Numbered from the stretch's first letter, positions 1 to 64,000 are shown. The stretch: 64,000 nucleotides of DNA from Cyanophora paradoxa CCMP329 (GCA_004431415.1 QPMI01000626.1:124001-188000); one strand, 5' to 3'. Program-made: numbers and translations. The notes: a model not told the origin generated them from the sequence alone.

Positions 1-66
1 CCACGACCTGAGAGGCTTCATATAAGCTTCACGAACTGGACGGGATGATTCGAATTTTGACGGAAA

Positions 67-136
67 GGCTTAAGCTTCACGAAGGAAGAGGCTTAAGCTT
101 CACGACGGAAAGAGGCTTAAGCTTCACGACGGAAAG
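67..136. repeat. Short tandem repeat, about 3 copies of a 23-24 bp unit (GGCTTAAGCTTCACGACGGAAAGA)
   Basis: GGCTTAAGCTTCACGA recurs at ~67, ~90 and ~114, with a partial copy at ~23. Confidence 0.8.
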
Positions 137-228
137 CGGGGGTGAGCCGCGCACCTGGGAGTAGCCGTCATGGCGGCCCGAGGAGACCCGGTACGGGCCC
201 GCCCCGTCCTCGAACACGAGGCCGCACC

Positions 229-1668
229 ACCTGCGCCGCGCGGCGCCGGCTCTCGAATCGATTCCGAAGCGGCGCGCGCGCGGAACGCGGGCGCATGCGC
301 ACCGCGGCGGGCTGACGAGCGCGTTGCGGCCCCAGAGGCCGGCCACGAAGCACTCCCCGCGTGTGTCGTAGAAGCCGGCTGCGCGTGCAGAGCGATCTCA
401 TGATCGACGAACGGGCGAGGCGCCGGAGGAGAACCGCTTAAGCTAGAGCCGTAGATATCGCGATCGCGTGCAGCAGCGCGAACCGTGGCCCTCAGGACCG
501 AGCCGCTGTCCAATGTACCTGCGAATCAAATTCAATTCTAGACGCTCTAGATATCAACGCACGAGCTCCCTCTTGATCGCGAACCGCGAACCGCGCACCC
601 ATTGCCAAGGAAGCAGTCGCGGTAGTTCGGGTTCGCCGGATCCGTCGAGACGAGAAGGAAAGGGTCCTCGCCGCGGCCGCAGCGCCCGGGTCGGACAGCC
701 ACGCCGCGTCGATGCGGCCGCTCTCCGGGAAGCTGCGCACGCGAAGCTTGCCATGATGAGAAGAGTCACTGGAGCGAGTGGCGCGCTGCGGTCTGGGCTG
801 GCCATGGAGATCTAGAGTTGGAGCGCTATTCTTCGCAGTCCTAGCGGCGCGTACGAGCGCTAAAACCTCACCTGGGAAACGAGCCAGAGACGCCAGGCGC
901 CTGCTTACCGCCCGTCATGCTTCGCCTCGATGTCGAGCGGGCGGCGTACCTGCGCCGCGCGGCGCCGGCTCTCGAATCGATTCCGAAGCGGCGCGCGCGC
1001 GGAACGCGGGCGCATGCGCACCGCGGCGGGCTGACGAGCGCGTTGCGGCCCCAGAGGCCGGCCACGAAGCACTCCCCGCGTGTGTCGTAGAAGCCGGCTG
1101 CGCGTGCAGAGCGATCTCATGATCGACGAACGGGCGAGGCGCCGGAGGAGAACCGCTTAAGCTAGAGCCGTAGATATCGCGATCGCGTGCAGCAGCGCGA
1201 ACCGTGGCCCTCAGGACCGAGCCGCTGTCCAATGTACCTGCGAATCAAATTCAATTCTAGACGCTCTAGATATCAACGCACGAGCTCCCTCTTGATCGCG
1301 AACCGCGAACCGCGCACCCATTGCCAAGGAAGCAGTCGCGGTAGTTCGGGTTCGCCGGATCCGTCGAGACGAGAAGGAAAGGGTCCTCGCCCGCGGCCGC
1401 AGCGCCCGGGTCGGACAGCCACGCCGCGTCGATGCGGCCGCTCTCCGGGAAGCTGCGCACGCGAAGCTTGCCATGATGAGAAGAGTCACTGGAGCGAGTG
1501 GCGCGCTGCGGTCTGGGCTGGCCATGGAGATCTAGAGTTGGAGCGCTATTCTTCGCAGTCCTAGCGGCGCGTACGAGCGCTAAAACCTCACCTGGGAAAC
1601 GAGCCAGAGACGCCAGGCGCCTGCTTACCGCCCGTCATGCTTCGCCTCGATGTCGAGCGGGCGGCGTA
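229..1668. repeat. Near-perfect head-to-tail tandem duplication, 2 x ~719 bp (229-948, 948-1668)
   Basis: Both copies start ACCTGCGCCGCGCGGCGCCGGCTCTCG (229, 948) and end ...GAGCGGGCGGCGTA (948, 1668). The only difference seen is one extra C near 1390. The ORF track shows duplicated translations. Confidence 0.95.
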
Positions 1669-1913
1669 AAGCTTCTATCGCCGCTGTCGATCCTGCCCTC
1701 CGGCGGTGTCAGAGTCTCGTTGAAGGTGCGGGGAAGCGATCCACGCCTCGCTGCGGAGCGCGCCGAGTCTGGGGGCTGAGGTCGGAATGCCGGTACCCCC
1801 CGCGGCGAGGCGGACCCAGGCGGCCCTCATGCGGGCGGCGGGCTTCTTTCATCCGGCTTCCCTCTGAGCCGTCCGGAGGTCTCCAAGTCGCATTCCGTAG
1901 TTGGAGACTCGCC

Positions 1914-4100
1914 ATGTCCGCCGGATCGCTCGGGAAATCGACCGAGCGGCAGCTGGAGCGCGCCGGCAATCCCTCCACGTCCAGCGATGGGGCCGCATCG
2001 CAGAGCGCATCTTGTGGCGCGAATGCATCGACGGAGTTGCGCGTTCCCGAATCGAGGCAACGCACGGCGGCCAAGGCCTGGGCAGCGCGGAAGGCAGCGA
2101 AGAAGGCGCTTTGCTTGAGGCGCGGCCTGATGGCGCAGCTCACGCTTGCCGCGCGCCGCCAAGGCGCTTTCTCGCCGAGCCCAGCGCCTCCTCCGGATCC
2201 GCCGAACGACGTCGACAGCTGCAGCATAGCAGATCGAATCCGGCATCGGCGGAAGCGCGCCCGGCCGCAGCCCGCCGTGGACAGCGCTGGCTGCAACGCC
2301 AGCTGCAGCACTGAAACGGAGACCGCGGCCGCGGACGCCATGGCCAGCGGCTCGGATTACAAGACTCGCGCCTCCAGAGCGTGGTCGCGCAGGCGCGAAG
2401 AGCGCCGCGCGGCGGGCTTGCCGCTCGGCGGCGGGCGAGATGAATATAGATCTAGAGCTTCGAAGCCGCGAAAGCCCGGGGACCTGGTTTTCACGAAGGG
2501 TGCGCCCTGTGCCCGCCGACGCCGTCATTTCTGAGCTGACTCAGTCCGCCGGGGGCGCCGGCAGATCCTTACACATGCGCCGAACTACGGGCGACGCGTC
2601 TGTTCGGATTCCCGTCGTTCGGCCCCGTCTGCTGGGGCGGCCAGACCGTCTATGTGCGCCTCCAGAACTCCCCTCCCCGGGCCCGCTGCGCGCCCCTCAA
2701 GCCTCCGCGTGACTTGCAATTGACGCCCCTCGCGCGCATGCGCAGATCCCCGGCGGGATCGTTCCGGAGGGAATGACCTGCCCGCCGGCCGCCATGGCCC
2801 AGCTCTACGGCTCGGCGCTTGGGCTCGGCGCGGGCCCGCGGCCGCAGCAGCCGCCCGCCGCCGACGTTAGCCTGCTCGCCCTGCGGGCCATCGAAGGGGC
2901 GTTCCTCGAGCGGCCGCACGGCCCGCCGCACGCGGCGGCGGCGGCTCCAGCGCCGCGTCACGCTCGCCTGCAGCGGCCCCTCCGACGGCAGGCGCAAGCG
3001 CGCCCAGGTGCAGCCGCCATGGTCTTAGTCTTGCCCGCCTCTCACGAGCGAGCGCCCGCCGGCCGCGGCGCGCGCGCAGGGCGCCCTTCGTCCGCTCGTG
3101 CAGCCGCTCCCGCCGGGCTGCCCCGAGGAGCACGAGGCCCGGCACGACTTTCTGCTGGACCGCGGCGCGCAGACCTGCCTGGCGCTGGGGGACGAGGTGG
3201 CGGCCGTGCACCTCCCCGGCCTCTTCAAAGAGGGGGACGGACTGGGCCGCCTCGCGGCCGCCGTCGCGTGCGGCGCGATGGCGTTTCCCTTCGCCGAACG
3301 GCCCCCAAGCGAAGTGAGTGCGATAGCCTCCCTCCAGACCTAGGCCTACCGGCCCCTGTCCAGCTCCTTCTTCATCTTCGGTTTGATTCTTTCTTTCTTG
3401 GCGCAGGACCGCGCGCTCTTCGAGGCCGCGAGGGACGCGTCGGAGGCGGCCCGGCGGACGGGCGCGCTGGACGCGATGCGAGCGCGGCTGGCGGAGCTCG
3501 GCAAGTCGCGCGGGAAGACCGGGACGGCCGGGACGACCGGAGGCGGCCCGCGCGGGGACTGGCGCCTCCCTTTGCTGAACGCGCGCCTGGCGGGCATGCT
3601 TGAGTACCTGCTGCCGGCCCTCTGCGCCGTCGACCTGGCGGCCGCCTGCGGCATGGCGAGGGCCGCACTGGCGCTGCTCGGGCGGCAGCAGTTCCACTAC
3701 GGTCCGCTCCGCTCTCAGAGTCTTCGGGCAGAGGACTGACAGCTCGGCCCCGTGCACGCAGGCTTCTGGGGCCTGCAGTGGATGGACGGACCGGACCGGT
3801 GCGCAGGCGCGAGCGGCGGCCGCGGCGGCGGCGGCGGCGGCTCCGCCCGGCCCTCCCCGCCCCATCTCCTCGCCTCCTTGGGCCCGCTATCGCCTAGTCT
3901 GATGGGCCCTGCATGACTCGCCAGGGTCGCCCCGGCGCGCGCGAAGCGGGGCGGGACCGGCGCCGGCGCCGGCGCCGGCCCCTCGCGATCGTACACGGCG
4001 CTCGTCTTCTTCCACCCCGGCGCCGACGCGCGGCGGCGCCTGCACCGCCTCCGCTTCCCCGCCCTCGGCGCCGCCCTCGACCTCCGCCACGGGGACGCCG
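1914..4100 (+). CDS. Hypothetical multi-exon protein-coding gene(s); boundaries approximate
   Basis: Protein-like segments (MSAGSLGK...DLVFTK; EEHEARHDFLLDRGAQTCLALGDEV; DRALFEAARDASEAARR...MLEYLLPALCAVDL) are separated by short GT...CAG segments. No family recognised. Confidence 0.4.
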
Positions 4101-4908
4101 TCCTCGTCCGAGTGCGCTCTTAATTCCTTCGATTCCTTAGTAGAAGCTCAGGACTTCGTACGCGTTCGCATAATTACATAGAATGCTTAAGAGAGTCCGC
4201 TGCGGCGGCTAGACCTGCATCAGGAGTTTAAGAGCCCTAGAGGAAGCCTAGCTCCTCCGGTCCAGGCCTAGGATTAAGGCTAAGGGGACGTCGGCGCGGC
4301 GCGGCGCGGGCTCCTCGAGCGGCCCGCTCACTGCGCCGCCGCAGGACGATCTGCTGGACTGCGAGGGGGCGGCGGATCCAGATGGGGGCACGGACGGAAG
4401 GTGCGTCTGTCGTTTTTTGTGCGTGTGTGTGCGCGCGCGCGGGGGCCCTAGCCTAGTAGCCGCTGCCGAGCCGACTGCTGGGGGCGCGCGCGATTGGGAG
4501 CCTGCTCGACCTGATTGGGGGCCGGGGACCGGGGCCGCCCGCGCGCGCAGGTACTGCGTCGCGCTGACGCTCGGGGGCAGCGCGGTGAAAATAGAGGCCG
4601 ACGAACCCAGCGATTCCGAGGGGTACGCGGGGTAGCGGCCGCGGGGCCCCAGAAAGTTATAATTAGGCCCGGCAAGCTTCCGGGTGCTAGCTGTATATAT
4701 AGTCCAGACAGAAAGCTTCATGTATACATATCTAGAGCTGTACGTACGTAGACGGCAGATTCTTTAAGGATCACCTTCCCCCCTTAAGCTTCCCGCGGGG
4801 CCGCCTTATATATAATTATAATTACCGCCTATAGCTAGACGCGCCGACAAATTCGAAGGCGATCGCGACTGGGCGAATTAAAGCGGGGCCGGGGGCGAGC
4901 GCGGGGGT

Positions 4909-5325
4909 GATGCCGAGCACGGGCTGCGCGCGGCTGCGAGGGCGGCGGCATGCGCACATGTACAGCTGGCGTCGAGGGCGTCGAGGGCGCGGCGGGCGGC
5001 GACTGCACATCGCGAGTCGACGTCGGGCGGGAAGTACTCGCGATCGTCGAACGCCGCGTACAGCTGCGCGAGCCGGCGCCGCGTTAAGGAGTGGGCGGGG
5101 CGGGGCCGGGGGCGGCGGCGCGCCTGGATGCACTCCTCGTACGCCCCGGCGGCCTTCGCGTGGCGCCCCGAGACGGCGAGGACGTCCCCCAGGGCGAAGC
5201 TCCTGCGCTCAGGTGAGCGCCGAAGGGGGTACGCCGCCTCAGGCAGGCGCACAGGTGGGCGCCCTGCGGCGTCTCCCGGTACAGGCCCAGCACCTGTACC
5301 CCCCACGCCCCGCCGCGTGAGCTCG
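4909..5325 (-). pseudogene. Inverted, diverged, intron-retaining copy of the 3' end of the TPR gene at ~54097-54481
   Basis: Shares VLG(L/M)YRETPQGAHLC, FALGDVLAVSGRHA..A.AYEECIQ, LYAAFD..YFPPD and AALAAARSPCSA plus the intervening introns with 54097-54481. No upstream exons are present. Confidence 0.8.
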
Positions 5326-5733
5326 AGGGGGCGAGGAGGAGGTGAGGAGGGGCAGGGGGGACCCGGGATCGGAGGGGGGGAAGGGGGGGGGGGGTGGCGG
5401 GGGGCCTCGATCGATCGCGAGCCGCTGGGGGTACTGGAGGTCGCCTTGCAATATTAATTGCCCGACGGATCCCGGTACTCAACGCTATATAGCTATGGAG
5501 ATCCAGCGCTAGCAGCCAGAGGTCCGACCGTCGGACGCCGATCGCGAGGCCTAGGCCGATATGCATATGCATATGTATCAGTATAGATCCTGCCCCGGAG
5601 GCGGGAGCTCGAGGGAGAGCTTTCAAAAGGCTTTAGGACGTACGATCGCGAGTGCGGCGCCGGCCGCCGGGGCGGCTAGCTATATATATAGCGCCGGCGC
5701 CGCGCGGCGCTCGAGCTCGGGACGGGCGCGCGA

Positions 5734-6123
5734 GGGAGGGTCAGGGTAGGGCGGACCGTCGACGTCCCGAACTCCAGGCACTGCGCATGCGCATATGCAT
5801 GCGCATGCTCCACAGCCGCGCGGATCCCCGGAGCTGCTCCGGATCCCTGCGCCCCGCCCGTCGGCGCGCGCGCGCGCGCGCGAGCGACGGTACCGTGCAC
5901 CGGTATACCTAGTACGTACCGCACTTGTTGAGCGCGGGGAACTGCGCGCGCGCGCGAGAAGGTCCCGGGTCAGCCGTTCGAATTCCGTGAGCTTACTAAG
6001 TTAAGCTTGTACCCCGTCTCTGGGCAAGATCATCGGATTGCATTAAGAAGTTTTTGACGGAATTGCAGATCTAGAAGCTTCGTCCGACGGTTGGCGGCGC
6101 TCTTGATCGGTAGTACAGCTGCA
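5734..6123. repeat. 390-bp direct repeat, copy 1 (copy 2 at 30912-31301); carries the first exons of the interrupted gene
   Basis: GGGAGGGTCAGGGTAGGG...GGTAGTACAGCTGCA matches at constant offset 25178. ORFs 5795-6004 and 30973-31182 are identical. This copy ends exactly at the LINE poly(A). Confidence 0.95.
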
Positions 6124-7233
6124 TTTTTTTTTTTTGAGTTTTCCGTAGTTTATTAGGGGACAGAGCCCCTGGTACACAAAAAACATCGTTTTCTGTCTAC
6201 CCTAGGCCTAGGTCTACCCTAGGCCAACTAATATACTTTAGCCTAGTCTACTCCCCACTATTGGGTCTCCGACTAGGCGCCCCAAGGGCTATACCCTATT
6301 GCGAGCCCCGCCCCCTCTACCCTTGAGGCGGCTCTCTCGGAGCCTCCCCCCGCGACGGGCCAGGGCCGGTCACGATGGGGTGGGGTAGAGAGGTGGCAGG
6401 GGGCTGGGGCCGGGAGATTGTTGGGCTGGCAGGCTCAGGGTTTAAAGCCAAGCGGCGAGATCCAAAGATGAGAAGAGAGAGGAGGAGATCTCCGCGGTGG
6501 TACCTCGCGTGTTCCCGTGCAGGACAGAGGAGCGGGCGTGGAAGGCGGTGGAGGTGGCGGTGTCGGTGGAGCGACAGGGAACAGATGGGACAGGTTGCTG
6601 GAGGGGCGAGATGGGGAGGGTGGAGCTGGAGAGCCCGTTTCGAGAAGAGGAAGGGTGGAGGAGGGGAGGTGCGGGGGAGGAGGCTGGGGTGAGGGCCGGG
6701 CCTCTTCGGTGGGGAGGGCGGGCGGCGGCCGGTCTTGTGGGGAGGCCGGTCTTGAGGTTCGGGAAGAGGCTCGGGCACAGCTGATGCGGCTGCGGACGAC
6801 GCTCCATCCCGCCGCTGGGCGTGACCATGAGCAGCAGCAGGGGTGACGGAAGCTGCTGCAGCTGTTCTAGATCTGCGGGGGCGAGGTCCGGGTCCGGAAT
6901 TATTGCCTCGGGCTGCACGGAATCCCGCCGACTCTTGAATTTCTCGAAGGAGGCGCGGGCGTCGCGTCCGCACTGTTGCCGTGCCGTCGGCTTGTGCCAC
7001 TGGTGTGTCAGGCGGGGGCACTTGCGTTGGCGGACTGTCCTTTGGACTCTGGGGCCTAGCTATAGAGGTGTCGCTGACGGCCGACGGGCGCGGGCGGGGT
7101 TGGAAGAAGGTGCGGATGTCTGCTCGCGAGTTCCGGGCCGCAGGCCTTGGGTAGGCTGCGCGCTCAGCGGGGGCCGGTATTGGGGTTCCGGTGCGGGCGT
7201 GACTATTTTGGGCCTGGATGGCCTGCAATGGCT

Positions 7234-8110
7234 TCATCTTGGGGGCGCGGTCTGTCTCGCTGGTTTTGGGGGCGACACTGGAGCGGTACATTTTCCTTTG
7301 CGTTTGTGCTGCGCCAGGGCTTCGGGGGAGGCAGCAGCGTAACCGCACCGGCAGCTGAGGGGGGCATCCCGTGGCAGTTCTCCCGGGGCCAGCGCAGCCA
7401 CCGGTATTGCCCGGGGCTGCTCGGGCTGGGAGGCGGTGCTCGTGGGCGCCTCCGTATCCAAGGCCTGCGAGCCTAGAATCCGAGAAAGAATGAGGCCGCG
7501 CCAGGTGGCGCAGTTAGACACAGTGCCCGTGAAGGAGGGTGTGTAGGCCGTGGGGTCATGTTCCAGAGCACGGACAAGTATTTCGGCGAAGGCACAGACG
7601 AAAATCCCGCAGTTGAAGCGATCGTTTTGGGCCGGGATGGGGAATCGGGTGGCTGAGGGGAGGGGCCAGGTGAGAGCGTCGTCGGCGCCGGTCGAGGAGC
7701 CTAGGGCTGCGCATTCGCGCTCCATGTTGAGCCATTTTAGGAGGGGCAGGAGTTGACGGCGGGCCTCTTCGGGGCCGGGAGATTGTATCCATCGTATAGT
7801 TCAGCACGGCGAGCACGGAGATGGAGGGCTGCAAGGATCCAGTGGCCCGGGGTGTGGATAGGGAAGAGTAATAGGTCATAGTCAAAGACATTAATTCCGC
7901 GCCCAGCGGTGCGACGGCGCAGGCGGGCGCTGCCGCCGGCGTTATTGTCTGGGAATAGCGGCGTAGAAAGTGTGCGGGAAAAGTAAGACGCGTCGGCGAG
8001 GGTTAATTTCTCCGCTCGCAAGAAGGTTTAGTCGGGCAAGGTAGTAGTTGATGACGTCGGCGTTCACCCAGGACGAGCCGTTCAGCGTGGCTAGGTCATG
8101 GAGCGATACG
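7234..8110 (-). CDS. Ulp1/SENP-like (peptidase C48) cysteine protease domain of the LINE, followed by a CxC...H...C motif; frameshifted
   Basis: Motifs in order: SLHDLATLNGSSWVNADVINYY (8041-8106), VLLFPHTFY, NVFDYDLLLFPIHTPGHWILAALHLRARRAELYDG, IPAQNDRFNCGIFVCAFAEIL. His, Asp, oxyanion Gln and Cys are all present. Then CRCGYAAASPEALAQHKRKGKC. Confidence 0.9.
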
Positions 8111-8313
8111 GAGGCACTGCCAAACAGTGCAGCGGGGCCGCTGCGGGCTGCCGGGAGCTCTCGGACTGCGCTGTTGGGTAGAGCGCGGGTAGGGGAGCGG
8201 CGTACTTGGGCCCAGGCGGCACGTAATGCAGGTGGGGACGGCGGAGCCGGCCACCCTGCATTACTGGCATTAATATTGGTGATGCTGTTAGCAGCTGCCG
8301 GCCTAGCTACAGT

Positions 8314-10968
8314 CTAGGTCTCGGGCTCGAGCTCGGGGCGGCGGTAGGGGCACCGGCGTTGCGGGTATCGCTGTTGTAGGGGGGCCGTGGCCGGCCACGG
8401 TGCTGGGGAGCAGCGCGGGTTCGAGAGCGGCGCGACTGGCTGACTAATTGTAGGTCTGATGAGAGGGTGAGCTGGCCGTTGGGTATCCGTCGACGCGGGG
8501 CCGGGCCACCACGGTCGAGGGGCTCGTGGGCTCATCCTAATCCTGGCTGGCATCGACCTCGCCGGTGAGGGCTCAGCAGGGCGCGAGGGTCGAGGTGCAT
8601 GAGTTTGGCGGCGAGTAATCCCGTGTCGGCGTTGCCAGGACTGGACTTCGCTATTGCGAGCCTTCCAGATTGCTTGGGTGTAGTCTATGATGGTGGCCAT
8701 AATTGCGTTGGCGCATTTAAGCGCCGCCGGTCTACGTACATCTAAGTAAATCAGGGCAGGGATGAGGCTACGAGGAAGGAGGAGCCTGACGGTGTGGCGG
8801 GGAGAATCGCAGGCAAGGTCGGCGAAGAGTTTGCTGCCGAGGCTTTGCCACTGATCGGGCAGGCCATAGAGTGGCTGCGTGAGGTGCGAAGGAAGGGGGC
8901 CCGGCCGTTGGCGCTGACGCTCTGACCATCCCAGTTTGCATCGTCAGCCAGTGCAAAGGCCGGGAACAGTTGGCGCAGCAACAGTCCGTCCTGGCGCAGG
9001 GCCGGGGGCAGCTTGTAGGCTGGGTCGCCAGCTGCAGCCGCATCGACTGCAGTTTTTAGGCGTTGAGACGATATGGTTTCGTACAATAGGTTGAATATCT
9101 TAGTTTGGGCTTCGATACGGAGGTGCGTGTTGCTGGGCAGAGACCAAAGGCGTGGTCGTGGGTTTCAGGCGTCCCGCTAACGATAGGGGGGGCCGCGGTG
9201 CCTGGCGTGCGTCTCGTGCGGCGGGTCGCCGTTGGGGCCGTTCCGGATCCCACCGTCTTCCTCGGGTCGGACGCAGGCGGCTGCCATGGCGGGGCTGGGG
9301 TGGGCCGGCCGTCTGGGCCTAGCACGGACGCGCAGCCTGCGCGAACACAGAGTCCATTTGGATTTATTGCACTATAGAGATGGGGAGCGTCCCGGGCACG
9401 TTCACCCATGAGGGGTGCGAGTCCGGAGCTGAATTTCGTGATTTGAGCAAGCCTCGCATTCAGGGGGTGCGATGCATCGCGGGAGAGCCCTTTCTTGCGG
9501 TATTCGCGGGCGAGGCGCGCACGGTCGACCGGACTGCCCAAATGGCATTTTTCGGTTGCAAGGAGACGGGAGAAGTTCCGAAATTCGCACGTATTTTTTA
9601 CGTGTGCTCGCGGGTCAGACTCAACTCTGTAAACTCTACGAGTGTCGTAGTTCTCGTTCCAGCAGCGCGGGGGCGAAAAGAGTAGGACCATGTCAAATCC
9701 GCCAGGGGGAAAGACCGGCTCCCGGCGGGCGTGCCACGCGCGTTTTGATGCAACTGTTGCGGCCGGGGACGGGTCTTCGGGGTCAGATTGCCAGGCTGCT
9801 TCCTCAGGGTCAGCCCAGGAAGAAAGTTCCCGGCCGTCGAGTGCCTGCCGGGAGAGGTCTGCGCTGGGGTGCAGAGCCAGTGCCGCAGCGGCGAGGCGGT
9901 CGGCTCGTGCGTTGTCCCGATCAAATGCACGGTTTGGAACCCGTTCTTCTTCCACCAGCAGGGGCAGGCTTGGTAGTCCTGGTGTATGCTGACCTAGCGC
10001 AGCCCGGGCTTCGCGCCGCCTCTGTCGTTCTGCTCGCCTGGAGGCACGAGACGCTTGCTGCATTTGGTGGACGGCTCGGCGGGCGTTCCGACGGTGGATG
10101 TGGGCAGTGCCCGCGCGAAGGTGCTCGGAGATATAGTTGTAGGCGCCGGTTAGCGGGTTCGCGCGCCCTTCGTATACTCCCGTGCCGGGGCCATATTGAG
10201 CTATCAGTTCCGCCTCCGTAGGTTCGGGAGCGACCGGGTCTCGGTCAGAGAGGTAGGATTCGTATGAGTCTGCGTCTGATTCCGAGTCGTGGTCGGCCAC
10301 TTCAGCGGGGGCGGCAGCCGGGCGCGGGCGGCGCCGAGTTATATATTCTTTCTGGTGGGCTTTGACTTTGACAAGACGTTCTTCGTATAGCATTCTGTCG
10401 GGTGCCACGGCCCTTGCTAGTGCAAGCCGGATGCACTGCACCTCAGCATACGCTTTAAGGTGATGGGAGTACGAGGCTCGAATGCAGCTGCGAAGGGTGG
10501 CGGTGGCGCGATGCGAGACGTACTTGGAATAGTCCGCCATTGCAGTGAAGCTGTCAGTTTTCACTGTGCAGCCTTCGGGAGAGAGCAGCAGGGCGGACAG
10601 GACGGCGAGGAGCTCGCCTTTGTTATTGTTCACTGTGCCAGGACACGGGGCCACGAAAAAGTCGCTGCCGTCGGTCGGGATGGCGTCTGCAAGGCCGCGA
10701 AGTTTCGCCACCTGGTCAGTATCGACGCCGGTTGTGCCAGCCGGTCAGCTAGTGCGTGAATTTGTTGACGGAGGGCTATCCCTCGCTGCGTGCGGGCAGC
10801 TTCGTCAGCTAGTGAGGCCGGGTTGCTCTCACGGGGCCAGACGCCAGCGTAGGCCGTGAGTGCAGCTTCTGAGGCGGCGTCCATGGTACTGGCATCCGTG
10901 GCTGCGAGTCGGCGCTCGCGGTCGAGCGGGAGGAGGTTCGGCCGAGCTCCGCGGCAATCAGGTTCCAA
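8314..10968 (-). CDS. LINE ORF2 RNase H domain, CCHC knuckle and C-terminal IWxxRN motif (frameshifted pieces)
   Basis: ATDAS (~10895), NNNKGELLAVLSAL, KTDS, VKVKAH, NARADRLA; then LCVRAGC...ETHDHAFGLCP; then IIDYTQAIWKARN. Confidence 0.85.
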
Positions 10969-12021
10969 AATGGGTCAGCATACTCTGACGATGGGATGCA
11001 GAAGTCGCTCAACTGTCGGCGTTGGGGTAGGCCCGAGGCGCTGTCGGCGGGGGACGGTCCCAGGGTCGCGAGCGGCGACTCCATCTGGCCGCTGGGGCGC
11101 CTCGTGATCATCTGGATCATAATTCCAGTCCTGTTCCCACGGGGGAGGAAATGAGTGTCGCGGAACTCGGGCCACCACGTTATTTTATCTTCAAGGAAAA
11201 TGCGAGCATGCTCGGCGACACGGCCTGACCGCGACTCGGGGACCAGGCTCTGAAGTCGGGCGGGGTAGATGTAGGCTGTGTCTTCGGTCCAGCGGCACCG
11301 TTGGGAGGCCGGGTCTGAGTGGTCACATGCGCGGCGGAGAGCCTCTGCTTCCGGCGTTTTCGCTGTGAAGCGGCTGTCGCATTCTTTGGGATCCATTATG
11401 CAGCGGAAGAAGGAGACGGGTTCGCCGGTGGTGTCATATATGTGGTCCTCTCGGTCGTCCTGGCCTTTGTCTCGGCGGACCCAGTGTTCGAGCTCAACTA
11501 GGACGCGTTCTCTGCCGTCGTCAGCGTCAGTTGTCCGCCGGATATTGCAGATGCGTCCTAGATACGCTTCCGTTGTCCAAACGAAGCCGCCGACTTTGTA
11601 CTGGGGCGAGAGCAGGCCGGCTTCAAGAAGGGTACGTTGGGCTGCAGCCGGATTTTGCGCAGGCTGCAGGTGCATGGGGAAGCGGAGACGACGGGGGATG
11701 GCGCGCGGGCCGACGGGCTGACATATTGCTCGGGTGAACGACGGGAACCAGGAGGGAGGTCTATTGAGTCGCTGTTTAATTTTCCCGCTGCCCCATAAGC
11801 TAATCCAGTCGAGCACACTGACGCCGTCGGGCCCCGTGACGTCAGCAGCTGTGAGGATATCGTGGCGCCAAAGGAATGGTGCAGCCTCACGCAGGAGGCG
11901 CGGGGGGAGCAGTGTTGTGAGCACAAGCGGCGTTCGAGCTGCGGGTGAGGCAGGGCCGGAACGAGATAGTCCTTGCCTGAGTCGAGTTTGTAGCCGGCGC
12001 GGGTCAGATTTCGCGCTACAG

Positions 12022-13620
12022 CTAGTGCAAAATTGTCTCTGTAGGCTGCGGGGCCCAGCTGTAAATTGGGGTAGCAGTATGGCGGAAGGGGAAGCCCCAG
12101 TTGCTCCTGCGCTGCGAAAATGCGGTGCATGATATACGGGAGAAGCAGGGGGTGGTTCGTGCGGATGGTTTCATCGAGCACGTGAATGGCCAGCTGTTCG
12201 TCCTCCGTTCTCTTGAGGCCGTAGAAGCCTCGGCTCCACATGAGCGCGTTGGGCGTGGACCCCTAAGGCGGGCATGATGTTTAGTGAGCGTCATCCAGAG
12301 AGTGTCGAGCTGGGCACATTGTCTCTCGGTAAAGGAAACAATCTTGCAGGCGTAAGTGATGCGAGGGAGAAGGACGCTATTTACTATGTATATCGTCTCT
12401 TTGGCGGTGAGTTTCTTACGCCTTAGTATCGCGCAGGCTGCCCGAGCTGTTGAGTATACAGCCTCAAATTGCCGCCGCCAGTCCAGATTTGCTGTCATCC
12501 AGACCCCGAGCACCTTGAATGGTTTGTTCGGCGCAAGGACTTTGTCGGCCGGTTCTTTAGCATCGGGCGGGCCTAGTAGCGGGGCAGACGGGCGTGGGGA
12601 GACGTTGTTGTACGTAAATTCGGTTTTCTTCGCGTTGAGGGCAATATCATGTATCCAGAAGAATTCAGAGGCCAGGTCTGCGTGCAGCTGGATGCCCCGG
12701 GCTGTACCGCTAATAAGTACGGTGTCGTCTGCGTATGCTTGCCCCGGCGAGGTCACCCGAGGCAGGCGCGCTCGCAGGCGTCGGGTGGGCGCGGGCAGGT
12801 TAGCGTCAGACGCAGAGGGCGGCGGGCCCATGGAGTATTGGGTGCTCTCCGCAGCGCTGACTTCGCGTAAAGCCGATAGAAATACGTCATAGAAGATGAG
12901 CCAGTGAATTGGGGACTCGGTTCCTCCTTGCGGGAGCCCGCACTCCACATCGAAGGGGTCAGTTGGGCCGTACCCTGTCGCGACGGACGCTGTACGTGAT
13001 GTTGATATTTGTCCGTAGAGGCTTATGTACCGTTCGGGAATTTTTAGGCGGCGGAGTGCCATTTCCATGCTAGACCAGCTGACGCTGTCGTAGGCTCTGC
13101 GAATATCTAGCAGTAGCAGATAGATCGGTTTCGAGAATTGTTTTGCGTCCTCCAGTAGCGCGCGCAGCATGTACAGAGGCTCGTCGGTGGACTTGCCTCG
13201 AGTAAAGGCGAAGTTCGCGCCCTGTAATATGTCGTGTTTGCGGAGAACGCGCGAGAGGCGGTCAGTGAGGACTGCCGTCACGAGTTTCAGCGTGCATTCT
13301 TGGAGTGTAATGGGGCGGACATTGTCAGGGTGCCCATCCCATTCCCCGCCCTTGGGATAAGACATATATTTCCGTGAAGAAGGGGCGCAGGGACAGACGA
13401 GAGTTTTAGGATCAGATTTACCGTAGTGAGGATTACCTGGCGGCACGTCGGGAACAGGTTATCGGGTTCTTGGAGCGGCTCCGGGTCCAGGCCCGCCTTG
13501 CGTAGTTCTTCGCAAGTTTTCTTTGAAAGGACCGGTGCCGTCCACAGCATTTTATCATTTCGTGGGAAAATCCCGAGGGCCCCGCCGCACCGTTTCGGAG
13601 AGAGCCGATGATTCGGTCCA
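12022..13620 (-). CDS. LINE ORF2 reverse transcriptase domain
   Basis: GPSGFSHEMIK, ICLIP, RPITLQEC, LLDIRRAYDSVSW, GLPQGGTESPIHWLIFYD, AYADD, LNAKKTE, KVLGVW. Confidence 0.97.
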
Positions 13621-14626
13621 GTTCGGCCTCGCTGGTGGGTTCCATTAGGTACACATAAATTGCATCATCAATATCCTGGCGCGGGGAGTGAAGTCGGCGC
13701 CATATTGAGGCCTCCTGTGCACATGTACTAAGTGGCAGCGCGCCCGGGTCCCTGTTCGCTGTGAGTGGGCTACGCTGCCGTGTCCAGGCATGCATGTGAT
13801 GGCGTGCGAACTGTTTCACTGCATCTTCATTGCCGTATACCTGATATTCTCCAGCGTGGCAGAGGGAGAAGGAGGTAATCGGCCTGCGTTCTGGGGCTTC
13901 AAGTGTTTGGCGGAGGTATTGGGCGAGGTCTGTCTTGAACATGCGCTGCGAGCGCTCTCGGTTTGCTCTGATTGTCGTGGCTTCGAAACGTTTAATGTGG
14001 GCCTGGACTTTGGTGTCCAAGGCCGAGGCCCAAGTGGTGAAGCTTGGAAAATAGTCGAGCCAGCTTGGTTGTCGGGCAGAGAATGGCGGCGGCACAGGGG
14101 TAGTGGGAGTTTAAGATAGCCTGACCGCTTGTCTATTGGGAGTTTGTCAAGCCGGCGGTTGTGATTTGAGATTGCCCTGCGCAGGTCAGAGAGGGAGTGC
14201 CGTACGCGGCGCGGCGTGGAGTCGATCCCGTGGCGCGCCGCTTCCCATGCCTTGCGCAGTTCCTGGGCCCTCGTGAGCAGGTTGGATTCGGGGCGGCCGC
14301 GGCGGGAGAATTTTTGAGGGATTTTTGGGGGCGTAAAGATGCCAAATACTGGCGATTGGCCGAGGTCACAGATGTGGGCGAGAGTGGATTTGAGGGCTTC
14401 GTGCAGGCGGGCTAGGCGGTCCTCTGGCGGGGTGCCGTCGTCGTCCTCCAGCGTTGCGAGTAGCTCTCGTACGCTAGCTGAGGACCCCGGCACCGGCTGC
14501 TGTAGCTTTTCTTCCAGTAGTTCTTTGAAGCGAATTTTTGTGAGCGATGCCTGTGTCGCGTACTTGAAACGCGGGGGCGGGCGAAGACGCTGGGGCCCCA
14601 GTTTATATTTGATGGCCAGGGCCCGT

Positions 14627-15801
14627 TTACTGTACTCTGCAAGGAGTGGGAAATGGTCCGAGGGAAAGGGGCGTTTCTAGGCGACGCTTGGGCCGCTCGA
14701 AGGCGTTAGTCGCGACTTGGGATTGTAAGATGTAGTCGAGCCTGGTAGCATGGCGGAGCGTGCCATCTGGGGCGATGCCTCGAGGGTTGGGGTTGTCAGG
14801 AGCGTCAGGAAATATGAAGGTGATTTGGTCGTCGGTGCCCATGGCTGTGGCAGCGTCGGAGAGGGTCCAGTCGTGAAGCAGTTCATGCCACCAGCGGTGA
14901 TCAGGTTCTCGTGTGGTCGCATATTGCCCTGTCTGATTTTGCCCGTCTCGGGACAGAGGCAGCTGTTAAGATCGCCAAGGAGGAAAAGTGCGCGCGGGGC
15001 GGAGCGCCCAGTCAGCGTACATGGTCGCGCGGAGATAGTCGAAGATTTTCGCACTTTCAGTAGACCGCGCCGTCCGACTTTCGCCGGGGGGAGGTACACG
15101 CTGGCGATAAAGATCTGAACATTATTTGCAAATCGAAGCTCACAGCCGGCCACGCGGCCTGGCATTGTGTAGGTCTTAAAACAGTGCTTGGCCATATTTT
15201 CTGAGAGAAAAAGGGCTACGCCGGAGCCGCGGGGGAGGCTCGATTTTGGCGGAGTTTCTTCTGCGAGAGGGGCGGGTGGGCGGGGCTCGAGCTGGGAGCT
15301 CCTGAGCACTAGTTGTGCGCGTGGCCGAGTCGGCGTGCACGGACGTGAGCATGAGCCCCGATGTCACTGACCTGCGCATCGCTCTGACCGTAGCCTGGGT
15401 GCAGTTAAGTGATTGGACCCCTAATACGCTCAGCCCCAGTCAAGCATATATTTCTGGATCTGGCCGACATGGTTGACGCTAGAGCAGGTGCGGGCGTTCC
15501 AGGTCGCGAGTCTCCAGTACTGGTCAGAGTCAAAGCGGCGGCGTATGATACCCGATTTTCGGTGAGTGCCCGCAGGTTTGGCTCCGAGGCGCTCGTGTGT
15601 AAACAGCTCGAGGGGAAATAGCGTGCGGAGCAGCGGCGCGGGACGGCCGGCACCAGCGGGGCCAGGCGTGTTATATGCGGTCATGGGACTCTGGGCGGGT
15701 GGAACATTTTCTTGTGCCCCTGGTGCAGGCCAGACTCCAGGCCTGGGTTCTTCGCGGCGGTGCGCGGGGGCGGGCCGGATAGCGCTGTCGTTGGATGCCA
15801 T
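14627..15801 (-). CDS. LINE ORF2 N-terminus with APE-type endonuclease (probable start MASND at 15801; frameshifted)
   Basis: LATWNARTC, GSGVALFL, IASVYLPP, LLGDLNS, TRLDYIL and SDHFP occur in canonical order. Confidence 0.92.
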
Positions 15802-16962
15802 GATGCCGGGCTCGCGCGTGATGCATGGGCCAGCATGGCCGGGTCAGCTTGGCCCGCCGCGGCGAGGGCCGAGCCCGCTGCCGCTGCCTGGCGGCGCCAC
15901 CCCGCATTCGCATGTGAGCCTCTAGCGCTGTGGTCATGGCAGCTATCGGGCCCGATTGACTGGTTGCTCCCGATTGGCGGGTGCACAATGAATGGCGACG
16001 ACGACGTAGTGCCGGCGCTAGCGGCCGGTCCGGGAGGGCAGAAAAAATTCTTTTTCTGTTCATGCATATGTCTTGGGGCCGGGGACTCGGACGGTTCGCC
16101 GGAGCCAGTGATCGAGCTCGCGGTAGGCGTCGCGGAGATTCGAATTCGGGTCGGGATCCAGCTGCAGCGCCGGCCGCGGCGTGCACCGCCGTGCAGTCTA
16201 CAGTGCAGACCGTACACGTGCGGGCCACTGACAGTGAGGCTACGTATGCTATGCTGGCGGTAGCGCCGGCGGCGCACATACACAGTGTCATACTGGTACT
16301 AGTAATTGTAGTGGCGGTGGCGCTAGCTGTTGTGATTGCCTTGGCGTACCCATCTTTGGCAGCCCTAGCTCTAGATCGGGATCTGGGGCCTGCTAGGTCG
16401 TGATCGGGGGGGCTGTTACTACTCAAGTTAAAGGTGGCGCCGGCGCCGGTGCGCGTGCCGGCGCCAGCTGTTTCGGTATCATATGCATTAGTGCTAGTGC
16501 AAGGCATTATAACTACTCGGAGCCGCGTATACGTATACGTACGTGCCGACGGCGCCGTCAGGTCGAGGCCGGCATCGGCACCGGTACCGGCGTCGGCGTC
16601 GGTCCTCTGGCATCTTTGATCATGACAGGCTAGCCGGCGCCGGCGCCGTAGTACTAGTAGCTTCTGAGGTACAGGTCTGTAGCGGGGGCCGGCTTCGGCA
16701 CCGGCCTCGGGCTCCTGGCTTCGCTTAGGGACTAGCTGTCGTGTTACGTATACAGCAGGATCCGCGGCCTGCTGGGGCCGAGTCCGGGAGGCAGCGGTCG
16801 GTGTCGTAAGAACAGGCTGGCGCTTCAGGCCGGTGGTGCAGTCATGATTAGACTGTTCTCCTAGCGTGGCTGTCGAGCGTGCGCGAGCCCGGGCTAGCCG
16901 GATCCGCACAGTTGATGGGTACGTTTTCCACCCACGTACCCCTCTGGGCCTCGCGTGCAAGT
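15671..16962 (-). CDS. 3' part of the hypothetical ORF interrupted by the LTR element
   Basis: Removing the LTR element and one CAAGT copy joins ...RSRPDHDL (29520) in frame to HARPRG... (16957), which stays open to 15671. Sequence is low-complexity Ala/Thr/Arg. Confidence 0.45.
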
Positions 16963-17244
16963 TGTCGGATGAGAGGATTCCCACCCGATTAGGCACCCGC
17001 GCAGTACTGCGCGGGGCCGGCTCCCTGTGCTGGAGCAGCTGTAGATGCAGGCTGGTGTATTCACTGTGTACCCGGAAGACTACTGACTCTGTACCCCTAA
17101 GACAGGTAGAGGCAGGCCAGCGTAGGCTACCGAGAGGTAAGCCTACAGGAAGAGAGACTATGCCAGGGCTCTCAGACTATGTCAGGCACCAACTAGCTCT
17201 AGTCACTAAGTCACCGCAAGGCCTGGGAATCGAGCCAGGCGACA
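16963..17244 (-). repeat. 3' LTR (282 bp)
   Basis: Identical by eye to 29238-29519. Contains the 20-bp perfect palindrome CCCGCGCAGTACTGCGCGGG (16996-17015). Confidence 0.95.
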
Positions 17245-17260
17245 ACTCCTCTTCCGCTGA
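17245..17260 (-). promoter_or_regulatory. Polypurine tract of the LTR element
   Basis: Minus strand TCAGCGGAAGAGGAGT lies immediately before the 3' LTR. Confidence 0.7.
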
Positions 17261-20200
17261 CGTCGCGTCCGCGCGACGTAGCCAGTCAAACCGTGACTCC
17301 AGTCGGCATAACCGCACGAGGGCGTCCCCAACACCGCCGATGGGTGCACCGCTCGAGGGCTCCGACAGGCCCCAAGACGAGGAACCTGAGCCACGGCCCG
17401 GGGACAGGAATGCATACAGCTGCAGGCCAGGTAGAAGGCCAGGTAGCTGTAGATCGATCCCGTCCAGGTCGTATGCAAGGCATGGCAGGTGAGGCAAATG
17501 CGTGCATGCGGGAAAGCTCGAAAGGGAAAAGCATAAAAACTCGAAAGGTGTAAACGCTGGCCCAAACTCACTCCAAACGGCGAGGGCCGCTGGAGAGTGG
17601 CACGGATGGGAAGTTTCACCGCCTCGGGAAGAAACCAACGAGGAGGTATTCGGGCCGCCCATCAGGCCCAACGAAAGGATAGGGCACGACTGAGTGCACC
17701 CCCAGCCAGCAACCTCGAGCCCCTCACGGACCCGCAGGCACCCGGGAGGCCTACACCCAGCCACTCTCCACGAGCGACGGGCCCAGATCCCAGAAAATGG
17801 AACGAAAGGCCCAGATGACGCCCCGTGATCGGCCACCAGCCAACCCACGTCCCATCTCGAAAGCCAAGGTTGAGGCAAAGCTGGCAAAGAAATCTGCCGT
17901 CGACTCTCATCTCATCTCTAGCGTCGCCCTCGGCGTCCCACACAGGAATCCTCGGCGCCGACGTATGGGGCAAGGTATAGATTTGGTTCGGGACGTTTGG
18001 TTGGGAGTAGGGTCTGCTGAGGCTCGTAGGAGGTCCGTTTCGCACGTCATGAAGACGGGATTTGCGACTGCACATGCAGGCTTCCGATCCACAGCCAGCT
18101 GCAGCGTGCAGCAGCGTCGAGCGGAATATTTGAATCCGAGCTCAGACGGCGTTGGCGCAGCTGATGTGGATTTATGAAGCGTGCAGTCGACGTTGATGTG
18201 AGCGGCGACCTTGTATGCACTTGCACGTGCGTCTCGAGCTCGAGCTCGCGACCAGGTGCACGCGATAAAGGTACGAGCCCTTGAGCCGCACATCATCGAA
18301 GAGTAGAAATGCTTCGACGATCCCGTGACTGCTTTGGCGCTCCTGTCGAGGTCGCGCAGCTTGCAGTGCAGGGTCCAATCCGCGCGGCTCCCGGTTCTGA
18401 TCGCTGGGACCACAGGGTGCACAGCTCAGCAGCTGCACCCTTGCGGTTGGATCACGAGGCCGACGTGCGAGTTGCCGAGCTCAACGCCTCAGCTGATCGC
18501 GGGCGAGCGGCCCTTCGCGACTGTCGGTGGGAGCGTGCAAGGTTGGAGCTCGTGAAGCATACGCCAGGCCGTCAAGCACGCGCTAGGCCGGGCGAGAGAT
18601 GGGGCGAGGACCCGAGACCGAGCCCTCGCGTTCGCGACGTGCGTGACATCGCAGCGCTCAGCTGCTGGCGATGAAGCCAGGTGTCGACGCTCCAGCTAGA
18701 CGCGGCCGTCAATCGAAGGCGCGCGTGCTGGCCGCGAATCCCATCAGTCGTTCCCTCGGCCTGGTCTTCCGGGGATCCGGCCGCGGCCAGGCTCGTTGGC
18801 GAGCTTGGCGGGTCATGATCACAGGAAGGGGTTCTGCAGCGATCCGCGAGACTGCATATTCGCGGTGCCGAGACCCTCGGATTTGCGACCGATTCGCCAG
18901 CCTTCGCCGTGGGCTCGTTTTGATCGCATCCCAATACCAGGCGATCAGGCGAAGCTGACGAACGGCGAATCCTTCAGAGACTCAGATCTCTTGATCGGGG
19001 ATCCGAATTCGTGTTCTGTGCGTAGCCAGACCGCGACACGGCGTGCAGTCGGCTGCTGAGATCCGATTCCGATCCTTAGGAGGCCGCATCGGTGAGTAGT
19101 GCGAGCGAGTGCACTGGCCGTAGCTGGGCTCTCAAGCTCTGTCGAAACAGCACTTGCCAGTCCGTTCCGGACACGGTCACTGGCTGTGCACGTAACAACA
19201 GGGCCTGATGGCCATCAGCCCCAGTAGCATCGCCACCGATGGGTTTCCGAGGCGGAATGTGGTTCGCCAACGGCGAGACCTGGATCCCGGCGAGCCGCCG
19301 TGTGAGGAGACCTCAAGGCGGTTGGCTAGGTTCGATTGCTTGTGCTCGGTCAGCCTGCAGACGGCAGCGCGCGCTGGGGCGAACTGCTCCGCAGCAGGTC
19401 TAGGCGCGACGTCAACTGCATGCTCGAGTCTGATCCCGACTCCTCTTCCGCTGAAGAGGGGAAGTCGGGACGTGGCAGGCATACGCCGATCGAGGAGGGG
19501 CTCAGGCATCTGGCCAGGAGGCAGCCTTCGGCTCGAGCGCTTGTGCACGTACTCCTCTTCCGCTGAAGAGCGGAAGCCGTAGCACGGCAAACTGCCTCCG
19601 ATGCCACTCCCTCTTCGGTTAAGCACCGTCCCCGGTGCTCCACCGTCTTCCGCGAAAATTTGGGCACGCTGAGGCCGCTGGGATCCGTGATTGGATCGGG
19701 ACAGCGTGGCCGAGGTGTAGGAATTCGCGAGTGTGGGTAGACTCTGAGAAGGAACGGCGCGGCGTGAACGTGCACAACCGCAACCGTCTCTCTTTCGTTG
19801 TATTCCATTGCGTTCCGGGCCATGCCACTCTCGGGCTCAATCGAGGGGCAAGCGTGAGCCGCGGGCCAGAGCGAGGTTGAATTGATGTTGGCCTCGATTT
19901 GAATCGAGCTGTGGGCAACTGAGCAATTGCGACGGCCGGCCACGGTTGTGCCAAGCTAAGCGCATTGCAGTGCCCGGCGTTTGAATTTCGCGATTCGATC
20001 GCCGAGTCGGGCGCCGGGCGCCGGTCTTGTCGAGCTCGAGGGCATCAAGCTTCGAGGCTCGGACGCGCGTCGATCAAGCTCAAGGCCTAGGCCTGGGCCG
20101 AGCTTCCGAAACGCGATTTTGCATATATAGCGCTCGGCTGCGTATTTATGCTCGTGTCTGTTGGCCCGTGTTGCCGCTTTTCGCGGTTTTAAGGCCAGGC

Positions 20201-23200
20201 GCCGGGGCGCCAGCACCCAGATTTATGGGAGCGGCCTCAGTGAATGAAGCTGGTGACGGTGGGTGCGCCACTGCCGGGAATAAGATCCCGGGTCGCCGCC
20301 GCCCAGCGCGAAACGGATTTGGCAGCTATGTCGAACTCGTTCGCTCGCAGGAGCGCCAGCTGCATATGCATGCAGCCGGGCCCGCGCGACTTGGTATGCG
20401 CGAACGTCCGGTGGTCCGGGTTGCGGGGCAGAATTTGAGAAAATCCGTGCCGCTGCTCGGGACGAGAGCCCGGCCGGCGGGTCGCCAGCGAAAATCGACG
20501 ACTTTCGCCGTGCTGGGCCCTCGCGAAATTTCGCGAGCCGAGAGGTACGAAATCGGCCGTGCGTGCGCGGTCCGACGGTCTGGCCTTCTCGAGCGGGCCG
20601 CGTACGCGTAGCCTACATCTCGGTTCCGAGCCGCGCGCGGCGTCGGGGCGGAATCGCGAGATCGAGGTCAACCGTCGGACTCGGTGAGTCGCAAGAGCCG
20701 TGACCGCTTTAGTAAGCGTCAGAACCAGGCTCAGCGGCTGGTCTGAGGCTGAGGATGATGCATATGCTTAGCCGAAGGGCCGTGCAATGGCCGGGCCACT
20801 TGGCATGGCCACGCACACGTGGGCGCGAAATTAAATTGCCGCACTCTGGTGCTGCAAAATTTTCGTGGCGTCGCGAAGTGATTCGCATGCACAGATCTAG
20901 AGGGCCCGGGAAACGTCCGGCGCGAAGATTGTGCACGCGGGCGCCCTCACGTCCGCTGGCATGCGCCGTGACTCAGTGACGGCCTCGCCACTGCGGCAGC
21001 CGGCCACGGGCGTGCACTGCGGCCGTCGGGCACAAGTGCGTGTGCAGGGCGCGGCTGCGCATGCCGTGGTATTGATGGCTGGGCGCCAGCCGCCGTACGT
21101 AGTGTAGCAGCACCACAGGGATCGGCAGGTGGGCGCCGCGGCGTGCAGCCGACGCGATTGGTTCCCAGCTGCAGGAGCGGGACCGGTAGCGGCCGGTTGC
21201 AGGAGCCGTGCTCGTGCATACGAGCGTCAATATCGTGCCGACGATATCATGCACGATCGCAAGCGTTCCCTTAGCGGACCGGGGGCCGGGCCCCGGTGCT
21301 CTCGAGAGAACTGACGATAGAGCGCTCGCTCGCTGTCTCGCAGTGGGCCGTGGCGGCTTTTGAGAGAGCGGACGATGAAGCTCAGCGGCTTTTGCTCGCT
21401 GTCTCTCGTTGGCCGTGGCGGGTGTTCCGGAGTGTGAAGCCGGCAGATTCCACCAGCTAGGCTGGAACGGCTTTCCGAAAATTGGATACCGTACGCGTGG
21501 CTTGCGCACTGGCCAGCCACTAGGGCTCGCTGCCGCGCAGATCGAGAACCGTTGAACGGGCTGGGGATCATCGGATCCGGCGCCGCGCCCACGGTCCCGA
21601 ATCATTGAATTCCGAATTCGAATTGCGATGCTTTCGAATTTGGGTGCCGCAGTGCGGTACCGGTCGACAGGTTCGCTTCGCTCGGTAGCGAATTACGATT
21701 TCTGCAGCTCATGCAGTCTTCCCTGCCTCATCCTCTCTCCCACCGCGTTTTAGCGGGAGGTCGAGGCATGAACGTGCCGCAAGGCGGGTTGGGCTGAAGG
21801 CCGCGTGCGCAGGCTTGGCGGCGAGCGGCCGTGCCGAGGCCTGGGCCTGCCGCCGTGCGTTCGCGTGTAAATTTCGCGGGCCGGGCTGCGAGCCCTGAAG
21901 GCTGCGCCACGGTGCGAAAAATGCCTGCAGCCAGCACCAGCTGCAGCATCGCCGGGTTTGGTGCACAGGTTCCGGCTCAGGGCGGCGGCAATGCTCTTTT
22001 CGAGCTAGCGCTGCCCTTGGCGGGCTGGCATCGCCAGCGGCGTTCCCGGAGTGCTCGCGCGAATGTATGCCGCTGCAAATCGCGACCGTACATTCGATAG
22101 CTGGATCGGCGCTCTGTAGCACGGCGCTCCATTACAGCGCCTCATCAGCGCTCGCCGAGCGGCGTGCCGGCGTTGGCAGAGAGAGCCGGGCGCTGTTCAG
22201 CGCAGCCGATCGTCCGTTCGCGATCGCGAGTCGATGTCGTTTCGCGAGTCGGTCCGGGGCCACGGGGCCGTGTGCGCAGCCTCTTTGAGAAAGCTACCGC
22301 ATAGGTGCTCAGGCTTCGAATTTTTCGCGGCGCTCAGCGCGGCTGCTCAGCGGCTGCATCCGATATCCGGTCGCGATATCGATGCATATGCTGTGGGCCT
22401 GGCCGGGGCTGAGACCCGCGCCTGCAACACACACGTGCACGTGCACGCGGTTTATGCAAGGTAGGGCTAGCCGTTTAGTTTTCTTTAACGGTTGCAGCCT
22501 TTATTCCCGCTGGCCATGGTGGCTGCGGCTTGAATAATTGCGGTGCTCGCGATCGGTGTCCGCGTCCGCGGCCACGCGATAGCACGTGGAAAGACTTCAC
22601 GGGGCATACTGCCGTGAGACGCCATGCGCTCGAACTTTCCGGCTAGTAGGACCACGTCGTGCGCGGCTCGACAAGCGGCTCTGGGGCCCGCTGTACGTGG
22701 TAGCGCTGGCCCACGCGTAGCCTAGTAGGAGCCCGACGTCCGATCCCAGTCACGAGCTCGGTCTCGGTCGGTCTCGGTCTCGCTGGGACTCGGGGGGGGG
22801 ACGAGTCGAGCCAGTTGAGAGCTTCGATTCGCGTTGGGGCCGGGGGCCACAATTCGCGTTCTCGTAGGGGCGAGGCCCTAATTCACAGCTTTGCGACGTC
22901 CCGCGATCGAGCGTGATCGTGGATTCGCGACGCGGATATTCGCGGGGCCTAGGCTCGCCGCGAATCTCGCTGGGCTCGTGGCCGTGCCGGTTTTCGCGGG
23001 GCAGGCCGGTGCGGCCCGGTGGGCCGGGGCTGGAATCCCGATGCGGGTCGCCGCAGGCGCCGACGAGGAGGCCCTTGGGCGAGGGGCTCGCGAGGGGACG
23101 AGCCAGGCAAGGCCCTAGGGCCGAGGGTCGCCTGAAGGTGCGACTGCTCCGAGCTCGGGGCTCGCAATTGCGCGGGTTCGAATGTGACGGGTCGTCCGTC

Positions 23201-26200
23201 AGATACGGGCTGGCCGGGCACTCCGAGGCTCGAAATATTCGATGGCGAATCTTTGAGTCCGGTCCCGATTATCGGATTTTCGCGATATCGATATCGGACG
23301 GGCACGGCTTCTGCAGCTGCAGTACTAGTGCCGGCCCGGCGGTGGGGACAGTCTGGCAGGAGAGAGCCGGAGCTGCGAGCCCGGGCAACCTCAGACCTCA
23401 AAAGGGCCGAGGGCCGCCTGCGATCGCGGCTGCTCCAAATCCGATCGCGAGCGCAGGCCGGCTGCTCCTGCGATCCAAATTCGCAGGCCGGCGCCCTGAA
23501 TCGGGGCAACGATTGCGAATTGACGGATCTCGATTAATATTATCGGATTCTCGCGGGTCATCGGACCCCATACGCATGGCCAGGCACGTGCACGGCAGCC
23601 ACGGGCGGGCTGGAGCGCGTGCAGCGGGCTCTGGGTTTAAATCGATATCCGAGCGAGCCAGCGTAACTTTGATCGTGAGCTCGAGCTCGCCTTGGCCGCG
23701 GGCCAGATAAGAGGCGGCTTGAGGCGAATTCGAAGCGCAGTGCCCGAGCTCCGAGGCTCGTTCACTGGCCGGGCTCGGAATTGGCTTAATTGAACCGTTC
23801 AACGGTTGGCCACGCGCATCGGGGCGCCAGGCGCATTGGACGCTTCGGCGCGGGGCGCGGGTGCCGCTGTCAGCTTCGGGCCCTGAGGGCAGGGCCTCCG
23901 GGACGCAGCCGCCAGCTGTTCGCAGGCAATTGCAAGCTTAAGCGCCGATCGCGGGCTAAGCCCGTCCTCTGGATTCGAGGCCAGGGACCGCAGCTACTAC
24001 TGCGGGTAGCTGCAGAGGACTTCCAGGGCTCAGCGGCAAGCTGGCCGTGGACTGCGGGGCCTCGGGCCGAGGGGCGAGGGCCGTATACGCATCGGCTTGA
24101 ATGTTTACAGGCGTTCGCTTGGCCGTGCGATCACGATCTGCGCCCACCAGCCGCCGCGGTGCGGGTGGGGGGCAGAGCCAATATGCCATGATGCCTGGGG
24201 CCGGGCCGGGTGCCTCCGCCTCTGAGAGAGGGCGAGACTCAACGGGCTCAGCGGCTCCGAGGCTCGAGTTCGAGGTCACGAGGCAGGCGGTCGCGACGTC
24301 GACGTCGACAGCGGGCCGGCGCCGTGCCGCGTGCACGGCGCTGTCGTAAGCGTGTACGTACACGTGACCAGCTTCGATCTCGAGCCGAGGGCGATCCCAC
24401 GTTCACGGATCGGAGGCCGAGGCCGGGTTGGAACTTCGGAATTCGAAGTTCGAATTCAAGGCCCGCGATTTCGCGATCGGTCGGCGTAGCCGCGTAGGGC
24501 ATCGTCGTGACCGGGCTTTGCAGTGCTCCTTGCTCGCAGCGGCGTGAGAGACGCTGTTCTCAGCTGCAGGCCTCTGGAGGCTCGTAGCGGCGCGAGATAC
24601 AGGGCCGAGGCCTGGGGGCCGCAGGCCGATATCGATCGTGAGGCACGGCATTGGAAGCGTACGCGCGCGCGGGAACTCGAAGGATCCCGACGTCGCAGCA
24701 CGCGAGATCAGCCATGGGGTTCGATTTAATTTTATTTGAGGATTGGTATACCGATCGCGCACACTGTGACAGCTGCGCTGCGGATCGTGCCGCGATGTGC
24801 TGTGACCAGCACACCGGGTCCGGGCGTGCTGCACATTTTCGCAATCGCGCCTCTGGCCGTGGGGCCGGGGCCGGGCCACCTCGAACGGCAGTTCGGCGAT
24901 GCGAACGGCAGCTCGGCGATCGCGATCCCTGACCGCGAAGGCGAGGGCAACCGCGAGGGCGAGTTGCTGATCGTAATTCGATGGGGCCCGGCGGCCGAGA
25001 CCGGGACCGGCGGCGGCGGGTGTCGGCGGCCGAGACCGAAACGCCGTGACGGCATCGAATTTGTGCCTGGCGAGGCTTGGCACTGCCAGTCGCAGGTCTG
25101 ATCGCGGGCCTGGGGCTCAGCAGCCGCGGAGCCTTGGAGGCTGGGCAGCTCTGAGCCGTGGTGGACGTGCTCATGCACGTGACTTCCGGCCCTCAGCTCG
25201 CGGCTGATCATGAGCTCGGTCTGCGTGCACGCAGCGGCAACGGCGGGAGCCGAATTCCGAAGTTCGCAGTGCCAGCAGGCCCTGATCATGAGGGCCGAAA
25301 TCGACCCATAACCGGATCCAGGGCTCGGAAGCGAGCTCGAGCTCGATCGCGAGGCGCCGCGCCGGGCGGGCCGCCGGGCGTTCGAGCTGGCACAGTGGCG
25401 GCTTGCGATTGCTCCAAGGCTTAGTCAACCGGGGCCCAGAGCGTCGACGTCTCGCTCGAACAGCAAGCGTGAGCTTCGGGGTCCGGCCCGGCGGATCCGG
25501 ATCTAGGCCTGACAGCTTCCAGTCCGGATCGGAGAGTCTCGGGATCCGGACATGAGAGCTTGCATCGAGCAGGCCAGGCCAGGTGCTGGCTCGCGATGAG
25601 AGGTGCGCCGCGCGGCGCCCTCAATCTTGGGCCAGGCCCGACTGCGGGGCGTCTTGCGCTTTTTGCGACAGCTGTAGGCAGAGAGCCTCAGCAACTCGGG
25701 CCCCTTTCGAGCCTGGGGCTCGTGACGGCGTGATTACGGTTCGAGCCGCGGGCCGGAGCTCGCCTCTCGAGCTCGAATCCGCAGTTGATATCGCCGCCGG
25801 CGCTAGCGCTAGCGCTAGGCTCGAGCTCGAGGACCATGGGGCCCAGGCTAGGTAGCCAGGTGAACCTCGAGCTGGGGATCCGGAGCCGCATGGGCCGGCT
25901 GTGCGTGAAACGCGCCACTCTCCGAGGCTCGACGAGCCTCAGAAGTGCAGGCCGGGCCTCTAGCTCCAGGCCTGGTCGGGTAGCGGCTCGAATTCGAGCC
26001 TCAAGGCCTCAGGATGCCGACCGGCGCTCCCGAATGCAGCACGCAGTGCTGCGGGAAGACCGTCGGACAGGCCTAGGGGCCGGTTGCGAGGCCTGGCGGC
26101 CCTGATCCGAGCTTGAAGCTCGTGCGGGGTAAATTTCCCAATTTCGCAGTCAAGGCCCCGAAGGAGCTTGCTGCGAAACCTAAACGCTCAGCCTTGTCGC

Positions 26201-29200
26201 CTGGCTCTCGATCGCGACTGCAGTCGAGCAGCCTGGCAGCTTCGAGGCTGGCAGTCGCAATCGCGATGGGGTTCGCCGGTCGTGCGTGGGCCCGGCATCA
26301 GGGCATCAGCTCTGGCCCTCTCGAGCGTCTGGCGCGCACCCTTGAGCTCGAGCTCCGAGCTCGAGGCTAGGGGCTCTAGCCGCCGGTCGCAAAGCCGGCT
26401 GGTAGCTCGATATGCGGTTCAGCACTAGCGGATTCCAAAGCGGCGATAGCGGCCGGATGGGAGCCGGATGCCAGTTGCAATCAGCCGGGGCCGACATTAG
26501 AGCTTAGCCCTGCGGCCGGCCGGCCCGTGCACGTGGCCGGAAGTGGGCCCAAATTACAGCTGGCTGCTGGGCGTTCGAGGCGGCCGATGCCGTCCGACCC
26601 AGAGCTGACTTAGTGAAACTCAGTGTCCGGTGCCATGCGCATGGCGCCGGCCATATATATGCACGGGCTGGCCTGGCAGACCCCCGGGGCCCGGAACTCC
26701 GGCTTCCACCCGATGCGGATATCGATCGGGAGTCAGCCGGTCCTCGGGATCGGCCGGCGAGCGCCAGTGGCGCGTGTTGTACTCGTCCCAGGGCTGCCAC
26801 CTCAGGGCAGGGCCGCGGGAAAAGATCTCATCGGGGTGCAGGGGCCGCGGCTCGGCGAACCCTCGAGCGCCCCACCGACGAGGTCCAGTCTCTGAGCGCT
26901 TGGGGACTTCCTCGGCAAGCGCGAGGGGAAAGTCGTTGGTGTCACAGGCATCCGGCGGGGCGGGCCCACTAGGCGGCGACTCGTCGCCGGCCTCGCCCGG
27001 AGCGTCCCGGGCCGGGGTCGTCGGGCATCCCCTCGTCAGAGGAAATTTCGCGCTCCTCAGCGGCGGGGGCCGGGCCCAGCTCTCGTTGCTTCGGGGCTTG
27101 AGGCGGCGGGGCTGGCCCGGGCACCGCCGGCGCGAAGCGTTCTGGCCGCAGGGCGGCCCGCGGCTGCGCCTGCTTGCGCGTGGCGGGGGGCCTTGGCCTT
27201 CGCGAACCCAGCAGACGTGGCGGGCTTCAAGGCTTGGCGAGCTCAGCGGCTCGCGGGGGAGGCGTTGCGGGGCGCGTTTTAATTCGATTTTGCAGCTCGA
27301 GCTCGTGATCTTGCATATGCATGATCATATGCATGATCATGATCAGCAGCTCGCGTACTGTGCATACGTATACGCATGCGGTACTGCCGCGGCTTGCCAT
27401 CATGATCATGGCGTCACTCCCCCTTCTTGCTAGCACCGTCCGCGGTGCTTCGCGAGAGAAGGTGTTACGGTGTGCCAGGTACTGGCCAGCTGCAGCTGCC
27501 GCAAGCTTGGGCTCGAGGCAGACGGCTAGCGCATAGCTATAGCTAGTGCACAGCGGAATTCGAAAGATAAAGCAGCTCAAGCCGCTGAGGGCCGTGCTAT
27601 CGATATCGATATCGTTTCACGTCTCAAGCTCTTGAAGTGAGCTCGAGACCACGTCTCATAGCTAGGCCTTCAGCTTAGAATTAATCAAGCTGCCGCTGGC
27701 GCCGAGTGCATCACCGTCACCGCGGCGTTGCGTCCGATCCGATCGCGAGGCCATGGCTAGCGTGCAGGCGCTCATGATCATGATCAAGAGTTGAGGCCGA
27801 GAGAAGCATCAGCCGAGGGAAGGCTAATGCTCTCAAGCTCTTGATCTTGGCCATGGCGGGGCAAGAGGGCCCTGCCTGCGCGCGAGGCAGCAGGTGGGTC
27901 CGCTCTGCAGTCGGGCCACTTGAGCTCCAGGTCTTGAGGGCATTCTCAGGTCAAGCGACGGCGTAAAGCCACGCTAGTCCGTGAGAGAATGTGCCTCACT
28001 CGAGATCTGAGGCCGTCGTGGTCCACAGCAGCGGCGAGCAAGCTCGGCTGCGGCGATTCTGGAGACAGCTCGGGCGCGCACGCCTCAGCCATCGATCCGA
28101 TCGCTCTTCCTCTCGCCCGGAAGGAACTCGGGCGCGCGGCCTCAGTTCTCAATCCGGTCCACTCGCCGGAAGGAACTCGGGCGCGCGGCCTCAGTTCTCG
28201 ATCCGGTCCACTCGAGCTTGTCCAGCACGATCGCAGCAGCCGTAGAGGGCTGGCGTCGCGGCGAGTGTCCGGCGACCGACCGGGAATAGTACCCTCGGGC
28301 TCGCTCGACAGCTCGCGCAGGCGGCGTCGACGAATCCGACCGGGAATAGTACCCTCGGGTATTCGTGCGCGGGCCTGGCTTCCACAGGGCTAAGTTCTGG
28401 CCGTCGTAACCGCGCTGAGCCAGAACCTCAGCCCGCGGCCGTGGGCGCCAGGCTAAGCCACGCGGCTGCCCCCACGTCTCCTCCAGATCCGCTGAAGGAT
28501 CTGCGGGCGAGCGGCTCGCCTGGCTCTCTATAGGTGGCCAGCGACCGCCCGCGCTTAGTGGGGCGCGCGCGGCGCAGGCGAGGTCCGAGCCCGTACGCGT
28601 CCAGTGCCAAGATCAAATCTGCCGACCCCAGCAGATCAAATCTCAAGGACAAGGGCCAGGCGCGCACCCCGGGGGCCGTGCGCGTGCGCTGCGCCAGCAC
28701 AGGCCGTGAAGAACTCCGGCGCGAAGCGCTGGGCTCGGAGTGCAAGGCTAGCGAGAGCCAGCACGGCCGATCGACCAGGCTCATGCACGCCTCGGTCCAG
28801 GGCGAGGCTCGCCAGTCGCCGGTCGTCGTAAAGGTCTTCTTTTATCTGCTCGAGGCCGTACGCGCGGCGCTGCGCGGCGGGGCGCGCGTACGGGCATGGG
28901 CGTCGAGGTTGTCCCTCGGGGATCTGGACAAGATCTGCGGCGTCCGTCGGCGAGGGCGACGGGAGGGCGCGTCCGACCGCATTTATCGGTTCTCCAGAGC
29001 TAGTTCTACGTTTCCGGTGCGCTGACGGAGAGCCTGGCGGCTCGCTGAGGCTGATCGCTGTGTGCGTATCGATCGCACGCCGATCCGGGCCCGCCGGTGC
29101 GCGGGGGTCGCCGATCGGCACTGAGAAGATCTTCTAGAGCTACTAGCGATGCGTGCGCATCGCTGCTGGTCGCCGAAGATGGCGGGCTGATGCTGTCGAT

Positions 29201-29221
29201 GGCTGCCCACGGGCCCAGTTC

Positions 29222-29237
29222 CGTGAGCAGTGGCGCC
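29222..29237 (-). promoter_or_regulatory. Putative primer-binding site (GGCGCCACTGC..., resembles the tRNA-Asp type but lacks the initial T)
   Basis: Directly follows the 5' LTR on the minus strand and resembles the TGGCGCCGTTGC PBS type. Confidence 0.35.
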
Positions 29238-29519
29238 TGTCGGATGAGAGGATTCCCACCCGATTAGGCACCCGCGCAGTACTGCGCGGGGCCGGCTCCC
29301 TGTGCTGGAGCAGCTGTAGATGCAGGCTGGTGTATTCACTGTGTACCCGGAAGACTACTGACTCTGTACCCCTAAGACAGGTAGAGGCAGGCCAGCGTAG
29401 GCTACCGAGAGGTAAGCCTACAGGAAGAGAGACTATGCCAGGGCTCTCAGACTATGTCAGGCACCAACTAGCTCTAGTCACTAAGTCACCGCAAGGCCTG
29501 GGAATCGAGCCAGGCGACA
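29238..29519 (-). repeat. 5' LTR (282 bp)
   Basis: Identical by eye to 16963-17244 and followed by the TSD CAAGT. Confidence 0.95.
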
Positions 29520-31221
29520 CAAGTCGTGATCGGGTCTAGATCTACAGGGCCAGGTGCGCGTCCGGCGCGTATGAGTACGGGTGTTCTCCTTTGGGTCCCC
29601 CACTGGTACCACCGCTCTGCACCTGTTTAGCTCTAGCTCGAGATCTGGATGTTGTGACTTCGGCGTCGAGGTGTCCGTACATGACGGGACTAGAGCTAGC
29701 GCTATTACTGGTTCTGACGGGACTAGAGCTAGCGCTATTACTGGTTCAGGATCTAGGCCGGAGGGGCTTGGCTGCCTTACTCTTAGCTTGCTGTGGCTCG
29801 CGGCGGTTGGCGCTGGAGTTGCAGCTAGCTCAGTACTGCCAGGGCAGCCGCTGCTGTCCAGGGCCGCCGCCACCCCGGCCGGCGCCAGCCCCAAAGCCGC
29901 GGCCACCACGTGCTCCTCGTCCACCCCTGCCGCCGGCGCCACGGCCTGGGAGTCCGCGCCCACCGCGGGGGGGGCCCATCCCGCCCCGGGCTCTCCCAGC
30001 AAAGCCGCCCCGGGGGAGGTCGCCCCAGATGATGTCCACCCCACGGCCACCGCGGCCATTGGCTGCGCCCGCCCCGCCGCGGGCATCCCAGATGCCGGCT
30101 CCGCCGCGGGCTCCATGGGCTCCGCCAGCCCCGCCGCGGCCTCCAGCGCCGCCTGCACCGCCCCAGTCGCCTCCGGGCCCTCCAAGTCCGCCACGGCCGC
30201 CCGCAGCCCCGCCGGGGCCCCGCCACGCGCTCCGCGGTAGGCAGCGTCCACATACAGTCCACCGCGCCCCTCCGCCCGACCCCCAGGTGCTTGCCCTCCT
30301 GCAGCTGCCGGCTCGTCCCGGTTCCGCCGGTCGAGGGGCTGGCAGTTGTGTCCCCCCCCGAGCTCGCCACGGTAGTTGAGCAGGGGCTGGTTGATGTTGT
30401 TGACGCTGGTGAGGAAGTGTGCCGCGCACATGAGGGCTTCGGACTGGGGGAGGGGGATGACCACGTGCTGCCGGTAAGGATAATCATGTGAGATGGGGGG
30501 GGGGCCTCGGGCGGAGGGGAGGTGGGGGGTACCACATCGTGGGTGACCTCGAGAATGATGACCTGTCTCCCCCGCGCGTCGTGGAGGTCGAGGGCTCCGG
30601 AGAGGGTTGGGTGCGCCGTGAAGCCCATGCGCTCGCGCCTCGCCGCCCACTGTTCGTCATCTAGATCCAGCACACGGAGCTGGCGGCCACCACCGGTGGA
30701 GTAACGCTCGGCGTCAACCATCGAGGCTTGGACACCCACCTCGATCTGCGGGAGGGAGGGGTAAGCGCAAGTAGGGGGGGCTTTGCATGGGTAGGGGCGG
30801 ACAGAGGTGGGGTACGGTCGGGTTGTCATGTACAGGACGCCGGCGGCCCGCAGGTCCATGATGAACTGCCGGTCCGGCACAAGCTGTGTGATGTCCGGAC
30901 CGTCGACGTCCGGGAGGGTCAGGGTAGGGCGGACCGTCGACGTCCCGAACTCCAGGCACTGCGCATGCGCATATGCATGCGCATGCTCCACAGCCGCGCG
31001 GATCCCCGGAGCTGCTCCGGATCCCTGCGCCCCGCCCGTCGGCGCGCGCGCGCGCGCGCGAGCGACGGTACCGTGCACCGGTATACCTAGTACGTACCGC
31101 ACTTGTTGAGCGCGGGGAACTGCGCGCGCGCGCGAGAAGGTCCCGGGTCAGCCGTTCGAATTCCGTGAGCTTACTAAGTTAAGCTTGTACCCCGTCTCTG
31201 GGCAAGATCATCGGATTGCAT
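29520..31221 (-). CDS. 5' part of an intron-containing hypothetical gene disrupted by the LTR insertion
   Basis: ATG at 31221. GT-AG introns include 30746-30802 (57 nt) and 30468-30532 (65 nt). The latter joins ORF 29825-31102 (..EVTHDV) in frame to ORF 29481-30650 (HVVIPLPQ..). Confidence 0.55.
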
Positions 31222-31301
31222 TAAGAAGTTTTTGACGGAATTGCAGATCTAGAAGCTTCGTCCGACGGTTGGCGGCGCTCTTGATCGGTAGTACAGCTGC
31301 A
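30912..31301. repeat. 390-bp direct repeat, copy 2
   Basis: Matches 5734-6123, but continues GTGCAGTCC instead of poly(T). Confidence 0.95.
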
Positions 31302-31464
31302 GTGCAGTCCATCGCAGCAGCGGGCGCCTCGGTAGTTTACGCAGCCTGCAGCCTCACGAAGGCCTAGGCCTGGCCTGGCCTGCAGCTGCAGCTGGAACGG
31401 GCAGCTGCAGTTTCTCTGAACTTCGGACCCGGCGCAAGCCTTGAAGTTATCCAGCCCAGCAACC

Positions 31465-31722
31465 ATGTCAGGGCACGGTCTGGGGGGGGACGCAGTGGGA
31501 GCGGCTACCTACAAGGCAGTGTCAACTGTCTTGAAGCCGGTGGACTGGCTGCTGGAGAAGTCGGGAGCCTACGGCTTAGCCAAGCAGGCGATGTCCAAAG
31601 TCTCTCAAGGGGCCAACGGATTTGCTCGAAAGCACTGCTTGGGCTCCTATGCGAAGGTTTGTGAAGCGAACTGCGAGGGCAAGTTCAACACCCCCGCATG
31701 CCACGGTTTGCACGATACTTGA
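31465..31722 (+). CDS. Small intronless 85-aa protein with four C-terminal cysteines
   Basis: AACCATG start context. Composition is balanced and Lys-rich (MSGHGLGG...KHCLGSYAKVCEANCEGKFNTPACHGLHDT), unlike the Arg/Pro/Ala noise ORFs. Confidence 0.5.
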   Translation: MSGHGLGGDAVGAATYKAVSTVLKPVDWLLEKSGAYGLAKQAMSKVSQGANGFARKHCLGSYAKVCEANCEGKFNTPACHGLHDT

Positions 31723-32987
31723 ATCGGAGTGCTCCGCTGCAGTGCTGACGAAGTCGACCCTGCAGCGCGACTCGGAACGAGGGAGGCGGAGCAGGAATCG
31801 CACTGGGCGGAGTTTTGCTCAGGCTCAGCGTCAACTTCAGAAGATCTGGAATTGTGTCGCGGTGCGCGCGGGCGCATTCCAAGGTTGCGTATTCCTCGTC
31901 GATCGGCCCTGTCAGAACGGTACGGGTCGACAGGCCGCCCCCGCGAGAGAGCTCTGGACTCCGACGTGCGCCACGTCCTGCGCTCCGCCTCGCGCGCCGG
32001 CGCGGCCGCTGATCCGAAGCTCGATCCGCGCTCAGAAGTTCGCCCGGAACGAGGAAGGTAATCATTGAATCGCGTACCCCCGAGGCGCCGCTTAGTACGC
32101 GTACGTAAACCCCGATCCGGATTCGCTCACCCCCGCAGACGGCCAGGCGGCGCCGGAGGACGGGGGTACCGTCTTCGCCGAGGTGCCCATGCGCGGGCTG
32201 TACCCATCCTCCTTCCCCGGGGACCGCTCTGACATGCGTACGTACACCTTCGCCCCCGCAGAACGGAGCGCCGTACCGCCTAGACGCGGATGCGGGTTAT
32301 GTCAGCTACAGCGCAGTGCGCGGGCCGGGGTACGCGAGCTCCTGTGGCCCGTTGTCGAGCGGGGTCGGCAGGAGGGGTACAGCGGGACGGAGGAGGCGTC
32401 GGCTTCGGCGGCGGAGGCGGAGTCAGCGGAGGGGTACGCCTTCGAAGCCGCCACCGACGGCGGCCTCGCCTACGGGGTACCAGCTGCACCCATTTCACCC
32501 CCCGCCCGGCTCCGGCTGACCTGTACCCCCCCAGGACTGCGGCCTTGGGGCCCTGTGGCACGTGTACGCGGACCACGAGCCGACGGCCCCCTTCTGAGTA
32601 CCCCCCCCCCCGCGTCGCGACCGGCCGCTCGCGATCGCGCCGTTGTTTCAATTGCAAGCTTCTTTGGAGGGTTTCTGGTCTCCAATATTAATGGCTCTTC
32701 GCACAGACACAATCCAGTCACTTGCATTTCCCCCCCTCCCGCACGGCTCTCTCATGCAGGGTCCCCGGCCGCGGCCCGCTGTACACAGCGATGAAATGAA
32801 AGGGAGCTCCGAGGCTGTATACGCGATGGATGCACATGTACAAGAGATTGCGCGAGCCCGAGTTCAAAGAAAAGACACGATCGCGAGAGTCGACGTCTAC
32901 CTAGCTATAGACCTATATATATGAAACGCAAGTCAAAGCAGGATTTGATTCGAATGGAAGGCCGTGGCCGCTGAGCGGCTCAGCGGC

Positions 32988-34400
32988 TCAGTGGCGGCGT
33001 GCGCAAGGGGAGCCGTCCGCCCAAATCCCCGCCACGGGAGGGGCCGGTGGCCGAGGAACCGCCACGGGCCGAGAAACGGACGCCGTGGGGGCGTACCAGA
33101 AGCCCGCGCTGCCGTCGCTCTCGCTGTACCCCCGGTCCTCCTCCTCCTCCTCGTCGTCCCCGGCTGCGCCTGCGCCGCCGTACCCCCCGGCGAGGAACTT
33201 CCACTGGTCCATTCGAAAGCCGACCGCGCCGGAGTCGAACGCGCGCCTCGCGTCCGCCTCCTCCTCGTCCGGGCCGCGGATGCCGCCCGGGGATCCGGAC
33301 ACGAGGGTCATAGACATGAGCTTTCGGTGCGCGTGGGGCGCGCAGTCGGAGTCGTGGCTGTACCCCCCCGGATCCGCATCCTGCTCCTCGCGCTCCTCCT
33401 CCCCGTCCCCCTCGCCCTCCTCTTGAACGGGGCACTCGGCGCCGATCGCGGTATCCCCCTCCTCCATCTCCATTGCGAAGATGTCGCCTGCGGGGTACAG
33501 GAGCGCGTCAGTGGGGTAGGCCGCTCGGAGGGGCTCGGGAGGGGCCCTCTCACCCAGGGTAGCGGGGCCGTGGACGCGTAGGGAGGGGTGGGGTACGACC
33601 TGGTCGGGCACCTGCCAGGCGCGGCGCTTGGGGGTACTCGTGTTCGACGCGGCGCGGCTCTGCGAGAGCTCGAACGCTGGCTGAGGGTCGATGGTTCACA
33701 GAAGACGTACCCGGTTGGAGACGGGCGTGCCATAATCTGCAGAGGACAATCGCCGGCTTCTGGGGTACATTTAAGCCGCGGAGAAGCGGAAGGAAGGGAA
33801 GAAAAAGGCGGGAGGGGAAAGGGGGGGCAAAAGGGGGAGCATTGCGCACGGGGGTAGAAGGAACGGGGGAAACTCCGGGACGGTGCAGGGGGGGCTGACG
33901 TGCATCCGCACGGGGCTACAGTCGTCTGAGCGCTCCGGCACACCGTACTCCACCTGAGCAGGCGCGAGCTTCGTACCCCCTCCCTCGGGGCCCTCCTCTT
34001 CTACCTTAGGGGACACTGATCAAGGAGTGGCGGACGAGCGGGGGTACGAGGTAGGGGGGGGGTACCGTGCTGGGGAGGCCGCAGGGGCAGTCACGGACAA
34101 CGTGCCGGAGGCAGTATCTGAGGAGGATACCGGATCTCTGCTTCGAGCCTTGCACCTGAACACGAGTAGGGAGGGGCGGTGGACCGGGCGAGGGGCTCCA
34201 GGAGAACGCTCGCGTGAACGCTTCCCTCCCCGTCCGGCCCCTCGGCTCCTCGGGCCGGGGCCTGGGGCGGGGCCGGCGGGGCGCCCTCGGGCCAGTGGTC
34301 GACGACGTAGCGCGAGAAGGCGCGCCAGACGCCGGTGACCTGCCCAGCGTGGAAGCAAGTCACCACGCCGTGACGGCGTGCGCGCGCGTGACTCAGCGAA
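32988..34400 (-). CDS. Hypothetical multi-exon gene with acidic C-terminal exon; boundaries approximate
   Basis: Protein-like stretches (VTCFHAGQVTGVWRAFSRYVVDHWPE; YPTDALLYPAGDIFAMEMEEG; GFRMDQWKFLAGGY) alternate with C-rich intron-like gaps. Confidence 0.35.
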
Positions 34401-35919
34401 ACGAGCAGTGCTCAAGCAGATCGCGCTATACGTAGCTAGAGAGCTAGCATGCAGTCTAGTCTAGATCTATGATTTCTCTTCTTTAAGGGCAGGGCGCACT
34501 GTGTACATGTCCGGGTTCATGCCGAGGCGCTCGCTGGAGAGGACGCGGAGGAGAGGCGAGACGGGATCCACGCGAGGTCGACGTCGCGCGCGCTCAGCGC
34601 CACGAAATTCTCTGCGAACGAAGGTCCGAATGAGCTCACATTCGATCGCAGTCGGACGCTCTGATCACGACGGTTCCGCACCGCTGATGGAGTCGAGGAG
34701 GGCAGAGACGGCGACGGTGCGTCCGACGCGGGCGGTGCCGATCGAAAGGGGCCTCGCACGATCGACGATGTGGCGGAGGACAGTCACGGCGCGCTCCGGC
34801 GGCCCCGCGAGCGCCGCCAGGAGCCACGCGTCGTCGTCGTCGACGTCCCGGCCCCGTACGCGTCGACGTCGACGTCGTCCGCGGGGCTCGTTGGAGCGCC
34901 GCGAAGGAGGGCAGCGAGGAAACGACCCGAGAATGCCTGAGACTCGGCATCGAAGCACCGAGCGCCACCCATCCCGCAAGCTTAAGGGGCGCAGCGGCGG
35001 CGGCCGGCCGCGGGCAGGCCGCCGCCCGGGTGCTTCGAAGGGCCGAGGCCACTCTACGATGTACGAGAAGGCCTTCGCAGAGAGGTGACGCGCCCGCGCA
35101 ACGCCCTACAGGCTATAGTAGCTAGGCGGGCGGCGCGGCGGCCGCAACGTTCGACTCTTTAACTTCGCTGGGCCGAGTACGTTTTTTGTACGCTAGTTCA
35201 GTTACTGCTCGTCTACGCGCGGCAACGCTCCTGGTGACCGGCGCCGGCGCGGCGTCAACGGCGGGCGTCTCTTAAGCTTCGGACGGGGTACGGGGTGCTG
35301 GGAAAATGAATGGGGGAAATAGCTATGGGGCAATTGCAACTTTTCATGATCGATATCAACTGCCCGTGGCGGCGCGGCCCCGCGCAGCTGGCAGCTGCAG
35401 GGCCGCGCTGCTAGACGCAGCAGCTAGAGGCGCCATATGCACCGAGTCACATGCAGGCGGATGGTCTCCCGGATTCCCGCTCGTCTCCCGGCCGCGGGTC
35501 CGAGCGCGCGGTCCGTGGCTGCAGTCAGGTGGAGCAAGTGTCCCCGCAAGAACTCGGCACGGCTACAGATAGGCCTAAGAGCACGACGCGGGCCAGAACA
35601 GAGCGATGGAGAAGTCGTCGCTCGCCGTCGCCAGGAGCCGCGGCTCCCGCGGGTTGAAGTTCACCTGAGCTCGAGGGATCAGGGGGTACCTGGTTCAGGA
35701 GCCCCAGGGAAAAAGGTGGGTACCTGGTTCACGCAGGCGGAGTGGCGGCGGAGGACGCGGGCGGGCGCGCCGAGGTCGCGGTGCCACACCCAGACAGCCC
35801 CGTCCTCAGACCCGCACGCCTGCAGCCGTCCGGACGCGCGCGGTCAGGTCGGATCAGGTCAGGTCAGGTCAGGTCAGGCGCGGGGCAAATGCCGGCTCAG
35901 ATGAGGCATGTATGGTCTA

Positions 35920-38020
35920 GGTCTTACGTGATAGGCGATACGGCCCTTTATCTAAAAGGAGAACCGCAGCGGAGAGCACAAGGCGGTGCCAGAGAAGGGG
36001 CCACATCAAAGAGGCAGGCTCCGGACTACGAAACAACAACATATCCGGCTGTAGATCCAGCCAAGCCACTAGTGGTAAACGCGGGCGGGCGGGCGGGCGT
36101 AGGCGCACGACGTAGGGGCGGGGGCCCTGGAAGTCCGGCAGCAGGATGAAGGGCGGCCGCGACGTCGCCTCTCGCCCCTGCGCCCGATCAGAGGGAAGAA
36201 AGAAAGGAAAGGGGCGGGGGGCGCACGAGGAGGGCGCGGGCGGGGCGGGCGGCGCGCAGGTCGAAGAGCACGAGCCGGGGCGGCCCGTCCGACACGGGGC
36301 ACCTGCGGGCCGCGGCGCGTCGGGCCGGGCCTCACAGAGGGTCCCAGGCTGTGGCTGCCGGCCTTGGACCCTTCCTAGACTGACAGCCGGCCTAGGACGG
36401 ACCCTTGCTAGAGCCTCGGCCTCGGACGGACGTCCGACACGGGGCACCTGCCCTAGGCTCAGTCACGGCCCTAGGCCTATGGCTCTAGACTGGCCGCCGG
36501 CCTAGGACCCTTTCTAGCCTCCCTAGGGTTGGCGGGCGGGGGGCGCCGGCGGGGCGGGGCGGGGCGGGGGGTACGGACCAATCGTCGCCGAGGTTGATCG
36601 AGGGATCGCTGAAGACCTGTCGCGGGGAGGAAGGCGGGGCGGGGTGGGCCCCGGGGCCGGGCGCCTGGAGGGGAGGGCGGGAGGGGCGGGGCGGGGCGGG
36701 GGGTACGGGGCGGGGCGGGGGGTACGGGGCGGGGCCCACCTCGACGGCCGAGGCGCGGGGCCCCAGCAGCTCGCGCCTCGCCCGCAGCGCCGCCGTCTGT
36801 GAGGAAAAGGAGGGGGACGGGAGGAGAAGGGGGGGTATTATAAGTCGAGGTTGGGAGGGGTACGGGCGAGGATGGATGGACCTGCTGAGCGCGGCCGGGG
36901 GGGAAGGGCCGGAGGTGTAGCGCCGCCCACCGATCGTCCCGCGAGATCTGTACCACCCGGACAGGGAAAGAATCGGTACCCCCGGATGACATTCTTTTGA
37001 GGGGTACGGGCGTACGGCGAGGCCGGAGACCTGGGCGACCGGTCGCGGCGAACGGTCAGCTGGGACAACGGCTGGACGGCGGATCAACCCCTACCCTACT
37101 CTTACGCGAGCCTAGCCCTCCCCCCCTCCTTCCCCCCCCCCCCCCCGGGCCTCTCCCCTGCCGGGCCGGGGTACCTGGCCATCGAAGTGTGCGAGGACGC
37201 GCTGCTCTACCCTCCCGTACGGCGTCGCCACGATCTGCCCCATGGGAGGGGAGGGGGAAGACGCGAGGTCAGGTGAGGGGGGGGGGTACGGGAGCCAGGA
37301 TCGGGGGTCGCGGGGAGCGGGGCGCGGGGCGCGGGGCGGGACGGCTAGATCCCATTCGTTCCCCACATTTATTCCCCTCCTATCCCTCTTCCCCCCCCCC
37401 CTCCTCCTTACCTCGTCGATGTCGTTCTCCGTCGAGCCGCGCGTGAAGCTACGGGGGGTACGGCATCGGGCGGGGGCGCGGAGGGACCGGGAGGGGGCGG
37501 GGTACGGGGCGGACACGAGGGAGAACTCGGGGGGGCCGCTGCCGAGCCGGACCGCCTCGCCCTGCGGCCCGGAGGGGCGTGAGAAGAGGGGCGGCGGGCG
37601 GGCGGGTGGACCGGGACAGGAGGAAGGGCGGGAAGAGAGCAATGGGCGCTGGGCCGGGTCGGGCTTTGGGAGGCGGGGTACGGCGCACCTGGATCCCCCC
37701 GACGGTCTGCGGATGACCGAACGGTCGCCGCCGCCTTTCCGTCAGGGGGGTACGGCCCACGGGAAGGGGGGGTACAGGGGCGCACGCGCTCTGGGCGGTA
37801 GTCCTCGGGGCGAAGGTCGCCCCGCACCAGCTGCGGCGACCGCACGGCCGCCGTCGACCTGCGAACGAAGGCAACCGTGAGCGAGGGTAGGGGTAGGGGG
37901 GGCGAAGATCTAGGAGGGGAAGGGGGGGAGGAAGAAGGAGGAAGAAGGGTACGAAGCGCACGCGTAGTGGAAGGTGCCGTAGTGGATGCCGGTGGCCCCG
38001 GGCCGGCGGGGGTCAACCTG
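35920..38020 (-). CDS. Hypothetical gene made of many short exons; boundaries approximate
   Basis: AG/GT-bounded mini-exons such as FTRGSTENDIDE, IVATPYGRVEQRVLAHFDGQ, ISRDDRWAALHLRPFPPGRAQQ and VFSDPSINLGDD. Confidence 0.4.
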
Positions 38021-38114
38021 CCGGGGCGTTAGGCTGGCGGCTGCGGCGGCCGTCTTAGAAGGGACGGGACGGAGCAAGGGCGAGAGCCGCAGCGCAGCCG
38101 TGACTCTCTTGGCT

Positions 38115-38960
38115 CTGGGCGCACGAAGACTCTGGACCTAAGATCCTGCTATGCTACGATCCGCTGCTAAGATAAATATCCGTTGCTATGCTCCTGCTAA
38201 GATATGTCTCTCTTGATCTAGAGCGTCGGCGTGTCTCTTTGCTCTGGCTCTACCGCCGTGCTGGGATCGGAGGCAGGAGAGTGGTTTCGGCGCACGACGG
38301 CCGAAACCTATGCTAGGTTCCGCTGCTAAGTTGCATATCATAGATGCTAAGCTCCTGCTAAGTAAGATGTGGGCTAAGTAAGATGTGGGGGTTTCGGCGG
38401 GCGCACGACGGCCATGACGTCGACGGCGGCGCCGTTGCTCGAGTGGTAGATGATCGAGTGGAAGACCTCGTTCCGCGGCGTCCTGCGGCCGCGCGGGGGG
38501 CGCGGGCGAGAAGTTAATAGAAGCTAGTGGATTTTAGTGAGAAAGCTTCTAATAGCACTTGTTGCCAGTGGATCGGACATATTAGAAGCTAGTGGATTTT
38601 AATGAGATTATTAGAAGCATATTAGAAGCCGCGGCGTCCTGCGGCGGTATTGGTTTGGATTAGATTAGTTCCGCGGCGTCCTGTGTGCGCGCGCGCCGGG
38701 GGCGGGGCGTTCAGAAGCTAGCAGAGTGATAGCTAGGCTACTAGGAGCCAGGCAGCTAGGTGTCCTGCGGCCGCGCGGGGGGCGCGGGCGAGAAGTTCAG
38801 GCGAGAGGGGCAGTGGCAGTGGGGCGGGGGCGGGGCGTTCAGAAGCTAGCAGATTAGATTGCTATTAGAAGCTAGTGGATTTTAGTGAGAAAGGCAGCGG
38901 AGAGCACTAGCCGCGCAGTGGAGAGCCGCGCAATACTAGTAATAGATAGCTAGGCTGGGT
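38115..38960. repeat. Patchwork of short shuffled repeat modules, no ORFs
   Basis: Recurring modules: AGAAGCTAGTGGATTTTA (x3), CCTGCGGCCGCGCGGGGG(G)CGCGGGCGAGAAGTT (x2), GGGGCGGGGCGTTCAGAAGCTAGCAGA (x2), TCCGCTGCTAAG (x2), GCTAAGTAAGATGTGG (x2). Confidence 0.75.
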
Positions 38961-39029
38961 CAGGCTAGGCTAGGTTCTGCGTTGGAACTGTTGTTGCCAG
39001 CTGATCGGAAATGTTGTTGCTAGTTGAAG

Positions 39030-40548
39030 CTTGGGGCCTGGGCCGCGCGCACCACATGCATGTGTCGAAGCGCGACGTGGGGAGATCCAGAAGCTTGCGG
39101 AGGAAGCGGTGCCGCGGCGACGCCGGCGGCGCCGGCGGGGCCGCCGCGCCCGGCGGCTCCAGAGGCTCCTGGGAGGGCGCGCGTGAGGGGGGAGGGGGGA
39201 GGGTGAGGGGGGGTACGGGAGTGGGTCGGAGCGCGCCAGGGCGGCCGGGGCGGCTTCCGCGAGTGAGAGGGATGCGATGGGGACCGGCTCGTCTACCCCC
39301 CCGACGCCGCCTACGCCGTCGAAGCCTGCGCGGGGGTCACGAGAGCGAGGGACCGAGAGCGAGCGCCTGGGGGGCCCGCGGGAGGGCCCGGCTCCCACCT
39401 TCGTGCTCGTACCCCCCCTCCTCCTCGTCCCGCCCGGCGTCCATCTCCGCGTCCTCATCTCCAACGGCCCAAATGTGGATGCTGGCGCGGGGGAAGGGAA
39501 GCCGTCGTCAGCCGCGGCCCGCCCGCGCGCACGAACGCCGGCGGGAGGCCAGCTTCTAAGGGTCTCTCCTTAGGGACAGCCTCCGCGCTCACCTCGAGAA
39601 CCCGGCCTCCTGATCGAAGTCAGTGGCCATCAGCATCGTCCCGTCCTACGAAGGGCGTCGAGACGAGCGGAGAAAACAGCGGGAAGGGGGAGGGAGGGGG
39701 GTACCGGAGACCACGCGGTCGAGCGCGCGTGGCGGCCTGCGCGCCGGCAGATCGCAATCGGGCCGGCGGCGGCGGCGGCGGTGGCAGCAGCGGCGGCGAT
39801 TGCGGCGAGTCGCGGAGAGCGGGGAGCGAGCGGTGCGGCACGCACCATCGTTGACGTGCTCGACGGCGACGACGCGCAGCGCGAATCGGCGGGCGCCCCG
39901 TGCGCCGCTCTCCTCCAGCTGGTACACCTGCGGCGGCGGAGCCGGGGCGGCCGGGCGCTCACTCGGAGGCGCCCGCGGCGAGACTAGAAGATGTAGAGCA
40001 CCTTTACAGTTCCGTCTTTGCTCGCGGAGGCGAGAAGGCGTCCGTCCGGGGACCAGAGCGCAGTCATGACCTGCGGCCGAGCTCGCGCGGGGCCGGGGGC
40101 GCAGGCGGCGCCGGTAGAAGCGCACCTCGTCGTCATGGAAGCGCTCCTGAAACACGGGCCTGTGCGAGGCGCGGCGCGTCAGCCCCGGCGCGGCTCGGCG
40201 GCGGCGCGGCCTTCTCGCGTACGAGTCCGGCACTTCCTCGAGCATCTTGAGCTCGTTGGCCCAATCCAGCTCGGTCTTCAGGTGCGACAAAGTACTTGCG
40301 GTCTCATGCGGGTCGGTGCCGAGGCGCTGCGAGAGGACGTCGAGGAACACGCGGCCCTCAGCCCAAACCTGGTGAGAGGAACCCGGAGGTGAGCGAGCAA
40401 CGACCGCGAGGCGCAGCTAAGAGTGCCGCACGATCGAATGGAACCGGCGGCACGCCGCGGCGAAGGCCAGGACGCTGCGGAGGTCCGTGTACCGGAGCGA
40501 ATGGCGGAGGAGATCATCGGGCAGATCCTCCAGGAGCAGGTCGATCAT
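39030..40548 (-). CDS. F-box domain protein, multi-exon (3' end approximate)
   Basis: First exon from ATG 40548 reads MIDLLLEDLPDDLLRHSLRYTDLRSVLAFAAACRRFHSI (F-box consensus) and splices to VWAEGRVFLDVLSQRL. This exon is not in the ORF track. Confidence 0.7.
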
Positions 40549-40631
40549 CGCAGTCGAAGCAAAGCAGCAGAGCGCCTGAGTGCGGTCGCCGCCGACTTAT
40601 GATGTTCGCTGCTGTACCCGTCAACCACAAC

Positions 40632-43600
40632 ATGGCGCCCGCGGGCCCCGATCGCATGCCCCCGCGCCGCCGCCACTTCTCTGCGCCCATATCGGCGCCC
40701 GCCTCCAGCACGCAGCAGGACAGCGGCGAAGAAGACCACGCCGAGCCCGCTGAGCGCACAGAGAAGAGGCGCGATGGGGGGCCCCCGGACAGAACAGTGA
40801 TCATCTCAGCAGATCCAGCGTTCCACAGCGTGCGTGCCCTCGCTCGCTGCGGCTTGACGCGTACGCGCCGGTCTGCGGGTCGTCTCACCGGGCCCTCCAC
40901 CGCGCAGGGCAAGGGAGTGATAAGCGTATGGAAGAGGGTGGAGGCACAGTTCATCGCCGGAGAGATCGCTCTTGCGTTCGGTAGCGTTCTCTGTTTTCTT
41001 CTCCGGATCCGCGCGCGCGCGCGACCGCCGCCCGCGCTCGGCGCGGCATCGCGCGCCGGGCGCCGACGCCCATTTCCGCCATTATGCTTTTAAATTCCAA
41101 TTGCTATTTAAACTGTCGTTCCTTCGCGCGCGGCCTGAATGACCGGCGAGCCCGGGCGCCGCATTCGCGCAGCCGACGTGCAGTCGTCCACCGCCCTGTG
41201 GGAGGCGCTGCCGGACCCTATAATGGCGAAGGCGATCGACACGCTCTTTGAGCTGCTTCGAGAGGGCATCGAGCTGGTCTCCGGATACGAGGTCAAGGTG
41301 GAGGGGGACTCGATGTTCGCGGTCAGCGGCGCGCGCGCGCGCGCGCGCGGGCCGCCGCTCGTCGCGCGCTCGAGAGAACGACGCACCGCGGTCGCAGGTG
41401 TTCGACAGCGCGGCGCGGGCAGCTTACTGGTGCCTCTGGACGCAGGCCATGCTCCTCGAAGGCATGCCGATCCGATTCGACTCGTGATCACGCCGGATGG
41501 CTGCTGAGCTGACCCCGCGCGCGTGGCGCAGTGGACTGGCCCCACGAGATGCTGTCCGAGGTCCCTGCGAGGGAAGAGTTCGGCAGCGACTCCACGCTAC
41601 TCTTCCGCGGTGCGGCGGGCCCTCCGTGCGCAGGCCGCTGGCCGCCCCGCGTGCCGAGCCTGCAGGCGCGCGCCACGTAGGCCTGCGCTTGCGAATGGGC
41701 GTCCACCGCGGGCGACCGAACGTAAAGATAGACCAGACGACCGGGCGAATGGGTGCGGTCGGGCGCCGCGCCGCGCCGCCCGCCTCGCACCCGCCTCATG
41801 TACCCCCGCCTCGCAGATTACTTCGGCCCAGCAGTGAACAAGGCGGCTCGCGTCGCCGGGTACGCTCTTCTTCTGATTCAATGATTTTCCTTCGACATCC
41901 CCAGCCTGCTTCGTAGCTGAGAGCGGCCTCTCGCAGGGCGGCCGCCGGGGGCCAGATCGTCATGAGCCGCTCTACATTCGACGCTATGGTCAAGGGCGAG
42001 TCCTCCGGCGTCGGGTTCAGGTTCGGACGCCTCACTTGAATCTGAATCCGAGCCGTCCGAGCCCCATCATCTCACCTGATTCTGAGCCAGCCTGCACGAG
42101 GACGCTATCCCAGGCCTCTCCCTCACGCCCATCGACCGCCGCACGGACCGCAGGCGCGGCGGCGTCGTACCCCCGGCTTCAGCCCCGCCTCACGCCCTTC
42201 CCCATGCAGTTCACTCCAGATGCTGGACGGCGTCTCCGAGAGCCTCCCGCGCTCCCGGCGGCGCGCCACTCTACCCCCGAGCTACGCGTGCGGTCTATTT
42301 ATATCCCCAACCAGAGCCTCCGCATCCGCCCCGCCGAGCGCGCGTGCGGGCGCGCGCCGCAGGGTCGGGCGAGGCAGAGCCGGAGGGGCGAGCGTCTTCC
42401 GCGTGCTCGGGGCCGACACGTGGAGCGCCCACCCGCAGGTGCCGCCGGCGCCGGCGCTCTCGCCCCGCGCCCCCGCCCCAGAGCCCGTTGCGCCTGCCCG
42501 GCCGACTGACCATCGAGTGTCGTTCTTATATCCGGACTAGCGAGCGCCAGTGGGGAATCTTGAGCTTAGTCCCGAGCTAGAACGCTAGCCCCGAGCTTAG
42601 CCCCGAGCTAGAAGGCTAGCCCCGTCCGGCTCCAGCTCTGGAACCGAGCCAGCTCGACTGGAGCTTGCTTGACTTAGGTATCTCTTTCGAGCCTCGCGCT
42701 CTAGGTTCGGGCTCGAGCGGAGCTTAGGCGGGACTCCGGAGCCTTCCCTCGCGCTCTAGATCCGAGCTAGCTTGACTGGATCCGGTGCTTCGATTTGGGC
42801 TGGGGCTTAGGTTCGGATGGCCGAGGCCCTCTTTATCTTGACCGACCTCGAGCTCGAGCGAAGCTTAAACCTTAGGAGATTTCGAGTTCGGATTCGGAGA
42901 AGGCCGCGCGCGTCGTCCTCCTCGTCCCCCTCTGATCGATCGCGCGCAGGACGGGAGCGCCCTTCTGCGTGTCCTCGCACCGGCCGCCGCGCCCTCGACG
43001 TCGGCGCTGGCGTGCGCCGGCCGCGCGGGGCGGGCGCCCTCGGCCGCGGGCCCGCACCTCTCCCTCGTTGACATCCTCGGCGCCGCAGAGGAGGTGCGGC
43101 AGCGCTGGCTCCCCCTAGGACGACGACGACCGGGGTGAGGCCCTGGCAGACCCGAGGGGCGAGCACTCTAGAAGCTGGAGGGACGATAGACTAGGTAGAA
43201 TCGCCCTTCTGACCTGTGGGCCCGCGCCGCGCACGCAGACGGCGCCGGAGGGCGTGGCGGGGGCCGCCCCCGGGGACCTGCAGCCCGTGCTCTCGGCCTC
43301 GGACACGGACGCGCTGGGCTCCTGGCGCCGCTGCTGCGAGGGCGAGGGCGAGGGGGGCGCCTCGGCGAGCGGGCGGCGCTCGTCGTGGCCCCTGCTCGCC
43401 CACGCCAACCGCCGTCGCGTCGTCTCGGTCTGCTCTCCGCCTTAAATGCAGCGCTGGCCATCTGAGCGCGTTAAAACTCTTAGAAGACCATTCGATTCTT
43501 AGAAGTGCCCCTGAGAGACTTGTATTTAGCGCCCGACGTGGACGCTAAGAGCAGCCGCCAAGGAGCGGTTCTTCCCTTCTCGTCTCGCCACTTAGAGGAC

Positions 43601-46600
43601 ACGTAAAGTACCCTCGAGACACGTTTAGACAACGGTCCGCGCCAACCGCCGCCGCGTCGTCTCGGTGCATGCGGCCGCGCGCGATCGAGACATCGAAAGA
43701 AAGCTTAAGATAGATGCGTTTTCCTTTAGAGGACGCGACAGAATAACGATGAAGAACTTCCCGCTAGAAGCTTAAGCACATACGCCGCCGCGTCGTCTCG
43801 GTCCGCTCTCCGCCTTCGTGATCAGCGCTGGCCATCTAGAAGCATGAAAATTCCTTAGAGAGCAAATGAAGCACGTCTACAAATTAAAACACTAGAGGAA
43901 GCGCATAGGAAGGAAGCGTATAGCTCGAGCCAGTTAGAGGACCCCCAAAGTGCCCTCGTGACCCGTATATATTAAAGCGCCCGAGACTATGAGGCGGGAA
44001 AATTCATTGAAAGATGTGTACGTGTCATTTAGAGGATACGAAAGAATAATGCGAAGGAAATAAGCCTGACCCAAGACCTCGCCCTCGGCAGAGCGTGATG
44101 CAGGCGGCTGCGATGACGACGCCGTCGGTGCGGAGCGCGAGCCACACGGCCCCCTCAAGCGAGGGCGACCTGTGCGTGTTCATGATCATATCGTTAGTCT
44201 TATATCGACAATGTACTCACATAAGAGAAGTTTAATGCAATTCCGCTGGTACTAGTCGCTCGCTCTCTCGCTTTCTTCCCCCTGGCCCCTAGTCCCCCCC
44301 CCCCCCTCCGATCCCCTTTTCTCATTTTGATCACAACGCCTCATCTATCCTCCTCCGTCCTCCAGCGACGGCGACCCGTGAGGCCCCCCCCCCCCCACTA
44401 TTCCTAGTACTAGTCTGATAATCTAATGCAAGCAGTAAATAGATTAAAGATTCGTGACGGAACCGCCGCCATATGCATCCGCTTGCCCGGCCATCGCTAT
44501 GCACCCGGGCGAGCCTTAACGCGTCGCAGGTCGCCTGCAGGCACCGGCGCCGAGGGCGAGGGCGAGGGCGGGGGCGGGGGCGAGGGCGGGGGCGGGGGCG
44601 GGGGCGGGGGCGGCCTGTCGGGCCGGTCGTTCGCGGTGGAGCCGGCCGCCGCCGCCGCCGGGCGGATGCGGAAGGCGCCCGCCCCGGAGGAGCTGGAGGA
44701 GGAGGAGGCGCCGCCGGCGGAGGAGGAGGAGGAGGGAGAGCCGCCCCAGTTCACGCCGCTGGCCTCGCCGGGGCGCGCGAGCCCCGCGCGCCGCCACTGC
44801 GGCGGCGGCGCCGCCTCCACCGCCCCGCCGCCACCGCCGCCGCTGGGGGAGGCCCCAAGGCATCGCCGGGGCGCGTGAGCCCCGCACGGCCCCGCTGTGG
44901 GGTCCTCACCGCCGCCGCCGCCGCGGGCGCCGGCGCCCCGTCCTCGTCTTCGTCGTCCCGCGGCGCGTCGCGCCCCGCCTCGCGCCCGGCGTCGCGGCCC
45001 CCCACGCCAGCATCCGCCCCCACCCCCCCTCCGCCCCGCCGCCTTCCTCCCGTCCCTCCACCGCCGGTGCGGCCTCCTCCGCAGCCGCCCGCAGCGCCGC
45101 GGGCGAGCCGGGCGGCACCCCCTTGACTTCGGTCCCGGCGTCGGCGTCGGTCCCCGCGACGCCCTCGGTCCCGGCGACGCCGGCCGGGCAGCAGCGGGCG
45201 GGCGGCACGCCTGCCGTCTCGGAGGACCGCCGCATCTGCAGCATTTGCAGCTGCGGTATCTGCGGCGGCGGCATCTGCGGCGGCGGCGGCGGCGCGCACG
45301 CGCGCCCTCACCCGCACCAGCGCGCGGCGGTCCTGGCGGACAGCGCGAGCTGCGCCTGCAGAGGCCGCACCCCCTCGTCGGCGTCCTCGGCTGCGGGCCA
45401 TCGCACGGGGGCGGCGGGGGCGGCAGGGACCCCGGCCCCCTCCTCCTCCTCCGCGGAGGACGGGACGCTTCAGGACGCGCTGGCCTGGGCGTCCCGAGTG
45501 GCGAGGGCCCGCATCTCGCGCAACCTGAGCCGCACCGAGACCCACGCGGTGCTTGAATCTTCACCCTCGTCCTCGCATAAGAGCTTGCGCCACCGCTCCT
45601 CCTGAGCTTAGTCATCCTCGTACCGTTATGGATACGATTCCACTGGCTTCGCGCCCTTGGCTCCTAGGCTTGAGCTGCTCCTCCCCAGCCTAATTTCTCC
45701 AAGCCTGCGCCAGCCGGAAAGCTATTTACGCCTCCCACGCGCCTGCACCTCGCGCACCTGACGCTCGGAACCGGCGCCGGCAGCCAAGCCACCTCTCCTC
45801 CCGCTCTGTCGTCGGTGCGGGCTCGCCCAACGGCGGCGGCGGTGGCCACGGGGGGGTAGACCACCACGAGGGCCTCAACGGCGGCCAGGTCCGTCTGCCC
45901 CCCCCCCCCCCCCCCCCCCCATCCACCTCCCCCCTTTCCTCCTCCCCCATGGCCCATTCCAGGCCGGCCCGAGCCTAGCTAGGCCTGAGCCTAGGTCTGA
46001 GCCGTCCGTCATTTCCGTCCGTTCTCTCCGCCCCCTCTCTCCGCCCCAGCCTAGATGACTAAAACCTCAAGGTCTGCGCCGTGCCACCGCGGCCTCAGAG
46101 CGGCGAGCCGCAGCACAACGGGGCCCACGATCGCAATCACGCCCTCGACTACGGCGAGCTGTACGCGGCGCTCGCCAGCATACAGCAGCAGGAACCGGTT
46201 CGTGCTGTACCCCCTGCTCTTGTTTTTTCGCTTTTTGAATCGGTTTTGCCGCCGCAGCCCTCGCTTCAGCCCGCCCGGCACGCGCACCCGCCCGGCGAGG
46301 GCGGCGTGGCGGCGGCGGGCCCGTCGCCGCCCCCGCCGCCGGCGCCGACTCCGCCGCAGGCGGCGCCGGTGGTGGCGCCGGCGGGGCCGGGGCCAGGGCC
46401 GGGACCGGGGCCGGGGCCGGGGCCGGGGCAGGCAGGCACGCCCCTACCCCTGGCGCACCTGCAGCCCGAGCGCACCGCCTCGCGGGGCGGGGGCGGGCCG
46501 GAGGTGGGTTACGGAGGCGTCTCCGGCGAGGGCGGCGGGGATAGCGGATGGGGCGGCAGCGGCAGCGCCCGCGGCGGCGGAGAGTCGCCGCTAGACGGGG

Positions 46601-48230
46601 GCGAGAGCGGGCGCGGGTCCGAGGCGCGCGGCCGGGGCCGATCGGTTCCGCCCCGCCTGTCCCTCCCGGCGCCCGTCGCCCCCGACGGGCGCGTCAGCGT
46701 CAGCCTCAGCCCGCGCGCCGCCGCCGCCGTCGCGCGGGCGGCGCCGCCCCTCGACCACCCGCCGGAGCGCCCCCGCAGCCCAGCGCGCCGCTGCCGCCGC
46801 CCAAGCGGCGCGGCGCGCACGCGCCGACGCCGCTGCCGCCCGAGCCGCCGGACCTCATCTCGAGGGCCGCGCCGCCCTACGCGCCCTTCCCCAACGGGAG
46901 CGCGCTGGGCCCCCACGCGGCGCGCGCTCTGTTGGCCACGGGTCACCACGACGGCTTCCTGGCCCCCGTGGTGCGCCCCGGCGCCCGCCGGGCTCGCGCT
47001 CGGGTCCGGGTACTCTAGCTATAGCCGCTTCTAAGCCTAGCCCCTAAGCTCAGGTCCCAACTATGTGCCCCCTAAGCTTCCAAGCCTAGCCCCTAGCCTA
47101 GACCCCCCTGGTGCGCGTTCTCGCGTCCTTCCCAGCGCCAGCGCCCACCAGATGCACTAGCTCTAGATCTCAGAGGGAGACTGTAGATCTAAATCAAACT
47201 TGCAGATCTAAATCAGACTTGGCTTGCGTGCTTCCAGCCGCCCCGCTCCCCCTCTGAGCTCCTCCGAACGATCAGGAGCCGTAACGTGAACTAAATTTAA
47301 CTTGAATCTTTTAATTCAACGATCAGGCTTCCCAGCCTCTAAGCCTGGCTTCCCGAGCCTTCCAAGCTTCTGAGCCTAGAACCAAATTTCAGATCGCGAT
47401 TCTGTGCCTTGTCTGAGCCCGGTCTGAGCCGGCTCCCCCCCCCCCTCTTCAGGTCTTCGAGTTCGGGGTGCTCGGTCGCTTCCAGTTCAAGGGCATCAAG
47501 GTCCCCGAGGAGGTGCGGCTGTACCCCCCTGGGCCTCTGCTCCCCCCCTTCTCCCCGCTCCGGCACCTCTTGCTCGTGCTCCTCTTTCTCCGGCACCCCC
47601 CGCCTTCCCCGCCTAGGCCTCGCCTGGCTCCAGGCGCTGGCTCGACCCGTAGATCCTGTCTCGACTCCAGGCGCTGGAGGATCTCACCCTCCCGGCTGGC
47701 GGGCCCCTGACTTGGGCTTGGGCTTCGTTCGCATACGAAGGCCTAGGCGCTAGCTCCAGGCCCCGTCTAGGCCCCGTCTAGGCCGTCCAGGCTCTAGGCG
47801 CTAGCTCGACCTGGCTCCCCTCGTAGATCTCACCTGACTCCGCCTCCGGCTTCGTTCGCAGCTGGTGCAGATCAATTTGCCGGCGCACCACGGCCGCCTC
47901 TTCCCCAAGCGCGTCCGACCCCTTCCTTCCCCCTCAACTTGAACGTAATTTGACTTGATAGTAGCATTAAAGACAGTAAAGCACTTATAGCACATATACA
48001 TCGAATAATAATCCACCTACTCGCCTGGATAACTTGTCCTCTTCACTCAACTTGAGTTGCGCAGGTCCGACCTCCTCATCTCGACCCCCTCCGCGTCCGC
48101 CTCGGAGAGAGCCGGGGGCTCGCGCCGGCCCTCGGTCTTCAACGGCGCCGGCGCCGGCGGGGGCGGGTTGGGGGCGGGCCCGGGGGCGCGCCGCGGCTCG
48201 CTGTCCCTTCCTGTCGTGCGCGAGGCGTGA
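40632..48230 (+). CDS. Class III nucleotidyl (adenylyl-type) cyclase, multi-exon, with a large low-complexity insert in the catalytic domain
   Basis: GEIALAF/ADVQSSTALWE, GYEVKVEGDSMFA, LLEVDWP, GLRLRMGVHRG, DYFGPAVNKAARVA and GGQIVMS at 40960-41990; then VLGRFQFKGIKVPEE (47453-47512) and LVQINLPAHHGRLFP (47862-47910). The domain call is firm; the single-gene span is inferred. Confidence 0.75.
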
Positions 48231-49188
48231 TTGATCGATCGTGGGGCTCGAGGTCCGAGGCCGGACTCGCCGATCGCGAGTCGGGGGTCGCTTCGCTTTG
48301 GATGGCCCTCCCAAATCGCCGGCGGCGGCGGCGCCGGCGATATGCATGTATGTGTGCCGGCTGCGCGCTGAGTAGCATAGTAGCGGACCTTTCGTACATA
48401 TTTCTGCTCAGCGGCTGTTCTAGACCGTTCATGTGATCATACATCGATATATCACATAGTATATCGGGACCTTTCATTGCTTTCTCTGTACATGTGTGTC
48501 ATTTTTCCGAAGTTCTGCGTGGGCGGCTATACAGCTAGCGCTTGTAGCGTAAGGGAGGTAGCTTACGAATTATATATGAACGTGGAAATCATATCCAGAA
48601 GCCTAAGTGGCCATGGCTTACTAAGTTAGTTCTGCATCGCCTGGCTGCAGATGGTACCTAGTACAACTACTAGTATTGGTTGTGCGTCTAGATCTCTCCG
48701 TAATACTGTATACGTAGTAACTCGTACGCGTCTCTCACTGAATCAGAGTCGACGTCTATCTGAGAGTATACTTATTCGTAACTGTATTGACTCTAGATCG
48801 TCTCTCTGCGTCCCCGTCGTCGTAACTACGTCAGTGCCCGCGCCGGCGCCCGTCCTAGCTATAGATAGGCCCCTTCAAGCTGTGTGGCCCGCGGCTTGAT
48901 CGATATCGAGCGAGGAAGGCTAGATCTTGGGCCACCTTTCAGCAATATAATACCTCCTATCTGCGCTGGACGTATGCGAACATATTCAAAAGAAGAAAGC
49001 GGCGGGGGCCCGAGTCAACGTGGCAGGGGCTCGATCAATCAATGACTAGTCTGCGTGAAGACCTGGCCTAAGCCCTTCACAGCCGTGGCCGGCCAAGCAC
49101 AGGCCTCCCAGCTGCAGCTCTAGGGCCCAACCTGGCAAGCTGCGCATGCAGACGCGCAATGCAGAACGCAGTCTCCTCCTCCTGAATC

Positions 49189-50692
49189 TCAGTCGTACAT
49201 GTCGGGGAAGCGCTTGCGCATGCTCTCGTCGACCACTTGCTCCACCTGGGGAGGGCTCGAAGAAGGGGGGGGGGGGGGGGGGGGGGGGGAAGAGGGGGTA
49301 CCTTGGACCAGTTCTCTGCGAACTCTTTGCTCCCTGCGGCGCGCGAGAATCTGAGGTCAGGAGCATGGAGGCGGGGGGGGGAGGGGGGGGGAGGCGTAGG
49401 CGGAGGAAGGGGGGTAGGGGATGGAGGGGAAGCGGGCGAGAAGAGGAAGAGGAGCCGGCATTTAGGGAGCGAGGGGAAAGGGGGGAGGGAGGAGGGGAGG
49501 ATCGGGAAGCTGTTCAGGGTGCACAGCGGGGTACGGCGCACCCAGGAGGGAGCCAGGCACGCTCTCGTTCCAGGAGGAGCTGATCACCGAGTACCTGTAC
49601 CCCCTCGCCTCAGAAACGACGTACCCGGGGACCGAGCGGGGGCACGCGGACATGGCTGCGAAGGGTACGACGAGGAAGCAGAGACCGGAGCTGAGAAAGA
49701 TCATCCAGAGGGGGGGCGGGGCCTCTTGCTGAGGGGGGTAGAGGGCGCGCTGAGCCGAAAGGCGGAGGCAAGGGGGTATAGTGCACACCTGAAGGAGGGT
49801 GATGGGGAGGAGGACGCCGGAGAGAGCCGGTAGCCCCGCGAACAGGGCAAAGCGGCCTGAGGGGGGCAGGAGCGCTTCAGAGAAAGTGGGCCCGCGGGGA
49901 GTCGAACCCGGTACCGATGATGCGGTCCTTGATCGCGTCCGGAAACTTCTCTAGAGACGCGTCGAGGTACTGGTCAAGCTCCTCCATCTGAGGCGCCGCT
50001 TAGCCAGCGGGCGGCGGGGGCGCCGACGACCGGGCCGAGCCAGGCGGGAGCGGGGCCGCACCTCCTTCGCCTCATCGTCGACGACATCAAACGGAATGCC
50101 CTGCGGCGAGCTCGGCGCGTCGGCGGCGGCGGGCGGCGGCGGCAGGCGAGAGCGGCAGCGCCACGCACCATCCTCGCAGCCTTCTCAGCCGGGGTCTCGA
50201 TGCCCCTCTCCGTGCGCTCCAGCTACGAGCGGAGATAAGAAGGAGCGCACGCGAATCGCAGGCGGGGGCGGCGGGCACCTCGTTCCCCGAGAGGTCCGCC
50301 ATCCGTCGCCTGCGCCGGCGTCGACGTCGAGGGGTCAGGCGGCCGACGGGCGGCCAGAGGCGACGCAGGGGCCTCACACAAGGTCGAGAAAGAGGTCCTC
50401 CGTCTTCGTCGTCTTTGGCCGAGCGGCCGGGGCCGCCGGCTCGCGAGGCTCTGCGAAAGAGCGGCGCGCGGTCGCTTGCCGGGGCGGGCCGGCGTCGAAG
50501 ACTCAGGCAGAGCGGACCGGGCGCGTCGCCGGCCTGTATGCTGAAGCTAATCCGAGCGACGCGGCGCTGGCTTGCGGGCACGGCCCTCCTCAGCGTCGTG
50601 GGCGGGCAAAGGGCGGTGCGGCAGCCGATTGAGCTGTGCGCGTTTCCGAAGCTCCTCCTCGACGCCAGGGGCGTCGTGACGGCGAAGGCCAT
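49189..50692 (-). CDS. PAM68: PAM68-family (DUF3464) photosystem II assembly protein with N-terminal plastid transit peptide, multi-exon
   Basis: Spliced reading: FPDAIKDRIIGRFALFAGLPALSGVLLP...PPLWMIFLSSGLCFL...YSVISSSWNESVPGSLLGSKEFAENWSKV...FPDMYD*. This matches the PAM68 pattern (two TM helices, SYGVLSASWD..GSLLG..EF..NW). N-terminus MAFAVTTPLASRRS is Ser/Arg-rich. Confidence 0.85.
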
Positions 50693-51302
50693 GCGGCTGG
50701 CCGGATTAAAGGATGTACCCCCAGCTTGCGATGCTGAGGATGCTCGGATGCCGGCAGCTTACAGCTGTGTCATCAGGCTCCTCAGCCCGCTAAGCGGCTG
50801 CTAGAGCTTGGGAGCAGAGCGCTTCTGCCGCATCTTTTGGCGTCGGCGCCATTTGCATGGCTCACTTCGCTCCCCACTGAGCGGCACCTGTACCCGGACA
50901 CAGCGGAGCCGGGAGCCGGGAGCGCTAGGGCGAAGCTCCACAATACTCCTTAGTTTGAGCTTTAGAACATAGTCAAGCTGCCTCAAGCACCGTACGAGGC
51001 ATCCGCAAGCTGGCCAACGACGCAGACGCACGCTCTTGAGGTCCTCAAGAGCAGGAGCCCCGCCGGTGAGCGTGACAACGCTGCTTCAATCGTGCACACC
51101 GCTTAAGTCTTCACACTGCGGTCGAGGCTCCTCCGTCCTTTCACGGTCCGCGGCCCTCGCTACCTCCCGCTTCTCCTGTCACACGGCCCGCGACGCAGCG
51201 CGCGCGACGGCGGCCGCAGCGCTTCTGGCTGCGCATGCGGCTCATCGGCGCGGACGGCCCGCTTGTGGAGGTTGAGCGGGGCGGCTGGACCTAGGCCTGC
51301 CC

Positions 51303-54300
51303 GTGAGGGTCCGCAAGGCGAAGCACGCCAACGGCGGCAAGGCCGACGCGGATCTTATCGAAGCGTCGTCTGCGGGATCGCCTCTGGACTATGAGCTTCC
51401 CGCCGCCTTCCCCCAAGTTCCAGACGCCGATTCTCCCTCGGCCCTCAAAACCATTGAGGAAGACGCCAGCCCCATCCCCGGCGCCGCCAATCGCACCAGA
51501 GCCTCCACAGCCGTTGAGGATGCCACCGCCCGCCCCGCTCCCGCCGCCGGCAGTCAGCTGCGAACCCCAGCAGCGGCGCAAGCGGTCGCCCTCGCTTGCG
51601 GAGCCAGAAGCAGAGAGGCGGGAGCTGCCGTGGCGGGGCGGTCGCAGCGCGCTGGGGGAAGACGTGGATGCCCTGGGGGACGACTTTTCTCGCCTCGCCG
51701 TCGCGGTCGCTGCAGCGGTACCCTCCCGCCGACCCGCGTCGGCCGCCGAGGCCAGTCGAGCCGCACCGGCCGCCTGCCGGCAGCGCTCACTCTCGCAATG
51801 GCTTCGTGTACGGTGCACCGCGTACCCCCTCCCCCCCCCCCCAAGCACCCGCCCCGGGCGCCTGACTTGAGCTCCTTCCCGGCGCAGAGTTCGCGCAGCA
51901 GTCAGACAACTATTCGGGCACCTTCGAGCGGATCGTGAGCCGCGCCCTCGGGGGTCCCTTCGCCGAGGCTCTGCCCCCGGTCCGTCCGCGCTGGCGCCTT
52001 GCCGTCGCCGCTGCCGCTCCGCGCGCTGAATCGGCGTACCCCCTCCCCCTTTCCCCCCCTGCAGAACAAAGTGGATGCTTCGGAGTCGCCGGACTCCCTG
52101 CCCCTCGCCCTCCCGTGCGCACCCCGGCGCGCCCGAGGGGCGCCGGCCCGTCTCCTCCATGCGTATACCAACTCGGCGCCTGACGCAGGCCGCGCATCGG
52201 CCTCATCCCGGACGCCTTTCGGTTCCTCGACCTGCGCGGCCGGTGCGCCCGGCGCCGCCGCCTCAGCGCCCGCCCGCTCCCGCCCTCGACCTCTGCCTCC
52301 ACGCGCAGGGTCCTGCTCCCGCCTCGACCGGCACCGGTGCTCGAGGGCGGTGCGGGCGGCCGGGACCCCCTGCTCCTGGAGCCCTCCTCGGCGTTCCCGG
52401 CCACCCTTTCCCCGCGCCAGGCCGAGGCGTTCGAGGCGTACCTTTTGGAGGTGCGCCCGCCCTCTCGCTCCGCTCGCTTGCGCGTACGGTTGGGAGCGAC
52501 TGGGGGGGCAGGTACACGCGGCGGTCGGTGACGGCAGCCCCGGCGCCTGCGAGCGGCTGCAGGAGGCGCTGTGCGCGGCCGCGGGGCGCCGCCTTTGCGC
52601 GGGCGCGCTGAGCGGCCGCGCAGGTGCGACACCCGAGTGCTGGCGACGGGCCTTGTGCAGGACGAGATCGGGGGCTACAGGGCGCACCGCATGCTGCAGA
52701 CGCTGCGTGCGGCGCGGTGCTCGGACGCCGGCCCGCACGCCGTCGCATCCTTCTTCGTCGAATGCGTCTCCTCGTGGTCCGTGCCGGGCCGCGCGCTAGC
52801 TACAGCCGCCAGCCCGTCCGCCTAGCCCCATGGCTGACCCGCTCGCCGCGCAGCTCCCCGGAGGCTCTAAACGAGTGCGGTTTCCCGCGCCGCGCCGCCG
52901 CGCCGCCGCGTCGCACGCGCACGCGCGCGCCGACGGGCGGGGCGCAGGGAGCAGCTCTGCGCGGCGGTGGAGCAGTGCGTGGCCCTCCTGGAGTTCGGAA
53001 CGGTTCGCCCGAGCCGGACAGCGCGCTAGTGTGCGTCCTTGCGCACTCAGACCGCCCTCCCTCCCCGAAAGGCGCTGGTTTCCTCGACGCCAGACCTCTG
53101 GCTGCTGGACCTCCACGGCGTCGAAGCGGTGGCGCACGCCATGCTCCAGTGCTCCCAGCGGCTCCAGGCGAGCACCGTACCCCCGTACCCCGAGCCTGGT
53201 CTGGTCCCTCGGCGGAGCGTTCTGACGCGGCGGGGGGAGCGCAGGACCCCGAGCTCCATGCTCGCGCCCTCGTCGCGAGTGCGGGCGCCAAGGCGGGGGT
53301 ACGGGACCCCCTAGACGAGACCCCCCTCCAACTGCTGCTCGAGGCGTACGCCGCGCCCGGACCCCCCCCCCCCCCCCCCCTCCCCGTCCTTCTGCTCAAA
53401 GCGCCCGCCGGCGCAGGCGGAGCATCCTGCGGCGGCACGGCCTGGTCCCCTCGCGGCTCGAGTGCGAGGCCCTTCGACTGCTCATGAACCTTCTCAGCGC
53501 AATGCGCGCAGTCCGTACCCCCCTACCCCCCCCCCCCCCAACCCCCACCCCTTCCCGCGAGAATTGACGCCGGTCGCGCTGCACCGCACCGCAGGAGCGA
53601 GCTGCTGAAGCCCGGCCACGACGAGGAGGGCCCGGCCGGGCGGGAGAGGGCCGAGCGGCTGGCCAGGTGCTCTCAGCTGATGGACGAGGCGTCGGCGTCC
53701 GTGTACTGGTTCGCGGAGGGCGAGGGCGAGTCTCCCAGGGGCACCCTCCAACGGCTCTTCATCACCCATATCCTCGCGCCGTGCGCCTTCGCAAGTCTCT
53801 TTCTTTATTGAGCTCTCTTAAAAGAACCAAGCTATAAGCTGGATAAGATGCTGTCTCTTCTTCTCGATGCTGAATTGGCTCCGCACGCTCCGCCCCGGCA
53901 GGCCCTCAAGTACGTGCGGCACCTGGCGGAGGACGATCTGCGGCGGCGGGAGCTCTGGGCGGTCCCCACCTCGGACTACCTCAACACCGGTCGCTCCTTC
54001 TGGCTCCTCCTCGACCCCGCCGCCCTCTGCCGCATGCTCAAGCTCCTCGCTGTCGTCTTCAAGGCGCGCGCCGGCCTCGCCCGCCCCTTCGCCTCCCCGA
54101 GCTCACGCGGCGGGGCGTGGGGGGTACAGGTGCTGGGCATGTACCGGGAGACGCCGCAGGGCGCCCACCTGTGCGCCTCCCTGAGGAGGCGGCGTACCCC
54201 CTTCGGCGCGCTCACCTGAGCGCAGGAACTTCGCCCTGGGGGACGTCCTCGCCGTCTCGGGGCGCCACGCGGAGGCCGCCGCGGCGTACGAGGAGTGCAT

Positions 54301-54483
54301 CCAGGCGCGCCGCCGCCCCCCGCCCCGCCCCGCTGCCCCCTGACGCGGCGCCTGGCGCAGCTGTACGCGGCGTTCGACGAGTACTTCCCGCCCGACTCGC
54401 GGCGTGTAGTGGCCGCCCGCCGCGCCCTCGACGCCAGCCGCGCCGCCGCCCTTGCAGCCGCGCGCAGCCCGTGCTCGGCATGA
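51303..54483 (+). CDS. Multi-exon hypothetical protein with a C-terminal TPR-like repeat (start approximate)
   Basis: Helical exons (ALKYVRHLAEDDLRRRELW; LDPAALCRMLKLLAVVFK) and the TPR-like FALGDVLAVSGRHAEAAAAYEECIQL; stop TGA at 54481-54483. Confidence 0.6.
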
Positions 54484-55680
54484 ACGCCGAGCTTGCTGCA
54501 GTGACACCGTATAGTATGCTATGATGCATGCATTCTAGCTATAGATATGAACAATACGCATATGTGCATATGAGAAATATCGAAGAGCGCATCGCTCGCG
54601 ATCTCTCTCCTCGAGCTCAGCTTAAGAGCGGCACGGCCAAGTCTAATAGCTATATAGCTATAGACGTCGAAAGAAAGACGAATTCGAACAAGCGAGTCCC
54701 TGCGGAGCAGGAGTGGCCTTGGGTCTCGGGGATTCAAGGCGGGAGGGTGGCAGCTCTTTGTTTTTAAACGGGGGCCCGCAACCGCGCGCGGTTACGGGGG
54801 AGGGGGGAGGAGAAATAGGGGGTCCACTCGGCAAGGGTACACACTCAAGTGAGCCTCCGGAGAGGGTACAGAATTGTGCTGCAAGGGTACAGATATCGAT
54901 GCGGGGCCCAATCGGCCGCAGTTGTACCGAGCACAGGCCCCGAGGGGCCCATATGAATTGGTCGTTTCCGCAGTTCTATGAATCATTCGAATGTAATTCG
55001 CAGTAATAAGGCTCTGACTTAATTGGTTAATTTAGTTTTTTTTCAACTAACGCATCAAGTATATTTAAATCCCACCTCGTGGCACACCACGACCCTGACT
55101 CATACAAATTTGCTGGCCGGCCACGTGGCGCTATGTTAATTTGGAAACTATTTCCTAGCGAATGGGGGGCGGTCTCTTGAAATTAATAATTTTCGAATTC
55201 AATGATTTCGACTTGGAGGACCAATGTGATTTGCGCTTTCAATTTTTTTTCCGGGGAAATGCTTTTCTGTGCTTTTCAACGTGCTGTTACTGCCCATTAG
55301 AGGCCTCTCATAGGAAAACGGGCCGGACCATCGTGCTGTAAAATGGGGTAATAGGTGTCTTCAAATATACGAATTTCGCTTTTTGAAATTTGTGACAAGA
55401 TACCAACAGACCTAAGGGCCTCTCCTTTCCACAAGGCCGAATTCCGATCCCGCCCGTTCCACATAATTCCGATCGATCATGCCCCACCTTGCCTGTATAC
55501 GCCCCCACAGTGCTGGAGTAGACTAGAGGCTGTGGCCGGTAATTCACCAAAAAAAAAAACACAAGGCCGAATTAAAGAATTCGAAGCTGAAGCGCAGCTG
55601 CGCCGAAAAAAGGCGGCGGGGGTACGTCTGAAGAAAGATTGACGGTGGTCTACACGCGCCCTGCATGCGCAGCTGCCAGC

Positions 55681-57569
55681 ATGGCGACAGCCGCGGCGCC
55701 CCCGCCGATCGATATGGTGCCCGCGGCTGCGAGCAGCCAGCACGCAGCGGCCGCGCCGGGCCCTACGCTGGCCGACATGCTTGTCGACGCGAACGACGTC
55801 GCCTCCGTGACGCGTGCCATTGCGGCCTGCTTCCCGGGCTCGAGCTGGACCGAGCCGTCGGGCGAGGTCCACACGGAGGTCGTCAGTGGCGGCATCACCA
55901 ACGCGCGTGCGCTCCTGCGCCGCAGAGAGCTCAAACCGCGCCGGCTCACCGCGCGCGGCCGGCAGTCTACAAGGTGCGGATGGCGCAGGAAGGGGCCCTC
56001 ATGGCGACGGTTTCCCCGGGGCGGCGCCTCGCGCCGGCGCCGCCGACGGTGCTTGTCCGCGTCTTCGGAGCGAACACGGAGGTCCTCATCGACCGCGCGA
56101 AGGAGCTCGAGGTCCTGCTCTCGCTCTCGCGGCGGAATCTGATCCCGCGCGTCTACGGAGCGTTCCGCAATGGGCGCCTTGAGGAGTACGTTCCGTACCG
56201 CTCTTTGAGGCCCGAAGGTGCGCACGAATCTTGAAAGCGCCTAGAGCCTCAGCGGGCGGCGCTGCGGCGCCTCCGCCGGCTCCGCCGCCGCCGCCGGCGC
56301 CGCCGCCGCTTTCGACGCCGACGCCGACGACGACGCCGGCGCCGCAGAGATGGCCGACCCGGCGCTGGCGCCGCTCATCGCGCGGAGCCTCGCGCGGCTG
56401 CACAGGACCGACGTGCCGCTCCCCGCTGGGGATGCCCTCTGGTCTACGATCCAGCGATGGCTTGAGATAGGTGCCCGCCGCATCCGATCCCCCGCGCCGC
56501 CCGGCGGCCCGCCCCGCGAACACCGCCCGGCCCTCCGGCCATCCGGCCCGACCGGCGCGCGCAGCGCGCGGCTGCGAGTTCGTGCGGGACGACCAGCGCG
56601 CAGCGCTCGCCGCGGTCGACCTGCCCGCCGTCGCGCGCGAGGTCTGAAGAACCCGTACCCCCTTTTGAAATTGGGCCGCCCGCGATTCGAACCCGCGATT
56701 CAGGTGGCGGACCTCCGGGCGAAGCTGGCGGCTGTACCCTCCCCCCTCGTCTTCGCCCACTGCGATCTTCTCTCCGGCAACATACTCCTCCACGACGGGA
56801 CCAGTGCGTACCCCCTGTAACGGGATACTGACGTACCCCTCACCCGCTTCGTGCCGTACCCCCCAGAGCACATGTACATCATCGACTACGAGTACGGTAT
56901 GCGCGCCCCGCGCGGATTCGACATCGGCAACCATTTCCAGGTCGGTCCCGCGCTGGCCTAACCCCCCCCCCCCCTCCCGAGAGCCGCCTCCCTTTGCCTT
57001 ACCCCCCACTGCCTCCCAGGAGTACGCAGGGTTCGAGTGCGATTACTTGAGGTACCCCGACCGGGAGGCCCAGTACCGGTTCTTCAGGTGCGGCCCTACC
57101 CCGTACCCGCCTCCTCCCCCCCCCTCCTCCTCCCTCACTTCGCCCCGCAGACCGTACCTACTCGAAGCCACGGGTACGTTAGTCTCCCCTGCCTTCAAAC
57201 CCTCTCCTTCTCACCCCAGGCAGGGCGGGAAGCCACAGAAGCGGAGCTGGATCAAATGTACACGGAAGTCACCCGCTGGGGCCTCCTCGCGCACGTGTAC
57301 TGGGGGGTATGGGCCGTCGTGCAGGTGCCCCGTACCCCCCTCTACCTCCCCCGCTCTCTTCCTAGGAGCCCAAATCAACCTGTACCCCCAGGCGCGGCAC
57401 TCGGCGATCGACTTCGATTACCTCTCCTACGCGAAGCTCCGTCTGGACGAGGCGAGTACCCCGTACCCCTCCGGGCGTTCCCGTACCCGCCCGCCCGTCC
57501 TGATTGGCCTGTACCCCTCATCCGCAGTACCGGCGGCAGAAGGCGCTCTTCCTGTCACCTGAGCTTTAA
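55681..57569 (+). CDS. Ethanolamine/choline kinase family protein, about 11 exons
   Basis: SGGITNALYK, VLVRVFGANTEVLIDRAKE, YGAFRNG, IARSLARLH, Brenner motif FAHCDLLSGNIL, IIDYEYG...FDIGNHF, EYAGFEC, HVYWGVWAVVQARHSAIDFDYLSYAKLR; stop TAA at 57567-57569. Confidence 0.95.
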
Positions 57570-57999
57570 TTCAATTTAAACCAAGGGCGGCTGACATTAA
57601 AGCCTAGCTTGGAGGCCCTCGCGATCGCGGTCGGGGGTATTCATTCTTGCAGTTTGTGGAAGTGAGCTTCGGTTTTACGTAGTGTTCAGGGTCCGGAGGG
57701 GCTGCTTGCCCCCGCCCGCTGTAGCGTTCCCATTAATATTTCTTACGTCTCCAACTCCCCCTTTCCGGATCCTCCCCCCTCCCCCCCTTGCCTTCGTCAC
57801 GCACACGAATGATCATCGGATCATGATCGCCCAGCGGCTCAAATGAGTGGACGGACACTTTGATATAATGATAGTACTTCTATCTTAGTATAATCGATAG
57901 AATGATAGTACGTATACATGTTAGTATCTTCTCAAACTATCATGACACATAGATCTTCTCAAAGTCTCATGAAACGTCTAAGTTAAGATACTGCCCTCC

Positions 58000-60900
58000 G
58001 GAGTTCCGCCGTTCACAGGTCTCCAAATAGAAGGGCGTGGCCGTGACGCGTGGGGGTACTCGTAGAGGGGGCGGGAACGGGTACGGGTGCCTTGGGGGCG
58101 AGTTTTTTGAACCTCCCCAGACTCCAGGCGATGCTGCTGCTGGATGGCGGGGCTGGGACGGGAGGTAGGGCCCCAAAGCCATCCGCTGGTGCCCCGGGGG
58201 CGGGGGCGGGAAGGATGGGCCGGGACGGCCGCCTCGCGTTGCGAACTGGCCCGCGGGGGACGGAGGCGGGGGCGGGGGCGGGGGCGGGGGCGGGGGCGGG
58301 GGCGGGGGCGGCGGGGGGCTGAGCTCCACGGGGGGCGGGGGGCCAAGGCAGGGTAGGGGGGGAAGGAGCCGCAGGAGACCGCTGAACTGCCCTCTGCTGG
58401 GCGGCGCGGTCGAGCGGAGGCGGCCCCGGGCCTAGTGAAACGGAAACCCCCGCAGGTTTGAATCTCGCCCGCTCCTCTTTTAAAGACAGATCCCACTCCT
58501 CTGCGGTTACGCCGGTTAGGGCAGAGCCGAGGCCGAGCAAGCCGGAATGCGGGTACCCCTCAGCTGGTTGATGATGAGCCCGAGGGGTACCCTGCAAAAG
58601 GAGAAGGTCGGACTGAATCTATGCGCGCAGGTTCGGGCTGGGCCGGGGATGCCGGCGTGGCTAAGCTGACCCGGGCTGGGATCTGATTGCCTCCCCGAGC
58701 CGCGCATTCAGAAAGGGGGAAAATCTGCGCCCCGCATCGGAAGGGGCGGATAGGGGGGGTACTCCCCAAAAATCCATGCGAGGGGCGGACCCGGCGGGTC
58801 TCTGGAGGCTGGAGGAGGGTCCGGGGGCGCTCTCCGGGGGGGTACAGGCGCGGAAGGGCACCCTCGCCTCGTCCTCAGGCAGGGCATCCGAGCAGCGCCG
58901 CGCCCGCGCCTTCGAGCGGGAGAGAGGCTGTTAGGGGGTACAGTGATTCGCGCTAGGTACCGTGGACCTTTTTGGAGGAGCTCCTGGGACCCTCCGCGTA
59001 GGCCGGGGGCGGGGCGTCGACGATGGCGAGAGGGGGTACGGGCGGCGTCGGGGTCGTGCGGTCCATCCCCCCCGCAGCCCGCATCCTGTACCCCTCCTTG
59101 GCTTCCTCCTTCAGCGCCCGCCAGCTCTCTATCGGAATAGGAATACGGGGGGTAGGCAGTGAGCGGGGGTAGCCAATCGTTTGGGGCGGACGTGGGCAGG
59201 GGAAGATAAAGGAAAAAAATGCAAGCAGCCCGGAAAATGGTGGTGACGAAGCTGAGGGGTGTCCTGCGGAGTCGAAGCAGCCTTCAGCTGCAGAAGAAAG
59301 GGAGAAGGGAGAGGGGGGAAGAAAGCGACGGCGGCGGCTGGCCATGGCTCAAATGATCAGCGCAGCGATTCGCACCCGGGGAATGAGCTCGCCGCGCGGG
59401 GTAAAGCCTCGTTCAGGTGTGCGGAGAAGCTGCGGGGGCGGCGTGAGGGCGGGTCAAGGCGGGGAGGGGGGTACATCATCGAAGTCGGACCCGCTCGCGT
59501 CGTCGCCCTGCGGCTGCGGCCCGATGTCTATGTCGGCCTCCGGGGGGTACGTGCGCTCCGGATTGGAGGGGTTGCCCGCCGGGCATGGGGCGGGCGGCGC
59601 CGGCGACGGCGGCGCGGGCCGGGGCCCCTCCTCAAGGGGGGGCGGCCATCCGGCCTCCCGATTGGGCCAGAGGGGTACGGGGACGTCGGGCGGGGCCGCG
59701 GGCTGCTGCCGCTGACCGCGGTGCCCGGCCGCGGCGTCGGGCCAAGTTTGCTGGGCGAGTCCGTCGGGTCCGAGTAGGCCGGCGGTGGGGTAGGGCCCGC
59801 CCGCCCCCCCCTCGCCCCCCTCTCCTCCTCGCGCCCCGCCGCGGCCGCCTACGGACTCTGCGAGCAACATCGACTCCAGTCGCATGGACAGCTCCAGAGA
59901 GGCTCGGCACGCCTCCGCGGACTGCCAGATCAAATTCAAGATCAAAATAAGGCTTTAATGGCGGGGAGAAAAGGGGGGTACCCGGCTGAGGACGGCCGGG
60001 TTGGTGCGCTCCTGCAACCCCCTCGCCTCGGCCCGGAACACCTGAAGAGGGAACGAGGAGCCGTACCCGTCAGAGCGCGACAAGTGCGATCGCCCTCCGG
60101 GCGACTCGGGCCGGCCAAGGGTACAGCCTAATATGAGGTCGCCCACCTGTCCGTCGGCTGGAGTCGGGGCTGCGGGGGGTAGCTGCAACCCAGGACGCGC
60201 CCCCGTCCAGGGACCACGGAGCCTCGCTTGCCCGCCGCTGCGCCCGATTCGAGGAGGGGAAGAGGGGGGTGGAGTGGGGGTACGTGCCTCGAGGTCGGTG
60301 CCGACGAGGTCGAAGAAAAGCTCCGTGGCTTTCGGAGCTTCCCCCGTCTCCGGAGAGGGTACAGCGGCCCCACCCGGCGCAGCGCGCCGCGGGGGCGCAA
60401 ACGAGTGAAGGACGAAGGGGGGGGAACGGTCCCCCGTCCCTGCCCCGGCAGCGGGGGCAAGCCCCCGGGAAAGAGAAAGGCCCCGGCCGCTCCAGTGGAG
60501 GGGTACCCCCGCACTCCCTGACGCGGACGGCAGGGAGCGCTGGAGCCGAATCTCGGCGCAGCCGTCGCTGCCAAACTCCTGCGGGCGAAAACGCGAAGCG
60601 GTCAGCGCAAGAAACGAGCGAGGGCAGAAAGCGTCGGGCTAGGTATAATAAAGAGCAAGGTAGGGGGCGCAGAAGCTGCGAGCGTGCCTTCAAGACGATG
60701 CGGCGGACTCGCAGGATGTACTTCGCAACCACTCGGCAGAAAATCAACCTCACGACTGCGGCGAAAAAGGGGGGTAGAGGGGCGTGAGAGGGGGAGTCAG
60801 GGAGCGGGGGTACTGGCCCGCCTTAGACGGGGAGGAATGAGAATATGGAGGAGGCCTTCTCGAGGGCAATGTAGGTGAACCTGGAGGGTACAGCGCCGCG

Positions 60901-62200
60901 CTCAGGCGTGACTCAGGTGGTTGTTCAGTGACTCGGGCGGGGGGGGGGGGGGGGGGGGGTAAGGGGGTTGCCTCACCGGCAGCCGCGGGGGGTAGCGGCA
61001 ACGTGCCACACGGAGAGGGCCCGCATCTTTTCCCGGTAGCGCCGAGGAGTCCTGCGCATGCCGGGGGTACCGTTACATTACGAACGTTCATTGCCGGGAG
61101 CGGAAGCTGCGAAGGGGTAAGGTCGCGGACCAGGCGTCCCCCTCCCACTCGACGGGTACCCGAATTGCGAACGCGGACCCGTCAGGAAGCCTGCGGTCGG
61201 TGTTCAGAAGGGGGGCGGGGGGGGAGGGAGAACAGGTGCGAGGGGTACGAGGGACTCGCGGGCCTTCGGGTCGCACGCAGCATACAGCTCTCAAGAACAT
61301 AGCCTGTAGGGGGGGTCAGGGGGTGGGGGTGGAGAGGGGGAGAGGGGGAGGGGGGGCGAATGGCGGTCGGGGGCTTCGAGGCAGGAAAGTGGGGGTGGGG
61401 GCGGGTTGGGGGTACCGAAGTAGTTCGCCTGGTCCTCGTAGACGGAGACGGCGCCAATGTTATCGGGGTTCTGACGGCTCAGATCGGCTCGGATTGAATT
61501 TGACCGAGCGCGCAGCGAAGCCCGCCCCCTCGCGCGGACCTTGGAAGGTGCTCGCTCCAGCTCAGCCACCAGAGTCTCTCGAAGAATGAACTCGTTAAAA
61601 TCCTGCCGGGGCCCTCCGCTGATTAGTGAGGCCAGCGGGAGCGGCACCTGGCGCGGAGCGGGAGGGGACCTTGGTGCGGGAGCGGCCGAGGATGGCGGAC
61701 GTGGCGAACGCGGCCGGCATGCCTTCGAACTCGGTCACGACGCGGAATGCCGTGAAAGGCGACTGCCGATCGCTGCCGCGCGCGTCGACGTCAGGACTCA
61801 GGAGGATTCAAAGCATGCGCTCTGCGCATGCCGCTCGCGCGCGGCTCGCGCAGGTGCTCACTTGGTCTCGACTCGGAGACTCATCTCCGGCGAGCCGCCG
61901 ACCCCGGGGCCGTGCTCCATAGAGACGCTGTAGCCTTCCTGCCTCGTCAACTCAAGCGCTCCGGAGAGAATCTGCGCGCACGCGCCTCATATCTCGAGCT
62001 AGAGAAGATGACGTCCAGCCCGGTCAAGCGCGCGCTCGTAGCTATATGCTATAGGCTAGCTGTAGCGGGGGCCCGGGGCAAGGCGCGCCTGTTCGACCAA
62101 CGCCACGTCGTATGCGAGCCGTTCCTTCACGGCATCCCGCTCGAGCTCGCAGCTGTTGTTGAGACCACTCCGTCGCTGCTTCTTTCTCAGCTGCAGTGAT
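58000..62200 (-). CDS. Probable hypothetical multi-exon gene(s); structure unresolved
   Basis: Protein-like exons (ILNLIWQSAEACRASLELSMRLESMLLAES; QDFNEFILRETLVAELERAPSK; NPDNIGAVSVYEDQANYF) lie between C-rich intron-like gaps. Confidence 0.35.
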
Positions 62201-62536
62201 TTGCCCAGCGGTTATTCGTAGCCTGCTGCTTGTTGGATAGCTTGCGGCTACGTATACGGCTCCATTTGCAATGCGCCGGCGTCCAGCGCTGACGGCTTGT
62301 ACCCGGATGCAGGATTCCCTCGTACCCCGGCAGTGCTCGAACTTCTCCAGAGCACGGCCCGGCGGTCGCGATCGCGATCGCAGTCTAGATCTGGACCGCA
62401 ACTTGTGCCGGTGATCGACGCATTCGAATTCCGAGGCCGCCCAGCTGCAGCTGCGCATGCATGTATGTGTGTGCTCCTATATATTAGGCCTAGGGGTACA
62501 CCACCTATGTACACCTAACAGGTTTAAATTTAAAGT

Positions 62537-63620
62537 CTACCCTCTCAGCACTAAATCTCGCTGGTCGAGATCAAGACACCTACGGCATGAAGACACGTAG
62601 GTGGCGCCATCTACCGCCATATGCATGACGTACAGTAGACGAGGAGAGACTGAAACCGAGGAGCTGAGTAAACCCCAGCTGCAGAGCTCATGATCAGTGA
62701 CTACCAGAAGCATCCGACTAGCCAAGAGACGGCGAAAGAGCTGATCTACCCGGGCGGGGACGGGGTCTCCTCCGCCTGGAGGGCCGCAAGAAACAATTGC
62801 AAAAAATTGGGCCCTCTCTTCCGGGGAGAGGCCCGCCTCCTCCATCGCCAGCGCCATTTCATCCGCCTCCTCTGTAATCGCTCGCCGCTTCGTGAGGGCG
62901 GCCGAAGGGGAGCCGTCCTCGGGGGGCCCAGGTTCCCTGGCCCGAGTCCCCTTCGGTTTGTTGGCCGTGGTCTTGTGCCGTGCCGGCGATGCCTTCGCCG
63001 CCTTTGACGCCGTCCCCGACCCAGCCGGCCCCGTCCGATGGTCGTCGCCACCGCTGCCGACGTCGACGGCATCGCCGCCGTCACCACCACCGCCGCGCCG
63101 CCGCCGCCGCCTCCGCCGCCGCCGCCGCCGCTGCATGCGCAGGGGTCGTCTCCACCGCCCTCAACGCCGGGTGCCGGCTCGGCGCCGGCGCCTTCTGCAC
63201 TATCGCTCGGGAGCCCACCTCCGCCTCCAGCGGCCGTGAGGCCGCGGGAGGGGGGGTACCCGGTGGCGCCTCGCCGAGCGCTTCGCTCCTAGGCCTGAGC
63301 ACTCTCTTGAAGTGTGTCCGAAACGCTCACACCCGAAGCACTGAATCGGTCTCTTCGGGCGCGCGTTGTGGCAGGTCCCAAAGTGAAGAGCCCCGTCCGC
63401 CTCCGACAAAGAATCTAGAAGGGCCGGGTCGATTGCGCTCATCTCCACCGACTGCGGAAAGCGTCGCTCCAGCTCCTCGTCTGACAGTCGACGCGAAAGA
63501 TAAAAGGTATGAACGCCGTTCGGGATCTCCGGCGTTTGGCGGGAGGATCGCGCGTGCCCAGACACCACCTTTGCCGCCGAGCCTTGTAGGGCTCGTGCGA
63601 TCCAGCCTTCTAAATTAGCA
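62537..63620 (-). mobile_element. Gag/ORF1-like retroelement fragment with CCHC zinc knuckle
   Basis: CFGCERFGHTSREC fits CX2CX4HX4C (ORF 63200-63652). The region is intronless and continues in another frame (ORF 62537-63136). No ORF2 follows. Confidence 0.55.
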
Positions 63621-64000
63621 CGGCGCATGCATGTATGCATGCGCACGCGCATGTGTACTAGTCGAGTACGAGTACTGTACTAGGCGCATACGAGTAGTAT
63701 ACGTATAGTCGAGTACTACTCCTGCTCCCACTTCTCCAGAGTACGCGTATACGTACTACGGTACGAGTCCGATCGCGAAGTCCGGTCGCGGTCGCGATCG
63801 CAGTCTAGCTCTAGATCGACGCATTCAATATGATTCGAATTCCGAGGCCGCCCAGGCTGCGGCCCATGGCCAGCTGCAGCTGCGCATGCATGTATGCATG
63901 CGCATGTGTACATGTGGCGTACCAACTTTACTACCAAGGAGGTTCGCGTCCGGGTACAAATGCACATTAAGCCTAGCTCTGGAACTGGATAAGCCGGCGC

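Follow-up and report, generated by a model that had tools for sequence, protein, structure and literature searches.

An APE-type LINE of Cyanophora paradoxa with a Ulp1/SENP-type protease stretch downstream of the pol end

Ulp1-like proteases on described transposable elements

Ulp1/C48 peptidase domains occur on DNA transposons, including Ginger1, Mutator-like elements (KI-MULE) and CryptonF/S; in Ginger1 the domain follows the transposase at the C-terminus, some Cryptons encode it as a protein of its own, and a link to SUMO/ubiquitin pathways has been proposed (PMC2836005, PMC3212892). The nematode elements NeSL-1 and Utopia-1_TSP, which are site-specific and of the restriction-like endonuclease (RLE) type, carry an N-terminal Ulp1-like protease (PMC4640811). 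The Dualen LINEs of Chlamydomonas encode a Josephin-like cysteine protease (PMC8557442, PMC9977147). Dualen/RandI (Kojima & Fujiwara 2005) combines APE with a second, restriction-like endonuclease, and the protease of the Chlamydomonas elements was proposed to disturb host protein control (PMC8557442, PMC9977147, PMC4640811). The cryptophyte Dualen-1_GCr (Lescot et al. 2016) encodes a protein of 5,287 residues with C48 and a SET domain N-terminal to APE, and with an RLE (PMC5029228). Roles in transposition have been proposed for the Ulp1/C48 domains of Mutator, Ginger1, Crypton, NeSL, Utopia and cryptophyte Dualen elements (PMC2836005, PMC3212892, PMC4640811, PMC5029228).

The LINE reported here is located in Cyanophora paradoxa CCMP329 (GCA_004431415.1 QPMI01000626.1:124001-188000), in a stretch of 64,000 nt that was analyzed as a whole and is referred to as the window. 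It shares a TE-borne C48 domain with Ginger1, Mutator-like elements and Cryptons, whereas these are class II elements with another transposition chemistry. NeSL-1 and Utopia-1_TSP likewise belong to the non-LTR retrotransposons and carry a Ulp1-like cysteine protease domain, although they are RLE-type with the protease N-terminal, while the LINE has an N-terminal APE and C48 located 3' of pol. Dualen-1_GCr resembles the LINE in encoding APE, a C48 peptidase, RT, RNase H and CCHC, but has an N-terminal C48 and an RLE, in contrast to the C48 3' of the pol end and the lack of a detected RLE in the LINE. The Chlamydomonas Dualen/RandI elements have in common with it APE, RT, RNase H, CCHC and a protease of the type removing ubiquitin-like modifiers; they differ in the presence of an RLE and in the Josephin-like protease, the LINE having C48 and a stop block between pol and protease. 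Identity of the LINE with Dualen/RandI was rejected since no RLE signature was found and the Dualen protease is described as Josephin-like (PMC8557442, PMC9977147). At the sequence level, an alignment of 13 relatives revealed no conserved D...(D/E)xK after the CCHC motif, and PDB sequence search and Pfam returned no matches for the post-CCHC pieces.

In the literature searched, in which Dualen was covered by later descriptions, no C-terminal C48 was found on a LINE with APE and RNase H. We found no paper describing C48 downstream of the normal pol end of such an element. The novelty of the architecture is nevertheless smaller than a preliminary description of the locus had implied, since C48 on an APE-encoding LINE, N-terminal in cryptophyte Dualen, has already been published (PMC5029228), and the Dualen LINEs of Chlamydomonas bear a cysteine protease of a different, Josephin-like family (PMC8557442, PMC9977147).

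Organization of the LINE body and quality of the assembly

The features from the start of the long pol frame to the end of ORF2 are as follows.

~15801 to 6124, minus strand: entire LINE, based on domain matches, motifs and a 12-A tail at 6135-6124
15799-15801, minus strand: ATG of the long pol frame (MASNDS...), from the ORF list and translation, in frame with the APE N-terminus
14630-15530, minus strand: APE-type endonuclease domain, from translation and phmmer matches to relatives
12025-14110, minus strand: reverse transcriptase (RT), with an N-terminal region at 14110-13436, the core at 13458-12025 and YADD at 12735-12724
9893-10902, minus strand: RNase H, with motifs ATDAS, NKGELLAV, KTDS, VKAHQKEY and DNARADRL
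9137-9352, minus strand: CCHC zinc motif (CVRAGC ... ETHDHAFGLC), from translation, with a low-complexity insert of ~60 residues
8317-9136, minus strand: C-terminal segment of ORF2, with conserved VRLLLPRSLIPAL and IWKARNSEVQSWQRRHGIT followed by a Pro-rich end

APE, RT, RNase H and a C-terminal CCHC motif are encoded in one ORF, in the order of I-group-like APE-type non-LTR retrotransposons, and the element ends in poly(A). The APE motifs (WNARTC, GSGVALFL, ASVYLPP, LLGDLNS, RLDYIL and SDHFPLL) are spread over frames in the raw window, and the frame-broken APE pieces gave no match in Pfam. Comparison of an APE piece by phmmer with the APE regions of RT relatives yielded E values of 2.5e-15 (P0080) and 1.7e-10 (P0101), and the relatives matched in this way bear Pfam Exo_endo_phos. 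The RT was recognized as Pfam RVT_1 (6.4e-22 on 13446-12025) and produced 19,169 matches in a representative protein library. The nearest matches with a name were limited to a Rhizophagus 'unnamed protein' and a Metarhizium RT. The RNase H contains an insert of ~140 residues ahead of the last Asp and matched Pfam RNase_H weakly (0.0093), while relatives reach 1e-13; the combination Exo_endo_phos, RVT_1 and RNase_H was found by Pfam in the relatives P0018, P0019 and P0023. The CCHC motif is also present in RT relatives and in a sister family of Cyanophora gene models. The order APE-RT-RNaseH-CCHC followed by C48, as given in the preliminary description, is borne out by RVT_1, PF02902, the motifs and the 12-A tail; among the profiles, RVT_1 and Peptidase_C48 (27.1 bits) matched, RNase_H matched weakly, and Exo_endo_phos was unmatched on the broken pieces.

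The motif IWKARN (8670-8653) lies within the conserved C-terminal segment of ORF2 (IW..R..W....IT) and had been proposed to mark the usual ORF2 end. Alignment and jackhmmer are in agreement with this proposal, as 13 RT relatives have the equivalent motif at a distance of 40-130 residues from their C-terminus. The region from CCHC to IW..R is variable in length and sequence among these relatives, and near-invariance is confined to W, R, E, I, T and P of the IW..R..WE..IT region. At the other end, the sense-strand GC/AT skew extends to ~16,900 (~16.9 kb), a result suggesting that the true 5' end of the LINE may be upstream of 15801. No Pfam families were detected in large ORFs elsewhere in the 64-kb window or upstream of 15801.

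Short-read contigs from two independent DNA runs (2019 and 2024) were compared with the window at 6952-7851 and 7822-9151. No substitutions were found, and the contigs contained single-base insertions relative to the window, 10 in 7822-9151 and 5 in 6952-7851. The extra bases are single G/C, and applying them removes the frameshifts of the window. The frameshifts of the LINE are therefore mostly assembly errors, and its reading frames in the raw window are unreliable. With the insertions at 9121, 8929 and 8404 applied, a single ORF of 814 residues starting at 10744 was obtained; three further single-base insertions fall within 7822-8380, at positions that are not exactly fixed. Since the contigs are identical in letters and differ by added single G/C bases, the LINE copy is probably not decayed. 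The LINE is probably a young member of its family. The APE 'QE' motif reads 'QS' in the raw letters (~15412-15410) and, if this is real, the copy may be dead. A practical warning for this Cyanophora assembly is that most frameshifts within G/C runs stem from sequencing errors, and elements appearing 'decayed' may therefore be intact.

The stop block and the downstream protease stretch

The features downstream of ORF2 are as follows.

8303-8316, minus strand: stop block TAGACTGTAGCTAG, 14 nt, with TAG in all three frames (8316-8314, 8309-8307 and 8305-8303)
8259-8270, minus strand: two in-phase ATG codons (8270-8268 and 8261-8259), 33-44 nt past the stop block
7500-8130, minus strand: Peptidase_C48 (Ulp1/SENP-type, clan CE) domain, from PF02902, SENP alignments and the ESM Atlas
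7844-7842 and 7793-7791, minus strand: codons of the catalytic His (GHW) and Asp (LYDG), from translation
7629-7627 and 7611-7609, minus strand: codons of the oxyanion Gln (AQND) and catalytic Cys (NCGIF), from translation
7288-7353, minus strand: Cys/His motif CRCGYAAASPEALAQHKRKGKC downstream of the protease, from translation
6438-7287, minus strand: Pro-rich tail of the protease ORF, from corrected translation, with a CPIC... motif and then the conserved peptide HRGDLLLSLLIFGISPLGFKP
6124-6437, minus strand: 3' UTR (6437-6136, ~300 nt) and poly(A) of 12 A (6135-6124), from the sequence

ORF2 terminates at the stop block, a position matching the ORF ends of relatives, and no substitution was found at the block in the short-read contig spanning 7822-9151. 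Since ORF2 ends here, the protease is either an extension of it reached by read-through or a downstream ORF of its own and not a plain fusion; with stops in three frames, plain translation of ORF2 cannot make it. A simple ORF2-protease fusion is thus not supported. The N-terminal part of the protease had been described as in frame with ORF2 apart from one TAG; this TAG exists at 8316-8314, but the block has TAG in three frames and the raw frames are unreliable. No known read-through signal was recognized at the block. The ATG pair at 8270/8261 is a candidate for the initiation of a protease ORF distinct from ORF2; in the raw letters its phase differs by one base from that of the C48 frame. The block raises the concrete, testable question of how the LINE RNA could express a downstream cistron.

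The second coding stretch comprises ~620 codons (8313/8270 to 6438) on the same strand as pol and encodes, in order, a low-complexity linker, C48, the Cys/His motif, a Pro-rich region and a conserved C-terminal peptide, the ORF continuing to 6438 with the stop codon at 6437-6435. The catalytic His, Asp and Cys and the oxyanion Gln are all present in canonical order, confirming the complete residue set reported in the preliminary description. The His/Asp piece (8021-7740) scored 27.1 bits with PF02902, for which the Pfam cut-off is 20.7 bits, and aligned to SENP2 at the catalytic His and Asp with an E value of 7e-6; SENP1/Ulp1-like chains in PDB also matched. The N-terminal piece 'DLATLNGSSWVNADVINYY' aligned weakly to SENP5 and SENP2. 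The Gln/Cys piece (7725-7237) scored 18.6 bits, below the threshold when taken alone, as assembly frameshifts break up the domain. For this Cys-box piece the ESM Atlas returned C48 clusters at 0.95, with C48 accounting for 27 of 30 matches; a PDB sequence search gave nothing useful, and a word-indexed protein search no match, a result of little weight as the method is length-limited. The small Cys/His motif (7353-7288) and Pro-rich tail (7287-6438) noted earlier are both present, the former matching no Pfam family.

Association of the protease with the LINE and its possible roles

The C48 module is integral to the LINE and to its sister family and is conserved in them, and is neither a one-off 3' transduction nor a mis-join. 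A single short-read contig (7822-9151) joins IWKARN to the protease N-terminus with 0 substitutions. A paralogue of ~85% identity, represented by short-read contigs on both the IWKARN and C48 sides, has the same order; the ORF2-protease linker is the least conserved part and cannot be aligned in it (419 letters vs 341). The GC3 of the protease pieces (0.60-0.68) matches that of RT and RNase H (0.61-0.64), and the protease region does not differ from these two domains in strand skew. These results, together with the sister family, support the assignment of C48 to the element in the preliminary description.

The sister family consists of Cyanophora gene models that take their names from five contigs of the assembly (tig00020965, tig00021111, tig00000411, tig00001472 and tig00020553), built on the error-prone assembly and with invented introns. 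It contains RNase H, CCHC, IWQARN, the His box of C48 and the C-terminal peptide found in the LINE. The His box, 'FDFDVLLFPIHSPGHW', is held by models P0176-P0181, named from four Cyanophora contigs, and is preceded by IWQARN in P0176, P0177 and P0179. P0176, the best model, is 51% identical to the RNase H-CCHC ORF of the LINE, and its tblastn alignment runs to its C-terminus ...HRGDLIQSLLIFGLSPLGYRP at the end of the protease ORF (E 1.6e-11).

The closest full-length RT relative, P0017, is a LINE ORF of 3,720 residues from an ENA metagenome contig with 43% identity in RT. It shares with the LINE APE, RT, RNase H, CCHC, the IW..R motif, a Cys/His motif at the end of a long Pro-rich tail, and a C48-like domain (PGHW...YDG...QQQRNTCG). 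However, the RNase H of P0017 houses this domain, within an insert of ~1,150 residues that precedes CCHC in the same ORF. Its similarity to the C48 of the LINE is weak (Pfam 17.1 bits; BLASTP 2e-4 and 0.004), and the region had no match in PDB. Among 183 proteins scanned, including the top 150 RT relatives, the C48 Cys box was found only in P0017, and the RT relatives examined, P0017 excepted, had no protease of any sort.

Taken as a whole, the results are best read as an APE-type LINE family of Cyanophora paradoxa in which the pol ORF is accompanied by an integral C48 protease stretch that would aid retrotransposition, a reading to which we assign a probability of roughly 0.6. The protease would be made from the LINE RNA by read-through of TAG or by re-initiation at an ATG 33-44 nt downstream. 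It would deconjugate SUMO or another ubiquitin-like modifier from host proteins or from those of the element, and deconjugation may favor retrotransposition, for example by lifting SUMO-dependent repression or by acting on insertion-site repair factors. An anti-silencing role as a deSUMOylase would be plausible. Ubiquitin-like-modifier proteases recur on unrelated transposons (Mutator, Ginger, Crypton, NeSL, Dualen), and we know of no demonstration of the function they serve there.

The module could instead derive from a host SENP-like gene by an ancestral 3' transduction, and be carried without serving the element or persist as an untranslated relic behind the stop block. The separation from ORF2 by stops in three frames and the poor conservation of the linker are consistent with such an origin, as is the lack of a convincing transcript in the RNA-labelled runs. 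The contigs of these runs overlap the LINE only in part, in short low-complexity bits, and speak neither for nor against transcription. A passenger origin is nonetheless unlikely, as all four catalytic residues are intact, the module, His box and extreme C-terminal peptide are retained in a sister family at 51% identity (P0176), codon-position GC and strand skew match the LINE, and P0017, of the same RT neighbourhood, has a C48-like domain at another place.

Less probable still is a processing protease, whereby ORF2 and the downstream part form one polyprotein by TAG read-through and C48 cuts it or the long pol. Clan CE proteases of some viruses cleave polyproteins, the pol protein is of great length and contains large low-complexity inserts, and ORF2 and C48 would be in phase across a single TAG if the further corrections are all downstream of the block. 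However, P0017 alone among the RT relatives examined has a protease, the best sequence matches of C48 are SENP-type deconjugating enzymes, and to our knowledge processing is not known to be required for LINE ORF2 proteins. The rationale is lost if the protease is made separately. It is highly improbable that LINE and protease were joined by an assembly chimera, or that the protease is a chance ORF of GC-rich DNA, since, although single-base errors are demonstrable in the window assembly, contigs from the 2019 and 2024 runs reproduce the junction with 0 substitutions, C48 is recognized by Pfam, PDB and the Atlas, and gene models from other contigs have the same order.

Extending the reading in which C48 aids retrotransposition, we tentatively consider that glaucophyte LINE lineages might encode a SUMO/UBL protease as a regular, separately translated 'third' product or by programmed read-through, a counter-defence stripping SUMO-type marks from host silencing or repair proteins or from their own; this wider proposal is the more doubtful of the two. 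If it is true, the differences in C48 position (after pol vs in the RNase H of P0017) could reflect more than one acquisition. With a family that is probably young, a complete set of catalytic residues, and a sister family and P0017 for comparison, the LINE is a tractable system in which to ask if deSUMOylation serves a retrotransposon against control by its host.

Short-read contigs break at 30-nt overlaps, and two of them exit just past the poly(A) tail into unlike flanks; both observations suggest that Cyanophora paradoxa has more than one copy. No further copies were detected within the 64-kb window by blastn and tblastn, and comparison of the 3' flank with 15300-16800 revealed no convincing repeat indicative of a target-site duplication; the 5' end of the LINE may lie as far upstream as ~16.9 kb. 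As a separate observation, the depth of the exact-match contigs was ~4-9x higher than that of the paralogue contigs, which hints at several identical copies, depth not being equal to copy number.

Anatomy of the element and its protease domain

The element is encoded on the minus strand and has the following features, read from high to low coordinates.

15801, minus strand: start codon ATG of the pol frame (ORF2)
~15530-14630, minus strand: APE motifs WNARTC, GSGVALFL, ASVYLPP, LLGDLNS, RLDYIL and SDHFPLL
14110-12025, minus strand: reverse transcriptase (Pfam RVT_1, 6.4e-22), with YADD at 12735-12724
~10902-9893, minus strand: RNase H, with an insert of ~140 residues
9352-9137, minus strand: CCHC motif
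8670-8653, minus strand: IWKARN of the conserved C-terminal pol segment, which ends in IWKARNSEVQSWQRRHGIT
between the IWKARN segment and the Peptidase_C48 domain, minus strand: Pro-rich stretch
between the Pro-rich stretch and the Cys/His motif, minus strand: Peptidase_C48 domain (PF02902), with catalytic codons His 7844-7842, Asp 7793-7791, oxyanion Gln 7629-7627 and Cys 7611-7609
7353-7288, minus strand: Cys/His motif, 3' of Peptidase_C48
between the Cys/His motif and the 3' UTR, minus strand: long Pro-rich tail
6135-6124, minus strand: tail of 12 A, following the 3' UTR

The best protein matches of the element were EukProt EP00741 gene models. A preliminary description had placed a Ulp1/SENP protease with His, Asp, Cys and the oxyanion Gln, followed by a Cys/His motif and a Pro-rich tail, after the APE, RT, RNase H and CCHC domains; this observation was borne out by Pfam, SENP and Ulp1 alignments, the ESM Atlas and the location of the full set of catalytic codons, and both downstream features were found. 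PF02902 matched the His/Asp piece with 27.1 bits and the Gln/Cys piece with 18.6 bits (cut-off 20.7). SENP2, SENP1 and a Ulp1-like protease aligned to the His/Asp piece in a region spanning both catalytic residues (E 7e-6), the N-terminal DLATLNGSSWVNADVINYY of the protease aligned to SENP5 and SENP2, and the ESM Atlas placed the Cys-box piece in C48 clusters (0.95; 27/30 matches).

Reading frames and the pol-protease junction

Logan contigs from two DNA runs (2019, 2024) were compared with window positions 6124-12000. The exact-match contigs showed no substitutions relative to the window but contained additional single G/C bases in homopolymer runs: 10 in 7822-9151, 5 in 6952-7851 and 5 in 10499-11397. 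At least 12 insertion places were located (after 6345, 6411, 6461, 6667, 6719, 6738, 7932, 7950, 8404, 8929, 9121 and 11023), and those 12 corrections alone converted the RNase H, CCHC and IWKARN segment to a single 814-codon open frame (10744-8306) and merged the first two protease pieces (8313-7740). The window is accordingly a long-read assembly from which single bases have been lost by error, its frameshifts are mostly not genuine, and this LINE copy is probably not decayed; apparent frameshifts in windows of this genome may therefore be sequencing errors. The corrected sequence was used for reading-frame analysis, while database searches were run on the uncorrected sequence.

The end of pol was compared by local jackhmmer and an alignment (A1) with 13 RT relatives from a 1.84-billion-protein library, in which the motif IW..R(C/N)....WE...GIT...K sits 40-130 residues before the C-terminus. 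The frame of the element stops ~115 codons past this motif, indicating an ORF2 of normal extent. A 14-nt block at this point, TAGACTGTAGCTAG, places TAG in all three frames (8316-8314, 8309-8307 and 8305-8303) and shows no substitution in the short-read contigs; judged from the sequence, pol translation must end at the block, whichever exact frame is used. Two ATGs of the same phase, 8270 and 8261, lie 3' of it. The short-read counts include three further insertions within 7822-8380 and two within 8381-9151, and two arrangements would be compatible with them. The protease frame may share the phase of ORF2, with one TAG separating the two, which would imply read-through, or may open at an ATG, which would require one correction between 8268 and ~8180. 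The first arrangement is the reading proposed earlier, with one TAG; the block has a TAG in each frame. In a ~85% identical paralogue represented by short-read contigs, the 341-letter linker 8594-8254, stop block included, is replaced by 419 unalignable letters, which identifies the junction as the fastest-changing part.

After correction, the protease frame stays open over the whole Pro-rich tail and terminates at 6437-6435. Its final residues, ...HRGDLLLSLLIFGISPLGFKP, match the C-terminus of P0176, a gene model of a sister family in Cyanophora (...HRGDLIQSLLIFGLSPLGYRP), so that the second coding stretch measures ~620 codons and its end is conserved.

The protease as a component of the LINE

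The C48 module belongs to the element, as indicated by bridging contigs, the paralogue, the sister family, composition and repeat-like contig breaks. One short-read contig bridges 9151-7822, containing IWKARN, the stop block and the protease N-terminus, and another continues to 6952. Contigs of the paralogue align on both sides of the linker (9671-8595 and 8253-8123). Eight gene models of Cyanophora, with names derived from five assembly contigs, belong to the sister family. The best is P0176 (51% identity, covering 95% of the RNase H-CCHC ORF), and the remainder are 57-88% identical over shorter stretches. The C48 His box FDFDVLLFPIHSPGHW is present in six of the eight (P0176-P0181; four of the five contigs). 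The order RNase H, CCHC, IWQARN, linker with the N-terminal motif INVTRRSLSRLNG and His box was found in P0176, P0177 and P0179; P0178, P0180 and P0181 are without the IWQARN stretch. These models are full of invented introns and do not distinguish fusion from a separate ORF. Third-position GC was 0.60-0.68 for the protease pieces and 0.61-0.64 for RT and RNase H, and the sense-strand C-over-G skew was even across ~6500 to ~16900. Contigs break at 30-nt overlaps in a repeat-like manner, and just beyond the poly(A) two contigs exit with dissimilar flanks. No second copy of the element was found within the 64-kb window. The anatomy, the presence of every catalytic residue and the conservation of the module in both families are matters of observation.

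A scan of 183 proteins, including the top 150 RT relatives, revealed the C48 Cys box in one only, P0017. This giant single-ORF LINE (3,720 residues; 11.9-kb ENA metagenome contig) is, at 43% RT identity, the closest relative of full length. It contains APE, RT, RNase H, CCHC and the IW..R motif, with the C48-like domain (PGHW...IIIYDG...QQQRNTCG) in a ~1,150-residue RNase H insert upstream of the CCHC. This domain matches weakly, with 17.1 bits in Pfam and BLASTP values of 2e-4 and 0.004 against the protease pieces of the element. The His, Asp, Gln and Cys of P0017 are ordered at ~2490-2720 within the insert region ~1600-2870, and the preceding stretch (DYDYILVPF...W) is weakly C48-like without the His. 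The relatives P0018, P0019 and P0023 are plain APE, RT and RNase H elements. Comparison of the element with P0017 indicates that C48-type modules recur in this RT neighbourhood at differing places.

Known systems, proposed role and minor observations

Assignment to Dualen/RandI (APE, RT, RNase H, RLE and cysteine protease) was rejected on two defining features, RLE and a Josephin-like protease. At the sequence level, no conserved PD-(D/E)xK signature was detected from the CCHC to the ORF end in the element and its relatives, and PMC8557442 and PMC9977147 describe a Josephin-like protease for Dualen, whereas that of the Cyanophora element is C48. NeSL and Utopia are RLE-type elements with an N-terminal Ulp1-like domain (PMC4640811) and in Dualen-1_GCr of cryptophytes both SET and C48 lie on the N-terminal side of APE (PMC5029228), in contrast to C48 located 3' of pol. 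Ulp1/C48 is well known on Mutator, Ginger1 and Crypton elements, in Ginger1 C-terminal to the transposase (PMC2836005, PMC3212892). Searches of full-text literature yielded no description of an APE and RNase H LINE in which C48 follows the pol ORF. The feature is real. Transposon-borne Ulp1/C48 is already known; in this glaucophyte it forms a module downstream of pol in an APE/RNase H LINE.

Removal of a modifier for the benefit of the element is the standard reading of Ulp1 domains borne by transposable elements. By analogy, the LINE RNA would yield pol plus a protein of ~620 residues containing C48, which would act on proteins of the host or of the element itself and strip them of SUMO or a related modifier, to the advantage of the element. 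Overlaps of RNA-labelled runs with the element were short, partial and of low complexity only. A processing role is less likely, since pol ends normally and most relatives are without any protease. That the region is a passenger relic is unlikely given conservation of the module and its LINE-like composition, and an assembly artefact is excluded because independent short-read contigs reproduce the LINE-protease junction.

The RNase H insert is acidic/basic and separates the conserved His from the last Asp (10343-9916), and the CCHC motif is interrupted by ~60 low-complexity residues (9331-9164). The Glu of the APE Q-E motif is catalytic. The raw letters at 15412-15410 read VQSL where relatives have VQEL or LQEL. 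This site lies outside the 6124-12000 range of the short-read comparison, and the difference may be either genuine and inactivating or one more error of the assembly. Long ORFs in 15802-16900 matched no Pfam family. The C-over-G and T-over-A sense-strand skew of the element extends ~1.1 kb 5' of the ATG at 15801 and ends near 17000, and the region 15802-16900 may belong to the element as a 5' UTR or unrecognised upstream ORF.
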